Shown here in pieces: positions 1 through 64,000 of a DNA stretch of 64,000 nucleotides (the first letter of the stretch is position 1; every line of letters begins with the position of its first letter). Under the pieces are notes generated by a model. It was given only the letters and a program-made list of their open reading frames with translations. It was not told the DNA's origin and ran no database searches. The stretch is from Oopsacas minuta (taxonomy: Eukaryota > Animalia > Porifera). The DNA is taken from the NCBI GenBank assembly GCA_024704765.1, contig JAKMXF010000111.1, positions 1,437,627 through 1,501,626 on the forward strand, in the 5' to 3' direction. The translations under genes were made by a program, and so were the position numbers.

Positions 1-546
1 AGGTATTAAAATGTGGATTAGAAAATGTTTTGCAATAACAATCAGCAAATAAAATTTTTTTTTCCGCAGGGCTGTGTAATTCACTCTTAATTTTTTGTTT
101 TGATTTATCAGTAAGAGGTTTGCCAAATCGAAGTGATACATGTTAATACAAAGTGATATTTGCTGATACAGACTGATACAAAGTAATACAGATTGATGCC
201 AATTAATACAAGACTGATACAATCTAATTTAACCTTAAATAGGGATGAATATGAATGTCGAATGTCGAATGAATGCGAATGTTGAATATCCAGCTAATTC
301 ACAAGAGTTGAAACATGAGTATATATATTGCATTGCATTGTGTAGAACTCGGATAAGTTGTACCATGATAAGACAGACACTCGGATTAGTAAGTACTAAT
401 TGTACTAGTACGTATTATCCTAGCAGTATACTCTAGACCAGTGGTACTCAACCTTTGTACCCCGGTGACCCGCTGATACTTAATATTGAAGGGATTCGAC
501 CCAGGTGTAAATAGCCAAATTCGTAAGTTTTCGTTAATGAGAAATA

Positions 547-667
547 CAGTGGAACCTGCTTAACGGCTACCTAATAATAGTCCCGTGAAACAATTTTCAA
601 TAGAAATCGACCTCTATATCTCACTTTTGGTCAGTCCCTTCGCTGGCGTTATAGACAAGTTTGATTG
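547..667. mobile_element. Tc1/mariner-pogo-like MITE (degenerate)
   Basis: TA-flanked. Left end CAGTGGAACCTG; right end reads CAATCAAACTTG in reverse complement. The TIRs are imperfect but resemble other TA-flanked elements in this window. Confidence 0.4.
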
Positions 668-1457
668 TATTACTAAATTAATTTCTGAGAATATCTAATT
701 GGTTGTGTATATTAAAACCCACCAAACACGATCACACATTGTTGTAAATGTTACATGCAACAAAGTTGCATCGTATTGAAATCTGTTTTTGGACAATGCT
801 GACAATGTTGCAAGGTAATAGAACATGTCTATGTTGATGCAACATTGTTTCCAGTATGTTGCATTGTGCATCGCTTAAGGCCCCGGTCCTCGGGAACCAT
901 TTATATAACGCCACTAGCACTAAAAGATGTTCATTTATCTTAACCATCCACACATTTAGATCATAGTTTCTATAACGTGGTAATACCACATTGAGATACA
1001 CTGTAACTCTAAAATAGTGAAAAGAATAATGTGAATTGTTAAAAAGTATAACTTAAGTGAACCCTCTACCTCAATAAATTTTCTACACTAAAAAGTGGCT
1101 AGATTATTAGAAAAATTCTGAGAATTCGAAAATTTTCTTAGAATTTCAGGTAATTCTAAATTTTAAGAATTTGGCTTAGAACTTTTCAGAATTTCTTAGA
1201 AAATGTTTAGAATTGGGATTTAGAAATTTTGTGAATAAAGCCCTAAGGCAGTAAATCTAATGTTGTTTAGCTTATGCATGCTTTTAAATGAATGTCAATT
1301 CGAGGCTAAATGAACCTGATCGAGTAAGATGTATAATCATATTTTAATTAAGATAGTATATTGTAAAGAAAGCAAAATAACTCTCCTGGTTCCCAAGTGA
1401 GGAAGGGAGAGGCATAAGATAATGAGTTCATCAATATGCACTGAAATAATATAACCT

Positions 1458-4400
1458 TTAAGTGAGTAGCTTAGCACAAGATTTGGTAGCATCTCTACGC
1501 TGTCTAGATCTAGGAGCACTGAAGTTGCTGGGAGATCTGCTCTGAATGCTATCTCCCCTCACGAAGCGAGATCTGTTGAGAGGACCGGTGTCGTGGAGAG
1601 CATCCAGATGATGAGGATATATCCGTGCAGACTGGGGGCGTAACGTGGAGGTTAGGGCAGGAGGATAAGGAGGGATATGAGTAGTCCAAGCAGATCTGAT
1701 CATAGGGTTAGTAGCGAGTACAGGGGTAGAGATTGGTATACCTGGAGGTACTCTACCGGGGAAGTGAGAAGAGAGGAGATTTCCAGGAATAGGAGAGATG
1801 AGAAATGGAGTCATAGGAGATCTTGGAATGAGGGAGGGCTGTTTAGGGAAGCTCGCCTGCTCTCTAGCTACGAAGTCATCCACATGGAGAGAAGGGGGTC
1901 TGCTAGTGTTCTGCTTACGTCTTTGGAATTTGTGGATGATAGAGGAAGAGAGAAGAGAAGAGCCAGTAATTGAACCGAATTTCTTCTGAGGATCACTAGT
2001 ATTAGACATGAGATAGGACTGCATACGCATATGTCTAGCTAGGTTGGGATCCATTACTGATGAGGGAGAGCTGTGATAGAGTCTATTGAGTTCATCCCTT
2101 AGGTTGTAGCTAGAACAGGTCTCATAGGCTATCTTCTCTAAATCCAGAAATACTGGGTCTACATGGACTTGTGTTTGGTCGTATGGACAATGAGGTAGCC
2201 AATATTCTGGAAAGTAGAACTGATGACCCACAGTGAATAATATACGTCTAATAGAGAGTGAAATTAAGTTATACAAGGTTCTAAAATGAGTAGATAAGTA
2301 AAGGTCATAATATACTCACTTGTCAAATTGTTCTTCCAGATTTTCAACACGAACTTCAGGCAAGGCTTCATTCTGCACAACATCAGAGTTAGTAACTTCC
2401 AGTCCGTTCTTGAGACAGAGGATATGATTCCTGAACTCCTCTACCCCGCTCTGCTCCAGACTGCTCTCCTTGATTAGAGCGTCTAGCACCAGCTGTAAAT
2501 AATCCTTCTGTTGGGTTAGCTCTGAGTTGATGAAATGGGTGGGGAGGTAGATCTTCTTGACTGTAGGGGCTGAGCTTGCAGACTGAGAGGATTCAGACTG
2601 TTTGTCATCTTGTTGAAAGAAGTTGGATATTGTTAGAACTCCGATAAACTCGATCAGTAGAGAGACACAGGCTATCGCATCTTCTAGTAAACTCTTATCA
2701 ACTAATTTCAATCCTACTAAGATGTTTTCGAATACTGGAAAGAATCTGAATGTCTTTTCCTCAACAATGTACTTGTGGAAGTGTATCATACCTTGGTCAT
2801 GATGACTCAAATTAGCGAGTGTTCTACAAAATATAGAATAGCAATTCATATAATTACGAGCCTTTGGCTCGTCACTTCGCGATGAACGCGGCGCATTGCG
2901 CCTCGGAGTATTCAACGGACAAACAACAATTGAGACTGAATAATATTGATGTTGTTTACAATATTCAGATTCAGCATACACTATTACCACAGAATAACCA
3001 TTGAAAGCATGTTTCTACAACAATAGTGAAATTTGTTTAATTTATATTCACAAAAACAACAATAAATTTACATATGATTAATCCAAAAGTGTGAAATTCG
3101 GATTCAGCATGTTCGATATGATTAGTGCAGTTTTATTGAATTCCATTTACTTCCTTGATAAACACGATAAATACATAGTTATGCTACAATTTCAAAATTG
3201 CATACCGTAAATTCTTTCCTTAACAACGGACAAACAAACAAATAATCATTGAGATTTAATAATATAGATATAAATAGAAAATTACCTATAAGAAATTGGA
3301 TTTCAAATCTCTAATATAACAACAAGATATAACATTAAAATTTCAGTATTTTGTAAAGGATCACCAGCGCTTAATTATTAATTTATTTTTAGAATTAGCA
3401 TTTACGTACAATAATTCCATCAGAGAACGATCGTAACTAAGGCTGCTTATTGAATTGCTTATTGATAACGGTTATTATTCGCAGCATATACATTACTATT
3501 GTTATATTAAATTCTAAATTAATATAGTAGTAATTACACTGTAGTTATATTAAATTACCTAGCAACCCGCAGAATAGTTTGGAATGTGGTTTAATATAGA
3601 TTTATATGCAGTATAATATTACTAATCAAAAGAAGACTTGCAGTAACTTTAAATACAACCAAATATAATTATTTTCATTATACAATAGCCCGCCTAAAAT
3701 AGTAAAACAGGTGAGATGAATACATTTCTATGTATTAGTATTTACTTGAGCATTTTGATATATTTCGCATATGGAGCTCCCGTAATAAATCCCAGTAATC
3801 CAACAGGACGTCAAGGTTGCAGACTGCAGATCACTTGTAGAGACACTAGTACTACACAACAACTTCGATGGACGGATGGTAGTATTTCAGAGCTTACGAC
3901 AGGTGGAAACATACTGATAGAACATACTACGTTGTCTGGTGGAGGTTATCAGAGCATTCTTACCTTTTTAAGGTTAATGAATTTGGGGGAGAGATCGTAC
4001 AGGTGTGATGCAGTATCTGGTGATACGTTTGGTGTCACTGTTAATACAATAGCCCCACTACAGTTAGCAGAATTATCGGATATTATATTGGATAGATATG
4101 TGGAAGGTCAGGGCTATTTCATACCTTGTACAGTACAATCTTGCATATGGCCGGTGGAAATCAGATGGGATAAGGATGGTAGCAATATTTTCACTCAGAC
4201 TCTGAAGGCTGAGCAATCTGGCTTCCTCAGCAGAAGAACGGGGCTCTTAGATACAATACTGGATATGGAATCTGAAGGAACATACACGTGTATAGCTTCG
4301 GTTGAAGGGAGTACAGATATACAAAGAGACTTTACAATGAGTGGGATTGTACAGGCAGCGGATTTGTAAGGGGAGGGATTAATTCAAATACAAGTATTTT

Positions 4401-7400
4401 AGTATATTTAATGGTTCAGCCAATTTTAAAATTTTAATTTAATAATTTTGTGTAATATTTGAAGTACTATTTTGTATATATTGGTTTGTATTGAGAAATG
4501 AGTTTTTATAAATTTTGACAAAAGTTGATTGCTTTAATTACATATGAGGGTAGAATTTGCCGTGTATCGGGAGAGTAATAACCGTCCACGTATTATGTAT
4601 TAAGGTCTTACTTAAGTATTGCAAATTAGAGGGAAATTCGCAGGCGAAAGCCCTTGGGGCTAAGTAGCCATGGAAGTATAGCCAGTACTCAATTTACCAA
4701 GTTAATAACTCAGATGGCGTGATTTAATTTCCAAACTAGGCTAGGCTATGGCTATGGCTGTGACTAGACATAGAAATTAAAGGCCGTACAAGAGTAACTT
4801 CATTAATAATAGGCCATGAGTCGTATAACATTCTACTAAGAATTTGTGGCTATTAATTAACCTAATTTAAATAAACTAACGAATTTTAAACCATTGACAT
4901 GAACAGTAAGATATTTACATAGCTATTGAAACATTATTATGAAAGGACTATTAAAATTGGTATTCTACAATAGTCTATGAATAAATAACATAAATATAAT
5001 GTAGCAATACCTGAGAGTTAGCAGTAGACAAGAGAAAGACTGATTCCTCATAGAGACGTGTCTAAGCAGTGTTGATACTATACAAGCTAGCTCCTTATGT
5101 CCAGGCAAGCCGTTTGCCACCTGATAATCATTAAGTAGTACACTCTCATTCGTTGATACCATTAGACTGATGTATGGATTACAGATAGAGCTTAGAATCA
5201 TAAGAATACTCAGTTTACCTGAGTGAGGACATATCTCAGGCTCACGAGTAATTAGATCGCACAGTATCTTGAGAGCATCAAAGTTCTCTTTGATACACTT
5301 CAAGTAAGCAGCCTTCATGCTAGCCTGCTGTGTGACTACAGCTAGAGTTCCCAGCAGATATACAGATCTCCCGCTCAGTCTACAGTGATACAGGTAATAT
5401 AGGCAAACGAACAAATAAATTTCTATAAAGTGAAGTATACTGTATTACAACAATGTTTAGCTAGTGTATTGCTAGTACATAGTACTACAATCAGTCACTC
5501 TCCTGTCTGAAGAAAATATATTCCCAGTTTTAAGGTATTACATATTATGTATCTCTATGGGGAGAACAAGATATACTAACTTCTTATCAAGATCCTTCCT
5601 AAGAGAGTCCTCCTCTAGCTGCGAGCAGAGCAGCTCCTTCAGTTGATTAGTGATTGCATTAGCCAGGGTGGCTGATAGATCTCCTATCTGACAGGCACAT
5701 TTCCACACATAGGTATGCAATTCTGAACAGCAGGTACCAGCAGTAGACCTGATAAGAGTTTTGCACTCACTAGTGAATGCAGACAGCTGACAGCTCCAAT
5801 CTCCTCGCATCTTCTTCATATACTCCATGACTACAACAGAGTTTACTTCCTCCGGTATGTAGACAGGTAAGGGGATAGGTAGCAGTTCTGAGAGAAGAAG
5901 AGTACCTCCCGTGAAGAACTGAGGAGCAGAGAGAGTGAATTCAAACAGCTCTTTTAGAAGGAAGGACCATGGACTGGCAATCTCTTGGGGCTCTTTCGTC
6001 ATACTGGTATCCTGTCATAGATTTCAATATTACATACATCATAGACATATAATGTAGCTACCATATTAGTTGTTGACTTGTTGTGTTATGTATTACTCAC
6101 CTTCTCACTTGTCTCTGTATCCATTTTTTGATCCTCTTCTTGAGGAGGAGGAGACATAACTTTGTTCGTGAGGTAAGCAGCACAAATATCCACGATATCT
6201 CCGCTAACCTGAACTGCTATGTGCCTGACACAGGCTGAGTCAGATAGGAATGCTCTCTGCGGAGTCATAAGGCAGTACAGTGCGAACAGAGACCTGAGCA
6301 AGAGAGAATTGTTGTAAGCCATTCCCTCCACAGATAGCAGCTCAATCAGGACTAGCTTAAGTATGTATACTGAATTTCCTGTAAGAGAGAGCAGAGTGAA
6401 AGTCTCTGAGGGTTTAAGGATTAATCCATGCCTCCACAGAGGCAGCAGTATACTAGTGATCTTATGTATCAGCTGGGTGAGTATGTATACTCCGTTTGAA
6501 CTGACTATATAATTAATGGTGATAGTAGAATCTAGAGCAATAGTGCTGTCCTTCTTGTTAATACCTCGTAAATGGTGAGATAGAATTCTAATGTTAGTGA
6601 GTAGGGTAGGTTCAATCTCTACTAAATGAGAGAGATTGAAATTATCCATCGACAGCTCGATCTCTTTGATTACCCTTCCTATTTTATCCTCCTGGGGGAC
6701 ATCTTTCTTATCAAATAATTTAAATATTTCTATCCAATGCAACACTCCTAAGGTACCAAACTCACACTCCTTCAGAGCATCTATTAACCGCACCATCTGT
6801 TCAAGGTTCCTGAATACAAAGTCCACACTCTGTGACATATGTATCAGTACCTTAAGCAATAGGATTACGTACTGGGCAGATGGGGAGAGAATATTCTGTA
6901 TGTTATAAGTATTGTTACGATCATCTCTTGGAGGATCAACTATCTTAAGGAAAGGAAGGATATTGTCTTCTAGAGAGAGTACGTGTACAACCGTGTGCTT
7001 TCCAAGAGGTGCGAGTGTCATGGTGTATAGGAGATGGAGTATACGGAAACACTCACTCTCCAGGAAGTTGTTCTCTATCAGACCATCTTTGTGTAAATCC
7101 AATGACAAACCTCTTATCTCGTCCACCAGTTGTAGCACCTGGTATAATGTGCAGTAACAGAGACAAGTATTATAGTGGATTGTATTGTATCATTGATGTG
7201 AATATTCAAAAGGCAAAAATGTTATTTACATAAAGAGACTGGATTTAATAACCAATGCAGATATGCTATGAGAATCCTTTATTGGACAACATTAACCAAT
7301 TACGGCCGAAGTGTTGCCTTCATACAAAAAGAACACGATAATTTTAACACCTCGTTTCATCCAATTCCCGCACTCAAATCGAGATTTCAGCACCTTATTG

Positions 7401-10400
7401 ACGTCATAAAATCACACATTTTCCCGGCTGTATCCGGTTAAATTCATAATGGGCTAGTATATCACTATGGTGAATTAATGTAATAATCTTTAGCAGGATT
7501 CATTTAGACTAGGGAGGGGCGTAAGAAGATGTATAGCTCTTAAAAAGTTGGATTCACAATTTGGAAATGATGTAAAGCTATGATAACCGTGGAAATACAG
7601 TGTAGGTCGCATAGTAGCAACCTGTATTTTGCACTAATTTTAGTTGCTAATACGCGTATGGGAACAGAATCAATGCAAAATCTAAACTTGGGACCTGAAA
7701 ATATGTTGCATATATGCGAATATTGGTATAAAGTGAGTTGTTCATAAGCGAACTCTATTGTATATTTTGTATTATGAAACAAGGAGTTACCTGTAAGTGA
7801 TAGAAGATCAAGTAGCCTAGATTCTCGGGAGTACAAGACTCACACTTACTCTCAGCAGAAAACTCAGCTATTGGAAGATATATCTGATGAGAAGGAGCGT
7901 CTGGAGGAACCAGCAGTCGTATCATAGTGTTGATACAGTCTGATTCTTCTAGCATATATAGCATACCGGTCTGACTACGTACTAGTAGAAACAATACGTC
8001 ACGGAGAGAGGAGAATAGTTTAGAGCTGAATTGAGAGTTCTGACACATGAGTAGGATAAGCACAGACTCTAGGAACCGTCTGCGACGTAGCAGCTTAACA
8101 AGGTTAGATAGACTGTAGCGTAGATTGCTACGAGGATCAGTTTCCTGTAGAAAAATCTAATATACTACTAGTCTATGAATTGTTAACATACAATTGGATT
8201 CTATAAGGCATGAAAAGTTTGTATGAATATTCTCCTAATTAGCACTCCAATTCTATCCCACATGCCTAAATTAGGGAGTTTGTGAATGTATTTATGTCAG
8301 TAGTATGTCATTGTGTTTAAGTGACTACCCAGACTATTAGAAATGAATAAACATGCTCCCGAGGAAGTTCCCAGCCACTCTTCAGGATACACGGTTCCAG
8401 GAATTTCAGTGAACATAAATAACAAAGTATTAGAGCATTACCTTGTAAGGAGTATGCTGATGTGTAGGAGGAAATGTATCCAAAACATCACTACACATTT
8501 CTAGCTGTTCAGATAACTTCTTAAGATAACTGATAATCTTCTCAGCCAGACTATCCTCTATGTAAGCTATCCTCTTATTTTGAGACTTTGTATCTGTCTC
8601 TTCCAGCTGAAACTCTAAGAGCTCTTTAGTAAAGCTGTCATCCATGGTCTCAATCTCCATCTTAACGCCTCCCTCTACTCCACCCCACAACACATCATCT
8701 AGGTCGTCTTTATCAGTCACCTCTGTTTTGAAGCTTACTACTTCCTTATCTGTCATATTAGCAGAAGAGTTTTGTGAATTGGTGCCTTTAACAGGGGATG
8801 GGAATGGTGTAGTAGACTCCTTAACAGTTCTAGGAGATGTGGTAGTAGGCCACACACCACTGGTGCTGTCCTCCTGAGTAAGGTTGCTGTAGTTTGATAT
8901 TATTTCTTCAACACAGCCCTGTAATTAGCAGAGCAGATAATTATAATTACTTTAACATTTAATACAAGGAAGCCATGTCAGTTTTATTCCTGGAGATGCT
9001 TTATTATATTATTGCAAGCTACTTAAAGTACGTGTCATATTTGGGACAAATGCAAGTAGCGTGCTAGGAGGCAGTGTATTAGACAGTCCAATTACAGTAT
9101 TTCCCTGAATAAGCGCCCGATGCTTAATTTTGTGCAGGGAAATACCTCGGCGCTTATTCAGAGCAATACGGTATACCGTGAACTACATAATATCATGGTA
9201 TACATTATAATTAGCAGATTTGTATGGCATTTCCATCTTTGAAATCAACATATGTGGCGTACCGACCTAAAGTACTACCCAATAGGCATCCATCCGCGGG
9301 ATATTATTGCGAAATCTAGCAATAGGATTGTCAAGTTATGAATATGGACTCATATTATTTTAAAGCCAAAATGTTTTACAATTAATCACATTTGACATAT
9401 ACTTCATTGTAATTTCCGTTTAGTGAGTGTTTACTGATTTAAACTTAAACTGACTTGCAGAGCTACCAATAGCTCGTAGAAATGACATTTAGCAACTAAA
9501 TCTCTGGTTACAAACTCCAAAGACTTCTTACCGCCTCTCAACAGAAACTTCATGAAACGTTGATAAAATGTAAACTGGTTACGAGTCTTGAGCCTGTCAG
9601 CTGATTCATTCACTGTCTGAGTCCCGATAAAAACGTCCATTGCTTGAGGATATTCAATAAGTTCTGATATGCAATCAATACAACGGATCTTAATTGAACT
9701 AAAATGAATAATTAATATAAAGTTATAAACATAAACAAAAATATAATAAAAATGTAAATACGTATGTGCATTTAGCAGCGAGCAATAAACACAGATTAAC
9801 ATTCAATAACTCAGTCAATTTCCCATCAATTCAGTTGAAATTTGTTGAGTACCTTAATCTCGGTTGGGCTTTTTATATTTTTCAATAACTAGTGTCTATG
9901 ACACTTCATCGTGCCACAAATGCAAATTTTGTAATACAAAATCCTCATAGGAATTTTTGAGCATCAACATTTATTTTGCCTTATGCAAACACCCTCAAAA
10001 TCAAGAAATAATTGCAAGTTTCCAGCTTCTTTTGAGCCATATACCCACAAAATGACAATATATCACTTCACTCAGTTGAAAGATTAAAAGTAACTAGCAT
10101 TGTTTGTGTGTATAAAACACATAAATGTATTCTGTACAATGCAAACAAGTGTAAAATATGTAGTACACATATACACAACAGACCGCATAGATACACGAAA
10201 AAAGGCGCCCCCGTTTCCTACCTACCCTGTGTATGGTGGGCTTAATGCATTAGCTAATCAGAGGTGTGAGACTGCGCCACTGGAGAGCACATTAGGGACA
10301 TCAACAATCTAAGGGGCTGGGGGAGGACAAAGAAAAATTTGATTATCAAAAAGCACAGTTGTTTTGGTGTGCAATGGCTAGAGTTTTTCTAGGAATTTGT

Positions 10401-13400
10401 GGACCTCCACTTTTTCTTGCAGGCTTTTTCCTGGGTTGAAACTTTTTAAGACAGAATTGATCTTGAACTATTAGTGTCTCACGATCGGCACCTTGTGACA
10501 TTCATGGCTGCTGAACTGACACTTATAGGTGCCCGCCAAGTACCTAGATAAATCCTTGGCAATGACCAGTAATTTTGATTTTGGCACAGATATACTACTA
10601 AGGGATTTCCATTGTCAACACTTAATATTTAAGTAACATATATTAACATAAGAATTTACGAGATCATATAAGCAGGTAATAACATAATATATACAAAATA
10701 CTGATACTGGCAGTTGACATATCCACTATTCCATGGTAAATCACCACTCCAACAACTAGAGGAGTCGTCAAAATGGCCAGATTTAACATATGTATGGAAT
10801 CAAACGTCGTGGAACAAAAATGGATATCTGATAACAACTTCTATTGGGGTCCATCTTCATGAAGATATCATCTGTTCTTATATTACCAAAACAATAAAAT
10901 GATAAATAACAAGCATTATAATATGAAATATTATACACTCATTGTGTCAACACATGTATTATCATTTCAGAAATAGAACTATTATATTATTTGTATTATT
11001 AGTATTGTTAGTATTATTATGTATCTATTTAGAGCTGATATATTACTCAGGCAATTATACTTCTAAAATAATACCTCTCTATGGAAATTGTCCAGCAGAC
11101 ATACCCCCTTACCCTAACTACCGTTATTTCTACAAGAATGCTGATAATAGAGAGAAGGAATGTAATCACATACAATTACAAAGGAGCTCTACTACTGAGA
11201 GAGAATGCCCTGATTTATTCATTATAGGCGCGAGGAAGGGAGGCACTACGTCACTTTACCAGTACATATCTCAGCACAGAGGATTTATGGGACAAGGATT
11301 AGACAAGAATGCTAGCGCAGGAGAAATACATTATTTCTCATTCACATTCCTGGAGAGAAGCTGGAAGGATTATATAGATAAGTTCAGCGCTCAGAGAGGT
11401 AAGAAGACTGGAGAATCTAGTGTGAGCTATCTCACTAGCTGTATGGCTCCTTATAGACTGAGAGCTTTGTGTGGGACTAAGCCTATAATAGTAGTGCTGT
11501 TAAGAGAACCAGTAGGAAGAATGCTGTCTACATACGTCATGAGATATCATATACAAGCTAACAAGAAAGAGAGTCTAGCGGAGTATGTTAATGAAGGAGT
11601 GAAGAGAGATATATCCAGATGGAAATACTTGTTAGAAGAGGAGAAAATACTAGCTAGTCAGCTGTTGAATCAATCTAGCTTCTGTCTATTCAAGCCGGCT
11701 AGGAGTCAGATATACGAGGGATTATACTCACTGCATTTAAACAGATGGTTCAAGTATTTCCCTAGAGAAAACTTCCTTATATGGAGATCAGATGAATTCA
11801 AAGATAATACCAGTTACTTCTTATCAGAGTTAATAGCTAAACTGGGGTTACAGGAAATGAATGAAGATGAACTTAACAAGATAACCAGTGTGTATTACAA
11901 TAGCATTGAGTATAACAGTACAGGTCTAGCAAGGAGAGAAGATATGGAGTATCTGAAAGAGCTGTATACGCCATTCAATCAGCAGCTAACTGATATGATG
12001 GCTGGCGGCTATAGTTGGCAGAATTAACTGGTTTTGTAAACGAAAATTTTGCATTATTATCGATAATTAATAGTGAAATACGTATATTCTCTATGGATAA
12101 TTGATTTGCTAGCTACCGATATAGAATAGCAAATTATAAGAGAATACAGGATATCGACCGGATATAGCTCAGTCAGGATAAATTTAACACCATAAAGATC
12201 AGAAGAATCACTAGCTTATAACCCCTTGCATATAACAATACAGTACCTTGAGTATGAAGTGCTTAGTATTCCAAATGTTTCAAACACGGCAGCTTGAATA
12301 TTCGGTACTGACGATAGGCACAATTTGGTACATGGACGATTCCGTATACAGAATCGTTCGTACCGAATTGTCGTGTACAGAAAAATCGGAATCCAATATA
12401 ATTAGAGGATAATATATTTAAACCGCCAATCATAGGCGCCGAAAGTGGGAGGGTCAGGGAAAGGTTTGACCCTCCTGGTTTTCAGGGAGGTTATACTCTT
12501 AGGTATCAGAGAGGGTATACAAATCCTATTCAATCAGGTACACCCTCCCTAAAGTTAAAGTGAGTTTCAGCGCCCCATGCTGCCAATTATATAATTACCA
12601 TTAGTTACAGGTATTTATTTCTTACTTGAGAAATATAGTACGTGCTGACGGTACTGTACATTGAAAACAATTAGGTACAAATCTGTATTCTTTCATAGAT
12701 ATTGATTTCTTTACAAAAGTCAGTTGAATTTATTCTCTCATTAGATTGTAATATCCATTTATTAATTTAAATAAGTTCATTCTAATCGAATAAACCAACA
12801 AAACATAGCATCTACCAATATAAATGTTATGGTCAATACCCGAAATCAGTCATTAAGCATACTGACTGATTTCGGGTATTGACCCTAACATACGTATATA
12901 CATATATATAACTGACCTCTTGAGATCACTCTCCAGCATACACATGAGTAGATTGAGCATATTGTGTCTTAGCATGAGTTTAACAGCTGTTTCCCCACAA
13001 CTGACTAGCAAAGAGAACAGTTTGAGTCCAGCCCGCAGGAAGCGTACATTAACCGCAAGAGGCATAGTCTTAATCTTACTCAGATCTAATGAGTGTCCTG
13101 TCCAGGTCACCAAGGCCTGTATAACGTGATCACCCACGTCTGAGTGAGAGAGACCAGTTCTATGTCCACTTGACATAGTTGTTACTACATCCTCCAGGAT
13201 GAATACAAACTTCTCATTGTTAGGAGGTGACCTGTATCTTCTTGTCAGCTCCCGGAGACGGTTTGCTCCTTTAGACTTAGAGCTACTAGCTGTGTGTGAG
13301 GAGCTACGATGACGAGATGACTCTATATAAATATTTATACATAAATACATCTAATAAATTTGCTTGTGATTTACACGGATCGAGAATATACAACAACTAA

Positions 13401-14972
13401 ACAAACAAACAAACAAATAAACAACAATTCCGTTTCAATAACATTGTGTATTATGGTGTATAACTGAATCTATATTTTACCATTAATAGAGTGCTCAGCT
13501 TTTGAAGAGAATATATTTCTAGAGAACTTAAGCGGTGAGAACTGGCAGTGAGAAGGGTTGAAGCTCATAGACCAGGAGTCCTCTATCAACATATCTTGCT
13601 CTGTCTGGTCATTACTATCATCTAATGTCTCCTCCATTGTATTGTAGGAGTGTCCTGAAGTCTCTCTTAGGTCTCCTGATGCCAACATATCATCTCTTGT
13701 AGAGTCATCTTCTCCGATATCAGATCTGAAATTATAAAAAGAACGTGATTAGAATGTAATCAAGCATAACTACCATACAGTATACTACTATATAGCATTA
13801 ATACGTAGACTATGGTAATATCTCTATATCGGATACGTAATAGTATAAATAAGATATATACTGCCATTGAAATGATTTCAGGATGCTATCTATTAATAAC
13901 ACAAAACTGACATAAGATCTAACCTAACGAGTGAGTAGTCACTGAGTTTATCTCCAGAAGCGTTGTGAGTTTCCACAGGAGTTTTCTTCTCGTCTCGTGA
14001 GTGTTTGGCACGTTTAGCTTTACTAACAGCTGGCTTATTTTCAGGGGTACTAGAGGGAGTGTGAGGGAGGGGGGGAGGGACTGATCCCTTCTCGGTGGGA
14101 GTGGCAGACTTGGTTGCTTGTTTCTTACTCGGTTCTTTCGGGATTGGAAGTGGATCAGTAGCTGGATGAGTAGGGAGAGGGGGCTTACTGTCTACAGGAG
14201 GTGGAGGGAGTAGTTTAGGGAGGGGAGGAGGTTCTGCCCCTTGTTCAGGGGGCTTAGCAGGAGATCCATAGAGACAAAGAGTTATACTGGTGTAGATGCC
14301 ATGTACAAGCAACTTTGTGGCTGCTGTAAGAGTAGTAGCCTATGGAAAATAATAAATGAATAAGGCAGTCGATTCCGCTTAAATTCATAGTCAAAACTTC
14401 AATAGTACAGGCGTCATAATTCAAAAATACCGTAAGGAAAATTCCACAAGTCATTTATTGTATTATCAAAGGATAGGAATATAACAGGCTCACCCCTCCC
14501 TCCCTTCTGTTACGTAACGTTAGAATGCACCTTATAAAGTGGTAGCTCAGTCAGGCTAAATTTAATCCCATAAAGAATAAGTCAGGAAGAATCACTAACT
14601 TATAACCCTGTGCATATAACAATACAGTACCTTGAGCATGAAGTGCTTAGTATCATACTTAAGAACTCCAAATGTTTCAAACACAGCAGCTTGTAGATTG
14701 TACACATTGTCTACGTATATAGTGAGCTCTGATTCACTGGGCTGAGTCTGTCCCATCTGCTTCCCCATACCTTCAGGAGATCGGTGATTTATAGGAATTA
14801 TCCTGAGCTCTGTGATGTACACGGGGTAGGGGAAGGTAACCATATCCATTTTGAGGTCTTCCTCTGAGATATGATCCTCTGTGTGATTGAATGTGTGACA
14901 GAACAGGAGGTACTCGATATTGAACTGTTCGGGAACAGCTGGTGCTCCAGCCATCTCCTGGCTCTGAGACAT
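1458..14972 (-). CDS. VIRMA: Protein virilizer homolog (m6A methyltransferase complex subunit), 12 exons, about 1882 aa
   Basis: N-terminus LLFCHTF..MDMVTFPYPVYITELRIIP and LVHGIYTSITLCLYGS plus a Pro-rich tract match the VIR_N region. Internal AKCHFYELL and C-terminal FQRRKQNTSRPPSLHVDDFVARE match VIRMA motifs. Phase-consistent GT-AG exons: 14631-14972, 13924-14339, 13481-13725, 12917-13322, 9455-9698, 8442-8918, 7791-8144, 6101-7138, 5581-6011, 5011-5379, 2320-2823, 1458-2280 (5649 nt). Confidence 0.93.
2857..3268 (-). mobile_element. Non-autonomous Helitron-like element, family A, copy 1 (VIRMA intron 10)
   Basis: On the minus strand it starts TCTATATTATTAAATC with a (GTTT/GTCT)-type tract and ends with the hairpin ACGAGCCAAAGGCTCG followed by T. 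Homologous to 18383-18910 and 19645-20060. Confidence 0.7.
3716..4369 (+). CDS. Secreted protein with two Ig-like domains, nested antisense in VIRMA intron 10
   Basis: 217-aa ORF with a signal peptide (MNTFLCISIYLSILIYFAYG) and two C..W..(Y.C) Ig patterns: ITC..LRW..SYRC and IPC..IRWDKDG..EGTYTC. Confidence 0.75.
   Translation: MNTFLCISIYLSILIYFAYGAPVINPSNPTGRQGCRLQITCRDTSTTQQLRWTDGSISELTTGGNILIEHTTLSGGGYQSILTFLRLMNLGERSYRCDAVSGDTFGVTVNTIAPLQLAELSDIILDRYVEGQGYFIPCTVQSCIWPVEIRWDKDGSNIFTQTLKAEQSGFLSRRTGLLDTILDMESEGTYTCIASVEGSTDIQRDFTMSGIVQAADL
9095..9171. mobile_element. 77-bp TA-flanked MITE (pogo/Tc1-like) in VIRMA intron 5
   Basis: TIRs CAGTATTTCCCTGAATAAGCGCC and (reverse complement) CCGTATTGCTCTGAATAAGCGCC; TA on both sides. 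Confidence 0.7.
10954..12027 (+). CDS. Heparan sulfate 3-O-sulfotransferase-like type II membrane protein, nested antisense in VIRMA intron 4
   Basis: Intronless ORF with an N-terminal TM anchor, 5'-PSB motif IIGARKGGTTSL, 3'-PB motif VLLREPVGRMLSTY and GLYSLHLNRWFKYFPRENF. First ATG is at 10954 (the ORF track starts at TTG 10942). Confidence 0.88.
   Translation: MYYHFRNRTIILFVLLVLLVLLCIYLELIYYSGNYTSKIIPLYGNCPADIPPYPNYRYFYKNADNREKECNHIQLQRSSTTERECPDLFIIGARKGGTTSLYQYISQHRGFMGQGLDKNASAGEIHYFSFTFLERSWKDYIDKFSAQRGKKTGESSVSYLTSCMAPYRLRALCGTKPIIVVLLREPVGRMLSTYVMRYHIQANKKESLAEYVNEGVKRDISRWKYLLEEEKILASQLLNQSSFCLFKPARSQIYEGLYSLHLNRWFKYFPRENFLIWRSDEFKDNTSYFLSELIAKLGLQEMNEDELNKITSVYYNSIEYNSTGLARREDMEYLKELYTPFNQQLTDMMAGGYSWQN
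12165..12296 (-). pseudogene. Duplicated fragment of the VIRMA exon 1 / intron 1 junction
   Basis: Aligns to 14543-14693, including the donor CTCAAG|GTACTG, with a 13-nt deletion (catacttaagaac) in the exon part. Confidence 0.85.
12431..12579. mobile_element. hAT-like MITE
   Basis: Imperfect TIRs CATAGGCGCCGAA / CATGGGGCGCTGAA; 8-bp flanks ccgccaat / ctgccaat (7 of 8 match). Confidence 0.6.
12824..12891. repeat. Near-perfect inverted repeat (29-bp stem, 10-nt loop)
   Basis: ggtcaatacccgaaatcagtca (12831-12852) is the exact reverse complement of 12863-12884; it extends a further 6 bp after one mismatch. Confidence 0.9.
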
Positions 14973-16443
14973 CAGTAGCTATAAATCCTGTCTTTCTAGA
15001 GCTTATTGGTTGGTGTAACAATGTCCAATTCTTGTGGGCTTCAGATTAAACTAGTCATACAACAGTACTATGACAGTAGAACCTCGTTAGTACGAACACC
15101 GTTAACGGTATTCTAGATAGCGGACGGTTTTTCTATATAAAATGCCATTCGAGTTACCGGTTGTTGACTGTATTTAGTGTTCCAATAAAAGTTCAGGGCG
15201 TAGAAAACCTTCTCTCAATTAGACTTGAGAGTGACAATTAATTAAAACAGATGTACACTCAAGCATATGCGTGCGGGCAGTATTTGGGCGGGGGCTGCAA
15301 ATGTATTTGCACGAAATTTTGCCCATTTGATTTAACCGAATATATTTTCTCCTCCTAGCAGTTGACTAGATATAGCGGCGGTTAATCAAACGGTTAACAG
15401 AATCCATCCCCGCACTATGTAATAGTAAATTACCTTTGGGCATGGGTGGATCTAGGCCCTAGCATTTAGGGGTAGGGGGCACAACTTGGCAGTGGAGGTG
15501 TAGGTCCTAAACACATATCACAATTGTTTGTACAATTGCGAAATTTGGGGAGGGCAAGGTACAAGTTTGGGGGCTTTGCCCCCCTTGAGCTGCACACACT
15601 AACAAAGAGACAGACAAAATCGAGGATTCAATGAGCGCTGCACAAGTAATCCTTTTCTAATAATTTAATTATTACTGAGATAAGAGAAATATGCACTAAA
15701 GAGACTAGAATAATTATAATTCAGTTTTATTACAGAACCACTATAATCTGTATTATATTAGCAGTGCATTGATAGTGCGTGCGTGGTTAGATAAAGCAAG
15801 ACTGTGTTATTATTGGAGAACAGGTTGATGTTGTATTCTGCAAAGGACCTTATCGGACATGTACTAACAACACTGAACGGTACATACCTTACACCCTTCT
15901 AGACTGATGACTAGCTACTGGACACTTCATGACCCACTGATTGCTATTCGAAGTATATATTACTAAAAGACTTGACTTGGTAATTTGGTATACTGACCGA
16001 TCTGCTAACAGACGTACATATTTGGACCAACTCTCATACTTTTATACGGCCAGTTAATTATACATTTATTGTTTTACGTATAGTGTTACAACACAACATG
16101 TACATAGCTGTAGCAAGCAGATTTCAATTGGTCAGGTTGACTTTTATGCAATATATAGAAGCCACCAAATTTTGCCCGTTTGACTAATACTTTTCTATTA
16201 GCAGTGCAAATACTGGTACGATTGAAAACTAACCAACAATACCGTCTCCTAAGTCCATGCGTAGCTGTACCGCATAAGTAATGTAAATTCTAAATACTAT
16301 GAATTCTGATAGTTATAACGGGTCAGAGAGCTTACAACAACGGGGTGAGTACTTTAGTTAATTTCTTGCGCGGTTAAACTAAGGATACATATGTTACAAT
16401 TACTGTAAATCAAAACGTAATGTTTGGAGAAGCGGAAACAACA

Positions 16444-16632
16444 CAGTGGAGTCTCCCAAAACGGACACTCCGAGAAGAGAATCAGACAACCCCCTACAAC
16501 AGACAAACCTCGTGGCATGGATTGAATTTGCCAAGCATGTAATTACTACTTAAGCAGTTTCCGGGAGCGGACAATTCTCTACAACGGACAGAACCATGTC
16601 TTCAATGTGTCTGTTATTCGGAGACTCCACTG
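16444..16632. mobile_element. pogo/Tc1-like MITE
   Basis: TIRs CAGTGGAGTCTCC (13 bp perfect, similar over about 25 bp); TA at the right end, CA at the left. Confidence 0.75.
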
Positions 16633-17738
16633 TATACTGTTCATTGACATTTGCCAACCTGGCGTCGCGTTTCGCTAAAATCCGTAGAAGAGCTGTGATG
16701 TCCATGGTAAATATCGGTGAGTGTTGGTGCTAATCGATCATGGATCAGTAGAGCAATGTAACTTTACAATGATTCAAATATTATTTAACAATGGATGAGT
16801 TAGTGTTCATTGCGTGTGTATACATTTTTGATTGATACAATTATCACTACTGTACCTATCTCAGTTATCTGTAATAGACATTGGAAAGCTTATCAAACAA
16901 GCATTGCTAGAGAGAAATAATTTCACGTTGAGTCCTTTAGGAATTTGACTAATATGAGTAGTCAGGTAGGACATATGCATTTAGGTTGTATAGACCCTGC
17001 CCCCTATCTATCCTAAGCTAGCAATAAATCCCAAGTAGAAGTAGATGATAAAAATTTTCTTGTAAATCCTGAGTGATTATTGCATACATAACTGTCCACT
17101 TTTGTCTATTATATCCCTAGAAATATAGTCAGATTGTACATCAATGTTTTCACTATGGTCGCTAATTCGCCCTATTATTAGGTTCTACACCTAAATTCAG
17201 GGCCTCTGACCGGCGGTGCTATATTAAATTCTAAGCTAATTAATTTAGTCCATCAACACTTGAAAGCTTAGTTGTACTGAAAGAAGCTTTGATTAATGGA
17301 TTATGACTCTAAATTGTGTATTGACACCTATGTAATATCTATCATTCATTGTTTCGCTATAATAATTAGGGTTTGAATTGTTTATATTATTTAGCACTGT
17401 TTAATAATTATTGTTAGTAGACATTGACCGGTCAGACCGGTCGGGTCGGGTCGGGTCATGAAAAAGCTGACCGGCTCCATCTCTGCCTCTGACTGGATCG
17501 GAGAGGCCCGGTCCATTTTGTTATTTTCCAGAAAATGAGTACATGTTAACCAATATTATGATGATTATTCGATGAAATCTAGATTTTGTAGGCCCCTTGG
17601 AGCACGAGGCCTAGGCCAAAAGGCCTGCCTAAATCTCACGTCCTGCCTTGAGAACCTATTAATAATACGTATAGTGCTCCTCAGTTCGCTAAAACTAGTT
17701 TAGAGTATACACCGTTGCAACTTGCAAACCAGTAAATA

Positions 17739-17806
17739 CAGATATACATCATCATCATCAGTAAATAATACTATTAAAATTATTTACTGATGATGATTTA
17801 TATCTG
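17739..17806. repeat. Inverted repeat / hairpin (19-bp perfect core, 9-nt loop)
   Basis: atcatcatcagtaaataat (17751-17769) pairs with 17779-17797; outer cagatata/tatatctg arms extend it across a small bulge. Confidence 0.85.
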
Positions 17807-18382
17807 TTACATCCGGACTGAAAACGACCTTAACGAAAAATTATGCCTAGATCAACGTAACGAGGAAGTGCATGTATTTTTCAGACGGCGGTGTGTGTTT
17901 CTACCTGTCTCAAGTTCTCATTGAAATGGAATAATACTTACTATATATATATATATACATCTACTCAGGCTCGTGCTTGTGTAGTCAAACTTTACTCAGC
18001 TTCTAATAGCCATTTACATAAGTAAATAACTCTTTAATAAATTAATCCAAGTGTTAATGTAGAGTATAGACATTTTGTGATGTATTTGTCTATTTATGTT
18101 AAAATGTCCTGACACATAATATACAGCCGTGAACTATCCAGCATAACATCCCTAATTTAACAATGCACTGGTTGGACAGAGAATACGTATATACTCCAGA
18201 GTCCAGACCTGTAGCCTGAATATGAGAGTAGGGGGCTACGAGAAATTCAGGGGGGTTTAAAGTAAATTTATGGGTAGGTCAATCCGATTCAATTATCTAA
18301 GCTTGGGCAGATATATAATTTTCTAGTAAAGTTAGAGGGGCATACATCTATAAAACATAAATGTTTTCTAATTTTCTAAATA

Positions 18383-18910
18383 CGAGCCTTTGGCTCGTCG
18401 CATCACGATGAACTCGGCGCATTTCGCCTCGAGGTATTCAACGGACTAATAACAATTGAGATTTAATAATATTGATGTTGTTTACAATACTCAGACTCAG
18501 CATACTCGCATAGTCGTTTAAAGTATGTTTCTACAACAATTTTGCAATTTATTTACTTTATGTACCTAAAAGTAAACAAATATTCACAATGTGTTGTTTA
18601 CAATACCATATTCAGACTCAACATACTCGGTTACCCCAGTATAGTCGTTGAAAGTATGATTCTACCTCAATTTTGAATTTGTTTACTTTATATACATAAA
18701 AACAACAATAAATTTACATATGATTAATCCAAAAGTGTGAAAATCGGATTCAGCATGTTCGATATATTTAGTGAAGTTTTATTGAATTCTATTTACTTCC
18801 TTGATAAACACGATAAATTCATAGTTATGCGATAATTTAAAATTGCATACCGTAAATCCTTTCCTTGACAACAAACAAAACAGACAACAATTGTGATTTA
18901 ATAATATAGA
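18383..18910 (-). mobile_element. Helitron-like family A, copy 2 (with an internal ~120-bp tandem duplication)
   Basis: Same termini as 2857-3268. The block tgttgtttacaatac...tttacttta occurs twice (about 18476-18560 and 18592-18690). Confidence 0.7.
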
Positions 18911-19644
18911 TTGGTGATAAATGAAATATTTATTCTTCAAAATACGCTTGATGTTATTATTAGTGGTGGCACTGCATGCTACACTAGCCTATAGATATGT
19001 TACATGTACGAACTGAGAGAGCGAAAAAATCTCAACTGAGGGTGGCATCAGGATTTCCGTCGATTTTACATTACACATGAGAATTCCCATACATATAGAA
19101 TACCTATTTTAGGAACTGGACCAGTGTAATGGTGGAACCCTAACACGCAAAATATAAGAAATCAGCAATAATGTATATTTAAATCTTGTCAACAGGAGTA
19201 AGGTTAAACGAATTGACACCAATCGGCCAATTTCAATAGCTTATAGCAAGATTAACTTCCAATATAATACATATCTGTAACAAATACTAATACTTGACAT
19301 ATCAAAAATGTTAAGTAAATTCTCAGGAGTGGTAAAAATTATATGGTCCCCCCTTGGCCACAGCCTGATATACTCTATAGACAGACAGACAGACTCCCAA
19401 AGTCGTAATTCCAAATAGAAATTGGAGACAGGGCATGCATAGAAAAACCTAGATATATTTGAAGTTTATTTGACAGATTGTTGTACCCAAGTATTTTGTG
19501 CGCAGAATAATTGTGCGAACTTCAAAGCGGGGAAAATATAGCGTTATTAGTGATTAGTTGCTAATGCTGATGTTTTAAATCCAATGTTTATTGTGTTACG
19601 ATGTAAATGTATTGACTGTATTCTGCAAAGTTTGCTCGTATGTA

Positions 19645-20060
19645 TCTATATTATTAAATCACAATTGTTGTCTGTCTGTTTGTTTGTCCGTTGTCAAGGA
19701 AAGGATTTACGGTATGCAATTTGGAAATTGTCACATAACTATGAATTTATCGTGTTTATCAAGGAAGTAAATAGAATTCAATAAAACTTCACTAAATATA
19801 TCGAACATACTGAATCCGATTTTAACACTTTTGGATTAATCACATGTAAATTTATTGTTGTTTTTATGAATATAAAGTAAACAAATTTAAAAATTGAGGT
19901 AGAATCATACTTTCAACGACTATACTGGTATACTCAAGTGTGCTGAGTCTGAATATTGTAAACAACAGCAATATTATTAAATCTCAATTGTTGTTTGTCT
20001 GTTGAATGCCTTGAGGCGCAATGCGCCGAGTTCATCGCGAAGCGACGAGCCAAAGGCTCG
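19645..20060 (+). mobile_element. Helitron-like family A, copy 3
   Basis: A|TCTATATTATTAAATCACAATTGTTGTCTGTCTGTTTGTTTG at the 5' end; ...ACGAGCCAAAGGCTCG|T at the 3' end; inserted between A and T. Confidence 0.72.
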
Positions 20061-20649
20061 TATTTCTTTACAAAATGTTGATCACATCATTTAACATCTT
20101 GTAAGTGTGAAATTCATTATGATTAAGTCAAAATGATTAGTCAGACATAATCAAAGACTTCGAGGACTAATTTCAATTTTCTGTTATGGAAAATTCCTTT
20201 TATTTGATGTTCAAGAAGTGATTAATCATATTTCAGTAATTTCACACCTACTTTTCATAACTTAGAAATAAGCCAAAATTCAATTCTAACTGTTGGTCAT
20301 GTTGATCTTGTAGACAATAATACCGAACTGCAGACCAACCTACTTTAATCATTCTATCAATTCTATCGAAGGTTTGTATTAGCATGTCCCTAAAAATGAA
20401 GCAAAAATTACTGTTAGAGTAAAAGTGAACATGTTTAGCAGAACCTCCTTAGTAGGAACATGGTCAAGGACTAAGCCTTGTAAGTAAGCACAGTTGTATA
20501 ATCTCCTAACTATTAAATGTATTAATATACTCCTGTGAATATATACTCACTAATATGTACTATTTTGAAGGTCTGGTGCACTTGTTAACGAGGTTCTACG
20601 TACATATATATTCCTATTGTTTTAAAATTGCACCCTTTGGTTAGCATTG

Positions 20650-21948
20650 ATGCAATCCATGGCTTCTGCAATTGAAGGTGAACAATATGCCACACCTACC
20701 AATCCTCCTTTTTCACGACTATTCATTGTTTTCGGGAAGGGTAACCACCCAACAGAAGCGCAGCTCGATGAATCTTTTCGTCAATATGGTTCTATACAGA
20801 GTATAAAGGTTGTGAAGGACCAAATAACTAACGAAAGCAAAGGCATTTGCTATGTACAATATATGAAAACATCTTCAGCTGCCAGAGCAGTTGAAGAAAT
20901 GAATGGAGCAGTGTTGGGCTCTAAACCTATCAAAGTAATGCTGGCATCTGATAAAAATGCCGTGGATGATCCTGAATCTCTGAATGAGAAAACTAGATCT
21001 CGTCTCTTCTTGGTGATCTCCAAAGGAACGACAGAAGAAGAGCTCAAAAATAATTTCGAACAATTCGGAAATCTTCAATATGTCAAAATAATAACAAATG
21101 ATGCTGGACAATCCAAAGGCTGCGCTTTTGTCAAATTTGCTAATCCTTACAATGCTGCACTTGCTCTTGAAAGTTGTCCTTCAGATTACAAGATTGAGTA
21201 TGCAGCTCCTAAACGCAAGTCATTTGGTGAAGATTCTAACTTTCCCAACTCGATTAGCCCACAAACTCCCACATACCAGAGCTATAACGTTCCTAGTACA
21301 GTACCCTTACACCGTCGTAAAATTCTTGTTAGATTTTATACAGCTAATGTACAGAGTCACCTTATTAAGCTATTTTCTATTCCTCCCCAATTTGAATACA
21401 GCGAGATACTTTCTGTGCCTGTCCCGGGTGTTGAAGGAATGGCTACAGCTGTGTACTCTACTGCTGAAGCAGCTGACTACGCCCGAGCTAAGCTTAACGG
21501 GTTTGAATATCCTCCAGGCAGTCCCCTTATAGCATCAGTTTCCAACCCGAATCAACTGAGTTACCCGACAGACTCATCTACATACTATCAACAGTACGGT
21601 GCTGCTGTCCCAACACCTTCACCTTATGCTGAGGCTCTGGCTACTTCTGATTTTAACAGTAACACTATTTGCAGAGTATTCTTCCAGTGTGACCCTTATC
21701 CTCCCAATGAAAAACAGCTGAGAGAGACTTTCCAGTATTATGGTACAATTACTGATGCTTATATAGTGCGAGGCAAGAAATTTGGATTTGTAACTTTCAC
21801 CAATCCAACTTCAGCACAGCAAGCAGTTCAACTGATGAATAACAGGGTTGTCAATGACATTCAATTTAGCGTTAGAATCGCACGTCCCCGCACTGAGAGT
21901 GGCACTGATAACGATGGCGGAGAAAAACGCAAACGTTTCGATATTTGA
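20650..21948 (+). CDS. RBM45: RNA-binding protein 45 (multiple RRMs), intronless
   Basis: PPFSRLFIV..VKDQITNESKGICYVQY..AVEEMNG..KPIKVMLA (RRM1), SRLFLVISK..TEEELK..KGCAFVKF (RRM2), KLNGFEYPPG and a C-terminal RRM all match RBM45. ATG at 20650 or 20659. Confidence 0.9.
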   Translation: MQSMASAIEGEQYATPTNPPFSRLFIVFGKGNHPTEAQLDESFRQYGSIQSIKVVKDQITNESKGICYVQYMKTSSAARAVEEMNGAVLGSKPIKVMLASDKNAVDDPESLNEKTRSRLFLVISKGTTEEELKNNFEQFGNLQYVKIITNDAGQSKGCAFVKFANPYNAALALESCPSDYKIEYAAPKRKSFGEDSNFPNSISPQTPTYQSYNVPSTVPLHRRKILVRFYTANVQSHLIKLFSIPPQFEYSEILSVPVPGVEGMATAVYSTAEAADYARAKLNGFEYPPGSPLIASVSNPNQLSYPTDSSTYYQQYGAAVPTPSPYAEALATSDFNSNTICRVFFQCDPYPPNEKQLRETFQYYGTITDAYIVRGKKFGFVTFTNPTSAQQAVQLMNNRVVNDIQFSVRIARPRTESGTDNDGGEKRKRFDI

Positions 21949-22804
21949 TCAATGCTTGATAAATTCAATAATTTAGTAGAAATACGTATATTTAGAGCTA
22001 ACATACCTAATTAGATTTTCTAGATTATCATTGAATCTTCATTTATATTTCGTAAATACTTTGAGATAAGTAATATTGAGTTCTTTACTTAGGATATTAT
22101 AGCTATATACATGATTCGAAAGGCCTGAGGATTCTCTTTCAATATAATTTGGACGTATTTTTGCGTTTTCAGGACCGACGAAAGAAGACCATGTCTTAAA
22201 TTTCTACATTTGTTTATTGTTTGATTTAGAGTGAATGCAGAAATATACCCCGAGTTAAAATTAACCAAATGAACAGGATATTGCGAAAGTTTCTATTTAC
22301 AATTTTACTAGGAAATGAATTAATAGTTATTATTTTGGATCATGGCCTACTAAAATACGGCTATACATGCTGCTGAACATAGTAAAAATAAAGAGTCCAG
22401 TTACGTAAATAATTCTCATAATAATAATAATAATAATAATAATTAGTTAATATAAGTGAAAAAGTAGTGAATCAGTGACTAAATTTAAGCTAAATGGAAA
22501 GATTTTTCATAAGATCGCTACCCTACTGTGTGTGTTATGAGTCTATTCCTAGGATCTTTAGGATACAGTAGAGTTTGCCTATTAACAATTCGTTTTTTTC
22601 ACAACATTCCCCTACAAATACGCTAACTTGCTTAAAGAGGAACAATGTAAACACAAAATGAACTCTCAAGTGTCGGACAACTTGCTATTAGGCGAACACC
22701 ACTTTCCAGACCTACAACTTAATTACAATAGTTAAATACAGCAGTAATTCCAAGTAAACAAACCTACCTACATTAATTCTCAAACTAAACTAATCACACT
22801 AGTA

Positions 22805-23488
22805 TTATGTAAACATTAAATTTTCAGAAAATTCTATCTTACATTGGTCTGGGTTTGGGGGTAGGAATTTGTTAGGGTTTTGTATTCCTTTATGGAAAGT
22901 TTCGAAAAGTAACATAAGTGTTGAGTTATCCTGTTGTGGTCCCATAGCGATAGGAGTCCCGTTTCTGGTTATATAGGCGTAAAAGGTTGGATCATCTTTA
23001 TACATATGAGACAACAGTCTGCTATCCTGGAAAGTCCACAAGTCACACGATGTAGTGTTTGAATATGGACACTTTTCGTAAGTTTTTACGAATACAGAAT
23101 TCTGTGCAAAATTGAATCCTACCACAAAGGCAAAACTGAGAAAACTTGGGAGTATGACAAGAGCAGCAACGTTAACATCTTCAGCTGGGATCTTCTTACA
23201 AGAACCTTTCGTTACAAAATACAAGTAATCTGTCTTCAAATTGTAGTATATCTGGTAGAGTGGAATTTTTAAGAGAGAATCTGAGTCACTAATGGTTAAT
23301 GGGTAGTCATCAGGGTCTGTAGAGTTATAATGTACAAATACTTCCAAATCTAAGCCTTTCAGGATTGGACTGAAGAATACTGCAGGGCCTAGAGTAGCAT
23401 TGAAATCTTCTGGGATTTGAGGGCGAGGAGGTTGTGCCTGTACTCCAATTAAGAAACAACACAGGCAGATAATGTACAGAGAAAGCAT
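22805..23488 (-). CDS. Ependymin-related (EPDR-like) secreted/lysosomal protein
   Basis: Signal peptide, PPRPQIPEDF start, LYFVTKGSCKK, CDLW, and a C-terminal FHKGIQNPNKFLPPNPDQC resembling the ependymin F..GI.DP..F.PP..C motif. Confidence 0.65.
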   Translation of the reverse strand: MLSLYIICLCCFLIGVQAQPPRPQIPEDFNATLGPAVFFSPILKGLDLEVFVHYNSTDPDDYPLTISDSDSLLKIPLYQIYYNLKTDYLYFVTKGSCKKIPAEDVNVAALVILPSFLSFAFVVGFNFAQNSVFVKTYEKCPYSNTTSCDLWTFQDSRLLSHMYKDDPTFYAYITRNGTPIAMGPQQDNSTLMLLFETFHKGIQNPNKFLPPNPDQCKIEFSENLMFT

Positions 23489-24039
23489 ATTTGATAATAA
23501 TTATCCAATTAATCTCTGAACAATTCAGAAACGAGATATATAGATTATAAACCCAATATTGATTACAGCCTATATTTAATGCAGACTAATTAACACAAAT
23601 AATTATTCCACGTGGATATATTACAATTAATTTAATCTGAGCTAATCAGAGGCCAACGTAGGATCTGAAAGTAGTATTTAGTATACTGTGCAAAAAGTTT
23701 CGTATTTAGTCCCGTCACCAGTGGGTAAATATTTGTCGTAAAAGGAAGGTATTATGATGGTTTATTGATCTCTAGCTTGTTCTGAACCAGAATCCATCGG
23801 GTGCCAAACTGCCAACCTTTGAGCAATTTTTTATTTACATAAACCTCAGGAGTGTCGGCCGTTTTTTTGCGGACTTTGCTTATAATTTCGATTTAGACTA
23901 TATCAGAAACTGAGACTAGTGACATTCGAAACGGCATAGTTGACTTACTTTGTTATTTGATAAGAGCCCAATCGAAACTATACCCTTTTGACCAAATAAG
24001 TATTTAATGACTATATTGAGTCATGTTGGCATTTGTTAT

Positions 24040-24225
24040 GACTCTAAATGCTAATAGGAGTCGAAAGAGGGGTCACTCGATGTGATTAGAGCACATTTAA
24101 TAATGGAATGTTCCCAAATTCATGAGCTTTGTTATGAATAAATTTTCACTAATATATCATGTGACCACTTAAACAAACGGAAATTTTACACAACTACGAG
24201 AATCAACATAAATTTGATTAGAATT
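24040..24225. repeat. Left arm of the ~185-bp inverted repeat flanking the RTK cassette
   Basis: Its reverse complement matches 26305-26491 (35 nt with one mismatch, gtgtaaaatttccgtttgtttNagtggtcacatga; 20 nt identical, cacatcgagtgacccctctt). Confidence 0.85.
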
Positions 24226-24248
24226 ACAGTAAATATAAAATCTTCCAT

Positions 24249-25646
24249 TTAGCGCATTTTAACCATTTGGGAGCTAAAATAGGATTCTTTCAGCTTAAGC
24301 AAAAGTTCCCTCAGCTCAGATTTGAGTAGCTCTGTAATCATCATGTAAGGAGAACTACTAACTACACCAATTAACTTCAATACATTAGGATGTTTGAATT
24401 GGTTTAATATCATTGCTTCCTTTATAAACTCATTTTCTGCTTCATTATTCGTATAATCTTTTAATTTCTTAACAGCGACGTCAATAGTACCATCAGGTGA
24501 ACTATATTGTGCACTGTAAACGATTCCAAACTGCCCTTGTGCTATCAACTGTCCAATTTTTAATTTGTCTTTATTTACTTCGATATTAGGATCATGACGT
24601 AGAGATTTGATATACCGTGGAGGCTCAACGTATATCCTCCCAGAAGATGTGAGATGGTGATTCTTACTTACTCCTCGCTTAGAAATAGACGCATAATATT
24701 CTGTATCAACATAACCGTCAAGGATGGAGGTATAAAAGTCTTCTTCCTTATGACAATCAAGTAGATTCGATTTACTTTTGGTAGTTGTAGGAGATTTTGG
24801 TTGGATTTGTGATTCATATTTCCTTGAAGAATTTGTGTATGCTGTTAATGATGAATTAGAGGGTGGGACAGAAGGTATGGCCATCTGTGGTATAGGGTCA
24901 ATAGAATCAAAACTCCCACCAGCGGATTCAATTCTAGATCTTCTCTCATAGCTTAGATTTTCGCTGAGATATGAATCGAAGCTGTCATCAGCCATGAGCG
25001 GAGTAGTTCTATCCGTGTGGTAATTATTCATTAAGGTGCTATAACGATTACATGAATGAGAAACACTTCGAATATCACCATGATGTCTATTTTTAACTCT
25101 CATACATTTGATTAAGACGAGTATTATACTGAATAGAGCGATCACGATAAGGATAACTGATAGGACAGATCCCACTACTATGCCTATTTCGTTATTATTC
25201 TGTTGAGATGTACCATCTACATCTAATTCACATTTAGGTTCTAGACTATTGTGGCATAAATGACAATAATCAGATTCATTAACGTAATTACATGTAGATG
25301 TGAAGTTGCAATATGAAATATATTTATTTCCATCACAATTCGTCAAAACCAGTTTCAGATTATTATTTGAGCTCTCATAACTCTCAGCTGATCCAATATG
25401 AGCCATCCCTAGACAGAATTCATTGGTAGAGATATCGCCCAATCCTTCATCATTGAAACATAAAAACTTCCATTCGAGGGTCCTATTATTACTATTCAAA
25501 CATATTTGAATAACATTAGATAAGTTTCCTATACTAGTTACTCTTTTGTCTCCGTCTCTACTACAACTTTGAGCGAATGTGTACGATAGATAAAACGTTA
25601 ATACAGAAAGAGACAGCAAATAAACAAGTAAAATATTGGAATACAT
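24249..25646 (-). pseudogene. Receptor tyrosine kinase with an SRCR-like ectodomain, truncated after the kinase N-lobe
   Basis: Signal peptide; degenerate SRCR cysteine pattern (VIQIC..WKFLC..EFCLGM..TNCDGN..YC); TM IGIVVGSVLSVILIVIALFSIILVLI; Tyr-bearing juxtamembrane region; GQGQFG-like loop (IAQGQFGIVY), VAVKKLK, EFIKEAMILNQFKHPNVLKLIGVV. It stops before HRD/DFG, and no downstream exon carrying them was found. Confidence 0.85.
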
Positions 25647-26090
25647 AAAAGCGAGAATCCAATTTCTTCCAGTACGATATTATTGATAAAGCAATAATAT
25701 CAATGATTATGAGAATATCTACCAGAAGAGTGATATATGATATGTACTCCTGAATAGATATACCTATGACTATCAATTGATGCCTCTAAATGCAGTATAA
25801 ATGAAAAAAGAATACTTTGGAACCTCTCTACGTGAGGCGTATTTCGATCATTTTACTCAAAATATTTCAGTAATAACAAATTCCATAAGCTGGATGCTGA
25901 CATTAAATTGAATAATAAAATTGGACTCGTAACAGAGCAAAATGGATAAATAATAGATTAATAGAATAAAGAATAAATGTGAATCATTTTCAGATGTTGT
26001 GAATTTATGTTCTATCAAAATTGATTGAGCATTTTATAAATTCAATATTCGGTATCAGGCTTATTCATTAGAAGATTAAAAAGTTAGTAA

Positions 26091-26296
26091 TCAAGAATCC
26101 AAAGAGCACTTGGATATTTGCCTAAAAGTTGGTCTCATTTTTGGATCTTGCCTCCATGTCTCTAACATGATTTGGTACATTTTTTCTGGACAGCGACAGG
26201 TTGTGGGAGGGTGTCTCCATTTGCAAGAGCTTGTATAACTTCCTCATTCTTACTACCTTCCCATGGCTTATCTCCCAGTGACCAGATCTCATACAG
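26091..26296 (-). pseudogene. Tyrosine kinase C-lobe fragment (subdomains IX-XI), frameshifted
   Basis: Translates LYEIWSLGDKPWEGSKNEEVIQALANGDTLPQPV, then after a 1-nt deletion CPEKMYQIMLETWRQDPKMRPTFRQISKCSLDS*. It is missing from the ORF track because it is short and frameshifted. Confidence 0.88.
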
Positions 26297-26304
26297 TCAA
26301 TAAT

Positions 26305-26491
26305 ATATTCTAATTTTCATGCTTGATTTCGTAAACAGTGTAAAATTTCCGTTTGTTTCAGTGGTCACATGAATATATTAGTGAAAAAAGTTTTTTAGCA
26401 ACGCTCAGGAATTTGGCAACATTCCATTCTCATAATGTGTCCTAGCCACATCGAGTGACCCCTCTTCCGACTCCAATTGGCATTAAGAGTC
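26305..26491. repeat. Right arm of the ~185-bp inverted repeat flanking the RTK cassette
   Basis: Inverted copy of 24040-24225. Confidence 0.85.
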
Positions 26492-27064
26492 CTGTTGTAT
26501 AATATTTTGAGGGGAATGTTGCAAATTAACAACAAGAGTTGTCAAATTACCAACACATTGTCATATTGTTACGCGTTCAAGTAGACCAAAGTACTTAGAT
26601 TCAATGAGATGTAATCGAATATAGAACAAGAAAATACGACACACGCTGACTTCTTTAATTATTAAACGCGCGAACAAGGGCGATTGACGCATGAAGCGCT
26701 GTCCCAAGTTTTGAGGCCTATTGAGGACTTAATTTCTATTGTTGGTAATTTGACAACACTCTTGCTGGGGGCGTACCTAATTTCCGGGACGTGACGTGAC
26801 GGTCGCTTAAATTGTAGATGCTAAAGTACTGGACATAACATTGCAGTAACCTACCAAATTCATCTCCCAAAGTGTATAACTATGTATATGTTTATGAATA
26901 AGACACCGCTACCTGTTTATTCAAAGCGTATGGACTACAGTGTTTTGCTTACTCCCTGTGTGATCGACTCCCGGGACCTAAAATGCAAGCATTTTGGCGA
27001 TCCCTGAGGTACGTGTCTCGCTAACATATGGGAAACCAATCTAATGAAATAGGATCCCTTACTA

Positions 27065-27101
27065 ATTTCTCACACTAGCTATAATAGCTAGTGTGAGAAA
27101 T
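27065..27101. repeat. 37-bp palindrome (18-bp arms, 1-nt centre)
   Basis: atttctcacactagctat-a-atagctagtgtgagaaat. Confidence 0.9.
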
Positions 27102-27851
27102 CCCCCCCTATTGTATTAGTTATCACTTATCAGGCCACCCTCACGCGCTTACACCGGCCCCAGATTATTTCAGGTACTAGCTCTAAGATCCCTGGGGTAG
27201 TAGAGATAACACAGAATACATGAAGCATATAGTTTTACACTTTGTGAGAATGAATCTGTCATCCTCTTCTATGATGTTTAATCCACCTAATGAGCAACTT
27301 TTAAGTTGATTAAACCTTTTAAACCAAAAATATTAAAACATTGTTAGAGGAGCCTAATATCAAAATTGTCCGATTTTTAATTTTTTGAGAAATTTTTCTC
27401 TTTTCTTGAAAACTACCAGATGTAATGTGTTGTAACTTTCACAAACTATAGCCTATTAAAGGACTTGCCGTATTCAAACTGTCAAACTAATTGAAGATGA
27501 TTGGTGAAATCATTGGATGGTTTGACAAATAATTACTATCACGTTATATTTCTAAAACCCTATTATTACTTTGCCATCGTAATTTTAACTGTAGAACTAC
27601 AGAACTATTCGAAATATAAATAAAATAGAATATTTCCAGTAATATTTTCAGATAGAATGATATAAACACATTTATAGCCAATCTTGTTGCTCACTTGTAA
27701 TACAAATTAATTCTGTTAACCAACCCAGCCCTAAACAGTGAATAGATTAGGTAATTAATTATAGAATTAGTAGTATAGGCATCTGTTTCAGATGGTTTTC
27801 ATTTATTTTAAGTTAGATATAGTAGATTCCGCGAATTTTCATACATTAACT

Positions 27852-30800
27852 ATGTATCTATTCATTCATATTCTGTTTCTCTGCCATTTTGTACTATCTA
27901 TAATAGCAACAGAATCTCTGCAGTGGAATGTTGATTTCAAACGAAATACTGGGATACTAAATGAAACGCTGGTACCAACTAATGATAGCGCTCTTTTCAT
28001 CATCAAGATACAAGATAATAACGACTTTGTAAGTTGATTTATAAGCCAGCAATTTTATTCGTATCTTAATGTGATTATTCTACAGTCTAGTTCTATACAA
28101 TTCCAATCAGTTCTACAACTGGTTCAACCCTTACTTACTCTTAAGTATTATCTACCCCATCAGTCGCAATCTTCAGTGAATAAGATTCTCCCTTCTCTTT
28201 GTCTCTTATCAGATGTTTCTATATACTGTGATGCTTCCCCTGATGTAGATTCTATCCTACAGCTATGTACTACACACAGGCTGAGATCCTCACTCAACAG
28301 TTCCCTACACCACACCCACTTGTGTACGGAGGGGGCTGAATTAGACTGGGTGTGGGTAGCAGAGTTTCAGCTGCCACATAATACTCTACAATTCGTATCC
28401 ATTTTTGCTAACATTGAATCTAACTCATTTGGGATAGACATACCAACACTGAGGTATCCAGCAATTAATGTAAATTAATTCAATATTTAATATATTTAGC
28501 TGTTTAGGTTACATTTTTTAGTCATACATTTGAGTACTCTAGCAAACAGAACAGCTGTAAACCTACAACTTGTTCCATTCTCCCTGCCTACAAATACACA
28601 TGGAAACTTACTGAGGAGCTTTCTACTAGCTGGTAATGTCGTTAGTCTGTGGAATGGAGATATTCTCTTTCAGCAACAAGATCACCTCTATTCCTTAGAT
28701 TGGAAAGTGAGTTGTTTGTATATTTAGCGTGTTGTCCTTGTTCTTTATTATTGATATTTCAGTCCACTACACAACTGTCAGTTACAGATTGTGTAACACA
28801 AGAATATCCTGTCACTTCTATACAGGTATTACCAAATGGTATCTACGCGAGTACTGAGGTATTAACTATATACTACAAGTACAATCAACTCTAGTTACAC
28901 CGAACACTAAGAGAGACCATTGGCGCCAAGTTTTAGGAAAAAAAATCAGACCTGGGGTTCTACCATGTGAAATTGCAGCTACTTCTTTGTAAATTTCACA
29001 AAAATACCCTCTCCACCACTAACCGGGGGGTCCAGACCCCCTAGATACCCAAACTTGGCGCCTATGAGAGAGGCTATATCTATTTTGAATTTAAAATGTT
29101 TCTAATCTCAAAATTCGATAAAACTAGAGTTGACTAGAATTGTTGTTCTATTGTTTTGTTGTATTAATCGTGTATCACTTCTAGTACGGAATGCTATGGA
29201 TAGAGAGGAGTAATCATCTCAATTATACAGTTAGTTAATTATCTTTATCATAGACGGTATCAGAGATGTTAAATTCTCTTGTTTTGTAAATAATAATATA
29301 TTCTGCATAGCTATACAAACACATAAATGATGAGAGCTGTGCATTAGACTTGGCCTATGAAGAGAGAGAACCTCACACAATAGATTTATATTCACTTGAT
29401 AATGAGAAGGGAGATATCAAGCTAATGGGGGAAGATGGTATACATATACGCTAAGATTACATGAATGGAGTGATTTAGCATATTTGATTTGTATCCATTT
29501 GTTGTAGGAACTTTTAAATCTATATTTACATTTAACCTGTGGGATGAAATGGGACAATATTTACAGCCTGATATGCTAGGTAGGAGATAGATTTCTTCAG
29601 TAAATATATATGTTCTCTTTTTTCCATTCATTTTATCATCAGATAACTCTACAATATTATCATTCCTACGCTGCTGGGTGAGACAAGAGATTCTCGTTCT
29701 TGTATCTAACATACAGTCTACTAAACTAATAACTTTTGATTTAGGTAAATATTCATTCCCTACTAATGCAGTATGCTGTAGCTAATTATTATTTGAATGC
29801 CGGAATTTTGGTATCTGGAACTTTTCGAAGCCCATTTCATAACTTAAATTTTCTCTAAGAAAGCCCAAGGAAATTTCCTGCATAGCAAACAAACTTATTA
29901 TCAATAATTCAGGAATTCGTCAATTTCATTCAATTTACTAACTTTATCCATATAATGATATAATTCCAGCAATTCAGATAATATATTTACAAATTCAGGA
30001 AATATGTTTGCAATATTTAAATATCCTCGAGATATTGCATGCGCTGATTCCAGTCCTTATTTGCAGCAATCGTTTCTACATCTATTTCATACAAATATAT
30101 ACTCAGATATGTAATATGTATTTTCATGCGATATAAGTATAGTATCCGCGGACATTATATATATTTAACCTATTACATGCGTTTGAATATTATCTAACGG
30201 AATTTAATAACAGATTTTACTTTTCTACTTCACAGTGAGGAAGAAAGCTCTAAAACAGTACAAATTCCCTCAATATCTCCCTTCGCAAACAGGTATTCCT
30301 TGTTATATAACCCATATGGATATTTTTAAAATACTGTTAACTTGAACAAGATGTTTGGCGGTATCATATTTAGGTAAACATCATGTATAGTTAGATAACT
30401 GATATAGAGTGGCAGTATTGAGAGTTTTCCTGTAAATGTGACAGATACTTCATAAATAATTTAAATATTAAAAAGGATAACGTACAACTGTCTAACAAAA
30501 TTTTTGGTGATTATTTAAAAAATATTTTCACAATATCTGCTTCTATTCAAGTTATCGATTTGTTGTTTCCTAAAGTTCAGAATTGTTTGTATTTATAATT
30601 GCGTTACATTAGGAAATGACGAATCTACTCTTATTCATCTATCTTCTAACAATCCAGATACTAATCGTTCCTTAATTATACGAGACATGAAGGTTCTCTC
30701 AAATACTGAGGTACTGCTCTGGGGTTCATCACTTCTCTACAGGTGGATTGTATAGCTAGCAGCTGAATATAATTAGCCTTTAATTAACCTTTAGTTACAT

Positions 30801-33800
30801 ACTTTACCCTAATCTGATATCTCTCTAGTCCTGATTGTGGAAACAGCTTCTACTTCTTCTCTGAGATTACAGACTCTATTTCTCAAGTAGATATTCTTCC
30901 TACTGGCAGATTCATTGTAGTTACACAGCAACATCAGGTAGCTGTCTATCAAAGGGTTACACACTATTAGGACTTACAATCCTGGGATTGTAAGCTCTAC
31001 ACACTAAGTATTCACTAATGCAGCGGTACCTAACCTGGGGTTCATGGACTCCTTAGTGATCCATGGGCGACACTTTGGGAGTTGTATATTACAGTCTATG
31101 GGAGGTGTTAAATATGAAGTCCTCTGCTGAAAAAGGTTGGGAACCGCTGCACTAATGTATAATTCTCATTTACTTAGATGTGGCATAGCTCAGCTTACAC
31201 TCTCCAGTTGCAACAGTTGTTTATTCAAATACAAGAAAATACAACAAATCTCTATCAGCTGATTACTGATGACATTTTAGAGCTTGTAAGTTATCTACTT
31301 ATTATAAATGTAGTATATTTGTTTGTTATATCTAATTTTTCTATCTACATACGTAGACAACCTTATCCAATAGCAGCAAGCCCCAGGTATCTCGTTACCA
31401 ACTGCTTTCAGTACCAAAACCCAGTTATTCGTCTTCAAACTGTTCTTCAGAACTAAATAGCACAACTCACGTGCTTCTAAATTCATCCCTCTTATCTCCT
31501 GATGACTGGATTACAACATTAACATCATCATCTAACTCTTCCTGTCCCTTCTCCTCTCTTTCTCTCCTCTCTCCTCATTGTGTCACACTTACAAGAGAAT
31601 TACATCAGTTTGTTTCATCTATACCAGATCTATCTGAGTTAATCACTGACTTCTTCACTCCCTATCCTGTGCTTAATTGTACTCGCACTGGTGAGGGACT
31701 CCCGCAGCACTTCTACTTAGACAAATCTTCTCAATTCAATATATCTCTTATCATCCATCTTCTCCCTTATTTCTCATGCCTGACATCCAATGGTGATGAT
31801 TTTAACATAATTTCGTACTTATTTATTTAGAATTTTTGAATTTATTAATGTACTTTACGTAACCTGTGTAGATACTGAAAGACAAGATATCCCTCAAGTA
31901 TTTGTCTGGTTTTCTAGAGAACTGCTAGAAGCAAACTCTCAGCTATTATACCATCCTCTTACACATACGCTCACATATTCGGTTAGTGACTCATTAATTA
32001 TTATAATTACAACTAATTATGGTATATTTCTCATGAGCAATATGAGAAATTGGGAAATTTACAAAATTCTCACTTTGTTGGACTGTTTGCAAAACTATTT
32101 TGGAATTTTGCAAGTTTTACCTTCAGCTGGACAACTTACATAATTCTGTCGTAATATCCAAGTAATTTACATATTGCTAATCTCTTGGGCAATTTACTTA
32201 ATTCTATCATTGCATATTGCAGTCTATCCTTATCGGGATATTGCATAACTTCTGCTATTATAAGGTCCAGACAATTTGCTAATTTTTTTTATAACTTCCA
32301 GGTAATTTGTATACTGCCACTCTTATGGAATGGGAAGTTGCATAATTATATCACTATCATAAAATCTAGTTATGCTCTAGTAGAGGTGTTCTGAGTCAAA
32401 AGGTCCCTCCTATATATTTGCTCCGGGGGTACCATTTGACCTAAATTTTAGTCCTTTTAGGCCAAATTATCCCCCATTAAATATTAACACATTTTAGTTT
32501 CAATATTATAAGCTGTAAGGGTTCATATTCTGATAACTATGTTACTTTTAACTTTGTATCAGGGGACCATTTTATTGATTATATATATTTTTCAGCCAAT
32601 TGGCCCCACACTATTATTTTGCAACGTTTACAGTTTCAACATTGTATGGTTTCATATTGTAATAATTGCCTTCTTTAGATTTCGGATAATGCAATAATAC
32701 CCAGTGGTTCAGCGGTCCGGCAATTTCATGGACCAGACCGAACCTCCAAATATCTAGGGGGGGACCATTTGGCCAGAACAGAGGTGATATAATGTTACAA
32801 TTCTGGGAACCTGGGAGAGAAGTATTTTACTCGCATTAGAGAAATATTAACTTTATTCTTTGGGTGTAGTGTAATATATATATATATAATGCTGGTAGGA
32901 AAGACAATCAACTTATGAGTAAAGTCTATTCAGGCTACATAGTATTAGCAACAACCAAAAATTGATGGATACTCTCTGAGCAATTTCCAATTGTCTAGTT
33001 TAGCGAGCATTCTAAAATATGTCTAATCTATAAATTATTCTGCTAAGCGAGCATCATACAAATTGCCCAATTTAATATATTGGTGATAACTCAAATGCCA
33101 TTTTATACATACTACAATTCCTGCTCTATCTCAAGTAGATTTCTCTGACAGTTAATCAAAGCCTCAATGCAAAATTACTCACTGGAGACATTCTTGCCTC
33201 TTCTGAGATTAAACTCAAGGTTAGTTATTGGCACCCTTACTGTGTAGTTTCCAACGCGGCTTACGCCGATACTATAGACTGCCAGTGATAGAATAATAGA
33301 TCAAAATAACAGAATATGGAGAAATAGCCTCGAAAAGGAAATACACTAATAGAACATTTCCAATCCCAAACTTTGCAAATATGTATATATATTATGATTA
33401 CTGTTGTTAGCCTATGGTGAAGATAAATTTCAATATTTTCTAAAAACTCTGTAGTTTTCTGATTAAACATAGTCGAATGCACATAATAAACCAACATTTA
33501 CATTGTACAGGTATTGATATTATTTTCCTTAGATCTCCCCTTCAAGTTCTGATTGCACTGAATTAAACTCTAAGATGAGTTCTACGGTGTTTATTGGCTG
33601 TCCCTCCAGTCTGTCTATCATGTTTGACAAAGAAGGATCTGAAAATAACGATATTTGGATCAAACCAACTGTTTGTGACGAACAGCCTAATCTATCTTGT
33701 TTGTTCTTCGATTTTGGTTAGTTAGTTAATAAATTATTTTGTGATATACCTGTAAATATGACTGAATGCTTTCAATCCACAGGCTTCACTCCTCATTTCT

Positions 33801-35093
33801 ATATTTATGATGAATTACAGGACTCCAGAATCCCTTTTAAAGGATATTATAATCTTAAACCTGTAGCTGCGGGTCTTACTCCAGATAGAATGATTAACTT
33901 CTCTAATGTAACAAGGTATTTATTTATCGGATAATATTTATAATTACCCGATATGGTGAAGAAAGAGAATGGTATGCTACATTGCGCCAAAATGCGAAAT
34001 ATTGGTATGATACTTTCCATTCCCTATATTCTTCTCTTTGCTATGATGCAATGTACGTGTGTTAGTGAGATATTTATTAATATTCCATAGTCCTCTTGGC
34101 TTGTGGGCAGTAACTGAATATACAGAGAGTCCCTTACAACTCCACACTCAGTTAGCAGCTGAGCTACAGTAGGTTCATTTTAATAACAATATTAGTTTAA
34201 TAATTTGTCATGGAATTTGAATTAGTAAATAATTCAGATTCTATTATTTCTATAAAATTTGGAATTTATAAATTATCCTCTGCTGACTCATCTTCTAGAA
34301 TAATTACGTATATAATCCAATTTGTATTAATCACTGTATTTAGAGTTATATATGGTATTGGTGCGACGAATCAGTATACATATTATTAAAATTATACCTA
34401 GATGGTTATGTATACATGATAGCTTCTGCGCAGATATCCATCCAAACCCAAAATATGGAATTACAGCTTACTATTTGACTCTAGAGTTCTCTAACAGGCA
34501 AGATTTCACTTTTAGAGAAACTAAAAGTGAATTAACATTATTATTTTCTATTTAGTATAGACAGAGCGAACACAAGTTTTTGTAACTTCACCACTCAGTT
34601 CACTGTACTCATATACGGGATAACTCTGGGGCCTATGGGTACCATTGTTTCATTTGTTGTAAGTATACGATTATTTATAATTATCCAATCATTACCAAGC
34701 AATACAATACAGGTTTACACGATAACCTGAATAATTTTCTTCCTCACAAATTTCGGATTTTAAGAAATCTGAAAATTCTATTTATATCTAATATTTCATT
34801 CTAGATTAAGTTAAGCTAGCTATTATGAAAAGAATAATATGTCTGCGGCTGATATTGTCGACGATATTTTTCTATGCACTTTTCAGTATTGCGAATGGTG
34901 ATTTACCTGGATTAGTGAAAGGTCACGTTTTTCTTCTGAGGGATAATATTTATATACTAAAAATCTTATAGAAAATACGGTCAATATCTGTCACTGATAT
35001 TATACTTGAATATCTAAGATGTATTTGTAACATTCTTTACATGTTTCAGTCTTAGTTAGCCTTTTAATAATATTGCATCGCTATCAAAATTGA
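27852..35093 (+). CDS. CATSPERG: Cation channel sperm-associated auxiliary subunit gamma (multi-exon; start, some middle exons and last exon approximate)
   Basis: Signal peptide exon at 27852. Later exons: LPQHFYLDKSSQFNISL (about 31700), FIGCPSSLSIMFD..LSCLFFDF (33533-33716), GFTPHFYIYD..FKGYYNLKPVAAGLTPD (33783-33917), WLCIHDSFCAD..YYLTLEFSN (34402-34497), TSFCNFTTQFTVLIYGITL (34556-34656). These match the CatSper-gamma C-terminal motifs in the same order. The terminal exon 35050-35093, which would complete a TM helix, is tentative. Confidence 0.82.
28918..29066. mobile_element. hAT-like MITE in a CATSPERG intron
   Basis: 16-bp TIRs CAT(T/A)GGCGCCAAGTTT (15 of 16 match); flanks agagagac / agagaggc. 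Confidence 0.75.
31021..31149. mobile_element. hAT-like MITE with a perfect 8-bp TSD
   Basis: TIRs CAGCGGT(A/T)CC(T/C)AACCT; TSD cactaatg on both sides. Confidence 0.88.
32387..32780. mobile_element. TGT...ACA MITE with 4-bp direct repeats (Ginger-like?)
   Basis: About 20-bp imperfect TIRs TGTTCTG..CAAA.GGTCCC; GAGG on both flanks. Confidence 0.55.
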
Positions 35094-35927
35094 GCGAATT
35101 AACATTTTGAATTATTAGTATTCAGGGGCGTAGCTAGAAATTTAACAGCCAGACACACGGATAAATATTTGACTCAGGATCGACTAAAAAGTGACTGCGA
35201 TCTTAGATTATGCAACCGACGAGGAGGAAGCTCTCTTTTACCTCAGTGCTAGTATTATTGCTAGCTTAATACACTGGAATTATTAATAAATGAATTATTT
35301 TAGGTTTCGCTAGTCATTTACCTGCTAATATTGATATGTGGCTACCCAATTTTCTTATTCAGGGATAGGATAAAGGAGTACTATACTATACATATCTATA
35401 ATAGTCTGTATGGTAAAGTAGAACATATTCTCACTGAGTTCACCCGTATCAGATTGAATTCTTATCTGAGGAAAAGAAGCAATAAAGTGAAAGCAAGCTA
35501 ACCTCTTAAAAACAAATAATATTCTTCTAGAATTAATACTATCATTTCTACTATTCTTATAATAATTTTCTAATCTTTTGGTCGAATTGTCTAACTAAAT
35601 CTTTCTACATTTATGTTTACTTTAGATTTGTTAATTTGGATTGCTCAATCAATTACTTTTATTTGGGTTTTTACTTTAAAGTTAAGCTAATTTTTATCCG
35701 CCAGAGTTGATATCGATCATTTATAATTAAAATTGTTCTCTAGTTTTGTAAGAAGGTTCAGACGAATTTAAACTCGGCTGTGGATGACAAACCTTTCCTT
35801 GCATGCAATTGTGCCACTTTAAGTTCTGAAATTATGGGGCGAAGGGTTGTAAACTTTTAACAGATGTTTCATAATGACATATCAATACAATTACGTATAT
35901 TGGATATATATACGTACTCTGCTTTAG

Positions 35928-36067
35928 CAGTGTCCAACCTTTCTCTCCCGTGGACGCCATATACCAATTTAACACATTCTATGGACTCCCTCCCATAAAC
36001 TGCAATACAAATTTTCAGATCTTGTGGATCCCCAGCTGCCCCATGAACCCCAGGTTCGGAACAGCTG
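35928..36067. mobile_element. hAT-like MITE, same family as 31021-31149, opposite orientation
   Basis: The right end ccatgaaccccaggttcggaacagctg matches the reverse complement of 31021-31047; no clear TSD. Confidence 0.6.
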
Positions 36068-36261
36068 CTCTAATTGTTGAATTCTTAAGAACTTTTGCTT
36101 ATTCAAATCGTAATAACTTTTGCTTACTGAAATATGCTAACGATCTAGAGGCCACTCCATAACTACTGCTGTCGCTCATATATCGTACAAATAAGAGAGC
36201 ACAGCGATAATCATATTAAACTCAAGTTGATACTGTGTATATTACGTATGAGGCTATCAAA

Positions 36262-38262
36262 ATGAAATCAACAAAGAACGTATTCATCCTATTAACACTC
36301 GTATTAACAAGTCTGATAGTTTCAAGCGATGGACAGCCTGTGTGTGGGAATACCATAGTGACATGCTCAGAGGATGGTGATGAGCTAGACTGTGAAATTC
36401 GCGGGCAAGATACAGAAGCAATACAGCAGACAATCTACGAATGTTCCCAAGGTTCCTATGACTATCTTGAAATTGAGGTACGTTCGGGTGGTCGTGGTGT
36501 TACCTTATTATTGAATGTCCCTAGTAACATAAGAACTTTGAAAATAGACAATCCTTACGTAGCCCCATGCTTTGTTGAAACTTCTTTGATGAATTTTGAT
36601 GTAACAACTATTTTCTTTGATAAGAATGAAGTATTTATCAACCATAACGACTTCTTCATGTATTTCCCGAACCTGGAGTACTTCTATGCGGATGTTATAG
36701 GATCGAATTTAATGCCATTTTTTTCGCAGAATATACACATAGTAGAAATTGAAGTGGATAACTCGTTAGTAGTGGAAGAATCTAGTCGTGTCATTGATCA
36801 GACTATTGTAGGGGGTCTGAGTAAACTGGAGATTTTTCAATGGAATTTGGGCGGAATAACAAAATTAATGCCAAATTCGTTTATTGGGACTTATATGTTA
36901 GAAAAAATGAGCTTATCTGGTAATAACATTCATGAGTTATATGACTGTACATTCAATGGTTTATCAAAATTGACTCATATCAGCTTTTCTGAAAATAATA
37001 TAGATACGGTTGGAGAGTACACATTTATTGGCCTGGATGCCTTACAAATTATGTCTTTGAGGCTGAACCCATCATTTCCACTATCTACCCTCACACTAGC
37101 AAACACTATCAAATATATGTACCTCCATCATTATAATCCGGCGCTTTTGAATCCAGAATTTTTTCAACAATTTCCCAATTTAGCTTATGTATCTCTTTAC
37201 TACATATCATTCAATTGCACCTGCGAAACACAATGGATTTCCATTTTCCAAAACGAGTATAATGTCAACATAGGATTAGATTCATACAATTTTTGCTCCG
37301 GAAACCCGAACCTCCAAGTAGATGATCCCGCCCTTTATGCGAGCTGTAGTAACCCTAGTTATCAGTGTTTCGATCATTCATTAGTCTGTCAAGGGAGTAA
37401 TACTTGGTATAGGGTTGATACAGAAAATGGTTGCGAATGTACTTATCCACCAGAACGTGCCTTGTACAACAATAGCAATTTAGTATGTTCAGACTTAAAT
37501 GAATGTGAGGACAGTAGTATTACATGTCAGGGGAAATGCACTAATACATTGGGTTCTTACAAATGTGATTGTAGTGACGGATTTGCGAATCTCAATGAAA
37601 CGTTCTGTGAGGACGTGAACGAGTGCGATCTTGACAATGGCGGGTGCTTGCAGATTTGTAACAACACAGACGGTTCATTCAATTGTTCTTGTTTCGAAGG
37701 ATACGTCCTAACGGGATCTAAAGATTGTGCAGAGTCTGTTAGCATAAACGAAACTGAGGTAAACAATGGAAATTGTTCACAGGTTCAGACTTGTAATAAT
37801 ACAGTCAGTTTAATTAATGGAAATTGCTCGCAAGTACAGATTTGTAACAATACAGTCAGTTCACTTAATTGTTCCTGTTTTGAAGAATTTGTTATTTCCA
37901 CTTTGAACAATAGCACATGTGAATTAATTGATGGCGCCCTTACTAACCCTCAAATTTTGAACTTAAGCCAGACTGAATTAATCCTCGTCGCACTAGCTGT
38001 GATAATATTCATCCTAATCATTGGCCTTTTTCTAATAATTTTAGCTATTTCCTGCTGTCTTTATGTGAAGAGATCGTCATCTGTAGAGAAAAATTATCAA
38101 AGAAAAAATAAAGAAAAAGAAAAGTTAGAAAACAAGGTTGAGGTCAGGGATCGCCATCTTGTAATATCACAATATGAAGATTTAAAAGTTGATCCTAAGA
38201 CTGGGACAGATACTTTTGCCCCTGAAATGGGCACATCTTTGCCTAGAGTGGTAATTGTCTGA
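36262..38262 (+). CDS. Type I membrane protein: LRRs, LRRCT and Ca-binding EGF repeats, intronless
   Basis: Signal peptide from the ATG at 36262; LRRs (LEKMSLSGNNIHEL, LTHISFSENNIDTV); LRRCT FNCTCETQW; cbEGF DLNEC..CTNTLGSYKCDC and DVNEC..CNNTDGSFNCSC; TM LILVALAVIIFILIIGLFLIILAISCCLYV. Confidence 0.88.
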   Translation: MKSTKNVFILLTLVLTSLIVSSDGQPVCGNTIVTCSEDGDELDCEIRGQDTEAIQQTIYECSQGSYDYLEIEVRSGGRGVTLLLNVPSNIRTLKIDNPYVAPCFVETSLMNFDVTTIFFDKNEVFINHNDFFMYFPNLEYFYADVIGSNLMPFFSQNIHIVEIEVDNSLVVEESSRVIDQTIVGGLSKLEIFQWNLGGITKLMPNSFIGTYMLEKMSLSGNNIHELYDCTFNGLSKLTHISFSENNIDTVGEYTFIGLDALQIMSLRLNPSFPLSTLTLANTIKYMYLHHYNPALLNPEFFQQFPNLAYVSLYYISFNCTCETQWISIFQNEYNVNIGLDSYNFCSGNPNLQVDDPALYASCSNPSYQCFDHSLVCQGSNTWYRVDTENGCECTYPPERALYNNSNLVCSDLNECEDSSITCQGKCTNTLGSYKCDCSDGFANLNETFCEDVNECDLDNGGCLQICNNTDGSFNCSCFEGYVLTGSKDCAESVSINETEVNNGNCSQVQTCNNTVSLINGNCSQVQICNNTVSSLNCSCFEEFVISTLNNSTCELIDGALTNPQILNLSQTELILVALAVIIFILIIGLFLIILAISCCLYVKRSSSVEKNYQRKNKEKEKLENKVEVRDRHLVISQYEDLKVDPKTGTDTFAPEMGTSLPRVVIV

Positions 38263-39117
38263 ATGGCTTTAAATATTTTTGGTGGTAAAATCTTTAGTGT
38301 GTCTTTAGTTGTTTTTACTTCTGTCATTATCTACTCCAATTTTGTATTAATTGTAATTCTAGGCCTGTAAACAATTGTGGAAATGCTTTTGAAAATGTAT
38401 AAATTGTTGATAAGTTGGTTAATAATATAATTAAAGAACGCTCTATTAGAATATAATAATGAAACAACTGAACCAGTCATACCTTGATCGTAAAATGATC
38501 ACTTTTTACATTTACAGAAATATTAATTATAGATGTTGCATGCTCTTGATGACCTTCAAGGAATTCATCAATTTTTGATGCATCTAAAGAGGACGTCATC
38601 AAATTTAGACTAAATATATTCATCAAAAAGTTATACATACGATTCACCTTCTTCTACTTGCTTTTAAATAATGCACAAAAATATATAATCTATACTCATC
38701 GTAGATATCTGCATTTTAGCTAGTTTTAGCACCGCAAAGAAGTACTACTTAAGCATCAAATTTATTGTAAAGGAAATATATTACGATTCATTTTAACTAA
38801 TGATCAACAGATACTAGGAGATATTCAACATTTGGCTACCGACATTTTGGACAATTTTGAATGATTTTGGGTCTAAAGAATAATCATCAAAATAGATGAG
38901 CTATTTCAAACTCAACAAAAGAATTAGGCTAAAATTTTGATGACATTGAATCTAACCTCCATCTCTATGAATATTATTCATTAAAAATTTATAATCCGGA
39001 ATATTCAGCTGTTGCTCTATAAATTAGAGGGAATAATGTCTAGTGAGGTATGGAGCGCGATTTTATATCAAAGCAGGACGGAGCAGGAATATCAGGTTGG
39101 GGGCAAGAAATGAAGTT

Positions 39118-39144
39118 ATAATAATAATAATAATAATAATAATA

Positions 39145-39236
<92 letters not shown>
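39118..39236. repeat. Microsatellite (AAT)n switching to (ATT)n
   Basis: About 9 AAT units followed directly by about 30 ATT units. Confidence 0.95.
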
Positions 39237-40392
39237 CAAGTAATAAAGGATGTTGTTACGTATAATTAATATTAAAGGAATATTTTATCATTACCAGCCA
39301 GACAGCAATTGGTTGTAGAAGGAAATAATATCTAGGGGACTAACTTGTGTAATGATGTCCATAACTATTGAGTGTTAAGTTTGGCCGCAAAATCTAGAAT
39401 CCCAAATAGTAAGTACAGGTAATCCTCGCCGTTCGCGGGGGTTACATTCCTGAAAATTGCCGTGAACAACGAATACGCGAACGGCGAGACTATATTTTAA
39501 TTAATTAGAATAGTAGGGATACGTTCAAAGATTTCAAGACAGCTCCCAAACACTAATACAGTCAAAATAAATGCCAGACAATCGATATGAATTGAATAAC
39601 ATAGATGTTTCACTAATTGAGTCGAAAGTCTATAATTATATACTGAGTGGGCAAAAGAATCGCAAAAATGTTACTTTTACGAATACATTTCTGGAGTTCT
39701 ATCCAAATGTTCAATACATCGATAAAATCCATATATTAAAAAGTACTCAGCGAGTAGTTCAGCACGAGCAGAACTTGGCTTGAGAAAATCTACACCAGAG
39801 GTTGTCACTTCTTGTGTAGACTTTCTTTAAGCCAATTCTCTGACAAAATACAGAAAGTACATAAATAAATTGTTGGTAAAGAAACAAAAAGTCAAATTCA
39901 CATTGTAAATAACAATAATTTCCAGCGTGTACCTATCTGAGCATTCGACTCCTAGATTAAAATCACGTAATAGAATCACGTTTGTCAATTTAACATAACA
40001 TTTTCTTATCAATATACATTGCAACACCACCTCCTTTACACAACTTCTGGAACTATAAAAACCTTACCATCTTTTGCCAACTTTTCGCGACAGAGACTTT
40101 TAGTAACAAGATGGGTACAGGTAATAATATTATATTCTATAATTGTTGTGGTTACTGAATTAACCTTACAATTTTCTATAAGTAGAGAGTTCGAAATAGG
40201 GAGTGTAAATTTTATATCGCTAAATTTAATCAGAATTTGTTCAAGTAAGAGCATTCTATTATTTTATGAGTTATACAAAATTCCCGCCTACAGGTAACAA
40301 TTCGCAAGTAATTAATGTGTAGTCTATAATCCAACAAATTCAACATTCACAGACTATGGTCCTAGTGACACATATGATTATCTCCAGGTCCA

Positions 40393-41145
40393 TTGTCAGT
40401 GTTTTCAGATTCCTCCGAAAATGACCAAATCGTCAATTTATCGGATACATTTTCACCAGGACATTCCTCCACACCTAATGCTTCACTTTCATACGCTTTA
40501 GATGATGAAGAGTATGATGAGTTGGATAGTTACATAGGTAATCCTACACCTACTCCTAGTGAACTAGCGCTCTGTGAAACATCTAAGGGCGGATTTATGT
40601 TATTAGAAGGCGGTTTTTCTTTTACGAAACACCGCGTTACAAGAGATGTCACACGATGGCAGTGTGTTCACGGAAATTTCTGCAAAGGAAGGTTGCACAC
40701 TAAGGGGAATGAAGTAACAGCCAGAAAGAGTATTCATCCTCACGAGAGTAATACTTATATATTCTACAATAATCAAGCTAAAGCTGGAATGAAACGCAAA
40801 GCTTCGTCAAGCCAGGAAGCAACGCATTCAATCTTAACAGCTTCAATTGGGGAATTGAATGACAATCTGCTGTACATCTACCCAAAATAAATAGCTTGAA
40901 GAAAACTATAGTGAGGAGCAGAAATAAAGCCGAAAACGTTCCGCCTGAACCACTATCACTACAGTATCTCGAGATACTAGAAAGCTATACTAAAACAACA
41001 AAGGGCCAACAATTTTTGCTCTACGATTCTGGCGCGGAAAATGGAAATTTAATATGATTTACTCTCATCTGCAACTGTCTGGTTAGCAGATGGCACCTTT
41101 AAAACTGTGGCCAGCTGTTTTATCAACTGTACTTGATATATGCTT
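40393..41145 (+). pseudogene. FLYWCH zinc finger plus Mutator (MULE) transposase remnant
   Basis: SKGGFMLLEGGFSFTKH..TRWQC...CKGRLHT...HPH (FLYWCH); after a frameshift LPKINSLKKTI..FLLYDSG; after further lesions WLADGTFKTV..LFYQLYLI (first catalytic Asp motif of MULE transposases). Confidence 0.8.
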
Positions 41146-41543
41146 TGAAAGGAGGGCCGGATCTGATATTTTGGATGTTAAATATCTATTTGCTAAACAA
41201 TAGGTTCTTCTAGTGCTGTATAATATGGATTCATTGAATATCTAAGCCAATTATTTATATTATATTTATGAATAAAACATTTTCAAATTAACCATGGATA
41301 ATTTAAAAGACATGTATCGGACCCCTTGGCTTAAATTGCAAACTGGAAAATTTCGGCTCGCTTCGCTCCTCAATATTATTTAATCTCACCCATAAATAAG
41401 GGATATAGCTTGTATTGATATACCGAACTCGGTAATATTTTGAGTGTTCATACCCTTAGCAAATGCAGTGTTTTCCCCAGGCCGTTTTGGCTTATCGGGC
41501 TGGTATCCCTTCAGTTGTTAAAAAATATAGCCACCCATTTCAA

Positions 41544-41581
41544 TACTGTGCCGACTATACTAAAGTATAGTCGGCACAGTA
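41544..41581. repeat. 38-bp TA-bounded palindrome
   Basis: tactgtgccgactatact-aa-agtatagtcggcacagta (18-bp perfect arms). Confidence 0.9.
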
Positions 41582-41881
41582 AAAAGTAGAATTGACAATA
41601 CAAGTTATTATATCAAGGGTTATCGTACGATTTTCCGGCCGATGCCTCCATTGATAATAATATTTATTGATACTCTTCTCGTTGTTTGTTTAAAGATTTC
41701 ACTATTTAATCCTAAAATATAACTTTGACATTGAGCTATGACTGGTGAAAATTCCTCAAAACACATGACACATAAACCGATACGCTTAACAAATTCCTGG
41801 GGAGAACCCTGAAATGTATCCATCTTATTCATATACGCAAAGCACAAAGCCAATCGAAAATAATCAAACCAAATGTGTACG

Positions 41882-42179
41882 CAGGGCCGTAGCCAGAGCG
41901 TAGTGTTAGGAGGGGCTAAGTAAACTTTAGGGGGGGCTTGGATACTTAAGATTTTTATAACTATTTTTTGGGGTAGGCCCATACCCAACTCCCAAGCTAC
42001 TTTGGGGGAAGGTAAATTATGTATAGTCAATTTGACATATTCACAAAGATTTCCTTGATTTAACTAATATTTAAGATCTAAGATAATAAAGATCAATATA
42101 TCTTAGCAAAAATTTACGGGGTGGTTAAATTTGCTAGGGGGGGCTCAGCCCCCCTAGCCTCCCCCTAGCTACGGCCCTG
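41882..42179. mobile_element. hAT-like MITE with a perfect 8-bp TSD
   Basis: 12-bp perfect TIRs CAGGGCCGTAGC; TSD tgtgtacg on both sides. Confidence 0.9.
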
Positions 42180-42963
42180 TGTGTACGCAGTTATGAGAAA
42201 TTGTTTCAAGATTCAAACCTGCGTGGACTGCCACATACTGACAAAGGTAATTAATGTAGTAGCTATTATAGCTTATTGTCCAAGGGCTACGCCCCGTCAC
42301 GATTGGAAGACCTACAGCACACCAGACACCAAGCTGCGCTAACGTAGTGCCTATGTGACTGGGGGTCTCCAAATATTCTCCGAGCTACACATTACTCGAC
42401 CAGGAAAAACAACTTTCTGGGGCAATTGCAGGCCAAATGTTATTTCTTTCAATTGTTTGGCTCTTGGAGCTTACTGATTGTTTACAGCGGCCATAGGCTT
42501 TGAAATCTGGGGTGCACAAATTCAATCTGGTAGGAAACATCTAAAACTTGTTGACAACCAGATTGAATTTGTGCCTTCCATATATCAAAGCCACACGACG
42601 CAACTGCCCCGCTGGATGGTTCTACCCAACTAAAAATTTATTGATCCGCCACTGGGCATGCTCCTGCTAAAACCGTGAAACACCTTGCCCATCGTCCTGC
42701 CCCTTGGAAACTTCGTGCCCCCCCAGGTGAAAAATCCTGACGACATCCCTAGTTGAGAGTATTTAGAATTCATGTTGGAAGGTGCTAGAATTGCCAATTT
42801 TCATGGATTTTCTAGCTAGATTGGCTTGAGCTTAAAAGATGAGCATTTCAGTAGACTATTTGGATAACTGGTATGATGTTGGATTAGATTCGAGTTGGAT
42901 CTGAAGCAGGCTGTGAGTTGCTGAGAGTGTTTAGATTCAAAACAACAATAGTAAATGACTATA

Positions 42964-43205
42964 CACTCCCTGGCCAAAAGTATTGGAACGCCAGACCGCT
43001 AATGACGCATGTGACATATGTAACTTTGCGAGGATATATGTATTGAATAGTCTGTAGATATCAGAAAAGGCGATTGTAATGATAAAATTAATGATAGAAT
43101 TAAGTTCATAAATGTTTAAAACTATCTTTAGCCTATACAACTAAAGTATAATGCATATTTGTGTCAATTGTGGCCTAGTGTTCCAATACTTTTGACCAGG
43201 GAGTG
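42964..43205. mobile_element. Tc1-like MITE
   Basis: 26-bp TIRs CACTCCCTGG(C/T)CAAAAGTATTGGAAC (25 of 26 match); TA flanks. Confidence 0.9.
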
Positions 43206-43383
43206 TATTTCCTCGTGACCAATTTCCCCGTGAATGCATGCATTCGATTATCTAAAAATTGGACTAATACCGATTTTGATATTTGGACTAACGCAAACAT
43301 ATGAAATTTGGACTAATGCATGTGCCCCAATAAATTGTTTGATGGATTATACATCTGAGCGAAGTGATAAAAAAATATTCAAT

Positions 43384-43498
43384 TACAACCTGTCCCGACA
43401 ACTTAGCCTATTAATTAAATTTGTTTTAAACTTAACCTTTCATAGTGCCACTTTTTAACAAATTTAATTAATAGACTAAGCTGTCGACACAGGTCGTA
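43384..43498. mobile_element. Foldback/MITE-like inverted repeat
   Basis: 42-bp arms (43384-43425 and 43457-43498) with 5 mismatches; TA at the outer ends. Confidence 0.7.
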
Positions 43499-43955
43499 TT
43501 TTTTTTTCTATATCTAGTACAGTTAACAGGTTAACCGGTTAACCAGCTAACCGAATCCAGCCTTGCTTTCAACTACCTGTGGAAGCTTACGACCTGGTAT
43601 TATATATTGAAGCTACACATATTGGTAGGCATATCGCTAATTCCCCCCCTTACGTCCTCACCAATATTTCCAATGAAATGAGGAAAACCACTTCATGGTT
43701 CAGCATGGGTTGCCAAGGACAAAAAAGTCAATTAAGGCATGGCACCGTTTATTTGATTGTCACATTTCTTGCCATCCTCCTTCTATATGGCGTTATTAAC
43801 GATACTTAAGTATATTGTCCGGCAGTCGAATATAGTAATTTAGCATTTTTCTGTCTCTGGTCTGGTCTGCTGGACAAGCCTGCCTATGATAGTGCTTTAT
43901 ATATATTTACAAGATTCAGATTCTAATATTTTTCTTCACTCCCTTCAACTGTAGC

Positions 43956-46875
43956 ATGACATCACTTACTTCATCCTTTCTGCCAGCACTCAGGTCTCGT
44001 TTTAAGGTGTTTCTCTCTCCACACCTCCTGCGAACTGTTAGAGAGATAAGTTTCTCTGGCCAAGAGGTCACTACCGAATACACGACCAAACCTAAGCCAA
44101 GACCTGCTCCCGACAACCCTCTCACGTTTGGTACAGTTACTACAGACCATATGTTCATTACTAACTGGAAGCTCGGACAAGGTTGGAAGAATCCCAGGAT
44201 TGTCCCTTACCAGCCTCTGCAGCTAGACCCCACAGCTAAGGTGTTACATTATGCGATTGAGGTATTTGAGGGCATGAAGGCTTATCTCGGAGATGACAAG
44301 GAGCTACGAATGTTCCGTCCTATGAAAAACATGGATCGGTTACATAAATCTGCTATAAGAGCAACTCTACCTGTCTTTGACAAGACAGAACTCAAGGAAT
44401 GCCTCAAGGTAGATAAGATAAATTATAGTGGTATAGCTATTTGTGGTGTAAAATTATATCAAAATTTTGTAAACATCAATATTTATAGAAATCCTTTCGG
44501 GTCACCGTCAAGGGCAAGCTGGCTATACTATCCGCTAATTCATAATTGATCCCTCACAGCTTTTACGAGGAATTCGAAAAAGTATTTTTAGGAATTATAG
44601 TCCTTAAGGTTATTCACGTCTGATCTTCTGAATTATGCATATGTTTTACATAGATCCCAATATTTGACTCATCCAAATGTTGGTGATTATCCTTATACAG
44701 TCAGGTTCACTTATTGTGAACCCTGCTCTTTATTCAAGGGTGGCGGAAGCTGTGTTTCATCTAGCCCCCCCTCAGAGGGGGTATAAGCAGTAGGATTCAT
44801 GTTAACCCTCCCCTGACGTGTAAAGGGTCAGGCACCCCCATACAGTTAAATAGGCCATGGTCTGACTAGCCTGACCGTTTTCGCCACCCCTGTTATTAAT
44901 TAATTAATAATACCCGAAGCTGGCTACGTAAATTGAAACTGAAAGTAGATTTTTTCTATTTATAGTAAACCCCATAGCCAGATTTAGGATATTATATGAT
45001 TATTATTAATTATTATGAACAAGATTTTGTTTTTGTGGGGTTCACATTAATGAACCTTGACAGTAATTTGTAACCATATACTTGCATTAGGCGTATTTAT
45101 GCTACAGATTAATTACTATTCAGTGTAAGTAATTATTAATTATTCGAGTAAATACAGTACTCCTAGCCTCCTACCTTTTGTATAATGTAGGTATACTTAG
45201 CGCAAACATCACGCACCCACACAGCATGTTAATATTGTTACCATCCTTCTAGGCACTGCTTGAGGTGGACAGAGACTGGGCTCCAGATAGGAAGGAGTGT
45301 TCTCTCTACATTCGTCCTACAATAATAGGAGTAGATGCTAGTTTAGGGGTGAATGTGGCTACAGAAGCTCTCTTATATACAATTCTCTGTCCAGTAGGCT
45401 CCTACTACGGGGGTGGAAGCTTCGAGGCTGTAAGCTTATATGCTGACGAGAAGGCCGTGAGAGCCTGGCCAGGAGGAGCTGGAAGCAGCAAGCTAGGAGC
45501 TAACTACGCCCCTACAGTAGCTAGACAGGTTGAAGCAGCGGAGAATGGATGTGTACAGGTTTGTTATAACTTCTAAGTACAGTGCAAACTCTATAAATGG
45601 AGAACCTCTATAAGCGGGGAGTGGGGAATGGGCATACTTTAGAGATAATTATGTCTTTCACCATTGAAATTTACTTATATAAGTGAGGAATTCTACTATT
45701 GATTTTCTTGAATTATCATTTTTTGTGCTAAACTTGGATAGAAACACGTATTTATCGCTATGTTGAATTGAATTTTTTGGTTTCTCAGAAGAACATTTCT
45801 TACAATTTTATGTTTTCAATCAACAACGTATGGAATATTATATTAATCAAATATCATTGAAAAACAGTCGTTGGAGGAAGTGGCTATACATATTTGAATA
45901 AAATATTTGAATTTTAAATTATAAATGGGGGGTATCAGATTCGCCCCGACCTCCCCACTTATAGAGGTTCTACTGTAATATTAGCGATCGATCGGGACCG
46001 GGACTAAAACCGGGATTGAAGTAGATCAATTGATTGCTCTTCCAATATAAAGTTGTTCCTATCGGGGCCACTACACCCAGTGAATGTTACTTAGTCCATA
46101 GGGCGAAGAATCGCAAGATAGTAAAGTTACACTAAATATCGCATTGTCAATGTTGTATTTCACAAACACTGCCAACAATCAAAACCTAATTATAAACCAA
46201 TTAGATTCTACCAATTAGATTCTACCAATCAAATTTCCCCAGTTAGTAAGCCGTTGGCTTCTTACCAATATGATAATAGGAATTAGGAATTATACAAGTA
46301 CTTATTGCACCAGCGATAAGCAACTTTTGAGTTGTTCATTCTTGTGTAGGAATCTCGGAAAAATTATGGATATTTACCGGGATCCCGGTCGACCACTATG
46401 TAATATACATGTACATGTAATGATAGTAATTTGTGTTTGAAATTAGGTCTTATGGCTTTTTGGAGATGATCATGAATTGACAGAAGTTGGCACTATGAAC
46501 ATATTCGCATTTTGGGAGAATCAAAGAGGAGAGAGAGAGGTAATAACTCCTCCCCTATCAGATATTATCCTACCAGGTGTGACCAGAGATTCTGTGATAC
46601 AATTGATACGTTCCTGGGGTGATGTACCTGTAGTTGAGCGTACCTTTACAATGCAAGATGTGATGACAGCTGTGAATGAGAATAGAATGTTGGGACTATT
46701 CGGGACTGGTACAGCTTGTGTTGTTAGTCCTGTTAAAGACATTTTATACAGAGGAGAGAGGATTGCTATTCCCACCTTAGAGAGAGCCCCCGTTGTAACC
46801 AAGGTGTACAAAAATCTTACTGATATTCACTATGGTAGGACCCGTGCATTCAGTGAATGGGTAGAATTGGTCTAG
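43956..46875 (+). CDS. BCAT: Branched-chain amino acid aminotransferase, 3 exons, 395 aa, N-terminal mitochondrial-like presequence
   Basis: Exons 43956-44408, 45253-45558, 46447-46875. Motifs LTFGTVTTDHM, LHYAIEVFEGMKAY, SLYIRPT, KLGANY (PLP lysine), TEVGTMNIF, ILPGVTRDS, FGTGTACVVSPV. Confidence 0.95.
45580..45975. mobile_element. pogo/Tc1-like MITE in BCAT intron 2
   Basis: TA flanks. The right TIR reads CAGTAGAACCTCTATAAGTGGGGAG in reverse complement; the left end has a partly duplicated version (CAGTGCAAACTCTATAA..AGAACCTCTATAAGCGGGGAG). Confidence 0.7.
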
Positions 46876-47485
46876 CTACATGCTAGGGTATGTCTATCTG
46901 ATTACTCATTAGGATTATTTACAGTATCAACTGTTAGCTTCATCAACTCACTACATACACAGCCAGCTACTAATTTTACGAGCTAATCCGTCATTCGAAA
47001 GGCTATCATGTATAACAATAAGCTTGTCGAATTTTTATGTTAACTTATTATTATTCTCATACTTATCCAAATATATTGTAATCAGCACTTTTCAATATTA
47101 TCCATATTTCTCAGGAAGCGGTGTAGCAAAATATATCCCTGGGTGTACTGGCTATTTGAGAGGACAAAATTTAATAGATTAGAGCTTCTGGAGAGTTGTC
47201 CCAATGTCTTTTAGAGAGTTATTTGTGCAATTGTATTGTGGGTTTAGACTTTTTGAAATGATTAATCACGTGGTTGTACAGTTAAATTTGCTAACCCCCC
47301 CAGGTTCCACTGTAGTTAAATCATACTATAGACTTCCTTCAACTGCTAGTGAAGGGTAATCGAGTATGTAGAAGTAGAAGCTATTTCTTGTATATTCAAA
47401 TCTATATTAACAAATTTATTTCACATTGGGTTTATGTCTGCTCTAATTTAACCGTATCTGTAATCACATTTGTATAGCTAGATAG

Positions 47486-49413
47486 ATGTCTTTTGACAAA
47501 CTAGTGAATGACGTCCGCTCTATGTGTGAGCAAGGAAAGTATAGACACGTGCTTGAGCTGTTTGACAGATCCAAGGAACTAACTCTGAGATTCAGAGAAA
47601 ATCCAGACGCAGCAATGAAACAATTCAACCCCTCTAAGCACACAATGGGCTATCTGCTAGCTCTCAAGTTTAAGCTAGAAATAAATGTTGGAGATCCAGA
47701 AGTATTTCTCCAGCAGATGACTCATCTGGCGGAGGTATTCCATTTGGAACAAGCGCGTAAACTAGTTGACATACTAGCTTTTGCATTCCACATCCTAACT
47801 AGTATTCTGGTGGATAGGAAACAGCCACAGAGGGGACTACTACCTCTTCTAACTGCTATCCGTAGAATAAGAGAGACTTCCTCACATCTAACCAGTATAC
47901 ACGCAGATTACCTCTGTCTATGTCTTGCAGCTAAGAATCTACCAGCAGCTCTGTCTTTACTGGACACAGATATACTCAATCTTAACTATGAGGTAATTAC
48001 ATATTTGTTATTTAGATGAACGAATTAGTTTCGTTTCTGGTTGAGGAACCTTTTCTTGTTTTTCTTGGTTAGCTTAAAATCTCAATTCGGTATTCACATC
48101 AGGTTTAGCAATTATGCTATCATTTGTCCAGTACCCACTTGTGCCTCTATAGTGGCTGAAATTATTGGGGAGGCAAGATATATATAATTACTTCACCCTG
48201 ACTCTTTGTGTCATTATCAATTTTACTCTATAAAATCGTAGGCTATAGCAAAATATTTTGTAAGTTTTCCGGGTTGGTCCCGGATTAGAATTTTCAACCA
48301 ATTTCGGCCTATAATTCGTATTATTATTGTATATGTATGTATTTTATATAAATAAAGTTCTGCCTTATGCTTAACCTCTGTGTCATGATTATTCATATTT
48401 TTCATCTTAGGGAGCTTCATTTGATTCTCGTAGTTTCCTCCTATACTTCTATTATGGAGGTTATATCTACTCTGCTCTGAAAAAGTTCTCTCGAGCTCTC
48501 TATTTCTTTGAAGTGTGTCTCACCACGCCATCTAGTGCGATCAGTGCGATTCAAGTGGAGGCCTATAAGAAATATGTACTGGTATCCCTCCTGTTACATG
48601 GAAAGCTACGTTCACTCCCTAAATACACCAGCCACGCAATCGAAAGGTATATACGTAACATAACTGGTGTTTATAACGATCTGGCTACAGCCTATGTACA
48701 CGACAAGAAACCACTCCAAGAGATGCAGATAGTGCTTCAGTCGAGTAGAGAGGAGTTTGTAAAAGATCAGAATTCTGGACTGGTAAATATTAACACGCTT
48801 ATTGTGTAATATTTCATGGGAAGTATTATACTTTGACAGAGGGTTAAATACTATTATCACTAGTACTATGGATGATCATTCAAATGATTCGTTTATTCAC
48901 TATTGGAGCTACCATTCTGGTTATTAATACTTTGTATGGCAGTATCGTCGGCATGTGATTATTCCCATAATCACACACATAATTTTCTAGAATATTATTT
49001 GAATTGTAAAATAGGTGAAACAGTGCTTCGCTAGTCTTGTAAAGCGATCTATACAGCGACTTACCAAGACATTCATCACGCTCTCCCTGAAAGACCTATC
49101 TGAGAGAGTAGGACTGGAGGGCGGGCCTCAAGAAGCAGAGCATTACCTCCTTCAGATGATAGAAGCCGGAGAGATACACGCTTCTATTGATCAGACACAA
49201 GGGATGATCTCTTTCCAAGATGAGCAGTTAATTGACGGACAGATAGTTGTAGAGCTCGAGAAGGAACTTAGAGATTGTATGTTTTTAGGAGAAATGCTGA
49301 AAGTTATGAATATGAATCTCAGCAAAGATCCGAAATATGTGAGAAAGACAAAATCAACTACATCAGGAACTGGTTTTGAGGATTCTTCCATCAAAGAAAT
49401 TCTCTCTGTCTAA
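47486..49413 (+). CDS. COPS3: COP9 signalosome subunit 3, 3 exons, 425 aa
   Basis: Exons 47486-47992, 48411-48782, 49015-49413. Motifs LTSIHADYLCLCLAAK, FLLYFYYGGYIY, TTPSSAISAIQVEAYKKYVLVSL, and the PCI domain IQRLTKTFITLSL. Confidence 0.95.
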
Positions 49414-50043
49414 CTAATGACTGTAGTTTGTGAGTGAATTAGTGTTGTATTTTATTTTATGATCTTGGGATATTTTACGAGGAATAGCGCCACACACGGG
49501 TTCAAAGAAGTTGTCATCATTAGAATTATCATATATTTATATTTATCAGATCATAGAATGCTATGATCAGACGTTAAGCTAGGTTGTTCCTTCCTCAGTT
49601 ATCTTCCAATCTCTAGAATCTGTCTCATTTTATGCTATAGACATTGAATTTTGGAAATGACCAGCCGCCGTAATCACTAAGAAGTTAAGTTTACACAGTG
49701 CTGACCTTCTTAGTGTATACTACAGCTGGCGATGTTTAATAGTAAAATAACGATAAAATATTGTGCGATAGCTAGTTCAACATAAGTATGTGTGTTCACA
49801 TTGTGAAAGGGTTGTTGTTAACTAGAGAAATCATAATGTTCGAAAACATCACTGCGTTCCTGGCCAATCTTGGGAAAATTCAGGTTACAAAGGTATACAA
49901 ATTATAATGCATAACTTCGCAACACATAGATGTGACCAGTATTCCATATACAACCTTAACCTACTGTCATACATGTTTCATTTGTTTGTTTATATTACTA
50001 TGAACCAGTTAGAGATTAAATATTTGTGTATTGAATCATATGA

Positions 50044-51288
50044 ATGTTAACTTTTAAGCTAATATTGAGATCCTCACAGTGTATTGTTAGGCATATACAA
50101 CTTAATCACTCTAGCAGAATGGCTGAATCTACATCCACTAGTGATTATACTATCCCTAAGATATGTCCTGCCATCTTCTTAACTGGCAGTTCAAACGTGA
50201 ACAGATTAGTCGTACAAGAGAGAACAGTACCTGATCTGCCTACAGATAAGATTATGGTTGAGATTAAAGCTTGTGGGCTTAACTTCAAAGAGATGATGGA
50301 GCGTATGGGTATACCAGGGACTGCTTCTAACAAATCCAAGCCTCCCTATGTGATGGGGTTCGAAGGATCAGGAATAATAGTGCAGATAGGTAGCGAAGTG
50401 AAAAGTGAACATATAAAGATCGGGAATCGTGTCTGTGTCGTCGGCAGCGAAGTATGGAGCAAGTATACTATATTGGATCCTAAATTTTGCTTTCCCATTC
50501 CAGACAATATGACATTTGAAGAAGCTGCAGCTTTCCCTGTTGTATACCTCACAGCTTACATGATGCTGTTCCAACAGGCAAACCTACAACCTGGCATGTC
50601 AGTACTTATACACATGGTAGCAGGAGGAGTAGGAACAGCTGCGGTACAGCTGTGTAGGAGTGTGTCTGATGTCACTATATTCGGTACGTGCTCCGCTGCT
50701 AAGCACGAGCGAATGAAAGAGATGGGGGTAGATCATCTGATAGACTACAGAACTCAAGATTATGCTCAAGAAATAAAGAGGATATCTCCTAGAGGAGTTG
50801 ATATCATTCTAGAACCGCTAGGGGGACCAGATTTCAAGAAGAGCTACGATCTTCTTGATCAACTAGGTCACATAATATCTTTTGGGTTCGCTAATGCTGT
50901 CACTGGAGACAAGATGAGTTACTTCACGATGGCTAAGAATTGGTTACAATGGAAGAATGTTAATAGCATGGCGATGATGCAAGAAAATAGAACAGTTAGC
51001 GGTTATCATTTGTTGTATGTCTCTTTATCGAGAATGGATAAAGTCATGTGTGCTCTCAAGCAATTGAATCTACTGTACAAAGACGGAAAAATAAAACCAT
51101 TAATTGATTCTGTGCATGGATTTTCTCAAATAGGAACTGCAGTAGCGAGAATGAACTCTCGCCAGAACATTGGTAAGATTGTCATTGTACCCGAGGAAAC
51201 TACCACAGGGGGTAATGATGAAGGGACTTCTGACGTGTCAAAGTGGAAGAACCCTGAAGAAGATACTCCAACAAAATCTAGAATTTAG
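50044..51288 (+). CDS. VAT1: Synaptic vesicle membrane protein VAT-1 homolog (MDR/quinone oxidoreductase family), intronless
   Basis: ACGLNF, GFEGSG, AAAFPVVYLTAYMML, VLIHMVAGGVGTAAVQL, RGVDIILEPLGG, RQNIGKIV. Start at 50044 or 50119. Confidence 0.9.
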   Translation: MLTFKLILRSSQCIVRHIQLNHSSRMAESTSTSDYTIPKICPAIFLTGSSNVNRLVVQERTVPDLPTDKIMVEIKACGLNFKEMMERMGIPGTASNKSKPPYVMGFEGSGIIVQIGSEVKSEHIKIGNRVCVVGSEVWSKYTILDPKFCFPIPDNMTFEEAAAFPVVYLTAYMMLFQQANLQPGMSVLIHMVAGGVGTAAVQLCRSVSDVTIFGTCSAAKHERMKEMGVDHLIDYRTQDYAQEIKRISPRGVDIILEPLGGPDFKKSYDLLDQLGHIISFGFANAVTGDKMSYFTMAKNWLQWKNVNSMAMMQENRTVSGYHLLYVSLSRMDKVMCALKQLNLLYKDGKIKPLIDSVHGFSQIGTAVARMNSRQNIGKIVIVPEETTTGGNDEGTSDVSKWKNPEEDTPTKSRI

Positions 51289-51411
51289 ACGAATCTATTT
51301 CGAACTTCTTTATAGAGATTTATTAGTTATGACATAATCGGTATTAGTTTTGTATATCTTAGTAGATTAATTATATATATTCGGATTATTTATATCTAAA
51401 ATAAATATAGA

Positions 51412-52239
51412 ATGCCACTCCTACTGGTGTGTGGGCTCCCGTGTTCAGGGAAATCCTCTTGTGTTAAGGAATTCATCTCTTTTCTCTCATCACAATATCC
51501 AGCTTATAGTGTAGAAGTAGTGGGGGAGGAGAACTTAGGCTTGTCTAGGGAATGTTGGTTCGAGAGTAGTGCCTATGAGAAGGAGAGCAGATCCTCAATT
51601 AGAGGTGAAGTAGAGCGATTACTATCTCCTGATAAATTGGTTATAGTAGATAGCCCCTGTTATGTGAAAGGGTTCAGATACGAATTATATTGTATTAGTA
51701 AACAAGCTCGTACTCCCCACTGCTTGCTGCTGAGCTCGGCATCTCTAGACCAAGTTATAAAGTGGAATGAGAACAGATTGGGTGTTAAATTCCGCGAGGA
51801 GACGTTAAGAGACGTACATATGCGATTTGAACCCCCCAATGCAACAAACAGATGGGATCGTCCACAGTATACATTTAGTCCTGACCATGCTCCTCCTTTT
51901 GAAGAGATATCTCAAATATTGCTTCACGGTGTAGCTCCTAAACCTAACAAATCTACACAGAATATTCCATTAGCCTCTCCTTCATTTTTAATGGATCTGG
52001 AGAAGGTTACTTCCGGATTGATTGATGTTTTAATGAAGGCACAGGCTGGAGGAGTTGTATTGGACAATTTTAGCTTAGATAAAAGTACAGAGAAATTATC
52101 ATTCAGTCGAGCTGTCTCTCTAACTGAGTTGAGACAAGCGAGGAGGCAGTTCCTTTCTTACTGCAAGCTACACCCTGTTCATGACCCTGCACAGATCTCA
52201 TCGCTCTTTCTACAGTTCCTAAACACTAATTTCAGCTAA
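51412..52239 (+). CDS. KTI12: Protein KTI12 homolog (Elongator-associated ATPase)
   Basis: MPLLLVCGLPCSGKS P-loop, YVKGFRYELYC, RFEPPNATNRWDRP, ELRQARRQFLSY, FLQFLN. Confidence 0.95.
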   Translation: MPLLLVCGLPCSGKSSCVKEFISFLSSQYPAYSVEVVGEENLGLSRECWFESSAYEKESRSSIRGEVERLLSPDKLVIVDSPCYVKGFRYELYCISKQARTPHCLLLSSASLDQVIKWNENRLGVKFREETLRDVHMRFEPPNATNRWDRPQYTFSPDHAPPFEEISQILLHGVAPKPNKSTQNIPLASPSFLMDLEKVTSGLIDVLMKAQAGGVVLDNFSLDKSTEKLSFSRAVSLTELRQARRQFLSYCKLHPVHDPAQISSLFLQFLNTNFS

Positions 52240-52363
52240 TCTTCATTATTGAATTATTGTGTATGTAATTAGAGTAATTATTATTTTGCTTGATATATTA
52301 TAGCAATTAGTAAAGTCTAATGGAATTTTCCTATTAAGTTGTATAATTTCAATTTACATAATA

Positions 52364-52750
52364 CGAGCCGCTTCGCTTGCTCCCGCTGCGGGGCTTGCGA
52401 ACACTGTCCTCACTTAATTCATGCCTCCAATTTTTTCATAAGAACAACTATTATTTACACACCTAGAAAACGCGCGAAATTCCTAATCAGCGTGCCCGAT
52501 AATACCAGTATAAGAATAACCATTGAACTCAAGTTTCTAATACTATTCAGAAATTCTTCACTTTATTCACCTAAACAACAACAAATATTCACAATACCTT
52601 GTTGTCAATAAATATTTGGAATTAGTGTATTCCATTAGCATAGAATAATCATTGAAATCAACTTCTGGAATTATTTAGAATATGTTTAACAACAATAAAT
52701 CTACTTATGAGAACTTGAAAGTGCAAATTCGGATTCAGCGTACTATCTTA
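52364..52750 (-). mobile_element. Helitron-like family B copy (5' boundary approximate)
   Basis: 3' end ..GCAAGCGAAGCGGCTCG|T on the minus strand; shares aaattcggattcagc and aacaataaat blocks with family A and with 59502-59748. Confidence 0.55.
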
Positions 52751-53057
52751 CCCACGCAGGTCAGGCGGTTGCCTTATCAGAACATTTGCACGTTAATTAT
52801 TATAGACCAATAATGTAGGAACTTACAATAGAAACCGGTTTTTCTTACTTATCAGATTGCAAGAGTGTGGGATTTACATATTTTCCGCCGGTTTTATCTT
52901 TTACTAAATTTTGGTGTGGTTTTTGATTTGGCTAATATGTTAACACGAGCAAAAATACCAAAAATATCTACACATGTATACAGTTCGGAAAAGGCCCTGC
53001 TCACAAGCCGGATCCAGGACAACATTTCTAATCAACATAGGAATATTCATGATAGGA

Positions 53058-53250
53058 GGCGTTTCGCTTGCTCGCACCGCGCAGATTGCGAACACTTTAT
53101 GTTCGCATGAGACTCGGCACTTCGGGCCTTGAATTTAGCAAAGTATAAAATTACAAAATGAATTAATAAATATATTTCAATTATTTGTTTACTTTAAATT
53201 TACATATGAAAAACTTGATAGAGCGAAATTCGGATTCAGCGTATTTAATA
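53058..53250 (-). mobile_element. Helitron-like family B copy (partial)
   Basis: ttcgcttgctcgc..gttcgcatg(a/t)gactcggcacttcg..tttagc..aaattcggattcag, closely similar to 59510-59720. Confidence 0.6.
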
Positions 53251-53378
53251 CCCATATATAGCTGTTAAGAGCAAGCCTGTACGTTCATTTCGAGATTTGG
53301 ATAATTTGTTTACTTTTATATGTATTCATAAACATAATTTTGTTTACTTTATATTCGTGAGTTTTAATAATATAGATA

Positions 53379-53666
53379 TCTGTATGTCCAGAATTGATTG
53401 AAGAAACTGGAAGACCCCCAGGGCTGATTTTTGGCATACAGGGGTATTTTTGCCTGGCTCGGACAACTTCGAGGCTTCGACGAAAATTCACACATGACGA
53501 AATTATGACGTCATTGTCACCTTTTTGATTTTCGAAAAATCACATTATCATCCACTGCTCAGCCAATATACATGATCGAAGTTTGAAATTTTGGATCACA
53601 GGTGCCCCTCAATGTGACAAATGTCCTGACGTCATGATTTTGAGCTGTCGCAGCAAAGCGCGCTAG
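53379..53666 (+). mobile_element. Helitron-like element with a CTAG 3' end
   Basis: Possible A|TCTGTATGTCC start; ends GCAGCAAAGCGCGCTAG|T after a weak GC hairpin. Confidence 0.45.
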
Positions 53667-53776
53667 TTATTAATTGCGTTTGAATAATATAGATACATAT
53701 GCTTCCATTCAATCTTCGCCTAGCAGGTCAACTCGTGATATAGGTATCATATTTAATATTCTATTATATCTGCTAG

Positions 53777-54132
53777 CAGGGCTGCACTCGGTTAGCCGGT
53801 TAACCGGCGTTATATACCAGTTAACTGCAAGGATAAAATATATTCGGTTAACCGAAAGGTGTCATTTCCACCAATATGTTTAGTGTTCCAAAGCGTTTGA
53901 GAGATACGAAATAATATATACACGAATTCTGCTAGTTTGGTATTTATGAGATGTATACATTTTAGGTCCATGTTCTCAAATTTCAATATTTTAGAAAGGT
54001 AACATCACATCACGATTGCATGCATAACAGCTATGTATCGATATTTTCAATTTTAGTCACAAAACATCATTGATTGTATCAAGAATAAATGCAGTGGCGC
54101 CCCCTTAATTCGGTTAACCAACCTCAGCCCTA
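53777..54132. mobile_element. MITE with (C/T)AGGGCTG termini and subterminal CGGTTAAC repeats
   Basis: Ends CAGGGCTG...CAGCCCTA; exact 7-bp direct repeat ctgctag on both flanks. Confidence 0.75.
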
Positions 54133-54399
54133 CTGCTAGTAAAGAATTATACAATGGTCAGGCGTAATCATGTAATCAACATGTAACATAAATTACGCTA
54201 CAGGTCTATCGAGTGAATATTTCAGAATTGTCACAAGTGATTAGGACTTTCGATCTTGTGTTAGAACTCTAATTTTATTGCAAAATCAGATATTACATCA
54301 ATCTGCCCATTCAACACAAGTACATTCTGAGGTATACATAACATAAACATGAGATTGAGACTGTATCCTGTCTTATCTATAAGTAATCCAACTCAAATA

Positions 54400-55016
54400 A
54401 TTCTACATATCAAATCAACGAAAGCTTAACTCCAAGCAGAGCTGAAAGATAACATGCTCAACTCTATGATGGGGGGAGATTCATTGAAGAGATAGACGCA
54501 AAGATGAAACATAACTGTGAAAGTATTTTGTCAGACTTGCAAGTTGTAGTGAAAGAAACAGATGCTAATTCAGTATGATAGTGAACATCTGGAGAAGACG
54601 ATTTCTGTTTTGGGACAGCTATAGAGAGGGAGGTTCCTACAAATTCCAGACTACTCTGCCCTCCTGAAACTATGGCAACGCAGTAGAATGTGGTCCCAAA
54701 AGGCCCAAATTTTCTGATCGATAGTTACGAATTGTGTATACTCTAGTCTTGTTCTCTCAAAACGGTGAGAATACGCTTTATAAGAGTACCAGTTCAAGCA
54801 GCACATGCAGTTTGTTTCGATAAGAGAAATAACATTCTTATCGGAAAATTTTCAGAGGAAAAGATCAAAGTATTTTATCAAAACGGTGCACTATTACACA
54901 ACCTGGGATACAATCAAGATGAAGACAAGAAAATCGAACCTGTGAGTATAGAAACGAATAACAACATTATTATTAGAGGTTCTGATAATACTGAATTTGG
55001 ATTACATATTTATTAT
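54400..55016 (+). pseudogene. TRIM-NHL-like (coiled coil plus NHL repeat) gene remnant
   Basis: Interrupted frames LQAELKDNMLNSM..YDSEHLEKTISVLGQLIEREV, then AVCFDKRNNILIG..KIKVFYQNGALLHNLG..NNNIII..FGLHIY (NHL blades). Multiple stops and frameshifts; the central repeats are missing. Confidence 0.6.
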
Positions 55017-55565
55017 CATTTTGCATATAATAGATTAAAATATATCAAAACAGGAAACTTGGGGTTGATATGTCTATATTTAGGCTCAGCTCGCTCAACT
55101 CGCCTAGCGGCGTCGATAGAGGGGTCACTCGGCATGGTTAGGACAAATTTTGAGAATGGAATGTCGTCACATTCCTGAGGCATTCTTGTGTTGCTAGGGA
55201 ATATCTCCAATTATGATCAACCATTCGAAGGAAGGGAAATTTACGCTGATAACGAATATCGACATATTAATTGGATTCACTTAAAATTATGCACGCTGGT
55301 CGCTTTTTAAGAGGTGTAAAAAGAAAATTCTATGTAATCATTTGTGGTCACAATTTTGGAATACGAAAATGGCAACATTGTTTTTCAAAAGTCCTTAGAT
55401 CATAAACTATCCAAAAATATAAAGCGCAACAAATCCCCACAAAATTGTATAACATAAACAATACCATGGATAAACTAATCGACATAATCTCAAATTCACA
55501 CACATAATAGAGCAGATAATAAAAATATATATACGCTAATTTTCAGTTCAATTCATTGACTGCTG

Positions 55566-58500
55566 TTATAGCCAAGCCTTCACAGCCTCAGCAATCTTGG
55601 ACCTGGAAATACCATACTTGTCCAAGAGAGCAAGTGGAGTCCCTGAGCGAGGAACTTCTCTGACAGCAATCCTTCTCACTTTTATGTTGGTTTCCTCGCT
55701 AACTATTCCTGCTACTGCTTCTCCTATGCCTCCCTCAAGGTAATGATCCTCAACAGTTAAGATTTTCCCCTCAGTAGCCGCAGCAGACGCAATCAATAGA
55801 GCTTTGTCTATAGGCTTCACAGTGAATGGGTCTAACACTCTAATATGTATACCTGTAATTGTAGGAATAATAAAGCTAATATTTCGAGTTATTCAATTGA
55901 AAGAGACAATTCGGATTATTAGTTATCTATCAGTTGCGTGTGCCTATTGTGCATATTTTACTTAAGGTTGAAACTCCTCGAAACGAATATCAGAATCCAT
56001 GAATAGCACCCTTACCGAATACCGAATACAAACCTTACGGTTGCAACTTTGATTGTACGGATTTGTACCCTTGAAGTTATCTCTCAAATAAGCTATATTA
56101 TGCATTACATACCTTCACCAGCTAGGATATCAGCTGCCTTCAGTGTTTCGTGTAAGGTAATACCTGCAGCTACTACAGTTAATTTATCTCCAACTGATTG
56201 ACGGACAATTTTTCCTTTCCCAATTTCAAATACTTCATCAGGTCCGTACATTACCTCAGTCTCGGCTCTAGTAGTGCGAGTATACGTCATTCCTCTGTAG
56301 TTAGCAGCCAGTTCTAGTGCCCGCTCAGCTGAGACAACATCTGACGGATAAAACACGACACAGCCGGGAACAGTGCGGAACATAGCTAAGTCTTCCAATC
56401 CCATTTGAGAAGGGCCATCCTCTCCGATAGACACTCCACAATGAGATCCAACGAAATTAACCTAAACAGTTGAAAGATTAAATAATAGCAACATGCTAAT
56501 ACCCATATTATTAAACAGCTATGTTTAAACTCGTTAAGTTTATTTCTATTATATGTAGCATGTGACCATCCAAACAATTTCGAACCAAGGCAAGGCGATC
56601 TTTGTACTCTGTCTATTGATAATTATAGGTATTACTCATGGATGGAAATTCATGGGTGGTTTAAGTCCATACCAAGATCCAAGCATTTTGAAATAAGCGA
56701 GAACAAGAGAAGAATACCAAAAATTTGAATTTCACGGAAACCAAGACAAACTTTGTTATTACTCACTATTAATACACAATATTTGTAATATTCGGGATAA
56801 AAAATTTAGAACATCCAACACGTTGCTAACTATTCAATATCCCATATTTTCCAAATTGGAACCTAAGGAGTGGTCATATGGAGTACTTACTTATCATGAA
56901 CATCGTGACAAGAATCAAAGAATGAATAACGAGAGAACATGTACTAACGTATATTCAGTGTACAAGTTCATGATAATTGCTGGAATCAAGTGAGGTTATT
57001 CTAATAAGAGATTGACCAATTAGAATACAGACAGGTGCCATATTAATATTACAAGATAGAATAAATGAAGATATCTACAGTATTAGAATATATTACCATG
57101 CTGTTATTATTAATTCTACTTCTTTCTATATCATTAAATATACACTCATCTCTTGCACAGAAATACACTGATGTATATCCAACAACGGATAGGAGAGAAT
57201 CTAATGATTACGAGGAGAGAGATAACACAATTGTGTTAAGCAACAAACTCTCGTTAGAGAAGAAAATATCTCTAAACCCAGAGGACCTACACCTACCTGT
57301 GATGGTTGTAGGACAGCTGATTAATGGCAATATATACATAGAGTGGTTATATCCTTCAACCGAGAGAGTTAATCTTACCATTATTGTTAGGATAGGAAAC
57401 TTCATTAATGGTGAGAATGTATTGAGTGATTATAAATCTACGGAACAGATAGCCTCAGAAATTGGATATATTCCTGTCAATCTACCAGATGATTATGAAT
57501 ACGATTATGTTTATTTCCAAATCTGCACAGAAATAATAGGAAAAATATCCAAGCTTAGTGATCATGGAATCGAAGAGCTATCAGACAAATGTACTCGTTC
57601 TCAGATAGTTTTGGCAGACAGAGATAATAAAATAGAAATGAAAATTCTAAAAACGCGAACACTGGAAGATAGAGTAGAATTCGAGTTCAATTCTGAAATT
57701 TCAATTGAAGCTGACAAATCAACGAATTTACAATGTATTGCTACTGATTTGAATAATCAAAAAGATAAGCGGAAGCAGTTTAGTATACAATACCTGAAGA
57801 CATACATTGGAAGAAGTGGCTCTAGCCTAATCACAACGAAAGCACTCAGTAAGAACTCTACTTACAAGTGTATTTTACAAGTAAACTCGCCGAATTATTA
57901 CCAACTCTACTCGTCTGAAATAATCAGTTTCTCTATAACAAAGAAGGGAAAAAATAAAATTACAAATCCTGGACAGGTAATACTAGGAAATAAGAAGAGA
58001 GTTAGAAAAACAGCAACTACTAAACTGGATCCAGCAGTTATCAAACGGTTAAAAGCAAACAAAGCTACTGGAAGAGGAAGAGGGCAGAAACATCTGCCAA
58101 AGAATGTAAATCCAAGAATGTACAATATAAGGACAGTAGAACAAATTTCACAAGAAACAAAGAATAAAGTAAAAGCGCGGTTGTCAGCTTATTATATAGA
58201 AAAACCAACCGAGGAAAGCCAGAATCAAAAGAAATATTCAATAAACCAACAAAGAAATTGCTAAATCAAATAAGTCCAATAGTAATTAAAAGGTATATTT
58301 CAAAGAAACCCAAACTATCATTACGTATAAGAATTATAATGTGTTTACAGAATACGAAAAATCAATGAGTTGCTACATTCACAAGTTCCCTGTTGATCTA
58401 ATTACAAATAATTAACTCATACAGATGGCAGTACTGGCATCAATACTTAAATGTAGTGTATATGGTGATATCTATCTGTTTGATTTAATTAAGAAACATC

Positions 58501-60773
58501 TATCAAATCACATAAACACATAAACAGTCAAACAGCATGAATTAATTGTATAATATACTCCGATCATTGCTCATCACATGACCCACGTATACTTCAACTA
58601 ATAGGGCTAGTATATGAGCTAACATATTGAAGTGTACTGGTACTGCACAAATTTATGGTATCATTGAATAGTATGATAGATATAACGGATTCACAGTGCC
58701 TGATAAGGTATCGGGAATAACAACACATACCGTAAAATGTCTATATAATATACTAACCTCTGTCTGTGATATAGCTCCCATTCTGATCTGATCAAAGGCC
58801 CGTGTTAAGAAGCAAGCAAAAGTTGAAACAAATGCAATACGTCTGTTCCTACAGGCTGCTCCTATAGCAACTCCTACCATATTCTGCTCAGCTATGAAGC
58901 ACTCTACATGTCTATCAGGATATTTATCCTTGTAGTCCTGAGCAAAAGTACTATTTTTCGTGTCAGCATCAAAAGTAGTGATTAGCGGGCTGTTGTCTCC
59001 CATCTTGGCTAGAGCCACTCCATAGGCTTTCCTAACCGCTGCGTTATCTCCTATTTTGTAGTTAGGCGGGGAACTGAGAGTAATAGGACTCAGTTCTATT
59101 TTAGGGGCATCATCCTCGAATGGGGTTAATCCAAGTTTTATGGCAGCTGTATTCTGAATTTTACCAGAAATCTCTGCCTCTATTTCGTTGTGATCAGATT
59201 TCAATGCTTTCCCGTGATATCCGTGCTTGTCAGAAACCTGTATGTTACAATATAATATATTTGATTATTATAATTTATGTTGTGAGACCGCCGAGCCCAG
59301 GAGGATCAGCCGTATATAAATGCTGCCTCGAACCATTTGCTATATACAGTGGAACCTCATTAATACAAACACAAACGGATGGAAGGTCAAAATTTGTTCG
59401 CTTTATCCGGAGTAATTAACTTGAATTTTAGCACGTCTTATCCAGAAATTTGTATTAACTGTGTTGGTATAAATGAGGTTTCACTGTATATATATAATAT
59501 ACGAGCCGCTTCGCTTGCTCGCGTGCGTGGAATGCGGACACTTTGTGTTCGCATGTGACTCGGCACTTCGTACCTCGAGTTTAGCTAAGTATAAATTGCA
59601 AAATGAATTACTATATATTTCAAATATTTTCTTACTTATATATTATATAAGTTATTTGATTCATAAAAATAACAATAAATTTAAATATTAGAAACTTGAA
59701 AATGCAAAATTCGGATTCAGTCGATTTAACATTCCGACTCAGCATACCTTATCAACATAGGCGTCGGACCCCACCCGGCATGGGCCGGAGTTATGTTAGT
59801 GAATTGTTTTATGCCGTGGATGTAGCTGGCCAATAGTTATTGGAAAGACAATTAATTGGGAAGGGATCAGGGTCTATTTGACATTTTACTAGCTAAAATC
59901 GGGATACGATAGTATACTTTAGGCGAATATGTATATTTAAAGATAATCGTGTTAACCTTGGTAGATCCGTGACCTTTGTATGTCTTAGCTATAACACAAG
60001 TGGGTTTATCCTTAACAGTCTTAGCCTCATCGAATATCTGAATAAGTTCCTCTACTGAGTGACCATTGATAACTTTAGTGTGAAATCCAAAAGCATCTGC
60101 TCTCTTCCTGTAGGTTTCTGTGTCGTGCTGTAGTTGTGTCGGTTCTGATTGTCCGAGCCTGTTAACGTCAATGATCAGCACTAAGTTGTCCAGCTTGTAG
60201 TAAGCAGCAAAAGCCATAGCCTCCCAGTTAGAGCCCTCAGCAGACTCTCCATCTCCCAGCACTACGTATACTCTGTAGCTAGCTTTATCGAAGTATTTGC
60301 CTACGTAAGCCATTCCACATCCACAGCTCAACCCCTGTCCTAAAGACCCGGTAGCTACATCCACGAAATTGAGCCGGGGGGTAGGGTGTCCTTCAATATC
60401 AGACTCATTCTACAGTTACAAAGAATAATACAATAGGTATCGCTTATACCATATACGGATATAATACAGATTGTATATGAATGAATATCACCTGTCTCAG
60501 AGAGAGGTTCTGCTCCTCAGTCAAGAGACCTGCTGCAGTCCAGGCGGCGTAGAGGACAGGGGCAGCGTGTCCCTTGGAGAGAATGAATCTGTCACTACTG
60601 GGATGTTTGGGGAACTCTTTCGACTGCTTGAGGGTGTGGAAGAATAGAACTGACATTACTTCAGCAATACTGAAGCAGGAGGTCGGGTGACCGGAACCTG
60701 CCTTGGTTGTAGAAGCCAGACTATATAGTCTAATCTTGTTTGCAATGTCATTCAATTCCTGAATATCTGCCAT
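55566..60773 (-). CDS. TKT: Transketolase (animal type), 5 exons, 616 aa
   Basis: Exons 60492-60773, 59957-60409, 58758-59237, 56113-56461, 55566-55852. Motifs [76 protein letters not shown]. Confidence 0.96.
57065..58264 (+). CDS. Uncharacterised secreted or membrane-anchored protein (possible beta-sandwich/FN3-like region, basic C-terminus), nested antisense in TKT intron 3
   Basis: 399-aa intronless ORF with a hydrophobic N-terminal segment ([15 protein letters not shown]), alternating beta-strand patterns, 4 Cys and a Lys/Arg-rich tail. No family recognised. Confidence 0.6.
   Translation: MKISTVLEYITMLLLLILLLSISLNIHSSLAQKYTDVYPTTDRRESNDYEERDNTIVLSNKLSLEKKISLNPEDLHLPVMVVGQLINGNIYIEWLYPSTERVNLTIIVRIGNFINGENVLSDYKSTEQIASEIGYIPVNLPDDYEYDYVYFQICTEIIGKISKLSDHGIEELSDKCTRSQIVLADRDNKIEMKILKTRTLEDRVEFEFNSEISIEADKSTNLQCIATDLNNQKDKRKQFSIQYLKTYIGRSGSSLITTKALSKNSTYKCILQVNSPNYYQLYSSEIISFSITKKGKNKITNPGQVILGNKKRVRKTATTKLDPAVIKRLKANKATGRGRGQKHLPKNVNPRMYNIRTVEQISQETKNKVKARLSAYYIEKPTEESQNQKKYSINQQRNC
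59347..59486. mobile_element. pogo/Tc1-like MITE in TKT intron 2
   Basis: TIRs CAGTG(G/A)AACCTCATT(A/T)ATAC; TA flanks. Confidence 0.82.
59502..59748 (-). mobile_element. Helitron-like family B copy (5'-truncated)
   Basis: 3' end CGAGCAAGCGAAGCGGCTCG|T on the minus strand; internal blocks shared with the 53058 and 52364 copies. Confidence 0.6.
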
Positions 60774-62134
60774 TAGTGAATAGATCTAGCAAATTTGTAG
60801 ACGTTTAATAAAGAAGAAATCAGAAATCAAGCTTTTATGTGTAGGGAGAGCCTACTGAAGGAAGAATCTAGAGATAAACTAGAATAGGATGATCTGTTAA
60901 TTAATTTGTAGAATATTCAAATTACCATTATCTGAGATCTGTTAAAACACTGCACTGATCATATATGGATAGGTAGTGTTTCAAAGTAAATGAAAGATAT
61001 TGAACCTTATGATTAGGTCCAATAATCTGTAAATAATTTATGCATGATGTGACCAATTCACTGGGAAAATATCGACGTATAATTTGTTGGATGCATCGTC
61101 GTGTATGGCCATTCCTAAATTTTTTATCTGAATAGTACCAAAGTTGTGCATGGCCGAATTCAGATGTTTTATGACTAGAACAATGCTATATGCGTATATC
61201 CTGGCCAGGTACCTTATGAACATTAAGTCTTTCACAGAACACTATAGAATTTTGCATGCACGTGTATATTGTATGGCCATTCATCTAGCGTAATTACATT
61301 TCACTAGTAGGGTATTAAAATTATTTCTGGTCAAAAGTGGGAAACACAATTAGTACAAGATTTTGTACTAATTCTGTCTACCTGTTAGCAACTACAACTG
61401 ATTGAGAACCAAAACAAAAATGCTAATAAGCAAACTCTACCGTAACTACAGTTATAGTGGTGACGTATTTTGCGTGAATTTGACTTGCTAATACGCGAAT
61501 TGTTATTAGAGGAACTATTCCAATGGAAAACCATGGAAATTTTGTTAATAGAGCAACATAATCTGCTATTAGAAAAATTGAAAATAGGGCGAAACTCACT
61601 ATACATAGAGAATTACCAATTATAACAGGGCATGGATATTGACTTTATGAGTCAGGACAGGAAAAAGGAAATTAGGACTAAGGTAAGATAATAATTCTCT
61701 GATTCAATGCTGATTAACCGATTACGTCATACATAAGTGTTACGATCGTAATGAAGCCAGAGGTGATGTTGATTTAACTCTCAGATTGGGAGATTGCCAA
61801 CTGAAATCACTATATTTCACTCATATTTTGTCCCACCCTACCCAAAGGATTGGGCCATAATATGCATAAATGGTATCTAAACTAACAGCCAGTCCTTCCC
61901 CAATAAACTGCACTGGACACATAAAGTTAAACTAATTACACTTACAATTATAATGAAATACACCCAATGTAACGATAAATGACAGGTTCATTATTCGGGA
62001 GAGAAATGTGAAAACTTGTGGTGTTCAGAAACGAAAACATTATTAAGAGAGGAGAACGTGGATAGCTCTTGGAGAAGAAAGAATATTCAAATTGAATCGT
62101 AAATCTGTAACAAAATTGTATTTACCATTCTGTA

Positions 62135-62842
62135 TCAAATGGTATTAGAGCTTGAACCATTCACAGCTTCCTCTAACTCGGTTATCCAATGGCTGACTTG
62201 TTCAGAGATTTTAATCTCAGAATTGACCTCTCTGCTGGTTGCTTGCCTAAAAGCACTCAGCTTAGTTTGCACGACATCGACAAGCTTCTCCACTCCCATG
62301 CAGTGAGAGACTAGCTCCTCCTTGCTCATGGCATCTAGACGTGAAGCATGAGCATCTGTGAATGCAGATTCAAAATCGTGATCTAGATAATCAGGAGACG
62401 GCTCATAGATAGGAATAGGTCCGTCAGCGGAGGAGTTACTCTCATTTCCGGAGTCCAGAGAGAAGATATTGACTGCGAGGAGGGAGGAAGGTGTATTCAT
62501 GTGAGGCTGTTCGCTAGGCTTGTCATCCATCAAGAACTGAGTAGTATTATATGGAGCGACAGCCTTCCTCTTCCCCAGCTGTTGCACCTGTTGTAAGTGT
62601 CGCTCAATCCGAAGATTCTCATACTCCTGAAACTCTTGCTTCTCTTCCCAAGTCATCTGGCTGTACGGTTTCCATTTGCGTATCTTCTGTCTACGCTTTC
62701 TCTGTTTACGCTGCTTTCCACCAGAACTCTCTTCTCTGCGGATCTTGACACCAGTGACCTCTTTCTTGTCAGGTTCACTCAAGTTAGAAGAATCAGCCAC
62801 CAACTCTGAAGGCCCTAATTCAGGCTTTTCATGAGTATCCAT
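62135..62842 (-). CDS. HEXIM: HEXIM (P-TEFb inhibitor, 7SK snRNP protein), intronless
   Basis: Basic region KQRKQRKRRQKIRKWKPYSQMTWEEK, APYNTTQFLMDD motif, acidic stretch, and the coiled coil RLDAMSKEELV. Confidence 0.92.
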   Translation of the reverse strand: MDTHEKPELGPSELVADSSNLSEPDKKEVTGVKIRREESSGGKQRKQRKRRQKIRKWKPYSQMTWEEKQEFQEYENLRIERHLQQVQQLGKRKAVAPYNTTQFLMDDKPSEQPHMNTPSSLLAVNIFSLDSGNESNSSADGPIPIYEPSPDYLDHDFESAFTDAHASRLDAMSKEELVSHCMGVEKLVDVVQTKLSAFRQATSREVNSEIKISEQVSHWITELEEAVNGSSSNTI

Positions 62843-64000
62843 GTTGTATACTAATGCAATAACGCTATAATACAGATGCGTAGATCTAACAATGATAACG
62901 AGAAAATCAGAATAATATTATCCACACCCGATTACAACTAACTAATGAATCAAATCTCTATACAGAACTAATATTTGGCAAATAATTTACAGATGATAAA
63001 TGGTTCAGGTATATGTATGTGCAATGGAAAAACTCGGAATGTTATCCGACACAGTTTCGCCTGACAAATGTTAAAATCTTGAGTGTGGCTACAAGGAGAT
63101 GCGATAATTATTTGGAGGTTGTCTGACATTGTACTTAAGTCCGTGGTAGTGAGAAACTGGCGGTCCGAGTCCGGCGAGTGGCGTAGCCAGCCTGGGCACA
63201 GTGTTGGCGCACGACACAAGTAGCATATTTGCGGCACAAGCGCCACCTTGACTACGTAACTGGGTCCGACTAATACGAATACTGGTACATTAATATATAC
63301 ACATTTGGGGGTGGGGATTTGCACCTGAGACTATCAATTTTCTCAAGGTACAATTTCCACACTTTTAATGATATAATTAAAAAATCAAGTTTTCACACCA
63401 TTAATTGCATTCGATGGAATATTCAAAACAAAGTTAGGCTAGGGAGATTGGGTTTCAACAACTTGTTAGAGAATTGGGAGGTGCGTAGAAGCTGATATTT
63501 TCAGAGAATGAAATTTAAAATACACGAAAATATATCATAAAACTTCGATCAAAATTTAGTTAATAATTTCGAAAGATTCTTCGAATATTAGGCATATTCG
63601 TTTTACCCATAATCAAGCCCGGGGGCACGGAAGTGTGCCGGTTAAATCATAGCAGTCATTCGAAAGTGATCCTATTGAAATCTCACCATATAAATAGTAC
63701 TAACAACAGTAAAGTGGCCCTGGGCCAATAAATCAATCATATTTCACGAGTGTGAAGTTGGCAGCGAATTCAAGGAATGAAATTTGAGCACAACTTAACA
63801 CTTAACTCGAATATTCGCTATCTCGAAAGGATTTTGACTTCCCGGGCGTTGACCGCATTTGCATTTATATATTGTTGCCATTATCCGTATTTTTCTATAG
63901 GAGCATTGGATGTACAGTTTTTGAGATGGCAACAGGGAAGCCACCTTGGTATTTACTTTTAAATGATTGTAATAGAATGGATTCTGTAATTATGCACATG

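Follow-up and report, generated by a model that had tools for sequence, protein, structure and literature searches.

A colinear copy of part of a receptor tyrosine kinase gene row at the apex of a foldback MITE relic in the hexactinellid sponge Oopsacas minuta

Introduction

The closest described counterparts of the locus reported here are the Pack-TIRs of animals, and for their single-copy examples it has been argued that internal fragile sites gave rise to them through transposition-independent gap filling (Tan et al., 2021, Nat Commun 12:4280, PMC8277862), with Pack-Tigger1 in gibbons as one worked example. Their signatures are a bias towards donors in cis, microhomology with a median of 2 bp, capture long after insertion of the TE, and breakpoints that lie internally, with the TE gap at a median of 4.6% (PMC8277862). 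By the definition used in that study, a Pack-TIR holds an insert of 100-5000 bp of non-TE DNA whose flanks are two pieces of the same TIR element, and each of these flanks contains 10 bp or more of the consensus terminals. It also has a unique parental copy, without TE flanks, that shares at least 90% identity with the insert at a length ratio of 80-120%, and the insert is not a retrocopy (PMC8277862). In its main text the study uses none of the words "sponge", "Porifera" and "Amphimedon" (PMC8277862).

The Pack-MULEs and Pack-CACTA elements of plants likewise carry gene fragments between terminal inverted repeats, and chimeric ORFs are possible in both. They are typically multi-copy and mobile, possess both termini and target-site duplications (TSDs) and belong to other superfamilies, whereas the element described here is a single copy of a pogo-type MITE with no evidence of mobility. 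On the side of the captured gene, naturally truncated, kinase-deficient isoforms of receptor tyrosine kinases (RTKs) act as decoys, and these isoforms are conserved and expressed. On the side of the element, the FB foldback elements of Drosophila have been named as prone to rearrangement (PMC8277862).

The window, by which we mean the whole 64-kb stretch of DNA that was analysed, is C111:1437627-1501626 in an assembly of 61.46 Mb and 365 contigs with about 36% GC. The published genome of Oopsacas minuta (Hexactinellida) comprises 365 scaffolds with 36% G+C and about 61 Mb (PMC10280926). An earlier note on this DNA had drawn attention to an intronless RTK cassette between inverted repeats, and its claims are taken up below together with the results that bear on them.

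Layout of the captured RTK cassette

The captured RTK piece is 2016 bp long and occupies 24282-26297 on the minus strand. Read on that strand, the order is kinase tail, spacer and head ORF, all of them between the inverted arms. The kinase tail (26094-26296, minus strand) copies the last 68 codons, comprising subdomains IX-XI and the stop, of an 801-aa parental SRCR-RTK, and the spacer (25647-26090, minus strand) is 444 bp of intergenic DNA from between two parental genes. The head ORF (24249-25646, minus strand) encodes 465 aa, namely 455 parental residues and 10 MITE-derived residues before the stop. The tail matches the Pfam PK_Tyr_Ser-Thr profile in two frames, at profile positions 194-233 (26296-26164) and 232-256 (26186-26094); the frames were searched against Pfam separately and were never joined across the frameshift, which is a 1-bp deletion in the copy at about 26195 relative to the parent. 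The Pfam matches, the ORF and the alignment with the donor all agree with the layout of tail, spacer and head, with one frameshift, that was originally described.

A signal peptide, a Cys-rich SRCR-like ectodomain, a TM segment, a juxtamembrane region and a kinase N-lobe that runs to ...LKLKES make up the head ORF. Its kinase match covers positions 1-107 only of the 258 positions of the PK_Tyr_Ser-Thr profile (E 1e-18), and the glycine loop, the VAVK lysine and the alpha-C glutamate can be recognised by eye in the translation. The earlier note had stated that the catalytic core was missing and that RTK sequence was confined to the space between the arms, and a tblastn search of the entire 64-kb window with the two complete parent proteins gave the same picture, with no HRD/DFG core and no RTK sequence beyond the head and tail pieces. 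The complete catalytic domain with HRD and DFG that marks a functional RTK is absent from the cassette, and the head ORF, having neither HRD nor DFG, therefore cannot be a kinase.

Pfam SRCR gave no match on the 465-aa ORF, and residues 1-134 of the ORF align with the N-terminus of the 801-aa parental RTK at 30% identity (E 1e-12). This parental protein carries Pfam SRCR. Because the N-terminus of the ORF aligns with the SRCR-bearing N-terminus of its 801-aa neighbour, "divergent SRCR-like domain" is an acceptable label for the ectodomain. The head ORF has been called as a gene by the gene caller of the public collection (P0001). No record of the exact 465-aa product was found on any other contig in public assemblies, and a protein word-index search returned nothing beyond the protein of the window itself and foreign RTKs of 39-45% identity.

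The donor locus

A genome search located the sole other copy of the inter-arm DNA at C111:1268294-1270310, which is 193 kb upstream on the same contig and strand; the second-best genomic match to the captured piece reaches 88% over 153 bp. In a global alignment the copy and the donor (2016 vs 2017 bp) differ by 45 substitutions and three single-base indels and are 97.6% identical. The minus strand of the donor locus holds an intact 801-aa gene (SRCR and full kinase), a spacer of about 445 bp and an intact 658-aa gene (full kinase), and the PK_Tyr profiles of the two genes are complete, at 1-258 and 1-256 of 258 positions. Both genes lie among at least seven intronless RTK ORFs that are clustered at C111:1260-1286 kb. 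The proposal that the cassette carries a tail-to-head junction from a tandem RTK array was therefore correct, down to the same spacer.

The copied interval starts at codon 734 of the 801-aa gene, crosses the spacer and ends at codon 455 of the 658-aa gene. Colinearity with the donor holds throughout the 2016 bp of the copy, which has no closure junction inside it. Since the copied interval passes from one gene into the next, the cassette gives the impression of a permuted order. Measured against a single gene the order is indeed altered, but measured against the donor locus it is not, and in that respect the description of the cassette as permuted does not hold. The copied spacer presumably includes the promoter of the 658-aa gene. 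No match to the repeat family of the arms, termed family A below, was found within 1.5 kb on either side of the donor locus, and the flanks of the donor interval are intact kinase-coding parts of both genes. The copy is not a retrocopy: it spans a spacer and parts of two genes, and poly(A) is present at neither junction.

The arms and the family-A foldback MITE

A repeat search detected the inverted arms at 24040-24191 and 26338-26491 as three abutting blocks with 82-97% identity. They were widened by blastn to 24040-24224 and 26306-26491 (82%, E 7e-43), and a hand-checked MAFFT alignment took the right arm to 26298, the equivalent of about 24237 on the left. By alignment the arms are about 195 nt long, close to the estimate of about 185 bp in the earlier note. 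Pairing with what survives of the right arm thus involves 24040-24237 (plus strand) of the left arm.

As judged from the genomic copies, the outer edges of these paired arms, at 24040 and 26491, are not mobile-element ends, and on the left side homology runs out to 23707. Here the left or "long" arm (23707-24283, plus strand) begins, directly after a TA, with GTCCCGTCACCAG..., and it ends in ...GCTAAAATAGG, the last base before the hairpin apex. Many genomic copies start to match at 23703-23710, which marks the left terminus at 23707, and an alignment of 19 ends gave TA followed by GTCCAGTCGCCAGAGGGT... as the common terminus across family-A copies. Colinear matches cross 23707-24280 in the copies on C310, C5 and C332, and the inner end of the long arm was set against the canonical copies L004, L024 and L060. 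In the genome as a whole the arm family has at least 18 matches, and the outer arm has 27 further matches.

Complete family-A copies are either foldback elements, which reach about 1.1 kb on C310, or, as on C66 and C155, shorter derivatives that arose by deletion. In their canonical layout a long arm ending in ...GCTAAAATAGG is followed by an apex of about 20 bp and then by a short arm in reverse complement. Identity among family-A copies is 68-82%, and between the two arms in the window it is 82-85%. On C329, family-A ends (a 72% inverted repeat) enclose 2.6 kb with broken CENP-B_N, HTH_Tnp_Tc5 and DDE_1 ORFs. This element, the only transposase-bearing family-A copy seen and itself broken, has the make-up of a relic pogo/Tigger-type transposon, and because family-A ends surround pogo-type transposase ORFs in it, family A can be assigned on sequence grounds to the foldback MITE families derived from a pogo/Tigger-type (Tc1/mariner superfamily) transposon. 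Of the 16 ends that could be read, about 12 have TA directly before the terminus, among them both ends of the copies on C310 and C66, and a TA target-site duplication is likely for the family, although at 36% GC an invariant TA could be element sequence.

The genomic copies also bear on how the two arms came to face each other. The earlier note had allowed for two solo MITEs inserted independently, and this was rejected, as the arms complement each other as the long and the short arm of a single canonical copy. An origin of the right arm by snap-back copying of its left counterpart during the capture was rejected as well, the arms being 82-85% identical vs 97.6% for the copy and its donor. The earlier note had also asked whether paired arms recur around other captured genes; no captured host DNA was found in the two-armed copies inspected (C310, C66, C155, C332, C5 and C329), of which the last holds the transposase relic. 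When the two arms of the window were joined without the insert in a script, they formed a single long hairpin at -127.9 kcal/mol with DNA parameters, compared with -33.7 +/- 4.2 for shuffles (z = -22.6).

The truncated right arm and its neighbouring repeats

Of the right or "short" arm, the inner 195 nt or so remain (26298-26491, minus strand), and the outer 330 nt or so are missing together with the right terminus. An inverted mate of 23707-24039 was found in the window neither by a repeat search of 23000-32000 nor by blastn of 23600-24300 against the whole window, and the only arm scrap that blastn returned elsewhere in the window was 71 nt long (55109-55179). Immediately to the right lies repeat family B (26492-27244, no strand assigned), which is unrelated to family A and whose genomic copies begin at 26492. 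It has 64 genomic matches listed, and its copies on C109, C313, C20 and C188 begin at query base 1-2 without an adjoining family-A arm. None of the other genomic loci inspected contained B. A third family, C (27249-27536, strand not given), follows after B. Together, families B and C cut off the right arm of the MITE, and they bound the cassette and are not part of it. Of the two termini only the left one, at 23707, survives, so that the chimera does not amount to a complete mobile element. As the right TE terminus is missing, a TSD cannot be shown for this MITE copy.

Junctions at the hairpin apex

At the left junction, donor-derived sequence starts at ...GCTAAAATAGG, and the "GG" common to arm and donor amounts to a microhomology of 2 bp, a length that is not significant by itself. 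At the right junction, donor homology stops at 26297, and the short arm follows in reverse complement from 26298, with an overlap of at most 1 bp. Set against the canonical copies, the RTK piece stands in exactly for the apex of about 20 bp, and about 20 bp of the TE centre have been lost. The chimera of MITE and RTK sequence is single-copy in the genome.

Divergence of the head ORF

Relative to the donor, the head has diverged by 2.05%, the spacer (which has two indels) by 2.5% and the tail by 4.35%. The 28 differences in the head comprise 21 non-synonymous and 7 synonymous changes, which gives a dN/dS of 0.81 (Nei-Gojobori, copy vs donor) that does not differ from 1 (p = 0.64). The data reject an omega of 0.2 for both lineages (p = 0.0005) and do not reject one of 0.5. 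When 14-28 random substitutions were simulated, the ORF stayed open in 49-24% of cases. Because the dN/dS of the head is 0.81 and the tail is frameshifted, the 465-aa ORF is probably a decaying passenger.

Discussion

In our reading, to which we give a probability of roughly 0.72, a stretch of the RTK row was copied by break repair into the apex of an old foldback MITE relic, as a case of transposition-independent gap filling. The long imperfect palindrome of this old and immobile relic would have broken, or stalled replication, at its tip, and the break would have been mended by a microhomology-guided template switch to the nearby ectopic RTK row and then back. The outcome would be a promoter region together with an open 465-aa N-terminal RTK fragment without a catalytic core, and the copied piece would afterwards have decayed neutrally as a passenger. 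Break repair and gap filling in an old relic are preferred to capture by an active transposon because the TE family shows 68-82% identity vs 97.6% for the capture. On these values the capture, at 2.4% divergence, is young and the MITE family old. All four signatures of Tan et al. (2021) are present, namely a donor in cis, microhomology, a capture that postdates the insertion of the TE, and breakpoints that are internal and leave a very small TE gap.

Foreign DNA between the two arms of one TIR element would fit equally well with a capture coupled to transposition, in which an active family-A element was excised, abortive gap repair switched to the RTK array, and the chimera either transposed to its present place or stayed and later lost its right end. 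A transposase-bearing relative of family A does exist (on C329), but that copy is broken, the family is old at 68-82% identity against 2.4% divergence for the capture, and the chimera is single-copy. Moreover, about 20 bp were lost at the centre, whereas excision repair is expected to delete more, and toward the termini (Tan et al., PMC8277862), and we consider a capture of this kind unlikely. End joining of an extrachromosomal fragment, either linear or a circle from the RTK array, into a break at the MITE apex is suited by the blunt or near-blunt junctions with 0-2 bp of microhomology and is nevertheless very unlikely in our judgement. The copy is colinear end to end, and a circle would need to have reopened exactly where it had closed; a unit-length recombination circle is further opposed by ends at non-equivalent kinase positions (profile 194 vs about 107). 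The marks of eccDNA, which are an order permuted relative to the donor and an internal closure junction, are both absent, and the reinserted circular intermediate offered in the earlier note is unnecessary as well as disfavoured. A linear fragment would have the same sequence signature as templated synthesis. A chimeric join of RTK-array reads with repeat-rich sequence might be suspected at a locus that is a nest of repeats, in an assembly that is a polished, gap-filled scaffold set (PMC10280926). However, the 48 differences from the donor are spread along the copy, so these are not misplaced donor reads, and a random mis-join would not place both junctions exactly at the canonical apex; an assembly artefact is barely credible.

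A different question is whether the copied head has become a new gene, that is a membrane-anchored, kinase-dead decoy or dominant-negative receptor under the co-copied promoter. The ORF is open over 465 aa, the spacer with the presumed promoter was copied along with it, and none of the three indels falls within the head ORF (Fisher p = 0.034), which could be taken as a weak hint of constraint. The amino-acid changes are also few in the N-lobe (2 of 19) and in the ectodomain (3 of 19). Against this, the dN/dS of 0.81 is indistinguishable from neutral, an ORF left open is expected in 24-49% of the neutral simulations, coding and spacer divergence are similar, and the C-terminus consists of 10 residues of TE read-through. 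The decoy receptor that the earlier note had envisaged is thus unsupported, and we regard a functional gene as distinctly unlikely. Like the decoy RTK isoforms, the ORF combines an ectodomain, a TM segment and a partial cytoplasmic part without catalysis; unlike them, it is without detectable constraint. If a functional gene were nonetheless the case, its product would be a receptor with the parental SRCR-like ectodomain, a Tyr-rich juxtamembrane region and a dead half-kinase, which might serve the 658-aa RTK as a decoy or dominant-negative partner. Repair of a TE hairpin would then be a route to kinase-less "paired" receptors in the RTK repertoire of this sponge.

Returning to break repair at the apex as the preferred origin, the cassette agrees with every part of the Pack-TIR definition but one, the right TE terminal. 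The insert of 2016 bp lies between the long and the short arm of one family-A copy, the parent is 97.6% identical (2016 vs 2017 bp) and not TE-flanked, and the copy did not arise by retroposition; on the left the terminal is retained, at 23707, and the right arm stops internally at 26491. The Pack-type transposon of the earlier note stands to the extent that the piece lies inside a TIR-type element. It does not stand for the arms, which are internal to a longer MITE, nor for a complete, mobile element, as the right terminus is missing and the chimera is single-copy.

With the Pack-TIRs of Tan et al. the cassette shares a unique and young parent on the same chromosome, about 2 bp of microhomology, internal breakpoints, a tiny TE gap, a TE far older than the capture and the Tc1/mariner (pogo/Tigger) superfamily. 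Unlike them it lacks the right terminal, has its breakpoint exactly at the foldback apex and resides in a hexactinellid host. Its donor is 193 kb off and not within the <15 kb typical of most single-copy Pack-TIRs, a distance that counts against gap filling. Like foldback and long-palindrome fragile sites, the locus presents a long imperfect palindrome, a strong hairpin potential and a rearrangement at the tip; unlike Drosophila FB, family A is a pogo-derived MITE whose fragility we infer.

The process itself, Pack-TIR duplication, is already known, and the placement at the apex illustrates the fragile-site idea and is not a new mechanism. At this locus the donor, the recipient element, both junctions and the relative ages can all be read for a host gene fragment in a DNA-transposon relic of a sponge. 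The breakpoint at the exact hairpin tip lends some support to the view that internal fragile sites of TIR elements, and not transposition, seed such duplications.

Probable parent element and neighbouring repeats

The family A foldback MITEs, whose arms surround the captured RTK piece, likely have their parent type in a relic autonomous pogo/Tigger-like transposon on another contig of the Oopsacas minuta assembly (C329:198347-201570; locus excerpts L058:1498-3282 with L061:1-1780). This relic has inverted ends of ~325 nt that are 72% identical, and its broken ORFs carry CENP-B_N, HTH_Tnp_Tc5 and DDE_1 domains. The MITE arm also holds a sub-unit that occurs independently, as indicated by a solitary 71-nt scrap at window 55109-55179 (76-83% identical to 24057-24127 and 26404-26474) and by ~8 further genomic arm matches limited to the same ~70-130-nt core.

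Beyond the MITE lie two more repeat families. Family B occupies window 26492-27244 and contains a 37-nt palindrome (27065-27101), and family C covers 27249-27536; together they have 64 genomic matches at 70-89% identity, at least 40 of them to B. Copies of family B elsewhere look like foldbacks too, for instance in adjoining inverted parts on contigs C298 and C20, and the locus around window 26492-27536 is crowded with truncated repeats of the foldback type.

Other shared gene sequences

The donor row of intronless RTK genes includes a third RTK, on the opposite strand (C111:1275374-1275527; excerpts L021/L031), to which the copied kinase tail is 88% identical at the nucleotide level along 153 bp. 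The N-lobes, by contrast, reach a protein identity of only 42-48%, and so large a disparity suggests that local gene conversion may have acted among the kinase 3′ ends within this row.

Beside the MITE, a 227-aa ORF on the minus strand (window 22805-23488) has no Pfam domain and appears to encode a secreted protein. No inverted repeats surround the 98% identical copy, on another contig (C354:612564-612744; L056:1501-1681), of a 180-bp stretch inside this ORF (window 23052-23231); the shared stretch is another young gene-fragment duplication.
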